Assembly: GCA_963792825.1 (NCBI GenBank)
Contig: CAWBXS010000005.1
Location: 226,308 to 290,307 of the forward strand
Length of the DNA: 64,000 bases
Source of the DNA: an uncultured delta proteobacterium
GTDB lineage: Bacteria > Myxococcota_A > Polyangia > Polyangiales > Houyiibacteriaceae
Reading direction: 5' to 3'
The notes under the pieces are model-generated. The model searched no databases. It saw only the letters and a list, made by a program, of their open reading frames with translations, and was not told where the DNA came from. The first letter of the stretch is position 1, and every line of letters starts with the position of its first letter. The translations under genes and the position numbers were made by a program. Below are positions 1 through 64,000 of this stretch, piece by piece.

Positions 1-278
1 TCGACGATCCCGACGCCCTCGACGCCGAGAGAGTACGGCGGCGTCGGAAAGAGCTCCGAGCCGGGACGATCGGTCGGCCGCTCCGCCCCGAGGTTCCAGA
101 TCATCCGAGCAAAGGAGCGCTCGTACATGCCGTCGATGTAGTTGAAGTCCGACGGATTGACCGGCGCCATCCGCATCCGGACCCGCACTTGCCCGGGCCC
201 GGGCCTCGGGGCATCGACATCGCGAAGCACGACGGTGCTCGCATCATCCGAAAACGAATCGATGCGCGCGGACTTCAT
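1..278 (-). CDS. MDR-superfamily (zinc-type alcohol dehydrogenase / quinone oxidoreductase-like) protein, N-terminal part only; the gene runs off the left edge
   Basis: Manual reverse-strand translation from the ATG at 278 gives MKSARIDSFSDDASTVVLRDVDAPRPGPGQVRVRMRMAPVNPSDFNYIDGMY...GVEGVGIV, a typical MDR N-terminal (GroES-like) signature. It starts 3 nt after the stop of the upstream SDR gene (TGAGGCATG). It is absent from the ORF track because no stop lies inside the window. Confidence 0.6.
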   Translation of the reverse strand, partial: MKSARIDSFSDDASTVVLRDVDAPRPGPGQVRVRMRMAPVNPSDFNYIDGMYERSFARMIWNLGAERPTDRPGSELFPTPPYSLGVEGVGIV

Positions 279-281
279 GCC

Positions 282-1091
282 TCAGTGTCCTTTCGGGCCC
301 TTCAGGCCGCTCGGCATCGTAAACGGCCAGTTGGAATCCACCGTCCCACCATCGACCTCGAGGATCTTGCCGGTCACCCAGCTCCCCGCATCGGAAAGCA
401 GATAGAGGGCCGCCGCACCGATGTCCTCGACGGTGCCGAGCCTTCGAAGCGGCGTCAGGTCTTCCATTTGCTTGGCGAGCGCTTTGTCGGCCGTCACCAT
501 CGCGAGCGCATCGGTCTGAGCCGCACCCACCGCAATCGCGTTCACGCGCACGTGCGGCGCCCATTCATTCGCGAGGAGGCGCGTCATGTGCGACATCGCG
601 GCCTTCGCGGTCCCATAGGCCACGAACCCATTTTCGACCAAGTGAGAAAGCCCGGATGTGATGTTGACGATCGCCCCATGCCCGCGCTCGGCCATCGACG
701 GCGCCAAGGCCCGTGACACGTGAAACGCGGTCGTCACGTTGAAGTGAAAGGACTTGTCGAGCTCCTGGTCCGTGCATGACAATGCCGGCCCAGGCAGGGT
801 CCCACCGGCGTTGTTCACCAGAAGGTCGACCCCGCCGAACTCGGCCATCGCGCGCTCGACGAGCCGGTCGAGCTGCTCCGTCGCCAGCACATCGGTGGGC
901 ACGACCAGCGCCCGCCTGCCGTTCTGCTCGATGATGCCGGCCACCTCTCGGAGTGTGTGCTCTCTGCGCGCAGCCAACACGACATGCGCTCCTGCCTCCG
1001 ACAGCGCAATGGCGATCCCCCGTCCGATGCCTCGGCCGGCCCCCGTCACCAAGGCCACCCGCCCATCCACCTTGAAGCGATCCAGAATCAT
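282..1091 (-). CDS. Short-chain dehydrogenase/reductase (SDR) family oxidoreductase
   Basis: MILDRFKVDGRVALVTGAGRGIGRGIA (TGxxxGxG Rossmann motif), NNAG, and YGTAKAA (YxxxK). The start is placed at the internal Met (1091), just before the Rossmann motif, rather than at the ORF-track Met at 1142. Confidence 0.9.
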   Translation of the reverse strand: MILDRFKVDGRVALVTGAGRGIGRGIAIALSEAGAHVVLAARREHTLREVAGIIEQNGRRALVVPTDVLATEQLDRLVERAMAEFGGVDLLVNNAGGTLPGPALSCTDQELDKSFHFNVTTAFHVSRALAPSMAERGHGAIVNITSGLSHLVENGFVAYGTAKAAMSHMTRLLANEWAPHVRVNAIAVGAAQTDALAMVTADKALAKQMEDLTPLRRLGTVEDIGAAALYLLSDAGSWVTGKILEVDGGTVDSNWPFTMPSGLKGPKGH

Positions 1092-1237
1092 GCGCGCCCA
1101 GCCTCCGGGCGGTACTGTCGGGCATTGGGGCGCCTTCCGCAACCGCTGCAGTCCTGAAAAGTGACCGGTTCGCGGCCGTTGTGGGGCGGGTGTCGGTTCC
1201 GTTGACCTGATTCGTCGGCTCCCGTACTTTCTCCTGA

Positions 1238-1993
1238 ATGACCTATTGCATTGCCGTCCGAGTCGATGAGGGGCTCGTGTTCGTGTCCGACTCCCGCACC
1301 AACGCGGGCGTCGACCACATCAGCACGTACGGAAAGATGCATACCTTCTGCGGGGACGGCACGCGCTTTTTCACACTGCTGAGCGCAGGCAATCTCGCAA
1401 CGAGCCGAGCCGTCGTCAATCGGCTCCAGCGCGACATCGAGGAAGAAGAGTCGATCAGCCTTCAAACGGTGGTGCGATTGACCGACGCGGCGGATTACGT
1501 CGGCCGCGTGAGCCACGAGGAGCAACAGAAGCACAAGAAGGGGGCCAAAGGTCAGGAGTTCAGCGCGGGCGCCAGCTTCATCTTGGGGGGACAGATTCAA
1601 GGGGCGCCGCATGCGGTCGTCCTGATCTATCCGGAGGGCAATTACATCCCGGTGTCTCGCCACTCGCCGTTTCTCCAGATCGGGGAGGAGAAGTACGGCA
1701 AGCCGATCCTGGATCGAATCATCAAACCGGACGTGAGCCTCGAGGTCGCCGGCCGCTGCGCGCTGGTGTCGATGGATTCCACGATGCGAAGCAATGCGAG
1801 CGTGGGCCCTCCGATCGACCTCTTGCTCTATACGGCCGGCACTCAGCGGCCCGGAAGACTCGTGAGCTTCGGCGAGGACGACGACTACTTGCGCGAGCTC
1901 CGCCGCGCCTGGCAGGAGAGCCTCAAGAAGGCCTTCAACGAGCTGCCGAAGCTCCCGTTCCCGGCCCAAGCCGTTCGATTGGTCGACGGTTAG
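1238..1993 (+). CDS. Anbu-type (ancestral beta subunit) proteasome-like Ntn peptidase
   Basis: The N-terminus MTYCIAVRVDEGLVFVSDSRTNAG has Thr directly after Met, the Ntn nucleophile position. The length is about 250 aa. It lies next to the ATP-grasp/alpha-E/transglutaminase genes that typically accompany Anbu. Confidence 0.8.
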   Translation: MTYCIAVRVDEGLVFVSDSRTNAGVDHISTYGKMHTFCGDGTRFFTLLSAGNLATSRAVVNRLQRDIEEEESISLQTVVRLTDAADYVGRVSHEEQQKHKKGAKGQEFSAGASFILGGQIQGAPHAVVLIYPEGNYIPVSRHSPFLQIGEEKYGKPILDRIIKPDVSLEVAGRCALVSMDSTMRSNASVGPPIDLLLYTAGTQRPGRLVSFGEDDDYLRELRRAWQESLKKAFNELPKLPFPAQAVRLVDG

Positions 1994-2002
1994 CCGCCGG
2001 GC

Positions 2003-4111
2003 TCACGCTGGTGTCTGTCTTCGAAGGTCGAGGGTGTACTCGCACTCCTCGGAATGCACCGGCTCACGCGGGCTGCAAGGAGCGCCGCGACGCTCGTCGG
2101 TAGGAAGCCACCTCTCCTTCTGGCGCTCTTTTGCTTCTGCGAGATCTCGCGGGGGGCCATCGTACGTCGAGCCGTCCGGCTTCCAGTAATAGTAACGCGC
2201 CGAGGCGAGGACCCGATCGGAGCGATCGACGGCCTCGATCTGCAAGGGCGACTGCACGGCGATGTGAGGATGGAGCGCGGGCCAGCCGCTCGCGGACTTG
2301 TAGCGTACCCCCGCCCCGAACCTCGGCCCGAGATCGCGCAGCCTCAGCGCGAATCCATTGACGACGATCCGGCGGTCGCGGAGCACAGCCTGATCGGCGA
2401 CCGAGATCTCGACGCGGTCGGTGGAGTTGTCGACGACGCGAGAGGTGGCTCCGCCATCGGCCATTTCCGCGAGGAGCGGCCAGGTCTCGAGCGCCTGCCT
2501 CACGAGCACGTCGCCTCCCTCGAGCGCGAGGCGCCCGAGGAGCGGAAAGCGGTGCTCGAAAACCGGTGCCAGCCAATGCAGGTCGAAGGCGAGCCCCGCC
2601 GCAGCCAACTCCTCACAGATGGCGCATAGATCGTGCCACAGAACGGTCGGCAGCATGAAGGCATCGTGCAAGCGAGCCCCGTGCCGGATCAGCGGGAGAG
2701 TGCATGGCTCGGCTGCGAGCATCGCTACGATCGCTCGAACGAACAGCGCCGAAAGCGACTGAAGGCTCACTTCGGGCATCGTTTCAAAGGCTCGGAGCTC
2801 GATCAAACCCTGGAGCCCGGTCGGCGAGTCGTAGTTCCAGAGCTTGTCGAGGCAGATCTCGGCCCGGTGCGTGTTGCCAGCGCTGTCCGTCATTAGGCTC
2901 CGGAAGAGGCGATCGAGGAAAACACGATCGGGCAATGCGGTCAGCCCATCGAGGGCCAAGCACGCCGTCTCGAGCTCGTAGAGCTTTCCGATCAGGGTCT
3001 CGTCCGCCCGAGGCGCCTGCGAGCCCGGGCCGACGTACTGACCCGAGAAGAAATAGGAGAGTGCGGGATGCCGCTGCCAATAGCGAAGAATGCTGCTGAC
3101 CAAGTCGGGGCGCTGAAAGAACGGGTTTTCGTCGAGCGTCGGACCCCCAAAGAGGACGTGCGCGCCCCCTCCTGTGCCCTGAACCTCCCCATTCAGATAA
3201 TAACGTGTGGTAAAAAGCCCTTCCGACTCCGCAGCCCGTGTGATGTTCTGAAGGACTCGGTCGTACTCCCGCCAGCGCCGGGCGGGTGGCAAGTTCACCT
3301 CGAGAACGCCGGGGTCCGCCGCGAGCCCCACCGAAGTGATCTCCGAGGCGTCCTCGGGCCGGTAGCCGCAGAGGACCAGCCGACGGGTGCCCGCGCCTAC
3401 GGCCACCCGCTCGAGCAGACTCGCGAGCGCAACGAATCCGTCGAGGCTCAGAGGCGGAAGGAAGAGATGGAGCGCACCCTCCTTGAGCTCGAGCGTAAAC
3501 GCACGCCGCAGATGCTGCTCATCGAGCTCGCCAAGCGGCAGGCGCACCCCGAGGGGACCTGTGCCTGGGACCAACACGATCGGCTCGGCTTCGGAGAACG
3601 GCCAGACGTCCGACACCCATCCCTCCGTCGTCCAGTCGAGCGGTAAGGCCCAACCGCGCGGGGTCTCCGCAGCGCCGTCTTTCTCGATGCACGGCAGCAC
3701 GTGCGACTCGAGCTCGAGCGCCTCGGCGATGGCGTTCATGAGCCGTCGAGCGTCGGGGTCGCGGTTTAGGGCGGGCTCGTCGTCGAGAAGGAGCAGCTCG
3801 GGATGACTCCACAGGGGAACGCCGTCGTCGCGATGAAGGAGGAGCACGACCCAGCGCGGAAGCGCTTCACCCGGATATTGCTTCCCATGCACCTGCATCA
3901 CCAACCCGCCGGGATAGCTCTCCCGAAGCAACCGTGCCGCGAGCCGCCGCGCGTATCCGAGCTTCTGCGACCCGATCGCACGTAGAGTCCATTCGGGCGT
4001 GTTCGGATTGCGAGGGATGAAGGTCGGCTCTCCGCCCATCGTGAGCGCGAGGCCTTGGGTGTCGAGGAGCGCCTCGACTGCCTCTTCGAGCGCGTCGACG
4101 TCGTCGGTCAC
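2003..4111 (-). CDS. DUF2126-type putative amidoligase (glutamine-synthetase-like; usually annotated 'transglutaminase family protein')
   Basis: LTMGGEPTFIPRNPNTPEW...HGKQYPGEALPRW matches the DUF2126 hallmark as I remember it. The start is assigned to the GTG at 4111, which overlaps the upstream TGA (GTGTGA, 4-nt GTGA overlap). The longer ORF-track N-terminus (to 4309) is Arg/Pro-rich and overlaps the upstream gene. Confidence 0.75.
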   Translation of the reverse strand: MTDDVDALEEAVEALLDTQGLALTMGGEPTFIPRNPNTPEWTLRAIGSQKLGYARRLAARLLRESYPGGLVMQVHGKQYPGEALPRWVVLLLHRDDGVPLWSHPELLLLDDEPALNRDPDARRLMNAIAEALELESHVLPCIEKDGAAETPRGWALPLDWTTEGWVSDVWPFSEAEPIVLVPGTGPLGVRLPLGELDEQHLRRAFTLELKEGALHLFLPPLSLDGFVALASLLERVAVGAGTRRLVLCGYRPEDASEITSVGLAADPGVLEVNLPPARRWREYDRVLQNITRAAESEGLFTTRYYLNGEVQGTGGGAHVLFGGPTLDENPFFQRPDLVSSILRYWQRHPALSYFFSGQYVGPGSQAPRADETLIGKLYELETACLALDGLTALPDRVFLDRLFRSLMTDSAGNTHRAEICLDKLWNYDSPTGLQGLIELRAFETMPEVSLQSLSALFVRAIVAMLAAEPCTLPLIRHGARLHDAFMLPTVLWHDLCAICEELAAAGLAFDLHWLAPVFEHRFPLLGRLALEGGDVLVRQALETWPLLAEMADGGATSRVVDNSTDRVEISVADQAVLRDRRIVVNGFALRLRDLGPRFGAGVRYKSASGWPALHPHIAVQSPLQIEAVDRSDRVLASARYYYWKPDGSTYDGPPRDLAEAKERQKERWLPTDERRGAPCSPREPVHSEECEYTLDLRRQTPA

Positions 4112-4992
4112 ACCGGCGCTTCCGTGATCTGTAAGGTCACGGTCATGTGCGAGTGGACCGTTCGTTGGGTCAGGTATTGCCCCTGCACTGGGTTCACCCA
4201 CTCCGGCCGATTGGCCACCGCCGACGGAAGAAAGCGGTGGTCGGTGAGAAGCCCGTTCGTCGGGTCGAAGCCGCGCCAACCGGCGCCCGGCAGGTACACC
4301 TCGGCCCACGCGTGCATCGAGCCGGCGGCGCGATTGAACGCCACGGCTCCGTCCGCAGGCGGAGGCTCATAGAGATACCCGCTCACGAAGCGAGCTGCGA
4401 GCCCGAGCTGCCGGCTGGTGGCGACGAAGAGCTCAGCCATGTCACGGCACGAGCCTTTGCCGAGCTCGAGCGTCTGGTTGGCGGTCCGCGTGCCTTCCTC
4501 GTCCCGGCGCTCGTAGGTGATGCTTCGATGGATGGCGAAGTTGAGGTCGGTCAGAAACGAAATCGTCTCTCGGGTCAGGTCGGAACCTCCGACTGCGCGC
4601 CGCACCCAGTCGAGCGTTCTCCAGCGGTCCGACTCGTCCGCTTCGAGGTACGGCCGAAGCGCGCTCCTCTCGCGGTCGTCGTAACGGAACGGGAACTGGC
4701 GCGCGCGGGCCTCGAGGATGAAGTCGAAAGGATTTTCTTCGACGACGTCGAACCGCATCCGGCAGTCAAAAGAGAGGAAGTCCGACTGCGCCGCGCCAAA
4801 GCTCACCACCGCGACGACGTTATTGAAGCAATCGCGCACCCACCGAACCTTGCCCTCGGGCTGGCACACGAGCGCAAAAGACTCGACGTGGATCGTCTGG
4901 CTCTCACGAGGGCGCAGATAGAGCGAGTGCTCACCGAAACCGACGGGTTGGTCGTAGCGATACTCGGTCAGGTGATCGACTGCGATCCGCAT
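4108..4992 (-). CDS. Transglutaminase family protein (Bact_transglu_N + transglutaminase core)
   Basis: MRIAVDHLTEYRYDQPV (N-terminal domain); GSCRDMAELFVATSRQLGLAARFVSGY ... HAWAEVYLPGAGWRGFDPTNG (Cys-His-Asp core). The start is at the internal Met (4992). Confidence 0.85.
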   Translation of the reverse strand: MRIAVDHLTEYRYDQPVGFGEHSLYLRPRESQTIHVESFALVCQPEGKVRWVRDCFNNVVAVVSFGAAQSDFLSFDCRMRFDVVEENPFDFILEARARQFPFRYDDRERSALRPYLEADESDRWRTLDWVRRAVGGSDLTRETISFLTDLNFAIHRSITYERRDEEGTRTANQTLELGKGSCRDMAELFVATSRQLGLAARFVSGYLYEPPPADGAVAFNRAAGSMHAWAEVYLPGAGWRGFDPTNGLLTDHRFLPSAVANRPEWVNPVQGQYLTQRTVHSHMTVTLQITEAPV

Positions 4993-5176
4993 GGCACTCG
5001 GAGTAGCAGGTTTCGCGGCCCCAGGTGATTTCCGTTCGATTTCACGGCGATTTCGAGGGCGCAACATCGACCCGACCGCGTCGGATGTGCGTGCCATGCC
5101 GGTCCGCTGGGGATATCGTCGGCTCACCGTGAAGAACGTCATCCGGTTTCCCACGCAGCTTCGCGCGGCACGAAAC

Positions 5177-6133
5177 ATGGCGCTCGACGGCTTGCGGTAC
5201 CGAAAGATTCACGGCTACCGGCGTGCGTACATTCACATGGGGAGCGGCCCCGCCGTGCTCTTGATCCATGGCATCGGCGACAGCGCGGACAGCTGGCTCG
5301 ATCTCATTCCGCCTCTCGCGCGCCGCCACACCGTCATCGCGCCCGACCTTCTCGGGCATGGCGATTCCGACAAACCTCGGGCCGACTACTCGCTCGCGGC
5401 CTATGCCAACGCGATGCGCGATCTGTTGAGCGTGCTCGACATCGAGCGGGTCACGGTCGTCGGGCATTCCCTGGGCGGCGGCGTAGCCATGCAGTTCGCG
5501 TATCAATATCCAGAGCGCTGCGAGCGGGTGGTGTTGGTCAGCAGCGGTGGGGTCAGTCACGAGGTGCATCCGATCCTGCGTTTCGTCTCGGCTCCCAATG
5601 CCGATCTGGTCTTGCCGCTGCTCGGGGCGCCAGGCGCCCGTCTGCTCGGCACCGCGGTGCTCGGCGCGCTGCGTAAGTTGAATACGGGCCTCGGCCGCGA
5701 TGCAGAATACCTGTCACGGCTCTTCGATGCACTGCCAGACGCCGCATCGCGGAGGGCATTCGTCCGAACCCTTCGGGCGGTCATCGATTGGCGTGGTCAG
5801 GCGATCACGATGTTAGACCGCTGTTATCTCACGCAAGGAATGCCCACGCTTCTGGTCTGGGGCGCCCGAGACGCGGTGATCCCCATCGCCCATGCGCACA
5901 AGGCCCATGCCGCGATGCCCGGCAGCAGGCTCGAGGTCTTCGCCGATGCCGGGCATTTCCCACACCAAAACGACCCCGAACGCTTCCTGTGCATCTTTCG
6001 GGAGTTCTACGAGAGCACGGACCCCAACTCGCATAGCGTCGAGGAATGGCGGGCGCTCCTCCGGAGGGGCCCTATTGCTGTACCTGACGCTGTGCGAGCG
6101 CTCCGGCCGGCGGCACCTCGTCAATCCGTGTGA
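5177..6133 (+). CDS. Alpha/beta-fold hydrolase
   Basis: AVLLIHGIGDSADSW (oxyanion region), the VVGHSLGGGVAMQ nucleophile elbow, and a C-terminal GHFPHQNDPE histidine motif. The start is at the Met of MALDGLRYRKIHGY (5177). The 3' end overlaps the convergent 6072..7910 gene by 62 nt. Confidence 0.85.
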   Translation: MALDGLRYRKIHGYRRAYIHMGSGPAVLLIHGIGDSADSWLDLIPPLARRHTVIAPDLLGHGDSDKPRADYSLAAYANAMRDLLSVLDIERVTVVGHSLGGGVAMQFAYQYPERCERVVLVSSGGVSHEVHPILRFVSAPNADLVLPLLGAPGARLLGTAVLGALRKLNTGLGRDAEYLSRLFDALPDAASRRAFVRTLRAVIDWRGQAITMLDRCYLTQGMPTLLVWGARDAVIPIAHAHKAHAAMPGSRLEVFADAGHFPHQNDPERFLCIFREFYESTDPNSHSVEEWRALLRRGPIAVPDAVRALRPAAPRQSV

Positions 6134-7910
6134 CTCGCACGGAGACCTCGAGCTTCTCGCCGTGACCTCCCGCGTATAGCGTCCCCGCCGTCGGCGTCGC
6201 ATCTCGGTAGTTGCGGCCCGCCGCGACCCGCACGTGATCGAGATCGACGAGACAGCCATTGGTCGGATCGAAACCGCGCCAGCCCACGGAGGGTAAATAC
6301 ACCTCCGCCCAAGCATGCGAGGCTTCCGACTGGATCTGATTGTGATAGGCCGCACCGGTGTGGATGTAGCCAACTCGGTAGCGAGCTGGGACGCCGAGCA
6401 GCCGCGCCAAGCAGATGAAGAGGTTTGCAAAGTCCTGACAGACGCCCTGCCGTTCCGTGTAGATTTCGAAGGGAGAGGTCTCGAGCGTGGTCTTGCCCGG
6501 GATGTACTTGAAGTCCCGGTGAAGCGCCTCGTTGAGATCGATCAGCGTCTCGAGCAAGTCGTTCGCGCGCCGAGCTGCAAAGCTCATGGCGAAGCCGGAC
6601 AGCTCGCGAAGCTCGGTCTCCGGAAGCTCCGGCGGCAACAAGAAAGGATTCATCATCTGGCGCTGCCAGGGCATCCAAACGAGCGGGATGCTGGCGCTCC
6701 GCAGCGCCGAGTGGGTTTCGACGTGATAGGTCGTGACCTTCGACCGCGCTTGGACCCAGAGCTCCGTGTAGGGCTGGCTGATTTGAAAGCTGAGCACGTG
6801 GTTTCCGAACACGTCCTCGTAGGAGAACGCCTGTCCGGGCGGCGAGATCTCGAGCACGTGCTCGACCACGTCTTGGGTGAGGTCCCGGACCGGCTGAAGC
6901 CGCACCGTGTGTGTCGACGTCTCGACAGGCGTGTCATAGCGGTAGACCGTCTCGTGGACGATCTCGTAGGTGCGCGACTTCGCGCTCAGCACCGGCAACG
7001 TGGGGGCCGGCATCGAAGGCTTTGGATGCCCTGACTGGGTCACGCTCGCTCGTGGCGCATTCGACCCCGATTGAACCCAAGAGGAGCCGGCCTTTCGCAC
7101 GGGCTCGCGCGCCTCCGGGGCGATACCCTCTCCAGTTTCAAGCAACTGCCCGCGGCTGATCACACGCATCTCGCCGGGCGCAAATTGAGACCAGGGCTCG
7201 CTCGAAAGCGGGCGCGTCGAAACGATCGTCAACGTGCGATTCTCGTCGACGGAGTTCGAGACGTCGAGCTCGAGCAGGTCGGACTCGAGCTTGGTCGAGG
7301 ATGGAGGAGGCAGCCGCCGAAGATGATGAAGCGCATTGAAACCGCTCCGGTCATGGTAGGCCACCACGTGCAAGCCATCGCTCCAAATCACGTTCAGCGT
7401 CCCGAGCTCGTTCAACTTCTGAAGCCAACCACGAACCCTCGACCAACCGACGTCACCGAGACTCCGGGCGCCGATGGCGCGCACCTGGCCCATCAGCCAG
7501 CAAAGGGCGTACTCGGAATCGGTGTGGCCGACCGGCTCGAATCCGAGTCCCTCGTCGAGAGGAAGCGTAAGGCTGAGATTCCGCCCGAGGTCGCCGTTGT
7601 GAGCGAAGATCCAGTCGCGCCCCGCGTGGCTCCGAACGAAGGGATGGGTGTCGGTGAACGACCGCCCTCGATGCGTGCCGCTGTGACACATGAAGATGCT
7701 CGAACGGAAGCGGTCCCATCGCTGCACCGCGGTCGCGACGGCCATGTCGTATTCGACGTGCGGATCTTTGAGCACCGAGGCACCAACACCGTCCCGAGGA
7801 TACCAAGCGAAGCCCCATCCATCAGGTCGGTTGCCCTTCTTGAAGCGGATCTTGGGCGAAGCCGCGCTGTCGTAGCAAATCGCGAGGAGGTCACTGTTGA
7901 GCTGCTGCAC
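6072..7910 (-). CDS. Fusion protein: class-II (Ntn) glutamine-amidotransferase-like domain + Bact_transglu_N + transglutaminase core
   Basis: The N-terminal half resembles YafJ-type GATase (DGWGFAWY, THPFVRSHAGRDWIFAHNGDL). The C-terminal half has YEIVHETVYRYDTPV and GVCQDFANLFICLARLLGVPARYRVGY...SHAWAEVYLPSVGWRGFDPTNG. The start overlaps the end of the alpha-E gene by 20 nt. Confidence 0.8.
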   Translation of the reverse strand: MQQLNSDLLAICYDSAASPKIRFKKGNRPDGWGFAWYPRDGVGASVLKDPHVEYDMAVATAVQRWDRFRSSIFMCHSGTHRGRSFTDTHPFVRSHAGRDWIFAHNGDLGRNLSLTLPLDEGLGFEPVGHTDSEYALCWLMGQVRAIGARSLGDVGWSRVRGWLQKLNELGTLNVIWSDGLHVVAYHDRSGFNALHHLRRLPPPSSTKLESDLLELDVSNSVDENRTLTIVSTRPLSSEPWSQFAPGEMRVISRGQLLETGEGIAPEAREPVRKAGSSWVQSGSNAPRASVTQSGHPKPSMPAPTLPVLSAKSRTYEIVHETVYRYDTPVETSTHTVRLQPVRDLTQDVVEHVLEISPPGQAFSYEDVFGNHVLSFQISQPYTELWVQARSKVTTYHVETHSALRSASIPLVWMPWQRQMMNPFLLPPELPETELRELSGFAMSFAARRANDLLETLIDLNEALHRDFKYIPGKTTLETSPFEIYTERQGVCQDFANLFICLARLLGVPARYRVGYIHTGAAYHNQIQSEASHAWAEVYLPSVGWRGFDPTNGCLVDLDHVRVAAGRNYRDATPTAGTLYAGGHGEKLEVSVRVTRIDEVPPAGALAQRQVQQ

Positions 7911-8892
7911 TGCTTTGCTCCGCGAGAAGCTGCGTCTGCAGCTCCGTTGACTGGAAGAACTCCTGCTCGATCGAGGCGCACAGATCGCTCACCGAATCGA
8001 CGAGATACGTGAGCTCCTCGTGGAGCTCTTCGCCGACGATCGGGTGGCCCTCACGCAGAGCGACATGGCTCAATAGGGCTTCCAACAACGCGGTCGAGAC
8101 CATTCCGATGCGATGGAGCCCATAGCCTCGCACCTGCACCATCGAATGCCGCGCCGCCCGCAGGCAGTGGGACACCGAGCGCGGCAGATCCCGCTCGAAC
8201 AAGAGGAAGTTCACGACCTCTCGCGCGGCGGGCGTTCCGAACGATCGTTTTTGAAAGGGCTCGGTCGCCGAGCAACACGCGAGCAGCGCCGACCATTGCG
8301 CCAATCGAATCGGGTCGTCTTCCTGGCCGTCTTCTTCGGGGAAGGTGTGATAGTTGACGTCCATCAGCCGCGCCGTCTGACCGGCCCGCTCGAGGTAGCG
8401 CCCGAGCCGCATGAAGGCGAGCGGCTCACCGTTGAGCATGGTCTCCTCTGCTTGTCCGTGAAAGAGCTCTCCCATCTCGCGGATGTGCTGATAGAAGTGA
8501 TCTCGGTCTGAGCGATAGAGTCGACGCCCGGGCCCTCCGTCGAGCCAGTGCCAGAGCGCATTGACCGTCTCCCACATCTCGGAGCTGACGATCTCCCTCG
8601 CTGTGCGGGCGTTCTCACGCGCCCAGCGAACGGACTCGAGAATCGACGTCGAGTTCCGGCGGTCCCACGTGAGGTACTCCTGAACCGTTTCCCCGTTCTC
8701 ATCCTCTCCGAAGTGATGCTGGTACCTCTCTTCTTCCCCGGCGACGACGACCAGAGGATGCCAGCGGTGAAGGTGCGGAAGGTCGACACCCGGAACGAAG
8801 GCGCGGTTGACCCGCAACAGACGCGACATGCTCCCGACGCGCTCCATGTAGCGATTGAGCCAGAAGCAGTTGCCAGCGACGCGGGAGATCAT
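7891..8892 (-). CDS. Alpha-E domain protein (COG2307/DUF403 type)
   Basis: [29 protein letters not shown] is the characteristic alpha-E N-terminus. The ATG at 8892 overlaps the ATP-grasp stop (ATGA). The ORF-track extension upstream of 8892 lies inside the ATP-grasp gene and is Arg/Gly-rich. Confidence 0.8.
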
Positions 8893-10382
8893 GATGCCGA
8901 CCCCTCGAGGACCCAAGTGTCCTTCGACCCGCCCCCTTGGCTTGAGTTCACCACGTACGACCCCTCTCTCAGCGCCACCCGGGTCAGCCCCCCCGGCAGC
9001 ACCCAACTCTGCTGTCCGGTCAGAACGAACGGCCTGAGGTCCACCCGGCGCGGAGCCGCTTCGCCTTCCGCCCAGGTGGGACAGGTCGAAAGCTCGATGA
9101 CCGGCTGCGCGATGTACTCTTCGGGGTTCGCGCGGATCTTCGACGCGAACTCCTCGATCTCGGCACGGCTTGCCCGGGGCCCGAAGAGCATCCCGTAGCC
9201 ACCACAGCCATCCACGGTCTTGACGACCATCGACTTCAGGTTCTCGAGCACGTGTTGGCACTCGGCGGGCCGTACGCAGAGATACGTCTCGACCTGGCCG
9301 AGCACGGGCTCCTCACTCAGGTAGAAACGGATCATGTCGGGAACGAACGGATAGATCGCTTTGTTGTCCGCGACGCCGTTCCCGGGGGCATTGGCGAGGC
9401 TCACGTTGCCGGCGGCGTAGGCCCCGATCAACCCAGGCACGCCGAGCGCGCTGTCCTCACGGAACACGGTGGGATCCAGATAATCGTCGTCGATCCTTCG
9501 ATAGATCACGTCGACGGGTTGGGGGCCTGTGGTGGTCTTCACGTAGACGTGCCGGTCGTGGACGAAGAGATCGCTACCCTGCACGAGGTCGCAGCCCATC
9601 TGGCGCGCCAAGAAGCTGTGCTCGAAATAGGCAGAGTTGTACGGGCCTGGCGTCAGCACCACGATCCGGCTTTCCTCCGGCGACCGCGGGGAAACACCCA
9701 TCAGCGCGTCGCCCAGCCGCGCGGGATAGCTCTCCACCGTGCGAACCCGGCTGCGCCGAAATACCCCCGGAAAGATCCGCTTCATCACGCTGCGGTTCTC
9801 GAGAACGTAGCTCACGCCCGATGGGGTCCGGAGATTGTCCTCGAGCACGAGAAACTCGCCATTCGAGCCGCGGATGAGATCGATGCCGGCGATGTTGACG
9901 AACACGCCTTCACGCGGCCGGATCCCATGGAGCTCCTTCATGTACCCCGCGGTGCCGAAGACCACGGCCTCCGGGATGCGCCCCTCCTTGATGATGCGTT
10001 GCTCATCGTAGAGATCGGTCAAGAACAGGTTGAGCGCCGTCACCCGTTGAATCAGTCCGCGCTCGATCGCCTCCCAGGTCCGTGCGGCAATGACGCGGGG
10101 GATCAGGTCGAAGGGGAAGATTTTTTCCTGCCCGCGGGAGTCGGAGTAGACCGAGAAGGTCACACCGCCTCGAAAGAGCGCGCTCTCTGCGAGCTTCTGT
10201 CTCGTCATGAACTCGAGCCGGCCGAGCTGATCGAGCTCCGCAACCAAGTCGGCGACTTCCTCGCGCGGGGTGCCGTCGCCACGAAAGAGCTCGTCGTAGG
10301 TCCGAGGCAGCGGCGAGTACCCGTCGAGCAACGTCGTGTCCCCGGCCAGTCCGGCGATCTGCTCGAGCTCCGCGGGCATCAT
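8889..10382 (-). CDS. Circularly permuted ATP-grasp type 2 protein (COG2308)
   Basis: It is 497 aa, the typical size for this family. It sits immediately upstream of, and translationally coupled to, the alpha-E gene. The sequence resembles this family as I recall it (e.g. [43 protein letters not shown]). Confidence 0.8.
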
Positions 10383-10516
10383 GGATTAGCATGGGCAGGA
10401 GCCTGTAGGCGAGCCAGCGAAACCCGACCGATGGATTTGCTTATTACCTCCCCGAAACATCTCGGAAACCTAGCCTGGCCCGATGCGGTCGCCCGGTGAT
10501 ATATAAGGACACGCCC

Positions 10517-11065
10517 ATGCATCCCTGGCACGACGTCTACATCGACGAAGATCAACTCGCCAAGACCTTCCCGGTCGTCATCGAGGTGCCGATGGGGAGC
10601 AAGAACAAGTACGAGCTCGACAAGGAGAGCGGGCTGCTGAGGCTCGACCGTGTCTTGTTCAGCGCGGTGCACTACCCGGCCAACTACGGTTTCGTGCCGC
10701 GGAGCTACTGTGACGACGGCGATCCCCTCGACGCGCTCGTCCTCGGACAAGAGCCGGTCGTTCCTCTCACGATCATGGACGCCCGCGCCATCGGCGTGAT
10801 GCGTATGCGCGACGACAAAGGCATCGATGACAAGATCATCGCCATCAGCGCGAACGACCCGGAGTATCAAACCCGAACGAAGCTCGACGATCTTCCCGAG
10901 CACAAGCTCCGCGAGATTCAGCGCTTCTTCGAGGACTACAAAGCCCTCGAGAACAAAGAGGTGATCGTCGACGGGATGCAGGAGCGGGACGAAGCGCTCC
11001 GGATTCTGCGTGAGGCGCTCGTGATGTATCGAAAGCTCCGGCGGGGCGAGCTTCCGAAGGGCTAA
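10517..11065 (+). CDS. ppa: Inorganic pyrophosphatase (family I)
   Basis: MHPWHDV...VVIEVPMGSKNKYELDKESGLLRLDRVL...YPANYGFVPRSYCDDGDPLDALVL...DDKIIA matches the canonical family I PPase active-site residues and length. Confidence 0.95.
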   Translation: MHPWHDVYIDEDQLAKTFPVVIEVPMGSKNKYELDKESGLLRLDRVLFSAVHYPANYGFVPRSYCDDGDPLDALVLGQEPVVPLTIMDARAIGVMRMRDDKGIDDKIIAISANDPEYQTRTKLDDLPEHKLREIQRFFEDYKALENKEVIVDGMQERDEALRILREALVMYRKLRRGELPKG

Positions 11066-11209
11066 ACGGCATGGAAATCAGGGCCTTGGAAGACGGGCGA
11101 AAAGTTTGCGGCCGGCGGGTGCCTGGTTTCGGAAACGACTTGCCTTGTCCTGGTGGCTTGATAAGGTGCGCCACCCAATTTCTGGAGAACAATCCTTTTG
11201 GAGGGGCAC

Positions 11210-11944
11210 ATGCACAAAGCAAGCTGGGTATTTTTGTTGGCGGTCAGCCTGATGCTGACCGCTGGTTGTAAGAAGGACGAGCTCAGGGCGAAGGACGCCC
11301 GCATCGCGGAGCTCGAGGCCATGGGCCAAGACACGGGCATGTCGCTCGATCAGTGCAAGAAGGACCGTGAGAACCTCAATAAGCTCTTGAAGGGCAAAGC
11401 TGGCGAGATCGACGCCATGGAGGCCGCGCTTGCCGAGGCTGCCGCACGCGAAGCACAAGCTGCGAAACGCCTCGCCGAGTACAATTCCATGCTCAAGCAG
11501 CTGAAGTCGATGATCGACTCCGGTAAGCTCAAGGTGCGCATCGTTCGCAACAAGATGGTCATCGAGCTGCCTGAGGCGGTTCTGTTCCCGAGCGGCAGCG
11601 CCAAGCTCAAGCCCGAGGGTATCCGCGTTCTCGCGGAGCTCGGTCCGGTGCTCGCGAGCATCGAGGGACGCGAGTTCCAGGTCGGCGGCCACACGGACAA
11701 CAAGCCGATCCACACCGCTCGTTTCCCGTCCAACTGGGAGCTTGCCGGTGCACGCGCGATCGACGTCACGGAGCTCCTCATCGAGTACGGCGTTCCCGGG
11801 AACCGTATGTCAGCCGCCGCGTACGCGGACACCCAGCCGGTCGCGGACAACGACACCCCAGAGGGCCGCGCGCTCAACCGCCGCATCGAGATCGCCCTTC
11901 AGCCGAACCTCGACGAGCTTCCCGACCTCTCGAGCTTCGAGTAA
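11210..11944 (+). CDS. OmpA/MotB-domain lipoprotein with an N-terminal coiled coil
   Basis: Signal peptide and lipobox MHKASWVFLLAVSLMLTAGC. The C-terminal OmpA-like domain reads GGHTDNKPIHTARFPSNWELAGARAIDV...NRRIEIAL. GGAGGGG RBS at 11199-11205. Confidence 0.85.
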   Translation: MHKASWVFLLAVSLMLTAGCKKDELRAKDARIAELEAMGQDTGMSLDQCKKDRENLNKLLKGKAGEIDAMEAALAEAAAREAQAAKRLAEYNSMLKQLKSMIDSGKLKVRIVRNKMVIELPEAVLFPSGSAKLKPEGIRVLAELGPVLASIEGREFQVGGHTDNKPIHTARFPSNWELAGARAIDVTELLIEYGVPGNRMSAAAYADTQPVADNDTPEGRALNRRIEIALQPNLDELPDLSSFE

Positions 11945-11965
11945 CCCTCAGGATCGCCAAGCAGC

Positions 11966-12009
11966 GCAAACGTGCCGGCGTGCATCATGCGCCCGGCACG
12001 TTTGCATTT
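11966..12009 (+). terminator. Intrinsic-terminator-like hairpin after the OmpA-like gene
   Basis: Perfect 13-bp stem GCAAACGTGCCGG (11966-11978) / CCGGCACGTTTGC (11993-12005), followed by ATTTG. Confidence 0.5.
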
Positions 12010-12071
12010 GGGCGGTCTCCGCTGGCTGTCGCGGCTGAATCTTGGTAAGCGCCAAAGCTCGGAGGATGGAC

Positions 12072-12902
12072 ATGAGACGTTTTGATATCGTAGTCCCCGT
12101 AGTCCTTGGAGCGGTCTTGTCCTGCGCCGGCTGCGGCGAAAGCTCGAGCAACGTCGCCCCGGGCGCGACGGTGTCGGTCGGCGGCATCGCCTGGGGCTTC
12201 ACGCTTCCAGGACAGGGAGGCTACGACCGTATCGCAAACGCTACCGTTTCGGTCCTCGAGGCGCCTGAGCTCACCACTACCTCGAGCGCAGATGGCGAGT
12301 TCACGATCGAAGGCATCCCAGTCGGCTCCGAAGCCACCTTCGTCCTAGAGCACCCCAACTACCCTCTCACCTACACCAAGACGTTCACGGTTCCCGACGC
12401 CGACATCGATGATCTAACCTTCCAGGTCCCGAACAACGGCCTCTACTCCGTGATCGAGCTTCAGCTCGGCATCACGAGCGACCCCGAGAAGTGTCAGATG
12501 GTCAGCACCTTCACCCGGGTCGGCAGGACGATCGGCGATGCGGGGCCCCACGGACAAGCAGGCGCGGTGCTCAGCATCTCGCCCGAGAGCGCCGTCATCG
12601 AGGAAGGACCGATCTACTTCGGCGACAACGTCATCCCCGACCGCAACCGGACCTATTCCTCGCTCGACGGTGGTGTGCTGATCATCAACGCCGACCCGGG
12701 CGACTACACCTTGAGCGCATCGTGCGTGAGCGATCCAGCCGACGAAGCCGCCTTGCTCGAGGAGTACCCCCCAGAGACCTACCCGGATGAGGACCTGCGC
12801 TGCGAGACCGAGGACGTGCAGTTCGAGTCGGTCCTGATGAAGTGCCGCCCAGGCGTCTTTCTCAACGCATCGCCTTCCTACGGGCTGCAGGCTCTTCCCT
12901 AA
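12072..12902 (+). CDS. Putative lipoprotein with a carboxypeptidase-regulatory-like (CarboxypepD_reg-type) beta-sandwich
   Basis: MRRFDIVVPVVLGAVLSCAGC lipobox; ATVSVLEAPELTTTSSADGEFTIEGIPVGSEATF resembles CarboxypepD_reg. GGAGG lies 6 nt upstream of the ATG at 12072. Confidence 0.55.
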   Translation: MRRFDIVVPVVLGAVLSCAGCGESSSNVAPGATVSVGGIAWGFTLPGQGGYDRIANATVSVLEAPELTTTSSADGEFTIEGIPVGSEATFVLEHPNYPLTYTKTFTVPDADIDDLTFQVPNNGLYSVIELQLGITSDPEKCQMVSTFTRVGRTIGDAGPHGQAGAVLSISPESAVIEEGPIYFGDNVIPDRNRTYSSLDGGVLIINADPGDYTLSASCVSDPADEAALLEEYPPETYPDEDLRCETEDVQFESVLMKCRPGVFLNASPSYGLQALP

Positions 12903-12910
12903 CCGCTCAG

Positions 12911-13933
12911 CTAGGGGGTGGGTCCGCTTGCCGCGGCCTGAACCTCGGCGAGGAGGCTCTTGCTGAAGACGCGTCCGGCCAACCGTTCGCGTGTTTGTGC
13001 GGAGGCCTCGTCCCACTCGGCGCGGTAGGGGTCCGTATCGACCACCTCGATGCCGCGCTCGATCAAAGCCTTGTATGCCTTCGCATCGTCACGCTGAACG
13101 ACCTTGTCGAGCGCCTGCGCGGCGCGGCGCGCAGTGTCCATGAGCACCTTCTGATCGCCGGGTGAGAGCTGGTCGAACTTCTCCTTTTTCAGCACCGATG
13201 CGCCCGCCACGATCCCAAAGCTGTCCTTCGACATGTACTTGAGCTTCGTGAACCACTGAAGCGCGACCGCCGCGAGCGCCGAAGCCGGAACGACATCGAC
13301 CATTTTGGTCTGCAGCGCCCCATACACCTCCGGCACCCCGAGACGCACCGGATTCGCCCCGACGACCTTCAGGAACTCGGCGAAGATCGGATCGTCTTTC
13401 CAGGCCCAAGGACGGCTGGATTTCAGATCCGCCGGTCTGAGGATCGGCGCGACGGACATCAGCCGGCCCTGCCCCGCATCGGACCAGGCCAACAAGACGA
13501 ACCCCGCCTCTTCGAACATCTGCGCGAAGCGTTGATCCATCTTCTCGCGCACGCGGCCTAGCTGCTCGTAGTTCTTGATCACGCCGGGGGCCGAGAGCAC
13601 CAGGACCGGGCGCACGACGATGCCGAGCCCGATCGTCGTGACGCCCGCGGCGTCCATCTGCCCAGCCCGCATCTTACGCACGAAGTCGCGCTCATCTCCC
13701 TGGCTGCCCCCCGAGTAAGGCCGAAGCTCCACGCGCCCTTCGGTGTCCTTTTGGAGGCTTCGGGCCCACGCCTTGAGGATCTTGCCGAACGCGGAGCCCG
13801 ATGGGGCCAGCGTCGCGTATCGGATGACCGTCTTCTGTTCGGCGTCCGCGTGGGGTGTTCCGGAGTCGGCCACCAACAGGCAACCGGCCGCCAACACGAA
13901 CACGAGCCAAGATCTCTTCATTGTTTTGATCAA
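12911..13933 (-). CDS. TRAP-transporter solute-binding protein (DctP family), orphan
   Basis: Signal peptide MKRSWLVFVLAAGCLLVA. IRYATLAPSGSAFGKILKAWARSLQKDTEGRVELRPYSGGSQGDERDFVRKMRAGQMDAAGV is typical DctP-family sequence. No DctQ/DctM genes lie adjacent. Confidence 0.8.
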   Translation of the reverse strand: MIKTMKRSWLVFVLAAGCLLVADSGTPHADAEQKTVIRYATLAPSGSAFGKILKAWARSLQKDTEGRVELRPYSGGSQGDERDFVRKMRAGQMDAAGVTTIGLGIVVRPVLVLSAPGVIKNYEQLGRVREKMDQRFAQMFEEAGFVLLAWSDAGQGRLMSVAPILRPADLKSSRPWAWKDDPIFAEFLKVVGANPVRLGVPEVYGALQTKMVDVVPASALAAVALQWFTKLKYMSKDSFGIVAGASVLKKEKFDQLSPGDQKVLMDTARRAAQALDKVVQRDDAKAYKALIERGIEVVDTDPYRAEWDEASAQTRERLAGRVFSKSLLAEVQAAASGPTP

Positions 13934-13936
13934 GTG

Positions 13937-14722
13937 TTACTCCAACAACTCGTCGCGCAGACGCTCGAGTCCAGCCTCCGAGCACCCGAGCCCCTCGACG
14001 AGAAACCCCGTCACGCTTCCGTATCGTTCGATGATTTCCGCGCGCGCGGCTCCGAGGCTCTGCTCTTTGACGTACAATAGCCCTTCGACGCGCGAAAACG
14101 CGATCTCTTCACCCTCGGGACCGCCATGAGCCGCCCCAAAGCTGCGGATCATCCCGAGCATCTTGTCGTTCTCGTTCTTCCGGAACCGATTGGAAAGGAG
14201 GTAGTCTTCGACGACGGTTTCCCAGGGAACCCCGAGCGCAGACAACACCATCGCGGCTCCAAACCCCGCCCGGTCCTTGCCTTGCGTACAGTGAAAGACG
14301 AGCGGCCGATTGAGGCGGTCGCTCAACACGCGCAGCAGAGCCGCGTACTGTGTGGTGAAGTCGCGCACCAACAGCCGGTTGACCTGGTCGAGGAGGTCGG
14401 GCGGCACCTGCGAAAAGTCTCCCTTCAAGAACATCGGGATCAGCTTGGCGAACATGTCGCTCGATGCGATCGGCACCGGAGAGACGCGAGCACCCGGCGG
14501 TAGACGGCTCTGGCCTCTCGCTGAAACCTCTTGCGGGGATCGGAGGTCGACGACCGTCCGAATGCCGAGCTCGGCCAACTTGCTGACGTCGTCGTCGGTG
14601 AGCTGACTGAGCTCCCCTGATCGGTAGACGAGACCCCACTTGACCCGCCGTCCGTCACTCGCCTCGTAACCGCCGAGGTCCCGAAAGTTGGGCTGACCGG
14701 CTAGAGGCACGTGCCGATGCAT
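13937..14722 (-). CDS. Protein-tyrosine phosphatase (Y_phosphatase3-like)
   Basis: CX5R active-site loop FHCTQGKDRAGF; N-terminal NFRDLGGY motif. Confidence 0.85.
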   Translation of the reverse strand: MHRHVPLAGQPNFRDLGGYEASDGRRVKWGLVYRSGELSQLTDDDVSKLAELGIRTVVDLRSPQEVSARGQSRLPPGARVSPVPIASSDMFAKLIPMFLKGDFSQVPPDLLDQVNRLLVRDFTTQYAALLRVLSDRLNRPLVFHCTQGKDRAGFGAAMVLSALGVPWETVVEDYLLSNRFRKNENDKMLGMIRSFGAAHGGPEGEEIAFSRVEGLLYVKEQSLGAARAEIIERYGSVTGFLVEGLGCSEAGLERLRDELLE

Positions 14723-14760
14723 AGACCCCCTCTATGGCCTCTGGGCGGACGACGCGCCAT

Positions 14761-16266
14761 CTACGCGACTTGATTGGCCTGCGGCGGAGTCGATTCTCGA
14801 CCCCAAAGACGGCGGGCGTCGGGCTCCTGAGTGAGGAACGCATCCCAAAGATGCATCGCGGCATAGGCTCGCCAGGGCCGCCACGCATCCGCACGATGCT
14901 CGAGCTCAGCGGCCGAGACCCTGGTGCCGTTCTGCGCGACGGCTTTGCGAAGCCACGGGTTGTCGGAGGGAAAGGCATCGGGCTCACGATAGACGCGCAT
15001 CGCGATGTAATGCGCCGTCGTGGCGCTGAGGTCGGCGATCGAACGCAACCCTTCGACGGCAGATTCGAGCGACGGCGCGCCATCCAGCCGAATCGCGCCC
15101 TCGTGGACCGCCCTGGCAAGCGCCTGAATGGAACGGCTGCGGCGCGTCGGCACGCCGACCGCCTCGAGCCGTGCAGTGCTCAAGGCGTATGGTGTCGGAA
15201 ACACGTGGGTGAGTGAGGGCTGCGAAGTGTCGACGCGCTTGCCGTACTTCTCGACGATGCAATCCATGAGCTCAGACGCCTCATCGGGATGAATGTGTTG
15301 ATTGAGGAGCATCATCACGGCGGTCTCGAAGCGATCGAACGTGCCGAGCACACGCAGCCCCGGGGTTGCCTCGATGCGGGGGCCGAGCATCGGATCGGCG
15401 CTGAGGTGCGCGGTGATCACGTTCATCGGTGCGTCGACGTCGAACAGTCGCCGCACCCCGGACACCACGTCGAGCAAGTGCGCGCCAAGCGAGCTGCTCA
15501 CCCGGACACGCAGAGCGCTTTCATTGGGTTCGTAGGTCACGCAGAGCTCGCCGGCCACCTTTCCGAACGACGCGGTTCTGGAATATGAATCGCGGATGAC
15601 CCGCTCGACACCGGAAACCGTCCACGGCTCCAAGAAGCGCAGCATCCGAGCCCACGGGAAAGGGCCCTCGATGGGAATCTGGAGCTCGAGCTTGCTCGCA
15701 GCCCGATTCGGGCTTCTGCGGAGGGCCGTCGGGGGGCAACCGTAGACCTCGTTGATGACGGTGTTGAACCGGCGAACGCTGCCGAAGCCCGCGGCGCGGG
15801 CGATGTGGGCCATCGACAGGCTCGTGGTCTCGATCAGCCGTCGCGCAAAGTCCGCGCGGCGTATCCGCGCCACTTGAACCGGCGAGGTCCCTAGGTGTTG
15901 GTTGAAGAGGCGCCGAAGCTGACGCGCCCCAATCCCGAGGCGCTCGCACAGCGCGTCGATGTTCGCACCGTCGAGCATGCCATCCTCGATCAAGCGAAGC
16001 GCGCGGGAGACCGTTCCTGACGTCCCATTCGATGCGGGCGTACCAGGCTGCGCATCAGGCCGGCACCTGCGACACGGACGAAATCCGGCCGCCACCGCAT
16101 CAGCGGGCGCGTCGAAGCACACGACGTCCTCGGGGGCAGGCTTCTTCGCAGAGCAGCTCGGCTTACAATACACACCGGTCGTCGTGACACCCGCCACGAA
16201 GCGACCATCAAACCGAGCGTCTTTACTTAGAAACGCCTGGAGGTACTCAGGCGTGAAAACGGGCAT
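14761..16266 (-). CDS. Ada-like Zn-finger / AraC-HTH regulator fused to DNA-3-methyladenine glycosylase II (AlkA-like)
   Basis: FDGRFVAGVTTTGVYCKPSCSAKKP...FRPCRRCRP (Ada metal-binding domain), followed by an AraC-type HTH region and then an AlkA N-terminal + HhH-GPD-like C-terminal half. The start is at the internal Met (16266). Confidence 0.8.
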   Translation of the reverse strand: MPVFTPEYLQAFLSKDARFDGRFVAGVTTTGVYCKPSCSAKKPAPEDVVCFDAPADAVAAGFRPCRRCRPDAQPGTPASNGTSGTVSRALRLIEDGMLDGANIDALCERLGIGARQLRRLFNQHLGTSPVQVARIRRADFARRLIETTSLSMAHIARAAGFGSVRRFNTVINEVYGCPPTALRRSPNRAASKLELQIPIEGPFPWARMLRFLEPWTVSGVERVIRDSYSRTASFGKVAGELCVTYEPNESALRVRVSSSLGAHLLDVVSGVRRLFDVDAPMNVITAHLSADPMLGPRIEATPGLRVLGTFDRFETAVMMLLNQHIHPDEASELMDCIVEKYGKRVDTSQPSLTHVFPTPYALSTARLEAVGVPTRRSRSIQALARAVHEGAIRLDGAPSLESAVEGLRSIADLSATTAHYIAMRVYREPDAFPSDNPWLRKAVAQNGTRVSAAELEHRADAWRPWRAYAAMHLWDAFLTQEPDARRLWGRESTPPQANQVA

Positions 16267-16423
16267 AACGGGGATCTCAAGAGTAAACCCTTTTTCGGCG
16301 ATGTCGCTAGCACTTTTCGGACTTGTTTCGGATTTCGTGAGGTGACGCACCTACATCGGTGTGCGGGTCGGATTGGGTGAGGTAGCTTACAATTTTCAGG
16401 TCAGGCGCACGCGTAGTGCAATC

Positions 16424-19400
16424 TTACGTTGCAGTTAGGCAGTCCGGTGAGCAGCTGCCTGGGCTGCCGTCGTTCACGCCGTCGTCGCACACCTCGCCGG
16501 CGGTGGTGTTGACCGTACCATCGCCGCAGAAGGCAAAGGTGCAATCGGCGTCACACAACGCGGTCTCGCCGCCGGTGTCGCATTGCTCGCCTGCCGGACC
16601 ATTGGCGACCCCGTCGCCGCAGACCACAGCGGTGCAGTCGGTGTCGCAGGTCGCCGTCTGCCCGCCGTCGTCGCAGGTCTCGCCCGCCGTCACGTTGACC
16701 GTCGAATCGCCACAGACCGCCGGAGTGCAATTCAGGTCGCAGGTCGCGCTCTCGCCGCCGTCATCGCAGGCCTCGCCCGCGGTTGCATTCGCAACGCCGT
16801 CGCCGCAGGCCACCGCCGTGCAGTCGATGTCACAGGTCGCCGTCTCGCCACCCTGGTCGCAGGTCTCGCCCGCCGCCGCGTTGACGGTCAAATCGCCACA
16901 GACCGCAGGTGTGCAGTCCGCATCGCAGCTCGCGCTCTGACCTCCATCGTCGCAGGCCTCGCCCGCCGTCACGTTGACCGTCGAGTCGCCGCACACCGCC
17001 AGCGTGCAGTCGATGTCACAGGTCGCGCTCTGACCGCTGTCGTCACAGGCTTCACCCGCGGTGGCGTTGACTTTCCCGTCGCCGCACGCTGCGACCGTGC
17101 AATCGATGTTGCAGGAGCCGCTTTCGCCAGCTGTGTCACATGCCTCGCCAGCGGCCGCGTTCGGCGTGCCATCACCGCAGAACACGAAGGTGCAGTCGGC
17201 GTCACAGGTCGCGGTTTGGCCGCTCTCGTCGCATTGCTCGCCGGTCTCGACGAGACCATTGCCGCACGAGGCCGGCGCCGCGCAACCGGGCTCACACCGG
17301 CCGGGGCCCGTGCCGTCGTTGACACCATCGTCGCATACCTCGCCCGCTGCCGTGTTCAGAAGTCCATCGCCACAGACCGGCGCCGTACAATCGCTGTCGC
17401 AGGTCGCGCTCTCGCCGCCGGTGTCGCAGGTCTCGCCGCGCGTCGCGTTGATCGTCGAATCGCCGCAGAGCGCAGCCGTGCAATCGGCGTCGCAGGTCGC
17501 GCTCTCGCCACCGGTGTCACAGGTCTCGCCTGCCAGCGGATTCACGGTCGAGTCGCCGCAGACCGCTGGGGTGCAATCGGTGTCGCAGGTCGCGCTCTGA
17601 CCGCCGGTATCGCAGATCTCGCCGCGCGTCACGTTGATCGTGGAATCACCGCAGAGCGCCACGGTACAATCAGTATCGCACGTCGCGCTCTCGCCGCTGT
17701 CGTCGCAAGCCTCGCCCGCCGCACCATTGACGACCCCATCGCCGCAGGACGGGGCCGTGCAGTCCGCGTCACAGGTGGCGCTCTGGCCGCCGGTATCGCA
17801 CGTCTCACCAGCCAACGTGTTGACCACCGCATCGCCGCAAACAGGCAGGGTGCAGTCCGCATCGCAAGTCGCCGTCTGAATGGTTGTGTCGCAGTCCTCG
17901 CCCGCCAGCGCGTTGGTCAAGCCGTCACCGCAGGACGCCGCGGTACAGTCGTTGTCACACGTGGGGCTGAAGCCGCCGTCGTCGCACGTTTCTCCCGCCG
18001 CCGTATTCGCCACGTTGTCACCGCAAACCGGCAGGGTGCAGTCCGCGTCACAAGTCGCGGTCTGAACCGTGTCGTCGCAGTCCTCCCCGCGGGAGACGTT
18101 GGTCGTCCCGTCACCGCAGAAGGCGGTGGTGCAGTCGGTGTCACAGGTCGTGCTCTCGCCGCTCGCGTCGCACTGCTCGCCCGCCGTCACGTTCGTGACG
18201 CCGTCGCCGCATGCCGGCGCGGTGCAATCCACATCGCAAGTGGCGCTCTCGCCACTGTCGTCGCAGACCTCGCCTCTCGTCACGTTGACCGTTCCGTCGC
18301 CGCACGAAGCGAGGGTGCAATCGACGTCACACGCGGCGCTCTCTCCGCCTGCGTCGCATTCCTCGCCGGCCAAGGTGTTGGGCGTGCCGTCGCCGCAGAC
18401 CGGGAACGTGCAGTTGGCATCACAGGTCGCGGTTTGGCCGCCCTCGTCGCACTCCTCGCCCGTCTCGACGAGGCTGTTGCCGCAGTTTCCGGGCGCCGCA
18501 CAGCCGGGCTCGCACAGGCCGGGCCCCGTGCCGTCGTTGAAGCCATCGTCGCAAACCTCGCCCGCGGCGGTGTTCAAGAGACCGTCCCCGCAGACCGGCA
18601 GCGTGCAGTCGATGTCGCACGAGGCGGTCTGCCCCGCACCGTCGCATGCCTCGCCCGCTGCGATATTAGTCCGCCCGTCGCCACAGAGCACGGCCGTGCA
18701 GTCGATGTCGCACGTCGGAGTCTCACCGCCGGCGTCACAGGTCTCGCCTGCCGCGATGTTGAGCGTCGCGTCGCCACACACCGCCGGCGTGCAGTCGGCG
18801 TCGCAGGCCGCGGTCTCCCCGCCGCCGTCGCAGATCTCGCTCGCGGTGACGTTGAGTGTCCCGTCTCCACAGAACGCCACGGTGCAGTCGATGTCGCAGG
18901 TCGCGCTCTCGCCCGCATCGTCGCACTCTTCGGTGGTCTCGTTGAGGCCGTTGCCGCACTGAGCTGGCGCTGCGCATCCGGGCTCACACATTCCGGGGCC
19001 CGTGCCATCGTTCACGCCGTCGTCGCAGACCTCGCCGGCGCTGATGTTCAAGTAGCCGTCCCCGCAGACCACGTTCGTGCAATCGGGGTCACACGCCGCG
19101 CTTTCGCCCCCATCGTCGCAGATCTCGCCCGAGAGGACGTTCAGCAGACCGTCGCCGCAGACGGGCAGCGAACAGTCGACGTCGCAGCTCGCGCTCTGAC
19201 CGCTCGTGTCACAGACCTCGCCCGCGCTGATGTTGGTGAGACCGTCGCCGCATGCGGGAAGCGTGCAATCGGGGTCGCACGTCGCGCTCTCGCCGCCGTC
19301 GTCACAGGCTTCTCCCGCGGTGACGTTCCAGAGCGCGTCGCCGCAGATCACGTCGGTGCAGTCGACGTCGCAGGCTGCGCTCTCGCCTCCTGCGTCACAC

Positions 19401-26817: not shown

Positions 26818-27864
26818 ATGCGTTGGACCACGATCGCCCTCCTCTCGCTGAGCGTCGCCTGCACGAAGAAGGAGGCATCCGCCCCACCCGAACCCGAACA
26901 AGTGGCAGAATCGGAAGCACCCGTCACGGCCGAAGCCCCGCCCGGAGAAACCGAAGCCGCAGCCGCTTTGACCGCGGACGAGCCCGAGCTCCCCGAGGAG
27001 CTGAAGCGCGAAACCCCTGCAATCGGAGCGCCGCCCACGGTCAACGTGCTCGATCGAGGCCAAGAGCCGCGGCGGGCGCTTCGCTGGAACGTCCAACCCG
27101 GCTTCGAGCAGAAGGTGTCGGCGTCCGTGGCCTCTTCGATTGAAGCGCTCATCGCAGTCATGATGGTCCGAGCGCCTTTGTACGCGGTCTCCTACGAGCT
27201 GACCCTTCGGGCCACGAGCCTCGCGGACAACGGCAGCCTTCGCGTCGGAATCACGGTCGACCGAGCAACCGCGGATCTGAAGGCGGTCGGGGACGCGGAA
27301 CGGGCCAAGCAAATCGAGACGGCGCTCGGCACCTTGGGAAAGGTCGGCGGTCGGTACACCTTGGGGCCGCGGGGCCAGGTGACCGACGTGCAGCTCGACG
27401 TGCCACCGGAGGCCGCCGGAGTCGCCCGCGAAATGATCGACAATCTCGGGTGGGCCATCGTCGAGATGACGCCGGTGTTCCCCGCGGAGCCCATCGGCCA
27501 GGGTGCCAAGTGGACCGTGCACCAGGGCATCGAGCAGGGCGGCGCGACGGTGAACCAGCTCGCCACGATCGAGCTCGTCAAGCTCGAAGGCAACCGCGTC
27601 GAGCTTGGCCTCGACATCCGACAGAGCGCCGCGCCGCAGTCGTTCGAGAACGCCGGCACGATGCGTACCCTCGACCTCACCGTCTTGAAGGGGCTCGCAA
27701 CCGGTTCGCTGACGTGGGACCTCGGCGAGCTCGCGCCCCGCAACGCGCGCATCGATGCAGAGACCGTCAAGGGCGTTCGACACGCCCCACCGAAGCCTTC
27801 CGAAAAACCGGTCTCGTCCGTCATCATGACCAAGAGAACGGTCGAGATCGCCGCGAAGAGATAG
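26818..27864 (+). CDS. Hypothetical lipoprotein
   Basis: MRWTTIALLSLSVAC lipobox, then an acidic Pro/Glu-rich linker and a globular domain of unknown family. The coding frame is clean while the antisense ORF is Arg-rich. Confidence 0.6.
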   Translation: MRWTTIALLSLSVACTKKEASAPPEPEQVAESEAPVTAEAPPGETEAAAALTADEPELPEELKRETPAIGAPPTVNVLDRGQEPRRALRWNVQPGFEQKVSASVASSIEALIAVMMVRAPLYAVSYELTLRATSLADNGSLRVGITVDRATADLKAVGDAERAKQIETALGTLGKVGGRYTLGPRGQVTDVQLDVPPEAAGVAREMIDNLGWAIVEMTPVFPAEPIGQGAKWTVHQGIEQGGATVNQLATIELVKLEGNRVELGLDIRQSAAPQSFENAGTMRTLDLTVLKGLATGSLTWDLGELAPRNARIDAETVKGVRHAPPKPSEKPVSSVIMTKRTVEIAAKR

Positions 27865-27948
27865 TTTGCACCGCCCGCACAACCTCTGCTTGAGGTCGAG
27901 GTGTCGTCGATCTATTCTAGGTGATTCCCCATTCGGAGGACTCTCTCC

Positions 27949-28554
27949 ATGACGCTTGTCGATCTGAGAACAACGCTTAGTTTCCTACCCCTGCTTCTCT
28001 TGTTGCTGTTCACCGCATGCAATGGCGGCAGCGGTCCCGAGCCCCCCGTCAACGTGATCGACCTCACCGGGGACGCGGGCTTCCAAGGCTGCAGTCAGCC
28101 GAGCTTCCCTTCGGAGCAACCCGACCTCTACGTGCTCCAGCCCCCGCGATTCCCGACCGACCGCCCCAACGGGCAGGCCGAGGTCGACCCCGGGGACCCC
28201 ATCGACGCGGAAATCTCGGTGAATAGCGCGACCCGCCAGGTCTTCATCGAGCTTCGAGACGGCTTTGACCCGACCTTCATGATCTACTCTACCGAAGTGG
28301 ACACGGCGGGGGGTGAGACCGTCCCGGTGTTGCTGTTGCCGCAGGACCAAACGCGGGGACGTTACTACATGAAGATCACCCTTTGCGGCTTCGACTGTGA
28401 CGAGCGCGAGGTCGTCTTCGACGCCAACCCCGACGTGAACTCCCGCTACGAACGCACCCTGATCGAAAACGGCGAAATCGTGCAAGTCGACCGGACGTGC
28501 ATCGACTTCACTGCAGACGCGGGCATTGGATCGGGCACCGTCATCATTCAGTAG
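27949..28554 (+). CDS. Hypothetical lipoprotein
   Basis: MTLVDLRTTLSFLPLLLLLLFTAC lipobox. The globular remainder of the 201-aa protein contains 5 further Cys residues. No family recognised. Confidence 0.6.
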   Translation: MTLVDLRTTLSFLPLLLLLLFTACNGGSGPEPPVNVIDLTGDAGFQGCSQPSFPSEQPDLYVLQPPRFPTDRPNGQAEVDPGDPIDAEISVNSATRQVFIELRDGFDPTFMIYSTEVDTAGGETVPVLLLPQDQTRGRYYMKITLCGFDCDEREVVFDANPDVNSRYERTLIENGEIVQVDRTCIDFTADAGIGSGTVIIQ

Positions 28555-28922
28555 TGTTTTCAAGCGGTGCTCAGGTCCGGTGTCCGGATTCAGCATCCGA
28601 TTGGAAGTTTTCGGACGTACGGTTGCACTGGCGACCCATTCAGGCGCGGACCGCAGCGCCGAGCCCATGGTCTGACGCGCTGCGCGGCACGCGTGTGATT
28701 TTTGCGACGGCGCAGGGATCTCCCGGGATTCATCGAGTGACACGCGGTGTGGGTGTTTTTGCACCACTGTGCGCGGCCTCACAAAAATTGCAAAAGACGT
28801 GTGGCCGACGTGTTTCCAGGTGTTGACTTTGCGAATCGTGTTGAGATAGCCACTCCAACGTGAACCCGTTTCAGACCGCTGCGCCCGGCGTAGCGAACTA
28901 TCCAATTCAAGGAGCGTAACGA

Positions 28923-31415
28923 ATGAGCAAGACACGATTTACCCCATGGATCGTGCTCGCATGTGTCACTGGCCTCGCAGCTTGTACGAGCGGCGGTGGT
29001 GGTACGGCGGGCAACACCGAGATGAATGTCATCGTCCCGAACGGTGCGCCTTCACTCGGCGGGGGGTCATCCGCCCCCGGTCTCATCGACATTACAACTG
29101 TCGAATATACCATCAACTGCCTCGGGAACAGCGATACGTTCCTAGACAACAACGCCAGCTTCCCCGACGAGGTCCAGATCAATGGTAACCTCGAAGTGGT
29201 CGACGGCCGGACGAGCCCCCAGGGCCCGATCCCGCCGGAGTTCGGCACCCCCCGCCCCGGCGACGGCGCGGAAATCTGGCAGGGCTTCATGGACCTGCCT
29301 CCCGGGCCCTGCACCGTGCAGCTTCGCGCGCGTGACGGCGACGGCGAGGTCATTTGTACCGCGACCGAGCCCTTCACCATCACGGCCGACTCGATCACCA
29401 AGGTCAACCTGGTGCTCATCTGTGACATCAGCTTCCAGGCTCCGGTCGGGATGCTCGACGTCGACGGCACCTTCAGCTTCAACGTCGGCAACTTCTGCCC
29501 CGACCTGTTCGTCCTGAACTGTGTCGACAGCGAGCCGGCCGAAGCCGATTACGGCATTGGCATTCCGATTGCGGCCACCTCCTGCGAGGTGCGTTTCCGT
29601 GACGGCGACAGCACGTGTGGCGCAGGCTGCGATCCGCAGAGCTGCACCGTGACGCCGGAAGGCCTGACCTGCGTTCCAGGTCCAGACCCAGGCGTCTCGA
29701 CGACCATCACCTGTGTCGGCGGCCAGGTCGACTGCGACGGCAACCCGCTCTCGACCGAGACCTCGTGCACCTTCTCCGGCGACACCACTGGCGTCGTTGG
29801 CGGTGGTCCGACCGCGCAACCGGGCACCTGGTTCGCAGGCTGCATCCCGCCGGCCCTCGGCGGCACCCCGGGTGCGATCGTCACCTGCACCGCGGTCACC
29901 ACGGACGGCGACCTCGACTGTGACAAGACCAAAGTGGTCAGCATCACCTGCCCAGGCCTCAGCCCTTGCGCGAACTTCGGCGCAGCCAACGGACAGACTG
30001 CTAACCAGGCGGGCGGCAACGCCGCTTGCGAGGCTGCAGCCGGAACGGTTTGCACGACCGACGTCTGCAACAACACCGGCTGCGACGGCGCCACGGCGGC
30101 TGCTTGCTGCACGAACACGCCGGTCGCGGACGGAACGAACTGCTCGGCGGAGCTCCCGCCCCTGGCCTCCTGCCAGGGTGGCGTTTGCCTGTCGGAATCC
30201 TGCACCAGCGACGCCGACTGCGAAGACCCGGCCACCGAGTGCTTGGTCGCTCCTCCCGGCGCGTGTAACCTTGGAACAGGTCTTTGCGGACCCGAGGTTC
30301 CTGTCGCGGACGGCACGTCGTGTAACGGCGGCGCTGGCACCTGTCAGTCTGGTACTTGCGCAGACAACTGCGCGGGCGTGGACTGCTCGGACGGCAACGA
30401 GTGTACGAACGACGTCTGCACCTCAGTCGGCGGCCCAACGTGCTCCAACCCGAACTCGGCCACTGGCACCCCGTGTAACGGCGGTCTCGGCAGCTGTGAC
30501 GGCGCGGGCGCCTGTGTCACCTTGATCGACTACCCGAACCAGAGCGCGGCGCTCACGGTTGGCTGTCGTAACAACGTCACCGCGGACATCTCGATCCTGC
30601 CGTTCTCGCTCGACGTGAACCCAGGTCCGATGGCGGCGGGTAGCGCGTTCACCGCGGTACTCGACGGTGTGGCGGCGTTCTCGGAGGCCTTCCTCGACGC
30701 GGCGCAAGCCGTCGTCCCGGGTGGCGTCAAGACCGGTCAGCTCATCGTGAGCAACGGCGGAGGCCTCGCGGCCACCGTCATCGCGACTGGTGCGGTCACC
30801 GGTGCGAACGTCCAGCTCGGACCGGACCCGGCATCGCTCAGCTCGCGCTGCGCGCTCACCGGTGTTCCTTGCACGGGCGCACCTGGCCTGGGCTCCTGCA
30901 CCTCGATCCCGGTCGTCAACAACAACTGCACGACAGGGTTCGTCGACATCCCGATCCTCTTCGGTATCGACACCGCCCCAGGTGGTTGTACACCGGCGAC
31001 CCCCGGGGTCCCGCCAGCTGCTTGTGACTGCTCACCCTGTGCAGCACTCGACACGGCTCCGGACACCACGAAGGCCAGCGAATGCGCTGCCAACGGCTTC
31101 TGCGTAACCGGCGACCTGCCGCTTCCGCTGAACGCCACCAACGGCAGCTACACCGCAGGCGCCACCTCGGGCCAGCCGATGTACTTCGATTGGCTGCAAC
31201 CCTACGGCCTCGACGTGGATGGCACGATCCTGCTCCCCGCAGCGGTCTTCTCGACCAACCCGGCTCCAGTCGGCGTGCGTGTGAGCGCTGGCGGTCTCTT
31301 CGTCGCACTTCAGTGCGCCGGAGCGGTCGACAGCGGTGGACCGGACGGTGTGGGCGTGCTCGACGACGCCTCCCCGACCCCGAACTCGTTGAAGAACACC
31401 TTCCTGGTTCCGTAA
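28923..31415 (+). CDS. Island paralog A1 (830 aa): lipobox + N-terminal module + multiple Cys-rich modules + conserved C-terminal family domain (...KNTFLVP*)
   Basis: AAGGAG RBS at 28909-28914. MSKTRFTPWIVLACVTGLAAC. The N-terminal module is near-identical at DNA level to the 31565 gene. It has CxDxNECTxDxC-type modules. The family domain starts near 30530 (LTVGCRNNVTADISILPF...). A terminator hairpin lies downstream. Confidence 0.85.
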   Translation: MSKTRFTPWIVLACVTGLAACTSGGGGTAGNTEMNVIVPNGAPSLGGGSSAPGLIDITTVEYTINCLGNSDTFLDNNASFPDEVQINGNLEVVDGRTSPQGPIPPEFGTPRPGDGAEIWQGFMDLPPGPCTVQLRARDGDGEVICTATEPFTITADSITKVNLVLICDISFQAPVGMLDVDGTFSFNVGNFCPDLFVLNCVDSEPAEADYGIGIPIAATSCEVRFRDGDSTCGAGCDPQSCTVTPEGLTCVPGPDPGVSTTITCVGGQVDCDGNPLSTETSCTFSGDTTGVVGGGPTAQPGTWFAGCIPPALGGTPGAIVTCTAVTTDGDLDCDKTKVVSITCPGLSPCANFGAANGQTANQAGGNAACEAAAGTVCTTDVCNNTGCDGATAAACCTNTPVADGTNCSAELPPLASCQGGVCLSESCTSDADCEDPATECLVAPPGACNLGTGLCGPEVPVADGTSCNGGAGTCQSGTCADNCAGVDCSDGNECTNDVCTSVGGPTCSNPNSATGTPCNGGLGSCDGAGACVTLIDYPNQSAALTVGCRNNVTADISILPFSLDVNPGPMAAGSAFTAVLDGVAAFSEAFLDAAQAVVPGGVKTGQLIVSNGGGLAATVIATGAVTGANVQLGPDPASLSSRCALTGVPCTGAPGLGSCTSIPVVNNNCTTGFVDIPILFGIDTAPGGCTPATPGVPPAACDCSPCAALDTAPDTTKASECAANGFCVTGDLPLPLNATNGSYTAGATSGQPMYFDWLQPYGLDVDGTILLPAAVFSTNPAPVGVRVSAGGLFVALQCAGAVDSGGPDGVGVLDDASPTPNSLKNTFLVP

Positions 31416-31452
31416 CGAGCAGGCTCTCGTAAGAGACGCCTAAACACAGAGA

Positions 31453-31487
31453 GACCCGCGAGCTTCGGCTCGCGGGTTTTCTCGTTT
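31453..31487 (+). terminator. Intrinsic terminator
   Basis: ACCCGCGAGC-TTCG-GCTCGCGGGT (10-bp GC stem, TTCG loop), followed by TTTTCTCGTTT. Confidence 0.7.
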
Positions 31488-31564
31488 AATCACTTGCGCG
31501 TCTCGCTGAACGCGTGTTTGCATCGAGTCTCGTTCTCCCGCCCCACCCGTTTCGAAAAATCCCC

Positions 31565-34030
31565 ATGTTGTTTCGCCACGCCCGATGGATCGCCCTCGCC
31601 TGTCTCGGAGCTCTCGCATGCGCGGGCGTCGAGGAGGGGCTCGCGGGCAACACCGAGATGAATGTCATCGTCCCGAACGGTGCGCCTTCGCTCGGCGGGG
31701 GGTCATCCGCCCCCGGTCTCATCGACATTCAAACCGTCGAGTACACCATCAACTGCCTCGGGAACAGCGATACGTTCCTAGACAACCACCTGAGCTTCCC
31801 CGACGAGGTCCAGATCAATGGTAACCTCGAAGTGGTCGACGGCCGGACGGACCCCCAGGGCCGGATCCCGCCCGAGCTCGGCACCCCCCGCCCCGGCGAT
31901 GGCGCGGAAATCTGGCAGGGCTTCATGGACCTGCCTCCCGGCCCCTGCACCGTGCAGCTTCGTGCACGGGACGGCGACGGCGAGGTCATCTGTACGGCCA
32001 CCGAGCCTTTCAACATCACGGCCGACACGATCACCAAGGTCAACCTGGTGCTCATCTGTGACATCAGCTTCCAGGCTCCGGTCGGGATGCTCGACGTCGA
32101 CGGCACCTTCAGCTTCAACGTCGGCAACTTCTGCCCCGACCTGTTCGTCCTGAACTGTCCAGAGAAGAACCCCGCAAGGGCCACTTGCGAGGTGCGTTTT
32201 CGGGACGGCGACAGCAGTTGCGGCGCAGGCTGCGATCCGCAGAGCTGTGTCACGACGCCCGAGGGCCTGAGCTGCACGCCGGGCCCGGATCCAGGAATCT
32301 CCACCACGGTCACTTGCACCAATCTGCGGATCGACTGTGACGGCAGACCCAACACGACGGAGACCAGCTGTACCTTCAGCGGCGACACGCTCGGCACGGT
32401 GGGAGGCTCGGGCGAAGGCGCCTTCGATGTGTCCTGCATTCCGCCCGGTCTCGGCGGCATCCCCGGCGTGGTCGGTACCTGCACCGCGATCACGACCGAT
32501 GGCGACGAGGACTGCAACAAGTCCAAGACATTTGCAATCCGGTGCCCCGGCCCGAATGCGTGCGCGGAGCTCACGCAAGTCGTGGTCACTCCGCTTCAGG
32601 CAGTGATCGGTAATTCGATCAACCTTTCCGCTACGGCGTCGGACGTGCAAGGAGACCCGATCACCTACCTTTGGAGTGGAACCGGAGGCGTCTTCGCGGA
32701 TCCCACTGCCGCGTCGACCACGTACACCTGCGCCGAGGTGGGTCCGCACGACATCCAGATCGCCGTGTCGGACGACAATTTCACGAGCTGCGTGGCCGAG
32801 TTCACCGTTACGATTACCTGCCTAGCCCAGTGCACGACTGACGTCGAGTGCGACGACGGCAGCGACTGCACGGTCAACACCTGCAATACGGGTGCCGGTC
32901 TGTGCGAGACTGCCAACGTCAGCGCTGGCACGTCGTGTAACGGCGACACTGGCCTCTGCGATGGCGCAGGCGTCTGTGTCGACAACTGCACGGGCGTGGA
33001 CTGCTCGGACGGCAACGAGTGCACCGACGACGTCTGCACCTCGGTGGGCGGCGCCGTGTGTAGCAACCCGAGCTTGCCCTCTGGCACTTCGTGTGCCGGC
33101 GGCATCGGCGTCTGTAACGCCGCCGGTACGTGCGTGAGCATTGAGCCTCCGGTTCAAACCGCGGCCCTCATGGTCGGCTGTCGTGGCAATGTCACCTCCG
33201 ACGTCTCGATCCTGCCGTTTGATCTGACGGTCACGCCAGGTCTGATAACGGCAAACGCTCCGTTCACCGCGAGCCTCGACGGTGTGGCGTCTTTCTCGGA
33301 GGCCTTCCTCGACGCGGCGCAGGCCGTCGTCCCCGGTGGCGTCCGGAGGGGTCAGCTCATCACGACCAACGGCGGAGGCCTCGCGGCCACGGTGGCGGTC
33401 AGCGGCGCAGCGACCGGTGCAGACGTCCAACTCGGCCCAGACCCCGCATCGCTCCAGCAGCGCTGCGCGCTCACCGGTCTTCCCTGCACGGGCGCGCCCA
33501 ACCTCGGCACCTGCACCTCGATCCCGGTCGTCAACAACAACTGCACGACCGGCTTCGTGGACATCCCCATCATCAACGGAACCCCGCTCAGCGCGGGTGG
33601 TTGTACGCCGCCCGCAGCGGGCTCGCCGCCACCCGACTGTGACTGCTCGCCCTGTACGGCAATCGACCCGGCTCCTCTGACCACGAAGACGGACCAGTGT
33701 CTCGCCAACGGGTTCTGCGTAAACGGCGACCTGCCGCTTCCACTGCAGGCCGCAACTGGCACTTACACCGCAGGCGCCACCTCGGGCTCCCTGATGTACT
33801 TCGACTGGGTCCAGCCCTACGGCATCGACGTCGATGGCACGATCCTGCTCCCGGCAGCCACGTTCGCGGACCCGCCTGCCCCGGTCGGCGTCCGCGTGAG
33901 CGCTGGCGGTCTCTTCGTCGCGCTTCAGTGCGCCGGAGGCGTCGACAGCGGTGGACCGGACGGCGTGGGTGTGCCCGACGACGTCTCCCCGACCCCGAAC
34001 GCGAACAAGATCACCTTCTTGGTCCCGTAA
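31565..34030 (+). CDS. Island paralog A2 (about 821 aa): signal peptide + N-terminal module + PKD-like module + Cys-rich modules + conserved C-terminal family domain (...KITFLVP*)
   Basis: MLFRHARWIALACLGALACAG signal, with the start at the internal Met (31565). It carries a YLWSGTGGVFADPTAASTTYTC PKD-like module that A1 lacks. The family domain starts near 33160 (LMVGCRGNVTSDVSILPF...). Confidence 0.85.
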   Translation: MLFRHARWIALACLGALACAGVEEGLAGNTEMNVIVPNGAPSLGGGSSAPGLIDIQTVEYTINCLGNSDTFLDNHLSFPDEVQINGNLEVVDGRTDPQGRIPPELGTPRPGDGAEIWQGFMDLPPGPCTVQLRARDGDGEVICTATEPFNITADTITKVNLVLICDISFQAPVGMLDVDGTFSFNVGNFCPDLFVLNCPEKNPARATCEVRFRDGDSSCGAGCDPQSCVTTPEGLSCTPGPDPGISTTVTCTNLRIDCDGRPNTTETSCTFSGDTLGTVGGSGEGAFDVSCIPPGLGGIPGVVGTCTAITTDGDEDCNKSKTFAIRCPGPNACAELTQVVVTPLQAVIGNSINLSATASDVQGDPITYLWSGTGGVFADPTAASTTYTCAEVGPHDIQIAVSDDNFTSCVAEFTVTITCLAQCTTDVECDDGSDCTVNTCNTGAGLCETANVSAGTSCNGDTGLCDGAGVCVDNCTGVDCSDGNECTDDVCTSVGGAVCSNPSLPSGTSCAGGIGVCNAAGTCVSIEPPVQTAALMVGCRGNVTSDVSILPFDLTVTPGLITANAPFTASLDGVASFSEAFLDAAQAVVPGGVRRGQLITTNGGGLAATVAVSGAATGADVQLGPDPASLQQRCALTGLPCTGAPNLGTCTSIPVVNNNCTTGFVDIPIINGTPLSAGGCTPPAAGSPPPDCDCSPCTAIDPAPLTTKTDQCLANGFCVNGDLPLPLQAATGTYTAGATSGSLMYFDWVQPYGIDVDGTILLPAATFADPPAPVGVRVSAGGLFVALQCAGGVDSGGPDGVGVPDDVSPTPNANKITFLVP

Positions 34031-34114
34031 CGACCAGGCCCTGGCAAAGCACCCATCTCCGGCTGAATGCGGCCGGGGCGGAGCTGTGTTATCAATATCC
34101 GCTCAGGAGGCCTC

Positions 34115-35812
34115 ATGACATCCCGTTGGTTAGCTTATTCGTCGGCGTTCCTCGCGCTGATGGCGCTCGGCGCTGCATGCAAAGGCGGTGGCGGTCCCGA
34201 GGTGACCTTCCTCGAGGTGCTCGAGACCTCGCCGGTCGAGGGAAGCGCTTCGGTCCAAGTCGAGACCCGAATCGGGTTTCGCATCAACGCGCCGATCGAC
34301 CCCGCCACGCTCACGGGCGACAACTTCTTCGTCACCGATTCGGACGGGACGCCCGTTCAAGGCGCGTTGGCGATCGATGAGCCGGACACCGCCGTGCTGA
34401 CCCCGGACGAGCCTCTCAACGTGCTGACGACGTACACCGCGACCATCACCACGGGGCTCAGCTCCCCGGGCGGCGCGATGCTCGAACAGGACTACGACTG
34501 GCAATTCACGACGCTCGACAGCGCATGGGGCGTCTCCGAGTGGCTCGAACAGGTCTCGACGGGGCTCTCGTCGAGACCACAAGTCGCGGTCGATGCGCAG
34601 AGCAACGCGCTCGCGGCCTGGGAGTACGAGGTCGTCGACGGAACGGGCATTTGGGCCAACCGCTATACGCGCGTCGACCTCTGGGGGGAGCCCGAGCAGA
34701 TCGACGATGGGAGCGGAGGCGCGGCCAAGCCAAGGCTGGCCGCCGACGACGCGGGTAACGGGTTCGTGGTTTGGGAGCAGACGACCCCAGGCACCTCGAT
34801 CGTCAACATCTGGACCAACCGCTACACCGTCGGCGAGGGCTGGGGCACCCCTGCCCTCCTTCAAAACGGTGAGGTCACTCAGGCGCGAAGCCCAGCGGTT
34901 GCCGCGGACCCTGCAGGCAACGCCATCGCAGTGTGGGTGCAGCGGGAGATGAGCGGCACGAATCAGGTCGTGTGGGCAATTCGTTACGAACCGGGCACCG
35001 GGTGGGGCACGGCGGCGCCCATCGACGACATGCCGACCCCGACTGCAGGGGAAGTGACGGCCGTCGGTATGGACGACGATGGCAACGCGATTGCCGTATG
35101 GGCGCGTCCGACGGTCCCGACGGCCGGCGGACGGTCCGAGGTGCTCTGGGCGAACCGCTACACGGCAGGCTTGGGTTGGGAAACCGCCACGCTCATCAAG
35201 CCCGACTCCGAGACCCGCGCGCTCGACCAGCGGCTCTCGGTCGGAGCGGGCGGCGACGCCTTCGTGGTCTGGACGCAAAACGACCCGCTGAGAGGTGACA
35301 TCGCCGACGTTTGGGGCGTTCGCTTCTCGGGCGCGACCTGGGGCGAGCCCGATCGGATCGACGATTATGACGATGCCGACAAGCTGCTGCCGGACATCGC
35401 GGTGGACGGCTCGGGCATTGCCCACGCGGTTTGGTCGCAGACCGATCCCGACTTCCAGAACATCTGGGCCAATCAGTACACGCCCGGCTCCGGGTGGGGC
35501 ACGCCGGAGCTGATCGAGCCGCCGAACATCGACCCGCTCGAAGACGCGGATGCCACCGAGCCGCGCATCGCCGTGAATGCGGCGGGCAACGCCTTCGTGG
35601 TCTGGCGCCAAACGTGGCAGGATTGGGGGAGCATTTGGTCCAATCGCCTCGACCCGGGAACCGGCTGGATGAACGCGGAGCTCATCGAGCAGATCGAGCG
35701 GGCAGCCAAGTCACCGAGGATCGCCGTCGACGACCGGCGTCATGCGCAGGCGGTGTGGCTGCACGCGCGCGACACCGGCATCGACTGGGTGCGAACCAAT
35801 CGCTTCGAGTAA
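34115..35812 (+). CDS. Lipoprotein with an SbsA-Ig/Big_5-like domain followed by 8 Trp-rich ~45-aa repeats (probable beta-propeller)
   Basis: AGGAGG RBS at 34105-34110. MTSRWLAYSSAFLALMALGAAC. VLETSPVEGSASVQVETRIGFRINAPIDPATL...TYTATITTGLSS is Big_5-like. There are eight repeats of the form P[RQ][IV]A[VA]D..GNA[FI][VA]VW......IW[AST]NRY. Confidence 0.75.
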   Translation: MTSRWLAYSSAFLALMALGAACKGGGGPEVTFLEVLETSPVEGSASVQVETRIGFRINAPIDPATLTGDNFFVTDSDGTPVQGALAIDEPDTAVLTPDEPLNVLTTYTATITTGLSSPGGAMLEQDYDWQFTTLDSAWGVSEWLEQVSTGLSSRPQVAVDAQSNALAAWEYEVVDGTGIWANRYTRVDLWGEPEQIDDGSGGAAKPRLAADDAGNGFVVWEQTTPGTSIVNIWTNRYTVGEGWGTPALLQNGEVTQARSPAVAADPAGNAIAVWVQREMSGTNQVVWAIRYEPGTGWGTAAPIDDMPTPTAGEVTAVGMDDDGNAIAVWARPTVPTAGGRSEVLWANRYTAGLGWETATLIKPDSETRALDQRLSVGAGGDAFVVWTQNDPLRGDIADVWGVRFSGATWGEPDRIDDYDDADKLLPDIAVDGSGIAHAVWSQTDPDFQNIWANQYTPGSGWGTPELIEPPNIDPLEDADATEPRIAVNAAGNAFVVWRQTWQDWGSIWSNRLDPGTGWMNAELIEQIERAAKSPRIAVDDRRHAQAVWLHARDTGIDWVRTNRFE

Positions 35813-35841
35813 CGCTCCGAGTTACTGCCTGGCCGAGCGCT

Positions 35842-36465
35842 TTAGAGGCTCGCTTCGCGCGTCGCTTCGAGCCGGAAGACCTGGACGCAGGGCGATTGGG
35901 CGTTGATCGACGCGATCGCATCGGCGTTGCGGCAGGTCGCGACGGTGCCGTCGAGCATCGGAGGGAACGTCGTTTCGACGGCTCTCGTATCGATGAGAAT
36001 GGTGTCGGTGCCCGTGGTGGTCAGCGTATGGACCTGCACCTCGGCTCGACATTGATCGTTCGCAGCGCCTGAGCTCGAGATCGCGTAGCCGACCCAGCCC
36101 GCCTGGTCGCTCCCCTGAATGAAGGAATAGCCAATCGCGGGCTCGGGGGCGAGGGCTACGACTTCCCGGCACGCGTCGACGCTGACACAGAAGATCCCAC
36201 CGAGACGCGCTTCATCGAGTTGGTCGTTCGGAACGAAGCTGTAGAGCGCGAGGTAACCCGCCGGCGGCGTAGCGTCGTTCAGCTGATCGCAGCTACCTTC
36301 GCTGACCTGGTAGGTGTCGATCTGGTAGACGGCGAGTAGCTCCGAATCGACCTTGGGCCCTCCCCCGCTGCTACCGCAGCCCAAGCTGCCGCCGCTGGTA
36401 CAGCCAAGCGCCAGGCAGGTGCCAAAGAACAAAGTCCTCGCGAAGTTAGTGATGTGCTGGTCCAT
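35842..36465 (-). CDS. Hypothetical lipoprotein
   Basis: MDQHITNFARTLFFGTCLALGCTSGGSLGCGSSGGG signal/lipobox with a Gly-rich linker. No family recognised. Confidence 0.55.
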   Translation of the reverse strand: MDQHITNFARTLFFGTCLALGCTSGGSLGCGSSGGGPKVDSELLAVYQIDTYQVSEGSCDQLNDATPPAGYLALYSFVPNDQLDEARLGGIFCVSVDACREVVALAPEPAIGYSFIQGSDQAGWVGYAISSSGAANDQCRAEVQVHTLTTTGTDTILIDTRAVETTFPPMLDGTVATCRNADAIASINAQSPCVQVFRLEATREASL

Positions 36466-36709
36466 CTCGGGTCGCTCTCCGGTGATGCTGGTGGTTTGGA
36501 AACCTCAAGTCTTGCTGCTTCGCGTCACATTTCAAGCCCCCATGAGAGCCTCGAGGTCACGGTTCGAACCACGGCTGTGAGCTACCACACATAAGGCTCA
36601 ATCTGGCATCCGAGCACGCGATAGGGTCTTGAAACCCGCGATTGGGGAGTGTTAGGGTCGCGTTCCTCGTTTACCGAGCCCATCCCCCCAATTTATTTCG
36701 GAGGCCTAC

Positions 36710-43293: not shown

Positions 43294-44787
43294 ATGTCTC
43301 GATATTATATGGTTCTGGTTGGGCTACTTGGGCTCGCGCTCGCGGGGGGTGTGGGTTGCGGCGGCAACAATGATGGTGGAGGTGGCACGGGTGGAAGTGG
43401 CGGCACGGCCGGCACCGGGGGAACGGGCGGGACGGGAGGCGTCATCGGCACGACCGAATCGAAAGTCATCAGCCTCGGGTGCCGGAACAGCGTCACGGAC
43501 GATGTGTCGATTCTAAACTGGACGCTCACGGCGACCAGCGAGCCGATCGAGCCGAGCTCGGCGTTCAATGCGGAGTTCGAAGGCATCGCGGTTTTCCCGG
43601 AATCCTTTCTCAACACTGCGCAGAACGTCATCCAAGGAGGCGTGAAGACTGCTGCGCTCCTGAGCACCGTGGCTACCGTGCGACCTCGATCAGGGGCGAC
43701 GGGGGATGCCGTGACGCTAGGACCAGTGGATCTGCCGTATACCTGCCAGATCCCGGATGCGGAGAGTCAACCCGTCAGCTGCGATCCGGCGAACGAGACG
43801 GACACCTGCCTGGGAGGAGCCAATGCTACCCAACCGTGCGCCACGAACGACGACTGTCCGGGCAGCTCCTGCGTTCCGGGCGCCAACACCGACTGTGAGC
43901 CTGTGATTGCCCAAAATCCATGCCGTCGATTCGTCGATATCCCCGTCACCGAAGGCACCCCGCTGAGCGCAGGTGGTTGCACGCCGGCAACCCCCGGCTT
44001 ACCGCCGCCAGACTGCGACTGCGCACCGTGCACCGCGATCGACGCCGGCGACGGAGTCAAGACCGGCCAATGCACCGCAAATGGCTTCTGTGTGTCAGGC
44101 CCGCTCGAGATTGGGCTCAAGCCCTCGATCGGCACCTTCACCGCAACGGACGCCGAAGAGGTTCTGTTTGGTTGGGACGACCAAGACACCGGAGCGACGG
44201 TCACCGGCGAAGGAACCTACGACTTGATCAAGCCCACCTTCCAGGACCCGACGACGCCTACGGATCTTCGCGTACAGGCTGGCGCTATCCCGCTGGCCGT
44301 GACGTGCACGATGGCAGTCGACAGCGCGGGCCCAGATGGGGTCGCGACCTGCTCGGGTGGCGCCAACGATGGAATGTCGTGTGAATCCCCGGAGGACAAC
44401 AGCAACGACTCGTGTGTGGGCGGCACCAACGAAGGCGACCCCTGCGATCCGGACACGTGTAACACCTCCAGTTGCGCTCCATGTGACGGAGGCGCTTGCG
44501 TCAATGCGGACTGCGGTGCGGGCGCGACCTGCGATCCGGCCGACCAGGCAAGCCCCACGCCGGACGAGCTGCTACTGGCCTTCCCGATCGGGGGCGCGGG
44601 CGGAGCTCCGGAGGCACTGGCGGAGCTGGCGGAGCTGGCGGCGGCGCTTAGCCCTCGGCGGTGGCCGATTGAACCGTCAACGCGCGGCCCATTCCGACTC
44701 TGCCGAGATGCTCGGTGGTTTGGGAATGGCGCCGCGCGGGGACGCCCGCAATCCAGACGTCGGTCACGACTCCGTCGCTGCGGTTGA
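43294..44787 (+). CDS. Island paralog E (497 aa as read): lipobox + Gly-rich tether + C-terminal family domain with an extra Cys-rich insertion and an atypical ~65-aa tail
   Basis: AAGGAG at 43282-43287. MSRYYMVLVGLLGLALAGGVGC. Motifs: VISLGCRNSVTDDVSILNWTL...FPESFLNTAQNVIQGGV...QCTANGFCVSGPLEIGL...PLAVTCTMAVDSAGPDG...ASPTPDELLLAFPIGG. The frame then continues as an Ala/Arg-rich tail overlapping the convergent amidohydrolase gene by 140 nt, so the true stop is uncertain. Confidence 0.7.
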   Translation: MSRYYMVLVGLLGLALAGGVGCGGNNDGGGGTGGSGGTAGTGGTGGTGGVIGTTESKVISLGCRNSVTDDVSILNWTLTATSEPIEPSSAFNAEFEGIAVFPESFLNTAQNVIQGGVKTAALLSTVATVRPRSGATGDAVTLGPVDLPYTCQIPDAESQPVSCDPANETDTCLGGANATQPCATNDDCPGSSCVPGANTDCEPVIAQNPCRRFVDIPVTEGTPLSAGGCTPATPGLPPPDCDCAPCTAIDAGDGVKTGQCTANGFCVSGPLEIGLKPSIGTFTATDAEEVLFGWDDQDTGATVTGEGTYDLIKPTFQDPTTPTDLRVQAGAIPLAVTCTMAVDSAGPDGVATCSGGANDGMSCESPEDNSNDSCVGGTNEGDPCDPDTCNTSSCAPCDGGACVNADCGAGATCDPADQASPTPDELLLAFPIGGAGGAPEALAELAELAAALSPRRWPIEPSTRGPFRLCRDARWFGNGAARGRPQSRRRSRLRRCG

Positions 44788-46561
44788 GCATTTGCTCGGC
44801 GGCGACGGCCTCGCGGTGCTCGAAGATCGTGCCCGCTTCCGAGTCGTAGCGTGCAAGCGCCTCGGGGTCGATCAGGATGAGGTCGGCCTTCAGGCCCGGC
44901 TCGATGGTGCCGACGGTTCGTTCGACGCCCCAGAACTCGGCGGGAACGCGCGTGAGACGCGAGACGTGATAGGCGACGGTCGCGAGGGAGCGCCGCTGGG
45001 CGATTTGAAGGCCGCGTAGATTCGAGTCGTAGTAGGCCATGTTGGTGAGGTGGGCGCCCGAGTCGCTGAAGCCGGGGAGCATTTGTGGGTCGAACAAGAC
45101 GCGCGCCATGCGCTCCTCGTCCTCGTTCGCGGCAAGCACGTACCATCGGAGGTCGGTGTCGAAGTAGCGGAGAAGGTGCAAGATGAAGTCGCAGTCGTCG
45201 CCGATGGGGTCGGGGAAGCTGGCGAAGACTCGGGCCTCGGCATCGTTGCGGGGCCCGAGCCCCGTTCGAACGGTTCGGCCCTGCCCGCTCGGTCTCGCCT
45301 GCCAATCGAGGAGCCGCTCGTAAATCTGCTGGAGCGTCTCACCTTTCCACACTGGCAGCGGGCGGCTCGTCATGACCATGTCCTTCAAATTGCGGCTGAA
45401 GCTGTCGTCCATGATGCGAAGCCAGCGCTTGAGGCGCGCGAGCGAGACGCCCTTTTTGTCGTGGTACCACATCGCGCGAAATCGCTTTTGGTAGTCGGCG
45501 TCGTCGAGCAACGCCATTCGTGCCGCTTCGTCGTCGAGGTCGATCTCGTTGAGCTCACGGAGGGCCGGGATCTCCTCGGAGAGTGGAGTGATCGCTCCAT
45601 CGGCATAGACGCGGAACGGCGCAGCCAGGGCCTGCAGGCGGAATCGCCCGTTGATGAGCGGTGAGTTGAGGATGCGTGTGAGGACGACGCCGAGCTTCGC
45701 GAGAAAGCGATTCGTCACGACGTCGAGCGCGGCAACGGCCGTCACCTTGAGCGGCTTCCCGAAAAATCGGCCGCTGCTCAGCATGAACCATCGCACCACG
45801 TTGAGTGGCTTGTCTTTTTCGGGCGTCGCCTGCCAGATACGGCCGTAGCGGCGAACGACCTCCGTGAGGCGTTTGATCTCACCGTAGTCGGCGTGGTTGG
45901 CGGGGATGCGTTTCTTGCGATGCGGGTCGTCGGACAAGTAGTGAAAGGGCAGCATGTCGGTCGAAAAGCCGGGGTATCCGTCCTTCATCGCCTGCTCGAG
46001 AATTCCTTCCATCTTCTGAAGGTCCTCCTCGGTGGCCTTCTCGCTGATCGCGCGATCGAGCCCCATCGCCTCGATGCGCAGCATCGAGTGCGGAATCATC
46101 GGCACGATGTTGGCGCCGAGCGGCATCGTCTCGAAGTGCTCGAGATAGGCCTTGGGGTTATCCCAGGTGATTCGGTCGGCCACGCGCCGGAGGACGGCCT
46201 TCGGAATGTTTTCGACTCGCGCGAAGCACGAGACGACCGGGTCGTGCCCGTCTTGGTTTTGACGGCCGAACGGAACGCCGATTGAGCAGTTGGCGACCAC
46301 GGCGGTGGTCGTGCCGTGGCGCACCACCTCCGTGAGCCCCGGGTCGAGCTCGACCTCGAGGTCGAGGTGGGTGTGAATGTCCCAGAGGCCTGGCATCAAC
46401 CATCGGCCTTCGGCATCGATGACCTCGAGGGCTTGGGTCGGGTCGAGCGCGGGACCCACGGCGGCGACTTTCCCGGCCTCGATGGCGACATCCTGCCGCG
46501 AAGGCGTCTCGGCGCGGCCGTCGAACACCAGCGCGTTCTTGATCAATGTGCTCCAGGGCAT
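44648..46561 (-). CDS. Amidohydrolase-superfamily protein (N-acyl-D-amino-acid deacylase-like)
   Basis: MPWSTLIKNALVFDGRAETPSRQDVAIEAGKVAAVG...VIDAEGRWLMPGLWDIHTHLD (metal-binding HxH motif). The start is at the internal Met (46561). Confidence 0.75.
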   Translation of the reverse strand: MPWSTLIKNALVFDGRAETPSRQDVAIEAGKVAAVGPALDPTQALEVIDAEGRWLMPGLWDIHTHLDLEVELDPGLTEVVRHGTTTAVVANCSIGVPFGRQNQDGHDPVVSCFARVENIPKAVLRRVADRITWDNPKAYLEHFETMPLGANIVPMIPHSMLRIEAMGLDRAISEKATEEDLQKMEGILEQAMKDGYPGFSTDMLPFHYLSDDPHRKKRIPANHADYGEIKRLTEVVRRYGRIWQATPEKDKPLNVVRWFMLSSGRFFGKPLKVTAVAALDVVTNRFLAKLGVVLTRILNSPLINGRFRLQALAAPFRVYADGAITPLSEEIPALRELNEIDLDDEAARMALLDDADYQKRFRAMWYHDKKGVSLARLKRWLRIMDDSFSRNLKDMVMTSRPLPVWKGETLQQIYERLLDWQARPSGQGRTVRTGLGPRNDAEARVFASFPDPIGDDCDFILHLLRYFDTDLRWYVLAANEDEERMARVLFDPQMLPGFSDSGAHLTNMAYYDSNLRGLQIAQRRSLATVAYHVSRLTRVPAEFWGVERTVGTIEPGLKADLILIDPEALARYDSEAGTIFEHREAVAAEQMLNRSDGVVTDVWIAGVPARRHSQTTEHLGRVGMGRALTVQSATAEG

Positions 46562-46679
46562 GTGAGATGTGTAGAGCAGGGGCGGTGGCAGCGCCAGGGA
46601 GCACGAGCTGTTTACTGCAATGGTGGTATCAAGCTGTGATAAATGATGACAGCGGCAACGTCTTAAAGAATCGATTCTC

Positions 46680-47489
46680 ATGCTGGTGCAAAGCCTTCGA
46701 TCCGTCGCCATTTTCCCATTTTTGATCGTTCTGTGTTCGTCGCTGGCCTGTACTCCACGGCTCGAGCGGCGCGCCGCTCAGTCGATGGTGTCGGGTACGA
46801 ATGCGATGGCTGAGATGCACCGACGGGATGTCGGCGAGAAGAGAGCTTTCAATGCGGGAACCCTTTGGCTCTTGACCAAAGTGACAGAGGTGACCGGAGA
46901 TCAGCGATACGCAGGTTGGGTCAAAGAGATGATCGGTCTGGCGACGGGTGACCGTGCCTTGCGTCTCGTCGATCGATCGCAACCGCAGCCGGTATTGCCC
47001 GTCGACCCAGGCCGCGGTGTGCTGCGTTTTGCAAACCTAGTAGTGGCGCCATTGGGTCAGCCCGCTTTCATGGCGCGGAAGTTCATCGAAGAGTTCATCT
47101 CCGAAGCCGGCGAGGGTTATGTGCTGACCCACCAGATTCTGGTCATCGAGTGGGCACGGGAACAGGGCTTGGAGTTGCCCGCGAGCACAGATGACCGCGA
47201 ACGGCAGCTGTTGAAAGTGCTGGAGCGAGAGCAAGATGCCGATCCCCAATTTTCGGATCTGTACGCGGAGCGTGCTGCAGTTCTGGTGATGTACGGCAAT
47301 CCAACACCTGAGAAAGCAGCGGGATGGGTTCGCGTGATCGTGGATGCTCAGAGAGAAGACGGCAGTTGGGGGGAGTTCAGCCAAACCGTCGTATACGACG
47401 GCCAGAAGAGTTTTTCTCGTACGGGGGATGCCAGCCACACACAAGCATTGGCGCTGTTGGCGCTGGCCGGTTATTTGAAACATCGATGA
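46680..47489 (+). CDS. Putative lipoprotein with one QW (QxxxGxW) motif, possibly a prenyltransferase/terpene-cyclase-like alpha-toroid repeat
   Basis: MLVQSLRSVAIFPFLIVLCSSLAC lipobox. VDAQREDGSWGEF fits QxxxGxW. There is no further family evidence. Confidence 0.5.
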   Translation: MLVQSLRSVAIFPFLIVLCSSLACTPRLERRAAQSMVSGTNAMAEMHRRDVGEKRAFNAGTLWLLTKVTEVTGDQRYAGWVKEMIGLATGDRALRLVDRSQPQPVLPVDPGRGVLRFANLVVAPLGQPAFMARKFIEEFISEAGEGYVLTHQILVIEWAREQGLELPASTDDRERQLLKVLEREQDADPQFSDLYAERAAVLVMYGNPTPEKAAGWVRVIVDAQREDGSWGEFSQTVVYDGQKSFSRTGDASHTQALALLALAGYLKHR

Positions 47490-47502
47490 AGGCGAGCCGC
47501 CC

Positions 47503-48033
47503 TCAAAAGACGAAGCGCCCCGATTCGACGTTCCAGTGAAAGCGGCTCCCGTACGGACGCCTGCGCGCGTTCCGCTCGAGCTCTCGGCGCTGCTTGTTGC
47601 GAACGCCGAGCATGATGCCGGATGTGAGCATTCCAATCGCACCGGCCGTGATGAACGTGACGCCGAAACCAAGGAGCACATCCCCGGCGGTGTTACAGAC
47701 CAGCTCCTCCGGTACGTACGGCCTCCGGATCGAATAGCACTGCGAGGCCCCGATGCCCGCAAAGATGAGCCCCGCACCGAACGCTGCGCTGGTCCCGATC
47801 AGGGCACTGCGAACACGCCGGCTCCGGTCGGCCGCTTCGTCGAGCTGATACTCGAGAGGGGTCGGGAGGACTGGGGTCTCAGTCGGCGTAGTGACGATCA
47901 TCGTCGAGGGCGCCCCGTCAGGCGCGACGCGAGGGGACGCATCTTGTTGCGCTGCCGCGACGCTCGGAGCGAGCAAGGCCAGAAACGCAAGAAGGCCTAC
48001 GAAGAGGAAGCGACCACTCATGCCCGCAGACAC
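47503..48033 (-). CDS. Hypothetical membrane protein
   Basis: Signal-like N-terminus GRFLFVGLLAFLALLAPSVAAA. Two hydrophobic, Gly-rich helices (LIGTSAAFGAGLIFAGIGA; VLLGFGVTFITAGAIGMLTSGIML). Confidence 0.5.
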   Translation of the reverse strand: MSAGMSGRFLFVGLLAFLALLAPSVAAAQQDASPRVAPDGAPSTMIVTTPTETPVLPTPLEYQLDEAADRSRRVRSALIGTSAAFGAGLIFAGIGASQCYSIRRPYVPEELVCNTAGDVLLGFGVTFITAGAIGMLTSGIMLGVRNKQRRELERNARRRPYGSRFHWNVESGRFVF

Positions 48034-48250
48034 TATCGCGACGAAAGAAACCCGACAACCGGCAGCGTCGGTGCCCTGACGTCCCGGGGCTCGGGATGGG
48101 CAGCACAGCGAGCGGGGGCGACGCCAGACGTAGGGTGGCGTGAGGAGCCGGCGGAGCGGGTCCCGCTCGCGAGCACGCCCGTCGCGAGCCGTCCTCCGGC
48201 ATTGCGGTCGCTCCCAGTAATGAAGGTGTTGGCATCGCCGTGCCCCGGCG

Positions 48251-49141
48251 TTAATGGCTGTGGAGGGCGTCGCAGAGGAAGTCGATCAGCAGGCGGACGC
48301 GTTCGGGGAGCTGGCGCGTGGAATAGACGAGGTGGATCGGTGGTGAGGGGAGGCTCCATTCTCGGAAGATGTGTACGAGGCGCCCTGCTCTCTCGCCCTC
48401 CGCGACGTGGAGCTCCGGCATCAGTCCGATGCCCTGCCCTTCGGCGACCAGCTCCACCATGGCCGCGTAGTCGTCGACGTTGACCCGTCCCGACACGGTC
48501 AGCTCGACGGTTTCGTGGTCCTCGCCTTTCCCCTTCTCCAAGCGAAGGACCTGGGTCTGACCGCGCTTGCGATAGAGCACGAACGGATAGGCTCCGAGCC
48601 CGGCGATGTCGTCGCAGTCGATGTCGTTGTCGGGGTGGGCGGCGAGTTGGAAGTCCGAGGGGAGGAGCTTGCGGGCGATCAGGGTCGGGTCGGTGACGCG
48701 CCCCGCCCGCACGGCGAGGTCGACCTGTTCCTGCACGAGGTCGACGAAGCGATTGGTGAACACCAAGTCGAGCGCGATGTCCGGGTACCGCCTTAGAAAC
48801 CGTACGAGCTCGGGGATCAGGAGCATGCGGCCGAGGTCGGTCGGCGCGGTCAACCGGATCGTGCCGCGCGGGGCTTTCGTGCTGTCTTCGATCGTCGCCA
48901 CCGCGGTGTCTAGGACGTCGATCGCGTCGACCACCGAGTCGTAGAACCGGCTGCCCTCCGGAGTCGGGGTGACCCGGCGGGCGTCGCGGTGAACCAGCTT
49001 CGTATCGAGCTGCTCCTCGAGGCGGGCGAGACGGCGGCTCACCGTAGACTTCGGCACGCCGAGGTGCCTGGCCGCCGCTGCCAGGCTGTGGCGCCGAATG
49101 ACCTCAACAAACGTTGCAATATTATCCCGATCTGCGGCCAT
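48251..49141 (-). CDS. LysR-family transcriptional regulator
   Basis: N-terminal HTH FVEVIRRHSLAAAARHLGVPKSTVSRRLARLEEQL, followed by a LysR substrate-binding domain. Divergent from the pirin gene. Confidence 0.9.
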   Translation of the reverse strand: MAADRDNIATFVEVIRRHSLAAAARHLGVPKSTVSRRLARLEEQLDTKLVHRDARRVTPTPEGSRFYDSVVDAIDVLDTAVATIEDSTKAPRGTIRLTAPTDLGRMLLIPELVRFLRRYPDIALDLVFTNRFVDLVQEQVDLAVRAGRVTDPTLIARKLLPSDFQLAAHPDNDIDCDDIAGLGAYPFVLYRKRGQTQVLRLEKGKGEDHETVELTVSGRVNVDDYAAMVELVAEGQGIGLMPELHVAEGERAGRLVHIFREWSLPSPPIHLVYSTRQLPERVRLLIDFLCDALHSH

Positions 49142-49154
49142 TAGGCCCTAAGAG

Positions 49155-49168
49155 TTGCGTTTACGCAA
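49155..49168. promoter_or_regulatory. Candidate LysR box in the LysR/pirin divergent region
   Basis: Perfect inverted repeat TTGCGT-TT-ACGCAA, which also reads as T-N11-A (49156-49168). It lies 14 nt from the LysR start codon. Confidence 0.4.
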
Positions 49169-49253
49169 CCTGATGTCAACCCGATGCGCTCTGCCACTTG
49201 GGGTGTCGGCTTCTTAGAGGAAGGAGGTGGCGGACCGGTCCACCAAGGAGGCC

Positions 49254-50147
49254 ATGATGCAGACCGCAACTCGAACCAAACACACTCCGAGGGCGTTGGA
49301 CCTCATCCATCCCCCAGGTTCGGACCATTGGGTGGGAGACGGCTTCTACGTGAAAACCGTCTTTTGGCCCCAGCTCGACGCGGCCATGCTGAGCCCCTTT
49401 CTGCTGCTCGACCATGCCGCGCCCAGGCACTTCGACCCGTCGCCCTGGCGCCGGGGCGTTGGCGAGCACCCGCACCGCGGCTTCGAGACGGTCACCTTCG
49501 CCTATGCCGGCGAGATCGAGCATCGCGATTCCGCGGGCGGCGGCGGCCGCATCGGCCCAGGAGACGTGCAGTGGATGACGGCCGCCTCCGGCGTCGTGCA
49601 CGAGGAGAAGCATTCGCAAGCCTTTTCGGAGCGGGGCGGCAAATTCGAGATGGTGCAGCTCTGGGTGAACCTGCCTGCGAGCAAGAAGATGAGCGCGCCG
49701 CGCTATCAAGCACTTCTCGATCGGGAGCTCCCGCGGCTCTCGCTCGGTGCGGCCGAGGCGCGCCTGGTTGCAGGTGAGCTCGGAGGGCAGACGGGCCCTG
49801 CTCGCACGCACACTCCGATCGTCACGTTGGATCTTCGATTTGGCGAAGAAGGCATGTCAGAGCTCGAGCTCCCCGCCGGCTGGACGACGCTCGTGTTCCC
49901 GCTCGAAGGCACGGTGAGCGCGGGGCCGGATCGAGCACCGGTTGCTCCGCGACACATCGCCGTCTTCGCTCGTGACGACGATGGACCCATCCAGCTCCAT
50001 GCGAGCAAAGGGGCACGTGTCCTGGTGCTCGCCGGGGAGCCGATCGACGAGCCGGTCGTCGCCTACGGACCCTTCGTCATGAACACGACCGAGGAAATCG
50101 GCCAAGCCTTCCGCGACTATCAGAGCGGGCGGATGGGCCACCTTTGA
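49254..50147 (+). CDS. Pirin-family protein
   Basis: GDGFYVKTVF...LLLDHAAP...GVGEHPHRGFETVTFAYAGEIEHRDSAGG (cupin metal site). AAGGAGG at 49245-49251 favours the ATG at 49254 or 49257 over the GTG at 49227. Confidence 0.9.
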   Translation: MMQTATRTKHTPRALDLIHPPGSDHWVGDGFYVKTVFWPQLDAAMLSPFLLLDHAAPRHFDPSPWRRGVGEHPHRGFETVTFAYAGEIEHRDSAGGGGRIGPGDVQWMTAASGVVHEEKHSQAFSERGGKFEMVQLWVNLPASKKMSAPRYQALLDRELPRLSLGAAEARLVAGELGGQTGPARTHTPIVTLDLRFGEEGMSELELPAGWTTLVFPLEGTVSAGPDRAPVAPRHIAVFARDDDGPIQLHASKGARVLVLAGEPIDEPVVAYGPFVMNTTEEIGQAFRDYQSGRMGHL

Positions 50148-50165
50148 GAAACGGAAAGGAAGCAG

Positions 50166-51167
50166 ATGGGAAAATTAGTCGACGGCGTTTGGCATGACCT
50201 TTGGTACGACACCAAGAGCACGGGCGGGAGGTTCGTGCGCACGAACGCGACTTTTCGAAACTGGATCACCCGAGACGGCGAAATCGCGCCGAGCGGCAAG
50301 ACCTTCGAGGCCGAGGCCGGGCGGTATCATCTCTACGTCTCGTACGCGTGTCCCTGGGCGCATCGAACCCTGATTTTCCGAAAGCTCAAAGGGCTCGAAG
50401 ACATGATCGGACTGTCGGTCGTGAACCACTTCATGGGAGGCCAGGGGTGGACGTTTCACGAAACGGAGGGCGTGATTCCGGACCCGGTGCTCGACGTCGA
50501 GTTCCTGCATCAGCTCTACACCGCGGCCGACCCGAGCTTCAGCGGCCGGGTCACCGTTCCGGTGCTTTGGGACAAAAAGACCTCCACGATCGTGAGCAAC
50601 GAGTCCTCCGAGATCATTCGAATGTTCAACAGTGCATTCGACCATCTCGGCGCCAAGCCGGGCGACTTCTACCCGGAAGCGCTTCGCGAGGAGATCGATG
50701 CCATCAACGAGCGCGTCTATCACCACGTCAACAACGGGGTGTACAAGTGCGGCTTTGCGACGAGGCAAGAAGCCTACGAGGAAGCGTTGGTCGCCCTCTT
50801 CGATACCTTGGATTGGCTCGAGGAACGGCTGTCCCGGCGACGGTATCTGGTCGGCAACCAAATCACGGAAGCCGACTGGCGCCTGTTCACGACGCTCTTG
50901 CGGTTCGACTCGGTGTACGTCGGCCACTTCAAGACCAACCTACGGCGCATCGTCGACTACCCCAACCTGTGGGCGTACACGCGCGAGCTCTATCAGGTGC
51001 CGGGGGTCAGGGGCACGGTCGACATGCACCACATCAAACACCACTACTACGGCAGCCACGAGACCATCAATCCGTCGGGAATCGTTCCGATGGGACCGGT
51101 CACCGACTTCGACGAGCCCCACGGCCGTGAGGCGATGCTCGACCCCCTCGCCAACGCGGCGGAATGA
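50166..51167 (+). CDS. yqjG: Glutathionyl-hydroquinone reductase (Xi-class GST, YqjG/ECM4 type)
   Basis: MGKLVDGVWHDLWYDTKSTGGRFVRTNATFRNWI...GRYHLYVSYACPWAHRTLIFRKLKGL is nearly collinear with E. coli YqjG as I recall it (CPWAHR active site). Confidence 0.9.
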   Translation: MGKLVDGVWHDLWYDTKSTGGRFVRTNATFRNWITRDGEIAPSGKTFEAEAGRYHLYVSYACPWAHRTLIFRKLKGLEDMIGLSVVNHFMGGQGWTFHETEGVIPDPVLDVEFLHQLYTAADPSFSGRVTVPVLWDKKTSTIVSNESSEIIRMFNSAFDHLGAKPGDFYPEALREEIDAINERVYHHVNNGVYKCGFATRQEAYEEALVALFDTLDWLEERLSRRRYLVGNQITEADWRLFTTLLRFDSVYVGHFKTNLRRIVDYPNLWAYTRELYQVPGVRGTVDMHHIKHHYYGSHETINPSGIVPMGPVTDFDEPHGREAMLDPLANAAE

Positions 51168-51207
51168 GAGATGGCCTAGAGGCTCGGACCATGTCAACCT
51201 CCCCGCC

Positions 51208-52086
51208 ATGTTCGAGCCTCATCGTCTATCCATGGTTGGCCTGCTCTGCCTGACCTCGGTCCTGGCATGTAGTCGCAGCGTCAGCCTCCCTCCCCTCGTC
51301 GAAGACCTAGGCGCGCCGGAGCTGCCCGGGAAGTTCGTCTGGCACAACCTCGTCACGAGTGACGGCGAAGCAGCTCGGCAGTTCTACGGCGCGCTCTTCG
51401 GTTGGGAGTTCGAGGTCGAGGAGGATGGTCGCTACAGCGTCATCACCTATGAAGGCCGCAACCTCGGCGGCATCCTCGACGCGAGCAAGGATGGCAACAT
51501 GCTCAAGGCGGGCCACTGGCTGAGCGCAATGTCGGTCCCGGACCTCGAAAGCTCGTTGGCTGCCGTGCGCGCGGCGGGCGGCAAAGAGCTCGAGGCGATC
51601 ATCCACGTCGCGGGCGTGGGCCAGGTGGTGACCGTGGCGGACGCCGACGGCGCGCTCCTCCATCTCTTGTCACCGGAGCACGGCGACCCGCCCGACGTCG
51701 AGCCTGCGGTTCATACTTGGCTCTGGCACGAGCTCCTCGCGAACCATGCGGAACGCGAGCTCGAGTTCTACGAAGCCGCGTTCGGTTACCGAGTCGAGCC
51801 GCTCAAGAAGGACCCAAGCGCGGAGTATCGCGTCTTGTGGAGCTCGGGCGAGGCGCGCGCCGGGGTCATGAAGAATCCGTTCGAGAACACCCGTTCGGTG
51901 TGGATCCCGTACGTGCGTGTCGACGACCCGGCGGCGCTTGCAGAGCGCGTCCCCGGCCTAGGCGGCCGCGTGGTGCTTGCTCCCAGTCAGGAGCTGCGCG
52001 ACGGCACCTTGGCCTTGGTGCTCGACCCTTCGGGGGCCCCGGTTGCGCTCCAAAAATGGTCGCCCGAGGAAGGACCGAACCCATGA
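51208..52086 (+). CDS. Two-domain VOC (glyoxalase/bleomycin-resistance fold) protein with a lipobox-like signal
   Basis: MFEPHRLSMVGLLCLTSVLAC. FVWHNLVTSDGEAARQFYGALFGWEF and a second HTWLWHELLANHAERELEFYEAAFGYRVE module. The ORF-track start at 50632 is an out-of-frame run through the GST gene. Confidence 0.75.
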   Translation: MFEPHRLSMVGLLCLTSVLACSRSVSLPPLVEDLGAPELPGKFVWHNLVTSDGEAARQFYGALFGWEFEVEEDGRYSVITYEGRNLGGILDASKDGNMLKAGHWLSAMSVPDLESSLAAVRAAGGKELEAIIHVAGVGQVVTVADADGALLHLLSPEHGDPPDVEPAVHTWLWHELLANHAERELEFYEAAFGYRVEPLKKDPSAEYRVLWSSGEARAGVMKNPFENTRSVWIPYVRVDDPAALAERVPGLGGRVVLAPSQELRDGTLALVLDPSGAPVALQKWSPEEGPNP

Positions 52087-52271
52087 AGCGCCTGGTCCAA
52101 AGGATCGTGTTGATCTCCGTGGTCGTGCTGTGCCTCGGCACCTCCGACTGTCAAGTGTCAGGGACGACCTACGTCGGGTACGGCTATCGGCCGGACTACT
52201 ACGGCGACGTGTTTTACACCGCACCGATCAACCGGTACGGATACGGATACGGCTTCTACGGGCGTCCCTGA
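52083..52271 (+). CDS. Small (62 aa) Tyr/Gly-rich putative secreted/lipoprotein
   Basis: Full sequence MKRLVQRIVLISVVVLCLGTSDCQVSGTTYVGYGYRPDYYGDVFYTAPINRYGYGYGFYGRP. The ATG overlaps the VOC stop (ATGA). Confidence 0.5.
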   Translation: MKRLVQRIVLISVVVLCLGTSDCQVSGTTYVGYGYRPDYYGDVFYTAPINRYGYGYGFYGRP

Positions 52272-52281
52272 AGGCGCTCGG

Positions 52282-52857
52282 TCAGGAACGCTTGGACGTT
52301 TCGCTGACGCGAGTGCGAAGCGCGCGCACGGTCTTACCCGCGGCCTTTTCGTTTTCGCGGCTGAAGACCGACGACGGCAAAGGCATGTCGGGGTCGACGT
52401 AGATCTTGAAATCGACTTGGGTCTGCTTGCCGTCGCCGACCGGCGTGAGCCTCCAGCTCGCGCTGAACGCGTCCATGTTCCCCTCGAGCAGACGGACCTC
52501 GATCACCCGGGTGTCTCCCTCGGGGGCGGTCTCGTAGAACTTCAGCTGTCCCCACAGTGTGAGGGTTCCAGAAGCGACGCTCACCTCCATGTAGACCATC
52601 GCGCCATTGCCACGCTGGGCGAGCACCTTCGACTTCGTGAAGTTCGGCATGAAGAGGGCGTAGTTGCCATAGTCGACGACGACGGAGACGATGTCGTCGA
52701 TCGGCTGGTCGAGGACAGCTACCGCGTGGCCCCAGGAAATGTCGGAGCCCTGCTCGGCGATTTGAGCGGTCTGCACGTCGGCTTCGCCTGCTGCGCGCAC
52801 CGGGGTTACCGCGAGGCCGAATGCTAGGAACAACACCGCGATGGAGCTTTGATGCAT
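52282..52857 (-). CDS. Secreted SRPBCC/START-like (polyketide cyclase/dehydrase fold) protein
   Basis: Signal MHQSSIAVLFLAFGLAVTPVRAAG. VAVLDQPIDDIVSVVVDYGNYALFMPNF... together with the size (about 190 aa) resembles SRPBCC. This assignment comes from memory of the fold family only. Confidence 0.5.
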   Translation of the reverse strand: MHQSSIAVLFLAFGLAVTPVRAAGEADVQTAQIAEQGSDISWGHAVAVLDQPIDDIVSVVVDYGNYALFMPNFTKSKVLAQRGNGAMVYMEVSVASGTLTLWGQLKFYETAPEGDTRVIEVRLLEGNMDAFSASWRLTPVGDGKQTQVDFKIYVDPDMPLPSSVFSRENEKAAGKTVRALRTRVSETSKRS

Positions 52858-53049
52858 CCGCGAAGTGTGCCTGGGGTCTCTGTGGGAATCCATTTCGTGC
52901 CTCCGCCTCCGCCCAAGCGCTTGCAGAGCACGTGCCAAGCTGAACCTGCAGACGTGAACGACCAATGGAATCAACTGGTTAGGCTGATTCCGCCCGGACG
53001 GTACCAGGGCGAAACCCTGTCAGAAATGTCCGAGTGGTCACTCCGGTGG

Positions 53050-54195
53050 CTACTGAATGGACACAGTCACTAGGCACTCGTTGCTGCCGCCGGTCGCGCC
53101 GTTGCCGCCCGTGCCGTTGCCGCCCGTGCCGTTGCCGCCCGTGCCGTTGCCGCCGGTGCCGTTACCGCCTGTGCCGCCGGTGCCGTTGCCACCCGTGCCG
53201 CCGGTGCCGTTGCCACCCGTGCCGCCGGTGCCGTTACCACCCGTGCCGCCGGTGCCGTTACCACCCGTGCCGCCTGCTCCGCCGCTGCCACCGGTGCCGC
53301 CACCGACACCACCGACGCCGCCAGCTCCGCCGCTGCCACCGGTGCCGCCACCGACACCACCAACGCCGCCTGCTCCGCCACTGCCACCGGTGCCGCCACC
53401 GACACCACCAACGCCGCCTGCTCCGCCGCTGCCGGCGGTACCGCCCGTGCCACTACTGCCGCCACTGCCACCGGTGCCGCCCGTGCCCTCGTCGTCGACG
53501 CAGGTCACGTCGATCGTCCATCCGTCGGAGCAGTACTCGTGACCGTCGTCCGAGACCTCGATCGTGATCGCTTCCTCACCCGCATCACCGCAGGTGAAGA
53601 TCGTCTGGGCTGCGTTTGGATCATCAAACGAACCACCGGTCGCCGTCCAGAGGTACGCGATCGGGTCGTCCTCTTCGTCGCTGGCCTGGGCCTGGACCTC
53701 GAGCGCGTATCCGCTCGCGGTTTGTAGTGGGGCGACGACGACTTTCTGAAGCTCCGCGCAGATGTTGAGCTTTCCGTTCACGCGGACCCCGCCGAACTGC
53801 TGTGACGCTTTGCAATTGAGGATGACGTCAATTTGAGTGCTCGCGCCCGCGCTCACGCTGAACGATGCCGCACCGCCGCAGGTGAGCGTGCCGTCGACCG
53901 AGGTCGCGATCATCTCGATCACGTAGCCGTCTCCGGGCGGAAGGCCGAACTCCTCGACCGAGGCAGTGGACCCAGGTGCGCTGGTGTTGATCGTGCCGGT
54001 GACCGGTTCGGCGAGCCCGTTGCCGCTGATCTCGTACGACACCTCGTCGATGACGGCGCCGTCACCAACCTCGAGGTTGACGCGCAACGCGGTCGCACAG
54101 GGATCGACTACGTCGCTGCCGCTGTTACAACCGACCGCCGTAACGGCGAAGACCAGAGACCATGCAATGGCCTTGAGCGAGCTCCAATTCGTCAT
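53050..54195 (-). CDS. Island-type lipoprotein: N-terminal Ig-like module + PKD-like module + long Gly-rich tandem-repeat C-terminus
   Basis: MTNWSSLKAIAWSLVFAVTAVGC. INTSAPGSTASVEEFGLPPGDGYVIEM...GGVRVNGKLNICAEL...YLWTATGGSFDDPNAAQTIFTC closely parallels the 36710 gene. It then runs about 130 aa of GTGG-type repeats and ends NECLVTVSIQ*. Confidence 0.8.
   Translation of the reverse strand: MTNWSSLKAIAWSLVFAVTAVGCNSGSDVVDPCATALRVNLEVGDGAVIDEVSYEISGNGLAEPVTGTINTSAPGSTASVEEFGLPPGDGYVIEMIATSVDGTLTCGGAASFSVSAGASTQIDVILNCKASQQFGGVRVNGKLNICAELQKVVVAPLQTASGYALEVQAQASDEEDDPIAYLWTATGGSFDDPNAAQTIFTCGDAGEEAITIEVSDDGHEYCSDGWTIDVTCVDDEGTGGTGGSGGSSGTGGTAGSGGAGGVGGVGGGTGGSGGAGGVGGVGGGTGGSGGAGGVGGVGGGTGGSGGAGGTGGNGTGGTGGNGTGGTGGNGTGGTGGNGTGGTGGNGTGGNGTGGNGTGGNGTGGNGATGGSNECLVTVSIQ
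53090..53470 (-). repeat. Coding Gly-rich tandem repeats (15-nt GNGTG x4, 24-nt GTGGTGGN x4, 48-nt GTGGSGGAGGVGGVGG x3)
   Basis: Read directly from the DNA (plus strand GTGCCGTTGCCGCCC... / GGTGCCGTTGCCACCCGTGCCGCC... / CTCCGCCGCTGCCACCGGTGCCGCCACCGACACCACC...). Confidence 0.8.
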
Positions 54196-54358
54196 ACTTT
54201 TCCTCGGTACAATCTTCGGCAGGGGGGATGGGGGGACCGCCGAGCTCACTGCATGCGCAGAGCGGCCAGTCTACCCCCAACAGGGGTCCGGCCGTCAATA
54301 GGCGCGTTGCACAGAGTGCGAGAATTGTTGGGAGAACTGCCATCGAGCGTACGGATTT

Positions 54359-55441
54359 GTGAGCTTGTTCACAGGCCGAATCGAGGCTACCTGTCCGCCC
54401 ACAGTGACCGACACCTCGCCGCTCGACGGGAAGCGCTGCCTCGTGACGGGCGGAGCTGGGTTTCTCGGACGTCACCTCGTCACCGCCCTCCGAGAAAAGG
54501 GCTGTCCGGTTCACGTCCTCGACGTGACTCCCCCTCCGAGCGCGGTGGACGGGGTGCGCTGGTTTCAGGGAGACGTGCGCAGCGAAGCAGACGTTCGGGC
54601 TGCATGCGAAGGCGTCGATACCATTTTTCACACGGTCGCGGTGATCGAGGCGATCACCTACGCGCGACGCTCGGTGGCCGAGAGCATCGAATCGATCAAC
54701 GTCGGTGGAACCGAGAACGTGATCCGCGCGGCGCGTCACCACGGCGTCAGACGTCTCGTGCACACGAGCTCGATCGTCGCATCGTTCTGCATGGACGCAG
54801 CCGGTCGCGACGAAACCGCGCCTTACAGCACCTCGTGCGACCTCTACACGGCGACGAAGATTGCGGGCGAGCGTGCCGTGCTTCGGGCCAACGGCAAGGA
54901 CGGCCTTCTCACCTGCGCAATTCGTCCGGGCGGCATCTACGGACCCGGTGAGCGGCTGACCTACGGACGCCTCGTCCGAGCGCTCAAGGCAGGGGTGCCA
55001 CTGGTCGTGTTCGGAGACGGCCGGGCGCGACTCGATTACGTCTACATCGATAACCTGGTGAACGGTGAGCTTCGGGCCGCAGAGCGACTGGTCGACGGAT
55101 CGCCCGTCTGTGGCGAGGCCTATTTCCTGAGCGATGGGACGCCGATCAACGCCGGGCGGTTCAGCATCGAGCTCGTCCGGAACATGGGGCTCGACGTCCC
55201 CCTCGTGCGCGTTCCAGACCCCATTGCGCGGGCCGTCGCCGCCGCGTTGGAACGGCTGCACCAGGTGTTTGGAGCGCCGAAGCCGTTGTTTACGGTCGCC
55301 AACGTCAAGCTCTGCGACATCGACCACTACTTCTCCATCGAAAAAGCAAAGCGGGACTTGGGATACGTGCCTCTCATCGATACCGTCGAGGGCCTGCGGC
55401 GAACCGCCGTCGAGGCCCGCGCCTATTACGACAGTCTCTGA
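54359..55441 (+). CDS. NAD(P)-dependent 3-beta-hydroxysteroid dehydrogenase/isomerase-family (extended SDR) protein
   Basis: KRCLVTGGAGFLGRHLV (GxxGxxG), YTATKIAGE (YxxxK), and extended-SDR length (360 aa). GTG start as in the ORF track. Confidence 0.8.
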   Translation: MSLFTGRIEATCPPTVTDTSPLDGKRCLVTGGAGFLGRHLVTALREKGCPVHVLDVTPPPSAVDGVRWFQGDVRSEADVRAACEGVDTIFHTVAVIEAITYARRSVAESIESINVGGTENVIRAARHHGVRRLVHTSSIVASFCMDAAGRDETAPYSTSCDLYTATKIAGERAVLRANGKDGLLTCAIRPGGIYGPGERLTYGRLVRALKAGVPLVVFGDGRARLDYVYIDNLVNGELRAAERLVDGSPVCGEAYFLSDGTPINAGRFSIELVRNMGLDVPLVRVPDPIARAVAAALERLHQVFGAPKPLFTVANVKLCDIDHYFSIEKAKRDLGYVPLIDTVEGLRRTAVEARAYYDSL

Positions 55442-55479
55442 CCGACTGGCGTTCGAACACCGCTTGTTCTATCCCGTCG

Positions 55480-56625
55480 GTGGCCATGATCCTCACCGAG
55501 CAACAGGAGATGATCCGCGAGTCGGCGTCTCGTTTCGCCGAGCAGCGATTGGTGCCCGGCAGCCGCACCTGGGAGGCCGCCGGGGCGGTCGACCCTGCCG
55601 TATTGCGCGAGATGGGAGAGCTCGGGTTCATGGGGATGACCGTACCCGAGGCGTATGGGGGCGCGGGGCTCGACTACGTGTCCTACGCGCTCGCGTTGAT
55701 CGAGATCGCCGCAGGCGACGGTGCGGTCTCGACCATCATGAGCGTCAATAACGCGCCGGTTTGTGCGATTTTGCAATCGGCCGCCAGCGAGAGCTTGCGG
55801 CAGAGGTATCTCAGGTCGCTCGCCTCGGGTGAGATGATTGGCGCGTTTGCGCTCACCGAGCCCCAGGCGGGCTCCGACGCCGCCAATCTGACCACCCGTG
55901 CGACGCGCACCGAACGCGGATACGAGATCACCGGAACCAAACAGTTCATCACCTCCGGGCGAATTGCGGGCGTGGTGATCGTCTTCGCGGTGACCGATCC
56001 ATCCGCCGGTAAGCGAGGGATCTCCGCGTTTGCCGTTCCAGCGGAAACGCCGGGCATGACCGTCGCGTCCTTGGAGCACAAGATGGGGCAAGAAGCCTCC
56101 GATACGGCGCAGCTGAGCTTCGAGCAGGTGGAGATCTCGGCCGACCACCTCATCGGGCGCGAAGGCGAAGGCTACCGCATTGCGCTCGCGAATCTCGAAG
56201 CTGGCCGGATCGGAATTGCCGCCCAGTGCGTGGGCATGGCCCGGGCGGCCTTGGACCACGCGGTCCGGTACGCCAAGGAGCGTCATGCGTTCGGCCAGTC
56301 GATCGCGAGCCACCAAGCGGTTGCGTTCCGTCTCGCCGACATGGCCACGGAGCTTCATGCGGCCACGACGATGGTGCTCGAGGCGGCTGCCCTGCGCGAT
56401 GCGGGTCGCCCGTGCCTTTCGGAGGCCTGCATGGCCAAGCTCTTTGCCTCCGAGGCCGCCGAACGCATCTGCTCGGCTGCGATTCAGATCTTCGGCGGCT
56501 ATGGGTATTCGCGGGAGCTTCCGGTCGAAAAGATCTATCGCGATGTGCGCGTCGCCCAGATCTACGAAGGCACCTCGGACGTCCAGCGCATGATCATCAG
56601 CCGCCAGCTTCTTCAGGAAAGCTGA
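55480..56625 (+). CDS. Acyl-CoA dehydrogenase (short/medium-chain type)
   Basis: It matches over its full 381 aa: FALTEPQAGSDAANL, QFITSG, ERHAFGQSIASHQAVAFRLADM, IFGGYGYSRELPVEKIYRDVRVAQIYEGTSDVQRMII. Confidence 0.95.
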   Translation: MAMILTEQQEMIRESASRFAEQRLVPGSRTWEAAGAVDPAVLREMGELGFMGMTVPEAYGGAGLDYVSYALALIEIAAGDGAVSTIMSVNNAPVCAILQSAASESLRQRYLRSLASGEMIGAFALTEPQAGSDAANLTTRATRTERGYEITGTKQFITSGRIAGVVIVFAVTDPSAGKRGISAFAVPAETPGMTVASLEHKMGQEASDTAQLSFEQVEISADHLIGREGEGYRIALANLEAGRIGIAAQCVGMARAALDHAVRYAKERHAFGQSIASHQAVAFRLADMATELHAATTMVLEAAALRDAGRPCLSEACMAKLFASEAAERICSAAIQIFGGYGYSRELPVEKIYRDVRVAQIYEGTSDVQRMIISRQLLQES

Positions 56626-56667
56626 GCCGCACCTTGACGGCCCCTGCCCCGGGCATAAGAACCGAGC

Positions 56668-57168
56668 ATGTTCCGGGCTTTCGTCATTCGCGACGTCACG
56701 ATTCTCGTCGGCACGATCGGGCTCTGGTGGGCGAGCGTGTCCGTGCAGAGCGGGACGACGCTCGCCTCGGCGCTGTCGATTGCCGCAGGAGCGGGCGCCG
56801 CGATTTGTGCTTATAATCTGCACGAGTGGGGGCACTTGATCGGCGCGCATCTCACGCGCAGCGTCTATACCCCCGCCAAACGCCTCATCTCACCGTTCCT
56901 CTTCAGCTACGACGCGGAGCACAACACGCGCGGCCAGTTTCTGATCATGTCGTTGGCTGGGTTCGCAGCGACGGCGTTGTTTGTCATCGCCTTCGTCGTG
57001 TGGATGCCGCAAGAGCAGCAGGCCGGCCGGATTGCCCTCCGCGGGGCACTCATTTTGGCCGGACTGACCGTCATCATCGAATTTCCCATCTTCTTCCGCG
57101 CGCTCTTCGGGAGCACGGTTCCCCGAACCGGTTTGTTCAAAGGCCCCACGGTCGGCGGGCGCGACTGA
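56668..57168 (+). CDS. Hypothetical integral membrane protein (about 4 TM)
   Basis: Four hydrophobic segments (ILVGTIGLWWA, ALSIAAGAGAAICAY, IMSLAGFAATALFVIAFVVW, ALILAGLTVIIEFPIFF). A conserved-looking HEWGH motif might be a metal site. Confidence 0.5.
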   Translation: MFRAFVIRDVTILVGTIGLWWASVSVQSGTTLASALSIAAGAGAAICAYNLHEWGHLIGAHLTRSVYTPAKRLISPFLFSYDAEHNTRGQFLIMSLAGFAATALFVIAFVVWMPQEQQAGRIALRGALILAGLTVIIEFPIFFRALFGSTVPRTGLFKGPTVGGRD

Positions 57169-57250
57169 ACGGCTGCGAATCGGCAGCAACGGCGCGCACC
57201 AATTCGGCCCCACGGGCGCTGGCGCCTCCGGGGGGCTCGGTTCATCCTCG

Positions 57251-59236
57251 ATGGCGATGGGCTCGTCGAATCAGGCGTTCGTGACAGGGGGGACCGGGTT
57301 GATCGGACGCGCCCTGGTGCGCCGGTTGCTCGGGCAGGGCGTGAGCGTGACCTTGATGCTCCGGGCAGGCTCCGACGCACGGCATGAAGCCGAGCTCGAC
57401 GCGCTGCGCGAGCTTGCGGGCGGTGCAAACGGGTCGCTCGGCCTGGTGACCGGCGACCTGTTGCAGCCCGATCTTGGGCTCTCCGAAGCTGGCTTGGCGG
57501 CCCTCCGCGAAGCCGGACACTGTTTCCATCTGGCTGCGCTTTACGACATCGGCGCGGACCCGAAAGCCATCGCGGAGACCAACGTCGAAGGCACGAGACA
57601 GCTGCTTTCCGCGCTCCGCAGGGCGAGCTTCGAAGGCCGGCTCCACCACGTGAGCTCGATCGCGGTAGCAGGCGACTACGCGGAGACCTTCACCGAGTCG
57701 ATGTTCGAGGAGGGGCAAAACCTCCTGCACGCCTATCATCGAAGCAAGCTCGATTCGGAACGCCTCGTTCGTGAGTCGGGGCTCGACTATCGCATCTACC
57801 GTCCGAGCTCGGTCGTGGGTGACTCGAAGACCGGCGCCATCGATCGAATTGACGGCGTGTACTTCAGCTTCGGCGCGGTTCAAAAGCTCGCGCATGCGCT
57901 ACCTGGTTGGGTCCGGTTGCCCGTGCCCCTCGTCCGGGGGCGCTTCAATCTCGTGCCGGTCGACTACGTCGCCGATGCGATGGCGCACATCGCGTTTGCG
58001 CGCACGGATGCGCGCGTGTTCCATCTGGTGGATCCGAAGCCGCCACCTCTGATGAAGATGACCGACATGTTCCTCGCCGCTGCCGGTGGTCCTCGCCTCG
58101 GTCCGGCGATCGACATCGCCAAGATGCCTGGGCTCAAGAAGACCGGGGCGCTCGTGTCGATGCTTCCGAGCGTTCGGGAGCTTCGGACTGCCTTTTTGAG
58201 CGACCTCGGGCTGCCGGTCGACGGCCTCGGGCTACTGAACCTACGGGTCCGGTTCGACGACCGCAACACGCAGGCAGCGCTCGCCGGCACCGGGATCGGT
58301 TGCCCGCCGCTCAAGTCTTATGCCAAGACGCTCTACCGTTACTACGAAGACCACTTGGACCCGATGCAGCAGCGGCCGGTGCGGTATCGCAAAGCCCTCT
58401 CGGGCAAAGTCGTGCTCGTGACCGGTGCTTCGAGGGGAATCGGTTCGGTCGTCGCGCGGATGGCGGCGGACTCGGGCGCGGAGGTTCTTCTCGTCGCACG
58501 TGACGCGGCGAAGCTCGAGGCTCTGGCCGGGGAAATCCGTGCAGCGGGCGGACGAGCGTACGCGCACCCGGCGGACCTCTCCTCGCTCGATCAAGTCGAT
58601 GCGCTCGCCGAAGCGGTGCTGGCAAAGCACGGCGGAGTCGACGTTCTCATTCACAACGCGGCGCGTTCGATTCGCCGCCCCATCGTCGCCTCCATCGATC
58701 GCTTCCACGACTACGAGCGCACCATGGCGTTGAACTATTTCGCTCCGGTGCGCCTCACCCTTCGTCTCTTGCCTTCTCTCCGCGAGCGTGGCGGGACGAT
58801 TTCACACGTCTTGACCTTGGGCGTGCTCATCCCCGGACCGTACTTTGCCGCATACTTGGCGACCAAGTCTGCACTGGATGCCTTTGGCGACTCACTGATG
58901 GCCGAGCTCCAGCACGAGGGGATCCACGTGTCGTCGGTCTATCTTCCTCTGGTCAAGACGGACATGATGGCGCCAGTCGACGAATATGCCGGGCGCCGCG
59001 ATGTCATGACCCCCGAGCGCGCTGCGACGATGATCCTCGACGGAGTGGTCGACCGCCGGAGGCGCGTGCTCACCGGGCAAGGGATTCTTTACGCGTTTAG
59101 CAATCGCATCACCCCCGCAACGACCAGCCGCGTCCTCAACCTGCTCGAGCGGGCGTTCCCGGTCGGCGACAAGCCGAGCGAATTCCCGGTTGAGAAGGCT
59201 TTCATCACGAACGCGATTGGCGGCAGCCCGTTCTAG
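57251..59236 (+). CDS. Two-domain reductase: N-terminal thioester/fatty-acyl-CoA-reductase-like extended SDR + C-terminal classical SDR
   Basis: N-terminal domain: AFVTGGTGLIGRALV and YHRSK. C-terminal domain: KVVLVTGASRGIGSVVA, IHNAARS, YLATKSAL. The 661-aa architecture resembles the two-domain fatty acyl-CoA reductases described from Marinobacter (from memory). Confidence 0.75.
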   Translation: MAMGSSNQAFVTGGTGLIGRALVRRLLGQGVSVTLMLRAGSDARHEAELDALRELAGGANGSLGLVTGDLLQPDLGLSEAGLAALREAGHCFHLAALYDIGADPKAIAETNVEGTRQLLSALRRASFEGRLHHVSSIAVAGDYAETFTESMFEEGQNLLHAYHRSKLDSERLVRESGLDYRIYRPSSVVGDSKTGAIDRIDGVYFSFGAVQKLAHALPGWVRLPVPLVRGRFNLVPVDYVADAMAHIAFARTDARVFHLVDPKPPPLMKMTDMFLAAAGGPRLGPAIDIAKMPGLKKTGALVSMLPSVRELRTAFLSDLGLPVDGLGLLNLRVRFDDRNTQAALAGTGIGCPPLKSYAKTLYRYYEDHLDPMQQRPVRYRKALSGKVVLVTGASRGIGSVVARMAADSGAEVLLVARDAAKLEALAGEIRAAGGRAYAHPADLSSLDQVDALAEAVLAKHGGVDVLIHNAARSIRRPIVASIDRFHDYERTMALNYFAPVRLTLRLLPSLRERGGTISHVLTLGVLIPGPYFAAYLATKSALDAFGDSLMAELQHEGIHVSSVYLPLVKTDMMAPVDEYAGRRDVMTPERAATMILDGVVDRRRRVLTGQGILYAFSNRITPATTSRVLNLLERAFPVGDKPSEFPVEKAFITNAIGGSPF

Positions 59237-59247
59237 GCGTTGCAACG

Positions 59248-60045
59248 ATGATGACCTGGTACACCGGCGATCCGACGTACGACACCGTGCTCACGTTCGC
59301 GTTCGGGCTCGTGGTCCTCGTGTTCATCGGCGCCGCGTTCGTGAAGAGTCCCTACGGGCGCTTCGGTTCCGACAAATGGGGTCTCAACCTGAGCCCGCGA
59401 CTCGGGTGGTTCTTGATGGAGCTCCCCGCAACGCTGAGCTTCGTGGTCTTCTACTTCCAAGGACGAAACCGATTCGAGATCGTGCCGCTCTTCTTCCTCC
59501 TAGTGTGGCTCGTGCACTACGGCAATCGTGGCTTCGTGTTTCCGTTCTTGATCCGAAGCCCCGAGGGCGCAACTGCATCGTTCAGTGTCTTGATCGTGGC
59601 AACCGGCTGGCTCGTGACGACGCTTCACGGTTACCTGAACGCCGTCTTCATCAGCGACCTCGGCCCGCACTTCACCGTTGCTTGGTTTTCGGACCCGAGA
59701 TTCATCATCGGAATCGCGCTCTACTACGGCTCGTTCGTGCTGAACATCCATTCGGACGCCATCATCCGAAACCTTCGCAGCGTCGAAGAGGTCGAACGGG
59801 GAGACAAAGTGTATCGGATCCCGCAGGGCGGTCTCTTCCGGTACGTCACCAACCCGTCCTATCTGACGGAGATCACCGCTTTCACTGGGTTTGCCATCGC
59901 GACCTGGTCACTCGGCGCGACGTTCATCCTGCTCATCACCATTGGGAATCTCGTGCCACGCGCTTTTCAAACCCATCGCTGGTACCGAGAGAGATTCCCC
60001 GACTATCCGAGCGAACGACGCGTCTTGGTCCCGTTCATCCTGTGA
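59248..60045 (+). CDS. 3-oxo-5-alpha-steroid 4-dehydrogenase (steroid 5-alpha-reductase) family membrane protein
   Basis: Polytopic membrane protein. The C-terminal signature is RIPQGGLFRYVTNPSYLTEITAFTGFAIATWS...HRWYRERFPDYPSERRVLVPFIL. Confidence 0.8.
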   Translation: MMTWYTGDPTYDTVLTFAFGLVVLVFIGAAFVKSPYGRFGSDKWGLNLSPRLGWFLMELPATLSFVVFYFQGRNRFEIVPLFFLLVWLVHYGNRGFVFPFLIRSPEGATASFSVLIVATGWLVTTLHGYLNAVFISDLGPHFTVAWFSDPRFIIGIALYYGSFVLNIHSDAIIRNLRSVEEVERGDKVYRIPQGGLFRYVTNPSYLTEITAFTGFAIATWSLGATFILLITIGNLVPRAFQTHRWYRERFPDYPSERRVLVPFIL

Positions 60046-60056
60046 AGCCCAGCACT

Positions 60057-60722
60057 TCAGTGTGCGCCCGCAGGAGCAGACTCGACGACGAGCCGATCGG
60101 TGTTCGTGTCGATGCGAGCACGTTTGATCTCGAGCTTTCCGGCGGCAATCGCGTCACGAATCACCGGTCGCGCCATGAATTCTTCGACGCGCCGCTCGCG
60201 CTCGTCCATCAGAGAGATCAGCGCAGGAAACTTCTCTCTCGCCTCGGGGTTGGCCGCGGCTGCCTCCGCGGCGCAGTCGGTATGTGTCGTGAGCAAGATG
60301 ACCTGCACACCATTGATCACGGCGAGCTCGAGCATCTCTTGTTCGGCTGGAGAAAGCACCGAGCCGGCGGTGCGAACGACGTAGTAGTAGCGACGGGTGT
60401 CACCGACGAGCTCGCTCGTATCGATGCGCGCGTCCATGCACGCGAGGATCGCGACGACGGGATGGCGCGCGGTGCGAGGAAAGAACCCGCGCACGCCGGC
60501 TGCGAGCTCGTTCTGACGCTCGACCTCCTTCCAGATTTGCTCGGGCGTGATGGTCTCGCCGTGAACGAAGTCGAACTTGGCGAGCCGATCCTGAAGCCGG
60601 TAACCAACGTTGACCAACGCGCCGCCGAGCACGAACTGGCCTTTCGGGCTCGCCAGAACGACCACTGCGAGGCCCAAGACCAAGAGACCAATAGCCAACG
60701 CCCAACCCGTCTTCTTCGTCAT
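60057..60722 (-). CDS. Membrane-anchored beta-class carbonic-anhydrase-like protein
   Basis: N-terminal TM WALAIGLLVLGLAVVVLA. The CxDxR (ACMDAR) and HxxC (HTDCAA) zinc-ligand motifs are in the expected order. Confidence 0.6.
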   Translation of the reverse strand: MTKKTGWALAIGLLVLGLAVVVLASPKGQFVLGGALVNVGYRLQDRLAKFDFVHGETITPEQIWKEVERQNELAAGVRGFFPRTARHPVVAILACMDARIDTSELVGDTRRYYYVVRTAGSVLSPAEQEMLELAVINGVQVILLTTHTDCAAEAAAANPEAREKFPALISLMDERERRVEEFMARPVIRDAIAAGKLEIKRARIDTNTDRLVVESAPAGAH

Positions 60723-60827
60723 GGGTTGCGAGGATACACCGAATTGCGCCGACGCGTGAAGCGTCGAAGCCGCAGGAGGACGACCCACCTGCGGCCTCTT
60801 CGGCTCCATCTTGGAGCGCACGCCTGT

Positions 60828-61055
60828 CTAGTTAACTACGTCGCTCGCAGCGGCCTTGCCGCCTTCCTTGGCGCCTTCTTCGGCGCCCCCTTCCATGCCC
60901 GCCTTGACGCCCTCTTCGGCGCCGGCTTTCCCTGCGGATTCCGCCCCGGAGGCGACTTCCTGTGCAGCAGGGCTCGCGTCCTCCTTGCAAGCCGACGAGA
61001 GGCTGAGAGCGAGTAAGGCCGTTCCAATGACTAGATTTCTGAGAATTGAGCTCAT
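60828..61055 (-). CDS. Small (75 aa) Ala/Glu/Gly-rich lipoprotein
   Basis: MSSILRNLVIGTALLALSLSSAC canonical lipobox, followed by low-complexity AGKAGAEEGVKAGMEGGAEEGAKEGGKAA. Confidence 0.5.
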   Translation of the reverse strand: MSSILRNLVIGTALLALSLSSACKEDASPAAQEVASGAESAGKAGAEEGVKAGMEGGAEEGAKEGGKAAASDVVN

Positions 61056-61223
61056 CGTTTGTTTCCCCCTGGTTCTAGGTCGCGCGCAGGCTACCAAAAA
61101 CCGCGCGAAGTAGGACAGTTCCATGCTTCCCATGACGCCACTTGGAACCATCGATACGAGCTTTCTGCTCACCAAACACCGCAAAACGCGGATCGATACG
61201 GGCGCTGCATCGAATTCGGGTAG

Positions 61224-61730
61224 TTACAGACAGGCATCGCCCGCGCAGCCATTCACGCAGGGGTCGAAGGCAAAGTTGAGCCTGTCCTCGTTGCCTTGTG
61301 GGTCCGTCACAATCGCATCGGTTCCCCTGAGCCCGCCGTGAGGCTGGCACGTCAGGATCGTCGTGGCTGCATTGATGGCGGTGCACTCGACGGGATTCCA
61401 GCCCGTATCCGAATACGTGAGCTGTTCCAACGGTGTGTCCACGTCCGTCGCGGTGATCTTGACCTCGATCTCCCCGGCCTCGAGGGAAATGTTGCAAGGC
61501 AGCTGCCAGGTCCACTCGACCTTCTCAATCACGGGTGCGGCGCCGCCGCCACCGCCCGAGCCTCCCGAACCCGCGGAACCTCCGGTGCCAGCGCTACCAC
61601 CGGAGCCACCGCTGCCACCAGAGCCCGCACTTCCGCCGGCGCCGCCTGAGCTTTCGCCGTTACTGTCGCAACCGATCGCAGCAGCGCCGAGGGCGCACAC
61701 GCACACCACGAACACAAACAAAGAACGCAT
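61224..61730 (-). CDS. Island-type small lipoprotein: lipobox + Gly/Ser tether + single Cys-bounded Ig-like module
   Basis: MRSLFVFVVCVCALGAAAIGC; about 40 aa of GGSGGS-type tether; then PVIEKVEWTWQLPCNISLEAGEIEVKITATDVDTPLEQLTYSDTGWNPVECTAINAATTILTC... Confidence 0.7.
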   Translation of the reverse strand: MRSLFVFVVCVCALGAAAIGCDSNGESSGGAGGSAGSGGSGGSGGSAGTGGSAGSGGSGGGGGAAPVIEKVEWTWQLPCNISLEAGEIEVKITATDVDTPLEQLTYSDTGWNPVECTAINAATTILTCQPHGGLRGTDAIVTDPQGNEDRLNFAFDPCVNGCAGDACL

Positions 61731-61955
61731 GGAAACCTCCTCGTGTAAGGTGTCTTCATCAAACAGCTAGCACACCCACTCCGTGCTTCGGCGATGCACG
61801 TGGCATGCCAACGCGAGTCGGCGCTTCTCGAGCGTCTTCATCGGGTTCTCGATGGGTTTCGTCGGGAGTGAGCGCGCAGGTTCTGCGTCTCCCGCCCTTG
61901 TGGCGCACGCAGTGCGCCGGGTGCCTGGCTCTTTCGAGACTGAGCCGGATACCGC

Positions 61956-64000
61956 TCAGGGGGTGGCCCCGCCCGTCAGCGCTCGTTCGACGATCTCGGC
62001 GACGTCTTTCGAGAGAGTCGGCCACGAAGCAATGCGTTCGAGCTCGGACTTCATGAGCGAGCGCCTGCCAGGCTCGTAGCGCTTCCACTGGTTGAAGCTC
62101 GACACGATGCGGGCGGCCACCTGAGGGTTGAGGGCATCGAGCTTCAGGATCTGGTCGGCGATGAATCGGTACGCACCGCCATCGGCTCGGTGGAAACCGG
62201 ACGGATTTCCAGCGGCGAAAGAATACAAGAGCGACCGAGCGCGGTTTGGATTCGTGAGGTGGAAGTCTTCGTGTTGCGAGAGGGCAACCACCCGGTCGAA
62301 TGACGCCGGCGCACTGGACATGGCTTGGATGCGAAACCACTTGTCCAACACGAGCGGGTCGTTCCTCCATCGTTCATAAAACTCGTCGATTGCCCGGTTC
62401 GTCTGGGCGGAAACCAGGTCGACCAAGCTCATGAAAGCAGCCTCGTAATCGGTCATCACCGTTGCGGTGCGGAACTGCTGAGCGGCCATGGCGAGGGTCT
62501 TGGGCTCCTCGAGCGCGACCAGGTAGTGAAGCGCACGATTCTTCAGGCGGCGGCGGTCGACCTCGAGCTTGTCGATCGCGTCGGAGCCGTGAGCGTTCTC
62601 CGCGTAGGTCTGCATCAGCTCGCCGCGAAGCTCGGCAGCGATTGTCCGGACGGCGAAGCGCCGCGCCCGGTGCACTGCATCCGGATCGACGACGTCGAGC
62701 TCCTGCGCCAACAACTCCTCGGACGGAAGCGTCAGCGTCAGGGACTTGATCGAACCGTCGAGGCTCGAATCGGAGAGCACCTTTCGAAAGGCGTGTACGA
62801 GCCCGTGATCGAGCTGGAGCGGCTGGTTCTCGAGGACGCGATGGACCAACTCGAGCAAGACTCGTTTGGAGAGCTCCTGTCCCGCCTCCCAGCGATTGAA
62901 CGAATCGGAGTCGTGCGCCATCAGAAAGGCGAGCTCCTCGTGATCGCGCTCGACCTCGAGCTTGATCGGGGCGGAAAAGCCCCGCCCGATCGAGGCCACC
63001 GGACGCTCGGGTACGTTCTGAAACGAGAAGGTCTGCTCTGCTTCGATGAGATCGAGGGTGCGAACCGAGCCGGGAATGTCCTTGCCATCTGCACCCAACA
63101 GACCGACTCGAAGCGGGATCGGGAGCGGTTTGGGCGAAGGTTGCTCGGGCAAAGCGCGTTGGGACTGGGTGAGTGTGAGGGTGTAGACCAACGCAACCTC
63201 GTCCCATACGCCGTGCGCCCGCACCACAGGCGTCCCGGCCTGCAGGTACCAGCGCTCGAATTGATCGAGATCGACGCCGTTCGCGTCGGCCATCGCCTGA
63301 CGAAAATCGTCGCATGTGACCGCGCATCCGTCGTGTCGAGCGAGATAGTGCCGAAGGCCCGCACGAAAACCCTTCCGGCCGAGGAGGGTCTGGTAGAGCC
63401 GCACCACCTCGGCGCCCTTCTCGTACACCGTCGCGGTATAGAAGTTGCTCATCTCGACGTACGACTCGGGCCGGATCGGATGCGCAAGCGGGCCGGCATC
63501 CTCCGCAAACTGCGCAGTGCGAAGCCGGGTTACGTCTTTGATTCGCTGCACGGCCCGCGAGGTCATGTCGGCCGAGAACTCCTGATCACGGAAGACCGTG
63601 AGACCTTCTTTGAGCGTGAGCTGAAACCAATCGCGGCAGGTCACCCGGTTCCCGGTCCAGTTGTGAAAATACTCGTGGGCCACGACTCCCTGAATGCCTT
63701 CGTAATCGTCGTCGGTGGCGGTCGCGGGCTTCGCGAGCACGAACTTCGAGTTGAAGATGTTCAGGCCCTTGTTCTCCATCGCCCCCATGTTGAAATCGTT
63801 GACGGCGACGATCATGTAGACGTCGAGATCGTACTCGAGGCCGTAGGTTTCCTCGTCCCACTTCATGGCGGCTTGGAGGGACGCGAGCGCATGGTCGCAC
63901 TTGTCGATGTTCTCGGGCTCCACCCAAATCTCGAGCGCCACCTCCCGCCCCGACGCGGTCGTGAACCTCCCTCGATGGCAGACCAGATTTCCCGCCACCA
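61956..64000 (-). CDS. pepN: Aminopeptidase N (M1 family), C-terminal ~680 aa; the N-terminus lies beyond the right edge
   Basis: GAMENKGLNIFN exopeptidase motif and the HEYFHNWTGNRVTCRDWFQLTLKEGLTVF (HExxH-18-E) zinc site. The ORF reaches the window end. Confidence 0.95.
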   Translation of the reverse strand, partial: VAGNLVCHRGRFTTASGREVALEIWVEPENIDKCDHALASLQAAMKWDEETYGLEYDLDVYMIVAVNDFNMGAMENKGLNIFNSKFVLAKPATATDDDYEGIQGVVAHEYFHNWTGNRVTCRDWFQLTLKEGLTVFRDQEFSADMTSRAVQRIKDVTRLRTAQFAEDAGPLAHPIRPESYVEMSNFYTATVYEKGAEVVRLYQTLLGRKGFRAGLRHYLARHDGCAVTCDDFRQAMADANGVDLDQFERWYLQAGTPVVRAHGVWDEVALVYTLTLTQSQRALPEQPSPKPLPIPLRVGLLGADGKDIPGSVRTLDLIEAEQTFSFQNVPERPVASIGRGFSAPIKLEVERDHEELAFLMAHDSDSFNRWEAGQELSKRVLLELVHRVLENQPLQLDHGLVHAFRKVLSDSSLDGSIKSLTLTLPSEELLAQELDVVDPDAVHRARRFAVRTIAAELRGELMQTYAENAHGSDAIDKLEVDRRRLKNRALHYLVALEEPKTLAMAAQQFRTATVMTDYEAAFMSLVDLVSAQTNRAIDEFYERWRNDPLVLDKWFRIQAMSSAPASFDRVVALSQHEDFHLTNPNRARSLLYSFAAGNPSGFHRADGGAYRFIADQILKLDALNPQVAARIVSSFNQWKRYEPGRRSLMKSELERIASWPTLSKDVAEIVERALTGGATP

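Follow-up and report, generated by a model that had tools for sequence, protein, structure and literature searches.

Exported Myxococcota proteins often carry tandem arrays of four-cysteine, Asp/Glu-rich repeats of about 30-40 aa that begin with CG[DN]G...E.CD and are described by the models DUF4215, TIGR02232 and IPR011936. NCBIfam names the family 'cysteine-rich acidic repeat', and relatives of the protein described here are annotated as 'cysteine-rich repeat protein' or 'DUF4215 domain-containing protein'. No function has been assigned to DUF4215 by experiment in the literature searched; a diatom adhesive-trail protein contains 12 DUF4215 repeats (bioRxiv 10.1101/2023.03.06.531300). We analyzed a repeat-lipoprotein gene in a 64,000-nucleotide stretch of DNA (the window) from an uncultured marine-sediment Myxococcota bacterium. 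The protein has the four-cysteine, acidic tandem repeats of this family, of which it is a long example; the family is common and unstudied, and the protein does not represent a new biological system. The canonical repeat has the spacing C-x10-C-x11/12-C-x3-C, whereas the dominant unit here, which we call S, reads C-x12-C-x8-C-x3-C and lacks the CDDGN..GDGC signature.

The gene is real and conserved, since it is a single ORF with a conserved lipobox, shows a dN/dS of 0.105 against its orthologue in SG8_38 (L001) and lies in synteny with the L001 locus. The mechanical ORF reaches back to a TTG at 20956 (16424..20956, minus strand, 1510 aa; stop codon at 16424-16426), and the ATG given in Table 1 is the probable true start. 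The predicted signal peptide ends in a lipobox with an invariant Cys, as in bacterial lipoproteins, and lipidation is predicted; the h-region and the lipobox Cys are also kept in the homologues L001, L002 and P0096. Exact protein look-ups from either possible start returned no identical record, and a promoter/terminator scan of positions 16000-23200 gave nothing exceeding shuffle expectation.

The lipobox is followed by an Ig-like domain, a PKD domain and the 40-unit array, with nothing C-terminal of the array. The Ig-like domain was modeled with strands E12-E105 at moderate pLDDT and matches no Pfam family. The PKD domain is a member of PF00801 (34.5 bits, E 2.1e-8, aa 169-237; cut-off 23.5 bits); its AF2 pLDDT is about 90, and the predicted beta-sandwich matches the ColG PKD domain 4tn9 with a TMt of 0.80. 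A fold search with the N-terminal part yielded generic Ig/PKD matches only, with no clue to function. A preliminary description of this DNA had proposed that the array is fused to the N-terminal modules used by the lipoproteins of the surrounding island, and indeed the module is common to at least 5 other ORFs of the window. The globular domains adjoin the anchor and the end of the array is free, an arrangement to which the stalk logic of many shorter family members, with their distal domain, is unsuited.

The upstream neighbor, a lipoprotein gene on the same strand, matches Pfam HemolysinCabind (1.3e-8), and its canonical unit scores 28.8 bits against TIGR02232 (cut-off 20.8). It is the syntenic partner found in SG8_38 (L001, 7190..9004). 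RTX Ca2+-binding repeats are encoded in co-orientation with the array.

Table 1. Position of the repeat-lipoprotein gene, its parts and its upstream neighbor in the window.
Feature	Coordinates	Strand	Extent, basis or remark
Coding sequence of the repeat lipoprotein	16424..20908	minus	1494 aa from ATG at 20908 (probable true start)
Predicted lipoprotein signal peptide, MSRRFIALVALLLALATA followed by C	20852..20908	minus	lipobox Cys is residue 35 of the 1510-aa ORF; direct sequence reading
First all-beta (Ig-like sandwich) domain	20537..20818	minus	aa about 47-140; AF2 model m83a28d71f129
PKD domain	20246..20464	minus	aa 165-237; Pfam PF00801
40-unit four-cysteine repeat array	16427..20191	minus	aa 256-1510, 1255 aa; TRF period 93 bp
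Unit 1, canonical DUF4215-type, C-x10-C-x11-C-x2-C	20096..20191	minus	opens the array; typed 'c'
Cassette 1: units 2-7 (N, four S, L)	19529..20095	minus	units 3-7 best match L001 at the same index, 78-85% DNA identity
Cassette 2: units 8-13 (N with 1-aa insertion, four S, L)	18959..19528	minus	units 8-10 are positional orthologues, 78-86%
Cassette 3: units 14-18 (N, three S, L)	18485..18958	minus	closing L18 specific to the window lineage
Cassette 4: units 19-31 (N, eleven S, L)	17267..18484	minus	weak 2-unit sub-period
Cassette 5: units 32-40 (N, seven S, terminal L-type cap)	16427..17266	minus	most variable among orthologues
Junction 18/19: 34-aa canonical module in C2 register, CDDGFNDGTGPGLCEPGCAAPGNCGNSLVETGEE	18443..18544	minus	three-orthologue unit-by-unit alignment
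Lipoprotein carrying RTX Ca2+-binding repeats, and a single canonical cysteine-rich unit at the C-terminus	21055..22857	minus	600 aa; Pfam and TIGR02232

Parsing of residues 256-1510 yielded exactly 40 consecutive units, and the unit numbering of the preliminary description is exact. Six Cys per unit and about 240 Cys in total had also been claimed; every unit has four, as does the consensus printed at the time, and there are 160 Cys in the array and 169 in the protein. The array is strongly acidic (241 Asp plus Glu versus 9 Lys plus Arg, pI about 4) and contains 12.7% Cys. Twenty-nine of the 40 written units are of the 31-aa S type, with invariant Cys, G2, D3, N7, E12 and D15. A longer variant is present at units 7/8, 13/14, 18/19 and 31/32, spaced by 6, 5, 13 and 9 units, and a truncated long form makes up unit 40, all as first described; units 1/2 form a further, divergent long/short pair that the description did not contain. 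The L units are chimeric, with an S-type first half and a canonical second half.

The repeat had been identified as the Myxococcus cysteine-rich repeat, which stands as a statement of broad homology. When the S profile was compared with the canonical profile using hhalign, a probability of 91.5% was obtained (E 8.6e-7, 26 aligned columns), with all four Cys and the CGDG...E.CD core in the match, placing S in the wider DUF4215/TIGR02232 superfamily; relative to the canonical repeat, loop 1 of S is longer by 2 inserted residues and loop 2 shorter by 3 deleted ones. However, the dominant unit is missed by both family models. The whole protein scored 28.8 bits (E 1.6e-6) against Pfam DUF4215 (PF13948), barely over the cut-off of 27, with no single stretch passing in that search; units 1-2 alone gave 31.4 bits, and only units 1/2 pass. 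TIGR02232 (myxo_disulf_rpt) gave no match to the whole protein at E<=0.1, and segment scores all stayed below its cut-off of 20.8 bits (20.5 for units 1-2, 19.9 for L31+N32 and 18.5 for unit 40), with the canonical units of L002 (38.8 bits) and the neighboring gene (28.8 bits) as controls. The L/N pair and the terminal unit did match both models, but below both cut-offs, and an 11-unit S-only segment (341 aa) matched neither DUF4215 nor TIGR02232 even at E<=10. Sequence searches of the PDB with the canonical profile, the whole array and a 4-unit S profile returned nothing but a chance match to gp120 (E 4.2). Based on the profile-profile alignment, we conclude that the S unit is a homologous loop-length variant, as judged from sequence, and not the canonical Myxococcus repeat itself.

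The module of folding and evolution begins at the second Cys of a written unit and ends at that of the following one; each canonical module is therefore split over two written units, first L and then N. Each of the 'long variant' pairs is thus one canonical 34-aa module in a shifted register. Read in this way, 34 of 40 modules have S spacing, with five canonical modules of 32-34 aa interspersed, and the array consists of one canonical unit and five N-Sn-L cassettes in which n is 4, 4, 3, 11 and 7. In a set of 255 database proteins, the length of the first loop tracks the type of the previous unit's second half (1115:48 versus 421:769, odds ratio 42; the units counted are non-independent, and the Fisher p-value is accordingly overstated). 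N units stand before S-runs in 188 of 295 cases and L units after them in 229 of 264, and short complete arrays elsewhere in the family have an architecture identical to N-Sn-L. The window-specific change at junction 18/19 also swaps exactly one module in the C2 register. Cassette 4 has a weak sub-period of two units (TRF period 186 bp; offset-2 identity 0.705 versus 0.674, p = 0.0023).

Comparison of three orthologues gave 40 units for the window protein, 41 for L001 and 45 for L005. L001 and L005 lie on independent contigs of other organisms; their N-terminal modules are 75% and 60% identical to that of the window protein, respectively, and the order of cassettes is the same in all. Junctions 7/8, 13/14 and 31/32 are common to the three proteins, and cassette 5 varies (S7, S8 and S12). 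At junction 18/19, the 34-aa module stands where both orthologues have a 31-aa S module at the same index; this junction is a lineage-specific conversion. Units 31-33 are the probable donor, as judged by sequence identity (85% at the DNA level between N19 and N32, 81% between junction modules 18 and 31). Eleven S units have their best match at the same index of L001, all of them within units 3-28 and most in units 3-10. Units 28-38 are nearest to paralogues within their own array, and units 35, 36 and 38 share 84-85% identity. The array probably grew and is remodeled by unit-scale unequal exchange and gene conversion, mainly in the 3' cassettes, with each module preserved by purifying selection.

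Since S-S DNA identity averages only 66.5% (maximum 86%) and paralogue dS is 1.23, the units are degenerate and old, not freshly amplified, in agreement with the preliminary description; the 93-bp period found by TRF has only 64-70% matches. The accompanying suggestion that the array might be diversifying is contradicted by a dN/dS of 0.105 over 910 array codons against the SG8_38 orthologue, which indicates purifying selection; the corresponding value for the N-terminal module is 0.237.

An AF2 model of units 27-30, based on a 78-sequence alignment, reached a pLDDT of 97.3 and a pTM of 0.77, and no unit showed secondary structure beyond a helix of 3 residues and isolated bridges. The best Foldseek matches of the S-unit model in the PDB were to an approximately 36-residue module of PAPP-A/PAPP-A2 (36-38 columns, rmsd 1.4-2.1 Å, 30% identity); these matches lack significance (E 1.4-6), and the search output does not specify the PAPP-A region concerned. 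The LNR modules of PAPP-A are described as spirals of approximately 30 residues with little secondary structure, two disulfides (1-3/2-4) and Ca2+ bound by Asp/Asn (PMC9579167). The S unit resembles them in its size of about 30 residues and in its near lack of secondary structure, its disulfides being predicted, and this is a resemblance only, not membership. There was no Pfam match to the Lin12-Notch repeat in the protein or its segments. Homology to LNR at the sequence level was considered and rejected, as hhalign gave a probability of 6% against a manually entered Notch1 LNR-A/B/C sequence.

The protein most likely serves as a surface rod or fibril, acidic and stapled by disulfides, that probably binds Ca2+. 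Each module would be a compact knot held by two disulfides and nearly devoid of secondary structure, with its conserved Asp, Asn and Glu side chains as the probable ligands of Ca2+. Forty such modules would make a long and stiff rod or fibril, strongly polyanionic, that extends from the membrane anchor and may have a structural or adhesive function at the cell surface or in the matrix. The RTX repeats of the co-oriented neighbor and the DUF4215 repeats of the diatom adhesive-trail protein provide context for Ca2+ binding and adhesion. As a whole, the picture of a lipid-anchored exported protein in which two beta-sandwich domains precede 40 four-Cys modules, arranged in N-Sn-L cassettes and forming a polyanionic Ca2+-binding surface structure, is reasonably probable. 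A bolder version appears rather doubtful: the S module would constitute an unrecognized bacterial subfamily of Ca2+-binding two-disulfide knots akin to pappalysin/Notch-type modules, and the cassettes would be rigid S-rods with canonical joints, together making an N-terminally anchored, segmented polyanionic fibril, a bacterial counterpart of Ca2+-stiffened, fibrillin-like rods in which module-scale gene conversion tunes the number and length of segments.

Alternatively, the array might bind nothing itself and act as a passive spacer or ruler that fixes a distance, for instance through docking of the upstream RTX lipoprotein to the free canonical end of the array. Many shorter family members do have their array between an anchor and a globular domain; moreover, the syntenic upstream gene has a canonical last unit, and the array itself opens on a canonical first half and closes on a canonical second half. 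However, the globular domains sit at the anchored end here, no evidence of interaction supports docking, and orthologue lengths of 40, 41 and 45 units do not suit a precise ruler. We consider such a spacer improbable.

The array had previously been taken as a hierarchical super-repeat. Its punctuation exists, but duplication of whole multi-unit blocks (L-N-S-S-S...) followed by divergence is unsupported, because S units at matching positions of different blocks show no more similarity than after shuffling (permutation p = 0.64 forward and 0.30 backward). In favor of block duplication, TRF gave a row at 18408-19408 (period 474 bp, equal to 5 units; 2.1 copies with 73% matches), identity among L units (76-80%) and among N units (up to 85%) lies above the 66% background of S units, and in a relative, L002, a higher-order repeat of 4 units is genuinely present (period 399 bp, 9.3 copies, score 2727). 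Yet this sole 474-bp row depends on the L and N units alone, and S-S pairs within the two 'copies' are at background (68% for 15/20, 66% for 16/21 and 62% for 17/22). In addition, no two blocks are equal in length, and boundary 18/19 is missing in both full-length orthologues, having originated by replacement of a single module. A true higher-order repeat is therefore quite unlikely.

Sequestration of metal, in the manner of a giant metallothionein with 160 Cys kept as reduced thiolates that take up periplasmic Cu, Zn or Cd, would fit the 12.7% Cys, the strict spacing and the export of the protein. Metallothionein clusters are built of C-x-C and C-C, unlike the x12, x8, x3 and x4 spacing with invariant Asp, Asn, Glu and Gly observed here. 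AF2 needed nothing beyond sequence covariation to predict a compact fold with very high confidence, the solved folds that come nearest are extracellular modules with disulfide bonds, and exported lipoproteins fold in an oxidizing compartment, all of which makes metal sequestration very improbable. Finally, such arrays often break assemblies, as judged from the sequences related to the N-terminal module in the protein database (each a fragment from a contig no longer than 5.8 kb) and from L003, which ends inside its array, and no record holds an identical protein; but inflation of array length or scrambling of unit order by repeat misassembly of this metagenomic contig is hardly credible, because the longest internal exact repeat is 27 bp (none is >=30 bp, at a mean unit identity of 66%), every unit can be uniquely placed by ordinary reads, the frame is unbroken across 1510 codons and two independent full-length orthologues have the same unit order, index by index, to unit 31.

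We return to the rod or fibril that we favor and its place in the family. At E<=0.001 the repeat family comprises 8,665 cluster representatives, and a few proteins reach 39-72 units (unit counter calibrated on known counts of 40, 41 and 72); the median among the top 132 hits is 13 units. The scale of the array, singled out as notable in the preliminary description, thus belongs to the upper tail of the family but is not unique. The results give a well-controlled view of how an abundant and unstudied class of myxobacterial surface proteins is built. Because the dominant 31-aa module is missed by DUF4215 and TIGR02232, a dedicated S-module HMM is warranted and would aid annotation. Together with the offset of the folding and exchange unit from the conventional CGDG register and the N-Sn-L cassette build, this should also help the design of constructs for structural and Ca2+-binding work and the interpretation of variation in repeat number.

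Other S-type Myxococcota proteins (P0134, P0136, P0001 and P0003) are likewise built of S, N and L units and follow the N-Sn-L grammar; P0134, with 1709 aa and 39 units, has a MYXO-CTERM-like tail. Most S-type relatives have about 4-15 units, an anchor on one side and a globular domain on the other, whereas in the window protein and its orthologues the array is distal to the anchor and has no terminal domain. These three proteins have 29-32 units with exact S spacing, about twice the next best (15) among the proteins compared. In animal matrix proteins, fibrillin cbEGF arrays and thrombospondin type-3 repeats are extended extracellular rods of small acidic disulfide modules rigidified by Ca2+. 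The array described here, whose disulfides, Ca2+ binding and rod shape are predicted, has in common with them long tandem runs of small acidic modules with conserved Asp/Asn/Glu, a functional analogy rather than a relationship in sequence or fold.

The reported cysteine-rich array lies entirely inside one ORF. An in-frame ATG at 20908 opens MSRRFIALVALLLALATAC, a lipoprotein-type signal; because the signal and its Cys are also present in homologues, we take this ATG as the probable true start. Cutting residues 256-1510 at every CG[DN] and at one CLDG gives exactly 40 units. Units 7, 13, 18 and 31 are long (36 aa), each is followed by a CGN unit of 29-30 aa, and the C-terminal unit 40 is a 34-aa long-type unit. 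The parse agrees with the preliminary description in unit count, numbering and long variants (7/8, 13/14, 18/19 and 31/32), and units 1/2 form an additional divergent long/short pair absent from its list. The 40-unit array is therefore real and was mostly accurately described, but its cysteine counts were wrong: every unit holds four cysteines, not six, and the array contains 160 and the protein 169, not about 240. An N-x-S/T sequon occurs at the invariant Asn7 (unit positions 7-9) in 15 of the 40 units, and N26-C-T28 in four of the 31-aa S units. The antisense ORF spanning the entire gene is Ala/Arg/Val/Gly-rich and looks like a shadow ORF from the GC-rich repeat, not a gene.

Features of the window and of related loci (L001, SG8_38 orthologue; L002, relative in Myxococcota bin P01_B01_bin.105)
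Feature	Coordinates	Strand	Remarks
Repeat lipoprotein ORF	16424..20956	minus	1510 aa counted from TTG
40-unit array	16427..20191	minus	residues 256-1510
Antisense ORF	16583..21058	plus	1491 aa
RTX lipoprotein	21055..22857	minus	600 aa; upstream, co-oriented; RTX Ca2+-binding repeats
Ada_Zn_binding + AraC HTH + AlkA_N fusion	14761..16350	minus	529 aa; downstream
Large ORF	28920..31412	plus	58 Cys
N-terminal Ig-like/PKD module paralogues (blastp E 2e-23 to 6e-8)	53053..54270	minus	
	36656..37948	plus	
	31490..34027	plus	52 Cys
	41806..43164	plus	
RTX lipoprotein, L001	7190..9004		
Repeat gene, L001	9050..13720		
Ada/AlkA-like ORF, L001	13754..15148		464 aa
Repeat protein, L002	2..7900		2632 aa

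Tandem-repeat analysis of the array DNA with TRF gave a 93-bp period with only 64-70% matches, confirming degeneracy at the DNA level, together with a 186-bp period and a single 474-bp row (2.1 copies). The 29 S units share a mean DNA identity of 66.5% (sd 5; maximum 86%, units 28/30), with median dN 0.30 and dS 1.23; third-position identity is 52.5%, compared with 39% expected from composition alone. On these grounds the units are old, as previously proposed. The accompanying suggestion that the array is diversifying is contradicted by a dN/dS of 0.105 between same-index units of the window and SG8_38 proteins (910 codons). This is strong constraint, tighter than on the N-terminal module (0.237). 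Since exact internal repeats reach 27 bp at most (none of at least 30 bp), array collapse or expansion by assembly is very unlikely.

The units had been assigned to the Myxococcus cysteine-rich repeat, represented by the curated models DUF4215 (Pfam) and TIGR02232 (NCBIfam). The whole protein scored 28.8 bits with DUF4215 (cut-off 27), all single stretches lying below, and Pfam also placed a PKD domain at residues 169-237; NCBIfam gave no match to the whole protein. Among the pieces of the array tested, only units 1-2 passed DUF4215 (31.4 bits), and L31+N32, unit 40 and units 1-2 reached 18.5-20.5 bits with TIGR02232 (cut-off 20.8). Canonical L002 units exceeded both cut-offs, and an 11-unit S-only segment matched neither model, even at E ≤ 10. 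In hhalign, the S profile aligned with the canonical profile at 91.5% probability (E 8.6e-7), with a two-residue insertion in loop 1 and a three-residue deletion in loop 2. Because the profiles align but the models are silent on S, the assignment is right at the superfamily level, with the dominant S unit a variant outside both models.

A higher-order super-repeat had also been described. After whole-block duplication, S units at the same position of different blocks should be more alike; a permutation test found no such effect from the block start (p = 0.64) or the block end (p = 0.30), and block duplication was rejected. Within the 474-bp "copies", elevated identity is limited to L (78%) and N (74%) units, the S pairs being at background (15/20, 68%; 16/21, 66%; 17/22, 62%). 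The sole significant sub-period is two units (0.705 vs. 0.674, p = 0.0023). What survives of the super-repeat is the L/N punctuation at the units named.

We typed units by first loop (12 vs. 10-11 residues) and second half (x8 vs. x9 or more): S units are S-type in both halves, c units canonical in both, N units canonical-first/S-second and L units S-first/canonical-second. In 255 database proteins, the window locus left out, the first loop of a unit tracks the type of the second half just before it (1115:48 where that half is S-type, 421:769 where it is canonical), with an odds ratio of 42 and a p-value inflated by the non-independence of units. In the same proteins N precedes an S-run in 188 of 295 cases and L follows it in 229 of 264. 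The folding and evolving module therefore extends from the second Cys of each written unit to the corresponding Cys of the unit that follows. In that register each "L/N pair" amounts to one canonical module of 34 aa, CDDGxNDGTGPGxCEPGCxAPxxCGNxxxExxEx. Written in these unit types, the window array is c + [N S4 L][N S4 L][N S3 L][N S11 L][N S7 L]; cassette concatenation plus module-scale conversion describes it better than block duplication does.

Scanning species-representative genomes yielded two loci: L001, from Myxococcales bacterium SG8_38 (N-terminal module 75% identical; the RTX lipoprotein gene upstream and the Ada/AlkA-like gene downstream are in synteny), and L002, from a Myxococcota MAG (51%). 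Metagenomes contributed L005 (60%) and L003, a truncated copy; L004 and L001 are one and the same contig. The full-length arrays of L001 (41 units; S4, S4, S16, S8) and L005 (45 units; S4, S4, S16, S12) share junctions 7/8, 13/14 and 31/32 with the window at identical index. At window junction 18/19 both carry ordinary S sequence (3 + 2 + 11 = 16), and on either side units 14-17 and 21-23 correspond by position as orthologues across the three proteins. Read in the shifted register, just one S module has been exchanged there for a canonical one. Unit 20 has also changed towards unit 33, N19 and N32 share 85% identity and the junction modules at 18 and 31 share 81%, making units 31-33 the likely donor.

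Same-index units of the window and L001 share 75.8% DNA identity (background 67.1%). The best L001 match is the same-index unit for 11 S units, mostly within units 3-10; the nearest relatives of window units 28-38 are paralogues in their own array, and L001 units 37/38 are 94% identical in DNA. Turnover is thus concentrated in the 3' cassettes. L001 units 36-38 are three near-identical tandem units, which indicate recent local amplification in SG8_38, an event not seen in the window. In L002 the same N-terminal module precedes 72 canonical units of 32-34 aa, organized as a true four-unit higher-order repeat with a period of 399 bp and 9.3 copies (score 2727 vs. 452 for the 99-bp period).

With 11 S units as query, a word-indexed search retrieved 2,311 proteins, many of them annotated "cysteine-rich repeat protein" or "DUF4215 domain-containing protein"; their sources are Myxococcota, Nannocystaceae, Polyangiaceae and Paraliomyxa. 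The matches listed were all shorter than 600 aa, so repeat-number statistics from them would mislead; those inspected have S arrays of ~5-10 units with a signal or anchor on one side and a globular domain on the other. An exhaustive HMMER search with a four-unit S profile gave relatives of up to 6364 aa and 8,665 cluster representatives at E ≤ 0.001 (1,164 at E ≤ 1e-30). With a counter calibrated on known arrays of 40, 41 and 72 units, the median of the top 132 new matches was 13 units, and uninterrupted runs of at least 40 occurred among them only in P0263 (48) and P0147 (40). P0134, another database protein, follows the same L/N/S grammar over 39 units. Units of exact S spacing number 32 in L001, 29 in the window and 15, about half, in the next protein. 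Forty units is therefore in the upper tail, with precedents. The family of the N-terminal module is small, with 13 matches, each of them a fragment from a contig of ≤5.8 kb. The window protein is a long representative of a family that is abundant, annotated, unstudied and rarely mentioned in the literature searched, and whose dominant module is missed by the curated models.

The neighboring RTX lipoprotein ends in one canonical unit (TIGR02232, 28.8 bits) and also has a Dicty_CTDC-like Cys motif; the gene pair is kept in SG8_38. With the paralogues listed above, the window contains a family of lipoprotein-like genes with a common N-terminal module. Two large ORFs each contain one cysteine-repeat-like motif, that with 58 Cys matching no Pfam family and that with 52 Cys giving a weak PKD match only. 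The SG8_38 Ada/AlkA-like ORF apparently lacks the Ada zinc domain; the two ORFs may differ in length because of start-codon choice or assembly.

The repeat protein comprises an exported lipoprotein signal, Ig-like and PKD domains beside the anchor, and then 40 intact modules. It is highly acidic (241 D+E vs. 9 K+R, pI about 4). Besides the four Cys, G2, D3, N7, E12 and D15 are invariant in all S units, and G11, D24 and T28 nearly so. We infer that each module may form two disulfides, that the conserved acidic and amide residues may coordinate Ca2+, and that the array could be an extended stiff rod serving structure or adhesion at the cell surface or in the matrix. The layout, with globular domains close to the membrane and a free array end, argues against a simple stalk. 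Contextual support for the inferred role is thin: the co-oriented, syntenic upstream neighbor combines RTX Ca2+-binding repeats with one canonical unit, twelve DUF4215 repeats occur in a diatom adhesive-trail protein (bioRxiv 10.1101/2023.03.06.531300), and weak similarity to the Myxococcus cysteine-rich repeat and pappalysin-1 was noted for Cys-rich surface proteins of Peregrinibacteria (PMC4736985).

The model of the N-terminal 220 aa (pLDDT 75.6) shows two beta-sandwiches, whose matches are to generic Ig/PKD folds. AlphaFold2 modelled units 27-30, from a 78-row alignment of four-S windows of the window protein and database matches, with mean pLDDT 97.3 and pTM 0.77; each S unit has a three-residue helix (positions 8-10) and isolated bridges, nothing else. 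PDB searches with the array sequence and profiles gave no match. With Foldseek, PAPP-A/PAPP-A2 cryo-EM chains made up nine of 13 PDB matches, including the top five (36-38 columns, rmsd 1.4-2.1 Å, 30% identity, matched segment unreported). Since these E-values (1.4-6) are not significant and the S profile reached 6% probability against Notch1 LNRs (an approximate sequence), the resemblance is a structural lead, not membership. The LNR modules of PAPP-A/STC2, ~30 residues long, are described as spirals that have little secondary structure, are held by two disulfides (1-3/2-4) and bind Ca2+ (PMC9579167); the S unit, as modelled, is likewise poor in secondary structure.

Follow-up and report, generated by a model that had tools for sequence, protein, structure and literature searches.

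Probable segmental gene conversion between old tandem paralogues for putative lipoproteins in an uncultured member of the Myxococcota

A1 and A2, two adjacent genes in the window (the whole 64,000-nt stretch of DNA analyzed here, from an uncultured delta proteobacterium), very probably represent an old tandem pair whose shared 516-nt block arose as a gene-conversion tract. Between the copies, synonymous divergence (dS) falls to 0.13 solely inside this block, trees of the block and of its flank conflict at 100% bootstrap, and a short tract is polymorphic between strains; the "ongoing conversion" proposed in the initial annotation of this DNA is thereby borne out. Its orthologous loci, its independent strain alleles and the coincidence of tract edges with domain edges make the pair a clean, well-controlled case of a bacterial tandem gene family in which segments are converted and cassettes replaced.

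The tandem pair and its near-identical block

A1 and A2 are adjacent and of the same orientation, share a common architecture and are 70% identical overall at the amino acid level. In A1, a lipoprotein signal is followed by the domain encoded by the block (N-block), a copy-specific segment (mid1), a Cys-rich central cassette and a C-terminal module (C-mod). The features of the pair are as follows.

28923-31415, plus strand: A1, copy 1 of the tandem pair; ORF of 830 aa
29007-29522, plus strand: putative conversion tract, A1 copy, encoding the N-block; 95% identical to 31643-32158
29392-29522, plus strand: perfect run with which the tract closes on its 3′ side; matches 32028-32158 of A2 (131/131 nt identical)
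29523-29972, plus strand: mid1 of A1, copy-specific, with orthology signal retained; A2 counterpart at 32159-32566
29973-30512, plus strand: central Cys-rich cassette of A1; 29866-30440 is replaced in a near-identical strain
30513-31412, plus strand: C-mod of A1, ∼300 aa, beta-rich; the patch 31173-31420 is strain-variable
31453-31490, plus strand: probable intrinsic terminator of A1 between A1 and A2, a GC-rich hairpin and then a T-run
31565-34030, plus strand: A2, copy 2 of the tandem pair; ORF of 821 aa from the ATG at 31565
31643-32158, plus strand: putative conversion tract, A2 copy; 95% identical to 29007-29522
31787-31863, plus strand: short strain-polymorphic tract in A2, L006 allele; equals A1 29151-29227
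32567-32827, plus strand: PKD-like module of A2, at the site of the default Cys-rich segment
33140-34027, plus strand: C-mod of A2; 75% identical to the A1 C-mod at the amino acid level, dS 0.46

Database protein P0001 matches A1 exactly, and P0004 is the 821-aa version of A2. The start picked for A2 by the ORF finder, GTG at 31514, is less likely than the ATG at 31565, from which a normal signal peptide (MLFRHARWIALACLGALAC) is obtained. The signal peptides of the two copies are dissimilar; both have a hydrophobic core followed by a lipobox-like end (...LAAC in A1, ...ALAC in A2, within ...GLAAC and ...GALAC). Judged from sequence alone, A1 and A2 are probably modular, Cys-rich, extracytoplasmic, lipid-anchored proteins. 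The spacer between the genes can fold into a hairpin (dG −28.8 kcal/mol; z = −5.9), which, together with the T-run, probably acts as intrinsic terminator of A1; a sigma-70 promoter/terminator consensus scan of 28.4-34.3 kb, which missed this hairpin, returned counts close to the shuffle expectation. Sequence and profile searches of Pfam, NCBIfam and PDB gave no above-threshold match for A1, A2 or both modules, and at E ≤ 0.01 the only NCBIfam matches of A1/A2 were faint ones to M36 peptidase regions. Whether the proteins function in surface display, adhesion or recognition is, in our estimate, evenly balanced.

Over the full tract, the two copies align at an offset of 2636 and differ at 26 of 516 nt (15 synonymous and 11 non-synonymous differences). 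The edges of the block are abrupt on both sides, and the remainder of A1 and A2 is 38-85% identical. The identity of ∼95% initially given for 29010-29521 versus 31646-32157 held (486/512, or 94.9%). A perfect match had also been claimed for the last part of the block; the run itself is real (131/131 nt), but the coordinates given for its second copy, 32027-32155, were off by one, and taken literally, 29392-29520 versus 32027-32155 are 22% identical. Given 26 differences in 516 nt, a perfect run of 131 nt has a probability of p = 0.01, and it may be a younger, nested tract.

At synonymous sites, the block stands apart from the rest of the pair. Between A1 and A2, dS is 0.13 (dN 0.03) in the block and 0.46-1.0 outside; synonymous differences were found at 15 of 124 sites in the block versus 175 of 418 beyond it (Fisher p = 1.3e-10), and none of 20,000 permutations gave a 150-codon window equally poor in synonymous differences. 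The N-block is the family's most conserved domain (60-87% amino acid identity, 114 homologues). As it is under strong purifying selection family-wide, high amino acid identity alone is no evidence of conversion, and the case for conversion therefore rests on the synonymous sites and on the tree conflict. A beta-sandwich-like fold of the N-terminal region can be proposed with low confidence: the AF2 model (26 sequences) was poor (pLDDT 59.5; mostly < 60 in the block part), and Foldseek related it to generic tandem Ig/FnIII-like sandwiches (RbmA, arrestins, and pilins) at TM 0.2-0.28.

Age of the pair, conflicting trees and assembly support

The duplication is older than the conversion tract. 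A tandem pair is also present in five other genomes; the pairs of L004 and L005 are syntenic, lying between the same flanking genes, and more distant, at a dS of about 0.9, and additional pairs are found in L013, L019, and L022. Phylogenies (NJ with bootstrap) were constructed separately for the block, mid1 and the C-mod. In the block tree, A1 groups with A2 (100% bootstrap) and the two copies of L004, L4_1 and L4_2, group with each other (99%). In the mid1 tree, A2 groups with L4_2, copy 2 of L004 (100%), and a grouping of A1 with A2 receives 0% bootstrap. This agrees with the distances in mid1, where A1 and A2 are 67% identical at the nucleotide level (dS 1.0) and A2 and L4_2 are 86% identical (dS 0.42). 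Across genomes, the copy-specific signal peptides, like this stretch directly behind the block, still cluster by copy, and the copy-1 signal peptide (MSKTRFT.WIVLAC...LAAC) is kept in copy 1 of L004 and L005. The tract thus follows the genome and its flank follows orthology, a conflict at 100% bootstrap; the C-mod tree groups by genome, likewise at 100%.

That A2 is a young copy of A1, with the block as an undiverged remnant and the rest fast-diverged or replaced, was the "recent duplication" put forward initially. The adjacency, shared orientation, single architecture and overall identity of the two genes would suit such an origin, as would the single gene that one close relative (L001/L002) carries at the A1/A2 site. 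However, in the more distant L004 and L005, the same tandem pair is bounded by the same genes as in the window, mid1 of the window's copy 2 belongs with that of copy 2 of L004, the copy-1 signal peptide has been kept across genomes, and dS between A1 and A2 outside the block is as large as that between A1 or A2 and R1, the single-copy orthologue of a close relative. The single-copy state of L001/L002 is better read as loss. The claim of recency was consequently not sustained, and such an origin is very unlikely. We consider it even less probable that selection has frozen the block through the protein domain, through codon usage or through a nucleic-acid signal overlapping it, despite the conservation of the N-block, its low dN and its somewhat higher GC3 (0.85-0.87 vs 0.80), all of which point that way. 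The same codons have diverged from R1 with a dS of 0.61 (A1) and 0.585 (A2), the two copies being equidistant from R1 within the block, and from L004 with a dS of about 0.9; a dS of ∼0.6 towards R1 means that the synonymous sites are free to change. The two copies of L005 have reached a dS of 0.91 in the block, and constraint cannot yield a block that groups by genome next to a mid1 that groups by copy.

An assembly artefact, in which the second block or the whole tandem layout would stem from a collapsed or duplicated repeat, is as improbable as such constraint. It has to be considered, as the source is a MAG contig and as the N-block is a frequent breakpoint of contigs in other MAGs (L026, L028, L029, and L032), which indicates that assemblers struggle with this repeat and is a caution for MAG assembly. 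A duplication artefact would, however, leave 100% identity instead of 26 differing sites, most of them synonymous. The initial annotation had itself raised an assembly duplication as a concern, and speaking against this are two contigs of an independent sample and another assembly, L003 and L006, which tile 28519-35957 collinearly, each reading through the A1-A2 spacer. The A1 block is found unchanged in L003, and A2, with diagnostic sites of its own, is found in L006. Neither contig covers both blocks; the two overlap solely at 30131-31507, and as they differ within this overlap, they represent two haplotypes. In addition, five other assemblies contain such a tandem pair. For annotation purposes, A1 and A2 can be treated as two real, old, and distinct genes.

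Probable recurrent conversion, exchangeable cassettes and the surrounding island

The N-terminal segment is homogenized in five of the six genomes with tandem pairs. In L004, L013, L019, and L022, the two copies share the 5′ segment at 93-100% nucleotide identity, whereas their signal-peptide windows are merely 47-74% identical. The L005 pair, with its dS of 0.91 in the N-block, is not homogenized, which means that homogenization is not universal. The L006 allele of A2 carries 7 consecutive of the 26 diagnostic sites in the A1 state, with A2-state sites on either side; the evidence for this polymorphic tract consists of one alternative allele, from a second metagenome. As R1 is A1-like at five of these sites and A2-like at two, either allele could be the converted one. 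Contig L006 and protein P0263 were obtained through a protein cluster listing, a look-up of P0004 itself having given no result; exact-pattern scans of metagenome contigs for the A1-A2 spacer and for the perfect run yielded no extra strain alleles.

The tract would have originated by non-reciprocal homologous recombination of the RecA type, acting on the two direct repeats 2.6 kb apart, so that one copy had its N-terminal domain overwritten by the other's; with A1 and A2 equidistant from R1 in the block, either may have been the donor. The ends of the tract would mark the collapse of homology, towards 5′ at the signal peptide and towards 3′ at mid1, both of which are copy-specific. The nested perfect run and the short tracts differing between strains suggest that conversion is recurrent and continuing; the N-terminal domain would have been homogenized independently in the other genomes, and the C-terminal module appears to be in concerted evolution, too.

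The center of the genes varies in a different manner. The A1 allele of L003 and that of the window are 100% identical over 28519-29865 and 30440-31172; between 29866 and 30440, identity drops to 46-68% and indels occur, so that the L003 allele carries an unrelated central cassette. The A1-type cassette is the default in most homologues. In A2, as had been noted initially, a PKD-like module of 87 aa (32567-32827, with YLWSGTGG...TTYTC) stands where A1 is Cys-rich, that is, in place of the default segment. Both observations uphold the "cassette-like exchange of internal modules" that had been postulated. "PKD-like" is meant as a resemblance in sequence: the module scored below the gathering threshold of Pfam PKD (PF00801; 20.5 vs 23.5 bits, E 4.8e-4) and that of PKD_4 (16.6 against 27). 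Its nearest copies are in A3-type proteins (51% amino acid identity over 175 aa to A3, 59% to P0147), it otherwise occurs mainly in A3-type paralogues, and the A2 orthologue L4_2 is without it.

The C-mod was modeled by AF2 with good scores (pLDDT 86, pTM 0.79) and is represented by 169 clusters among 1.84 billion proteins; no significant structural superposition with beta-pore-forming toxins (leukocidin/alpha-haemolysin fold) was obtained. It clusters by genome and not by copy, and a patch within the C-mod of copy 1 in L006 is closest to A2 (93% vs 77% to A1). The conserved N-terminal and C-terminal modules could act as homology arms, recombination inside which would replace the variable central cassette, for example, by Cys-rich variants or by the PKD-like module of A2.

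A1 and A2 lie within an island of related secreted proteins, which includes two further paralogues.

36710-39077, plus strand: A3, with a different N-terminus, a PKD-like module, Cys-rich repeats and a C-mod
39235-40506, plus strand: A4, with a signal peptide, a Gly-rich linker and a C-mod

A3 is split by a frameshift near 37645; its orthologue in L002 is an intact gene of 742 aa. The last 300 nt of A4 are 96% identical to A3 and include a perfect 3′ run of 144 nt (40366-40509 = 38937-39080). In A4, A5, and A6, the C-mod alone follows the protein's own signal peptide. The gene downstream of A2 encodes a Big_5 protein of 581 aa. In some homologues, the N-region of A1/A2 is joined to other C-termini, EEP nuclease/phosphatase domains among them. 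The family as a whole is confined to Myxococcota and unannotated; two of its domains have no relative in Pfam or PDB, paralogues are numerous within a genome, and there is mosaicism at the strain level. Such a pattern is typical of loci for interactions between cells, with prey or with phages, and if such a role were true, the family would give new access to recognition, social or predatory, among uncultured myxobacteria.

This raises the question of whether recombination has been favored by selection for strain-specific surface variants, serving kin or prey recognition or the evasion of phages, with a constant N-domain on which exchangeable distal parts would all rely for anchoring or delivery. 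The three A1 alleles (window, L003, and L006), two of them from one sample, differ in cassette and C-mod within otherwise near-identical DNA, which is what such selection would produce; the homogenization of the N-domain in five of six genomes, its joining to alternative C-termini and the presence of Cys-rich repeats of a type known from TraA, a myxobacterial receptor, are in line with it as well. On the other hand, neutral ectopic recombination explains these patterns equally well. No NCBIfam model of SitA or TraA was matched at threshold, the EEP-bearing homologues inspected are not followed by any immunity-like gene, and A1 and A2 are each complete, have separate signal peptides and are divided by the probable terminator, and therefore do not constitute an expression site with silent cassettes. 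Selected diversification is accordingly unlikely, if less so than the explanations dismissed above, and it is similarly doubtful that the island is an undescribed polymorphic surface-lipoprotein system of uncultured Myxococcota that evolves by N-domain conversion and distal swapping. Were it one, it would supply variants for strain-specific recognition or antagonism, analogous in function to TraA and SitA but unrelated in sequence, and among the distal cassettes and C-terminal modules swapped between paralogues and strains would be the beta-rich C-mod and also the EEP nuclease/phosphatase domains of relatives. Gene conversion between the members of an old pair remains the preferred reading of the block.

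Comparison with known systems

In omp2a/omp2b of Brucella and bab/sab of Helicobacter pylori, segmental non-reciprocal copying leads to mosaic genes, concerted evolution within a genome and differences between strains; their products, porins or adhesins, have known functions, and the organisms are host-associated pathogens. A1 and A2 are likewise mosaic by segmental copying between paralogues but belong to an uncharacterized family of free-living sediment or soil Myxococcota, and their tract coincides with one discrete domain. In pilE/pilS of Neisseria and vlsE of Borrelia, one expression site is served by promoterless partial cassettes and switches at high frequency. Although segmental conversion among clustered homologous sequences alters a surface protein in those systems and putatively here, A1, A2, A4, A5, and A6 are full-length ORFs, each encoding a signal peptide, and the predicted terminator hairpin separates A1 from A2; no specialized recombination signal was found here.

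In SitA, the polymorphic lipoprotein toxins of myxobacteria, N-terminal escort domains precede polymorphic C-terminal nucleases (PMC8546572, PMC5562445). The predicted lipoproteins of the A1/A2 family similarly combine a conserved N-terminal domain with variable C-terminal modules, and some homologues end in an EEP nuclease/phosphatase domain. In contrast, the C-mod of A1/A2 is beta-rich and without nuclease signature, and A1/A2 matched none of the SitA escort-domain families (NCBIfam, E ≤ 0.01). A SitA-like toxin/immunity pair was considered and rejected, as no immunity-like partner lies beside two EEP-bearing homologues (L039 and L040): that of L039 has no small co-oriented gene downstream, and that of L040 lies within the same island. 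Downstream of A1/A2, there is no immunity-like gene either.

With TraA, the outer-membrane-exchange receptor of Myxococcus (PMC6372800), the family would share the character of polymorphic myxobacterial cell-surface proteins with Cys-rich repeats. A3 matches the Myxo_Cys_RPT repeat model TIGR04201 (E 5.6e-7); the TraA model NF033759 was matched by A3 only, in the repeat region alone and with 15.8 bits against a cut-off of 750, and not by A1/A2. Neither a PA14-type variable domain nor a MYXO-CTERM tag was detected in A1/A2, which, unlike TraA, appear to be anchored by an N-terminal lipid.

The lpl genes of Staphylococcus aureus offer a further parallel. They form a tandem lipoprotein-like cluster in which homologous recombination takes place at a highly conserved stretch within each ORF, copies and strains exchange variable regions, and parts of the ORF give discordant phylogenies (Tsuru & Kobayashi, 2008, PMC2568036). 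A1 and A2 are comparable as tandem paralogous genes for likely lipoproteins that recombine at a conserved stretch and whose parts have discordant phylogenies; the proteins and the phylum are unrelated. The arrangement described there also differs, the conserved recombination site of lpl being central with variable flanks, whereas A1/A2 have conserved ends, save for the signal peptide, and a variable center. The unit of lpl evolution is, in that account, the 3′ part of one ORF, the spacer and the 5′ part of the next; for A1/A2, three alleles were compared in this respect. The protein family of A1 and A2 is undescribed, and the mechanism by which it evolves is of a kind already known.

Two tandem genes and their near-identical block

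The flagged interval is filled by two co-oriented ORFs, A1 and A2, which encode lipoprotein-like proteins of 70% overall identity and common layout. The ORF finder placed the start of A2 at GTG 31514; ATG 31565 was adopted because it results in a normal signal peptide and matches the database version of the protein (P0004).

Genes A1 and A2 and the layout of their products
28923-31415: A1, 830 aa, co-oriented with A2
from ATG 31565: A2, 821 aa, database version P0004
part 1: signal peptide, with a lipobox-like LAAC or ALAC at its end
part 2: N-block, encoded by the near-identical block
part 3: mid1, a segment with Cys
part 4: central region, variable
part 5: C-mod, the C-terminal module, ~300 aa

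Positions 29007-29522 correspond to 31643-32158 at a constant offset of 2636 nt; 26 of the 516 nt differ (95% identity), and the edges are sharp, identity dropping away within a few bases on both the 5′ and the 3′ side. The initial annotation had estimated the same identity by eye, and 486 of 512 positions indeed agree between 29010-29521 and 31646-32157; the perfect match it saw at the block's end is real, comprising the final 131 nt, although its A2-side coordinates were one off. According to Nei-Gojobori estimates on the codon alignment of A1 and A2, dS was low only in the block (0.13, with dN 0.03) compared with 0.98, 0.72, and 0.46 in the three segments downstream. Synonymous differences occupied 15 of 124 sites inside the block versus 175 of 418 outside (Fisher p = 1.3e-10), and a 150-codon window equally poor in them arose in none of 20,000 shuffles. 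With the divergence of the block itself taken into account, a perfect run of 131 nt has p = 0.01; it may be a younger, nested tract.

The A1-A2 spacer, nearly unchanged in the strain-level alleles L003 and L006, contains a strong, GC-rich hairpin (31453-31490; dG -28.8 kcal/mol, z -5.9) followed by TTTTCTCGTTT. It was not called by the consensus scanner but is probably an intrinsic terminator; if so, A1 and A2 are separate transcription units.

An old duplication carrying a young block

A protein search matched only hypothetical proteins, most of them without a Pfam domain, from Myxococcales, Polyangiales, and "Deltaproteobacteria" MAGs and from metagenomes. The corresponding contigs were fetched, which yielded six informative loci (L001-L006). 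In a close relative (L001/L002), one gene, R1, occupies the site of A1 and A2, with neighbours as in the window both upstream (proteins of ~965 aa, then 351 and 199 aa) and downstream (a Big_5 protein, an opposite-strand 206-aa protein, and A3- and A4-like genes). The more distant relatives L004 and L005 have a tandem pair with flanking genes identical in kind to those of the window, and L003 and L006 are alleles of A1 and A2 from another sample. A scan of GTDB species representatives confined the family to uncultured Myxococcota and added three further tandem pairs (L013, L019, and L022).

Identity and dS by segment (L4_1 and L4_2, copies 1 and 2 of L004)
mid1, A2 vs L4_2: 86% nt, dS 0.42
mid1, A1 vs A2: 67% nt, dS 1.0
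N-block, A1 vs A2: 95% nt, dS 0.13
N-block, L4_1 vs L4_2: 94% nt, dS 0.17
N-block, window vs L004, all four pairs: 74-75% nt, dS 0.88-0.97
N-block, A1 vs R1: 84% nt, dS 0.61
N-block, A2 vs R1: 84% nt, dS 0.585

The segments of one gene differ in their nearest relatives. In neighbour-joining bootstraps, the N-block united A1 with A2 (100%) and L4_1 with L4_2 (99%), whereas mid1 united A2 with L4_2 (100%; A1 with A2, 0%), and C-mod grouped by genome (100%), with A1 next to R1 (97%). In addition, a copy-1 signal peptide, MSKTRFT.WIVLAC, is present in the window, L004, and L005, and motifs right after the block (CPEKNP..ATCEVRF, LRIDCDGRPNTTETSC, and EGAFDV.CIPPG.GGIPGVVG) are common to A2 and L4_2. 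Because copy-specific characters cross genomes and the segment trees conflict, the sequences place the duplication before the split of the window and L004 lineages, and the "recent duplication" of the initial annotation does not hold. Copy 2 appears to have been lost in the R lineage; homogenisation of the block took place after the window/R split and, separately, in the L004 lineage. Deletion via unequal recombination between direct repeats is a plausible origin of the single-gene state of R1, whose C-terminal tail (ANKIQFLVP) is like that of A2 despite its C-mod grouping with A1.

Two other explanations of the identity were considered. Constraint was rejected, since the block's synonymous sites clearly vary between genomes. 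An assembly artefact is ruled out, as far as contigs allow, by the other sample: L003 copies the A1 block exactly, L006 holds A2 with its own diagnostic states (the 26 positions at which the blocks differ), and each crosses the spacer, although no independent contig covers both blocks. Nor would a duplication artefact be expected to leave 26 differences between the copies, most of them synonymous.

Homogenisation of the N-terminal region recurs in the other tandem pairs, whose copies are 94-100% (L013), 99.3% (L019, over 989 nt), and 85-97% (L022) identical there, their signal-peptide windows being just 49-74% and their 3′ parts <60% identical. L005 is the exception, with dS 0.91 between its N-blocks and 91% identity (dS 0.15) between its C-mods. 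The most direct evidence that conversion is still active is the A2 allele in L006, which hardly departs from the window between the spacer and 35957. Seven consecutive diagnostic sites in it (A1 29151-29227 = A2 31787-31863) show the A1 state and are bounded on both sides by sites in the A2 state; by our own count, a contiguous run results from only 20 of the 657,800 placements of seven switched sites among 26. The "ongoing conversion" proposed initially is supported. The copy-1 C-mod of L006 is likewise a mosaic, its patch 30876-30996 being nearest to A2 (93% vs 77% to A1).

A second, conversion-like tract joins the paralogues A3 and A4, which are 96% identical over their last 300 nt (38775-39080 and 40204-40509), with a perfect run of 144 nt (38937-39080 = 40366-40509) extending beyond the stop codon; midway through their C-mods, identity is just ~70%. 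The C-mods of R3 and R4, the relative's counterparts, are 96% identical mutually and 77% to their positional orthologues.

In other MAGs, contigs end (L026, L028, L029, and L032) or start (L015 and L031) in the N-block, and two contigs of MAG EBRS3.bin2 stop at about the same N-block residue. As assemblers break at near-identical intragenomic repeats, this points to common homogenisation of the N-block and to under-assembly of the family in MAGs.

Exchange of modules and the surrounding island

L003 matches the window at 100% over 28519-29865 (bar one mismatch) and 30440-31172, is only 46-68% identical with indels between 29865 and 30440, and is patchy over 31173-31420. The A1 central cassette has thus been exchanged for another between near-identical strains, conserved modules forming the flanks. 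The A1-type cassette is the default in most homologues; A2 instead has an 87-aa module matching Pfam PKD below threshold only. Outside A2 this module recurred only in A3-type proteins (A3, 51% aa over 175 aa; P0147, 59%; P0114, 53%) and in one N-block homologue (P0045, 48%), and it is absent from the orthologue L4_2, which marks it as a lineage-specific replacement that is not recent. Both cases uphold the "cassette-like exchange" of the initial annotation.

Features of the island and beyond
~16.4-44.8 kb: island of secreted modular proteins, order kept in at least four genomes; comprises a 1510-aa PKD/DUF4215 protein, the RTX and 981-aa proteins, A1-A6, a Big_5 protein, and a 448-aa protein that consists of four PKD-like repeats
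21055-22857 (- strand): divergent family member (N-block 38% aa) with a mid1-like segment, then RTX calcium-binding repeats (PF00353, E 1.3e-8); orthologues at the equivalent position in L001, L004, and L005
23743-26688 (- strand): 981-aa protein directly upstream of the pair, kept in all syntenic loci; faint beta-propeller-type matches (SGL, Lactonase)
36710-39077: A3, split into overlapping ORFs 36710-37951 and 37707-39077
39300-39620: A4 linker, long, Gly/Ser/Met-rich, low-complexity, (GGSGGM)-like repeats, from signal peptide to C-mod; on the complementary strand, its DNA also reads as a spurious ORF rich in Ala and His (39055-40290)
53050-54249 (- strand): relative of the A3 N-terminus plus a PKD-like module, ~15 kb off the main cluster; 51% aa over 239 aa to the L002 A3 orthologue, no Pfam match

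The two CxxCH motifs of the 981-aa protein (CSSCH and CAGCH) suggest a secreted c-type haem-binding protein. The A3 frameshift, near 37645, is due to one surplus base in CCCGAAACACGGGCAG, without which CNPETGQCETSNV is restored; the L002 orthologue is intact (742 aa). Either A3 is a pseudogene here, or its repetitive, Cys-rich stretch contains a sequencing error. In L002 and L040, the distal island end carries an extra animal-haem-peroxidase-type gene and EEP-domain genes.

Protein family, likely role, and comparison with known systems

Neither Pfam nor NCBIfam yielded a match to A1 or A2 above threshold, and sequence and profile searches of PDB gave no relative. The conserved family core is the N-block (60-87% aa identity across 114 homologues) plus mid1. 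C-mod is present in just 39 of 120 homologues, others having EEP (PF03372) or a different long region at the C-terminus, and is often the sole module after a signal peptide (for example in A4, A5, and A6). Its family is small (169 clusters at E <= 1e-3 among 1.84 billion representatives). AF2 modelled C-mod confidently (pLDDT 86) as mainly beta, and the model had no significant PDB match; the N-region model is of poor quality.

Judged from their many cysteines, lipobox-like signals, and neighbours, which include PKD, Big_5, RTX, and Cys-rich-repeat proteins, A1 and A2 would be extracytoplasmic and probably surface-anchored. Adhesion or recognition is the favoured role, with about even confidence. 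SitA-like and TraA-like readings were both tested, and A1 and A2 qualified as neither. A more far-reaching but rather improbable reading is that they form a system like SitA/TraA in logic, with a conserved N-terminal module and interchangeable, strain-variable distal modules.

In other bacteria, duplicated surface genes are well known to undergo conversion of segments. The mechanism is of a known kind; the protein family is new and undescribed. Taken together, conversion plus cassette exchange is the supported reading of A1 and A2. The nearest described case is the tandem lipoprotein cluster lpl of S. aureus, where recombination takes place at a conserved stretch inside the genes and the histories of different portions of an ORF disagree (PMC2568036). 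Particular to A1 and A2 is that the tract coincides with one structural domain, that it starts right behind the signal peptide in all genomes examined, and that this one domain is homogenised again and again across lineages.
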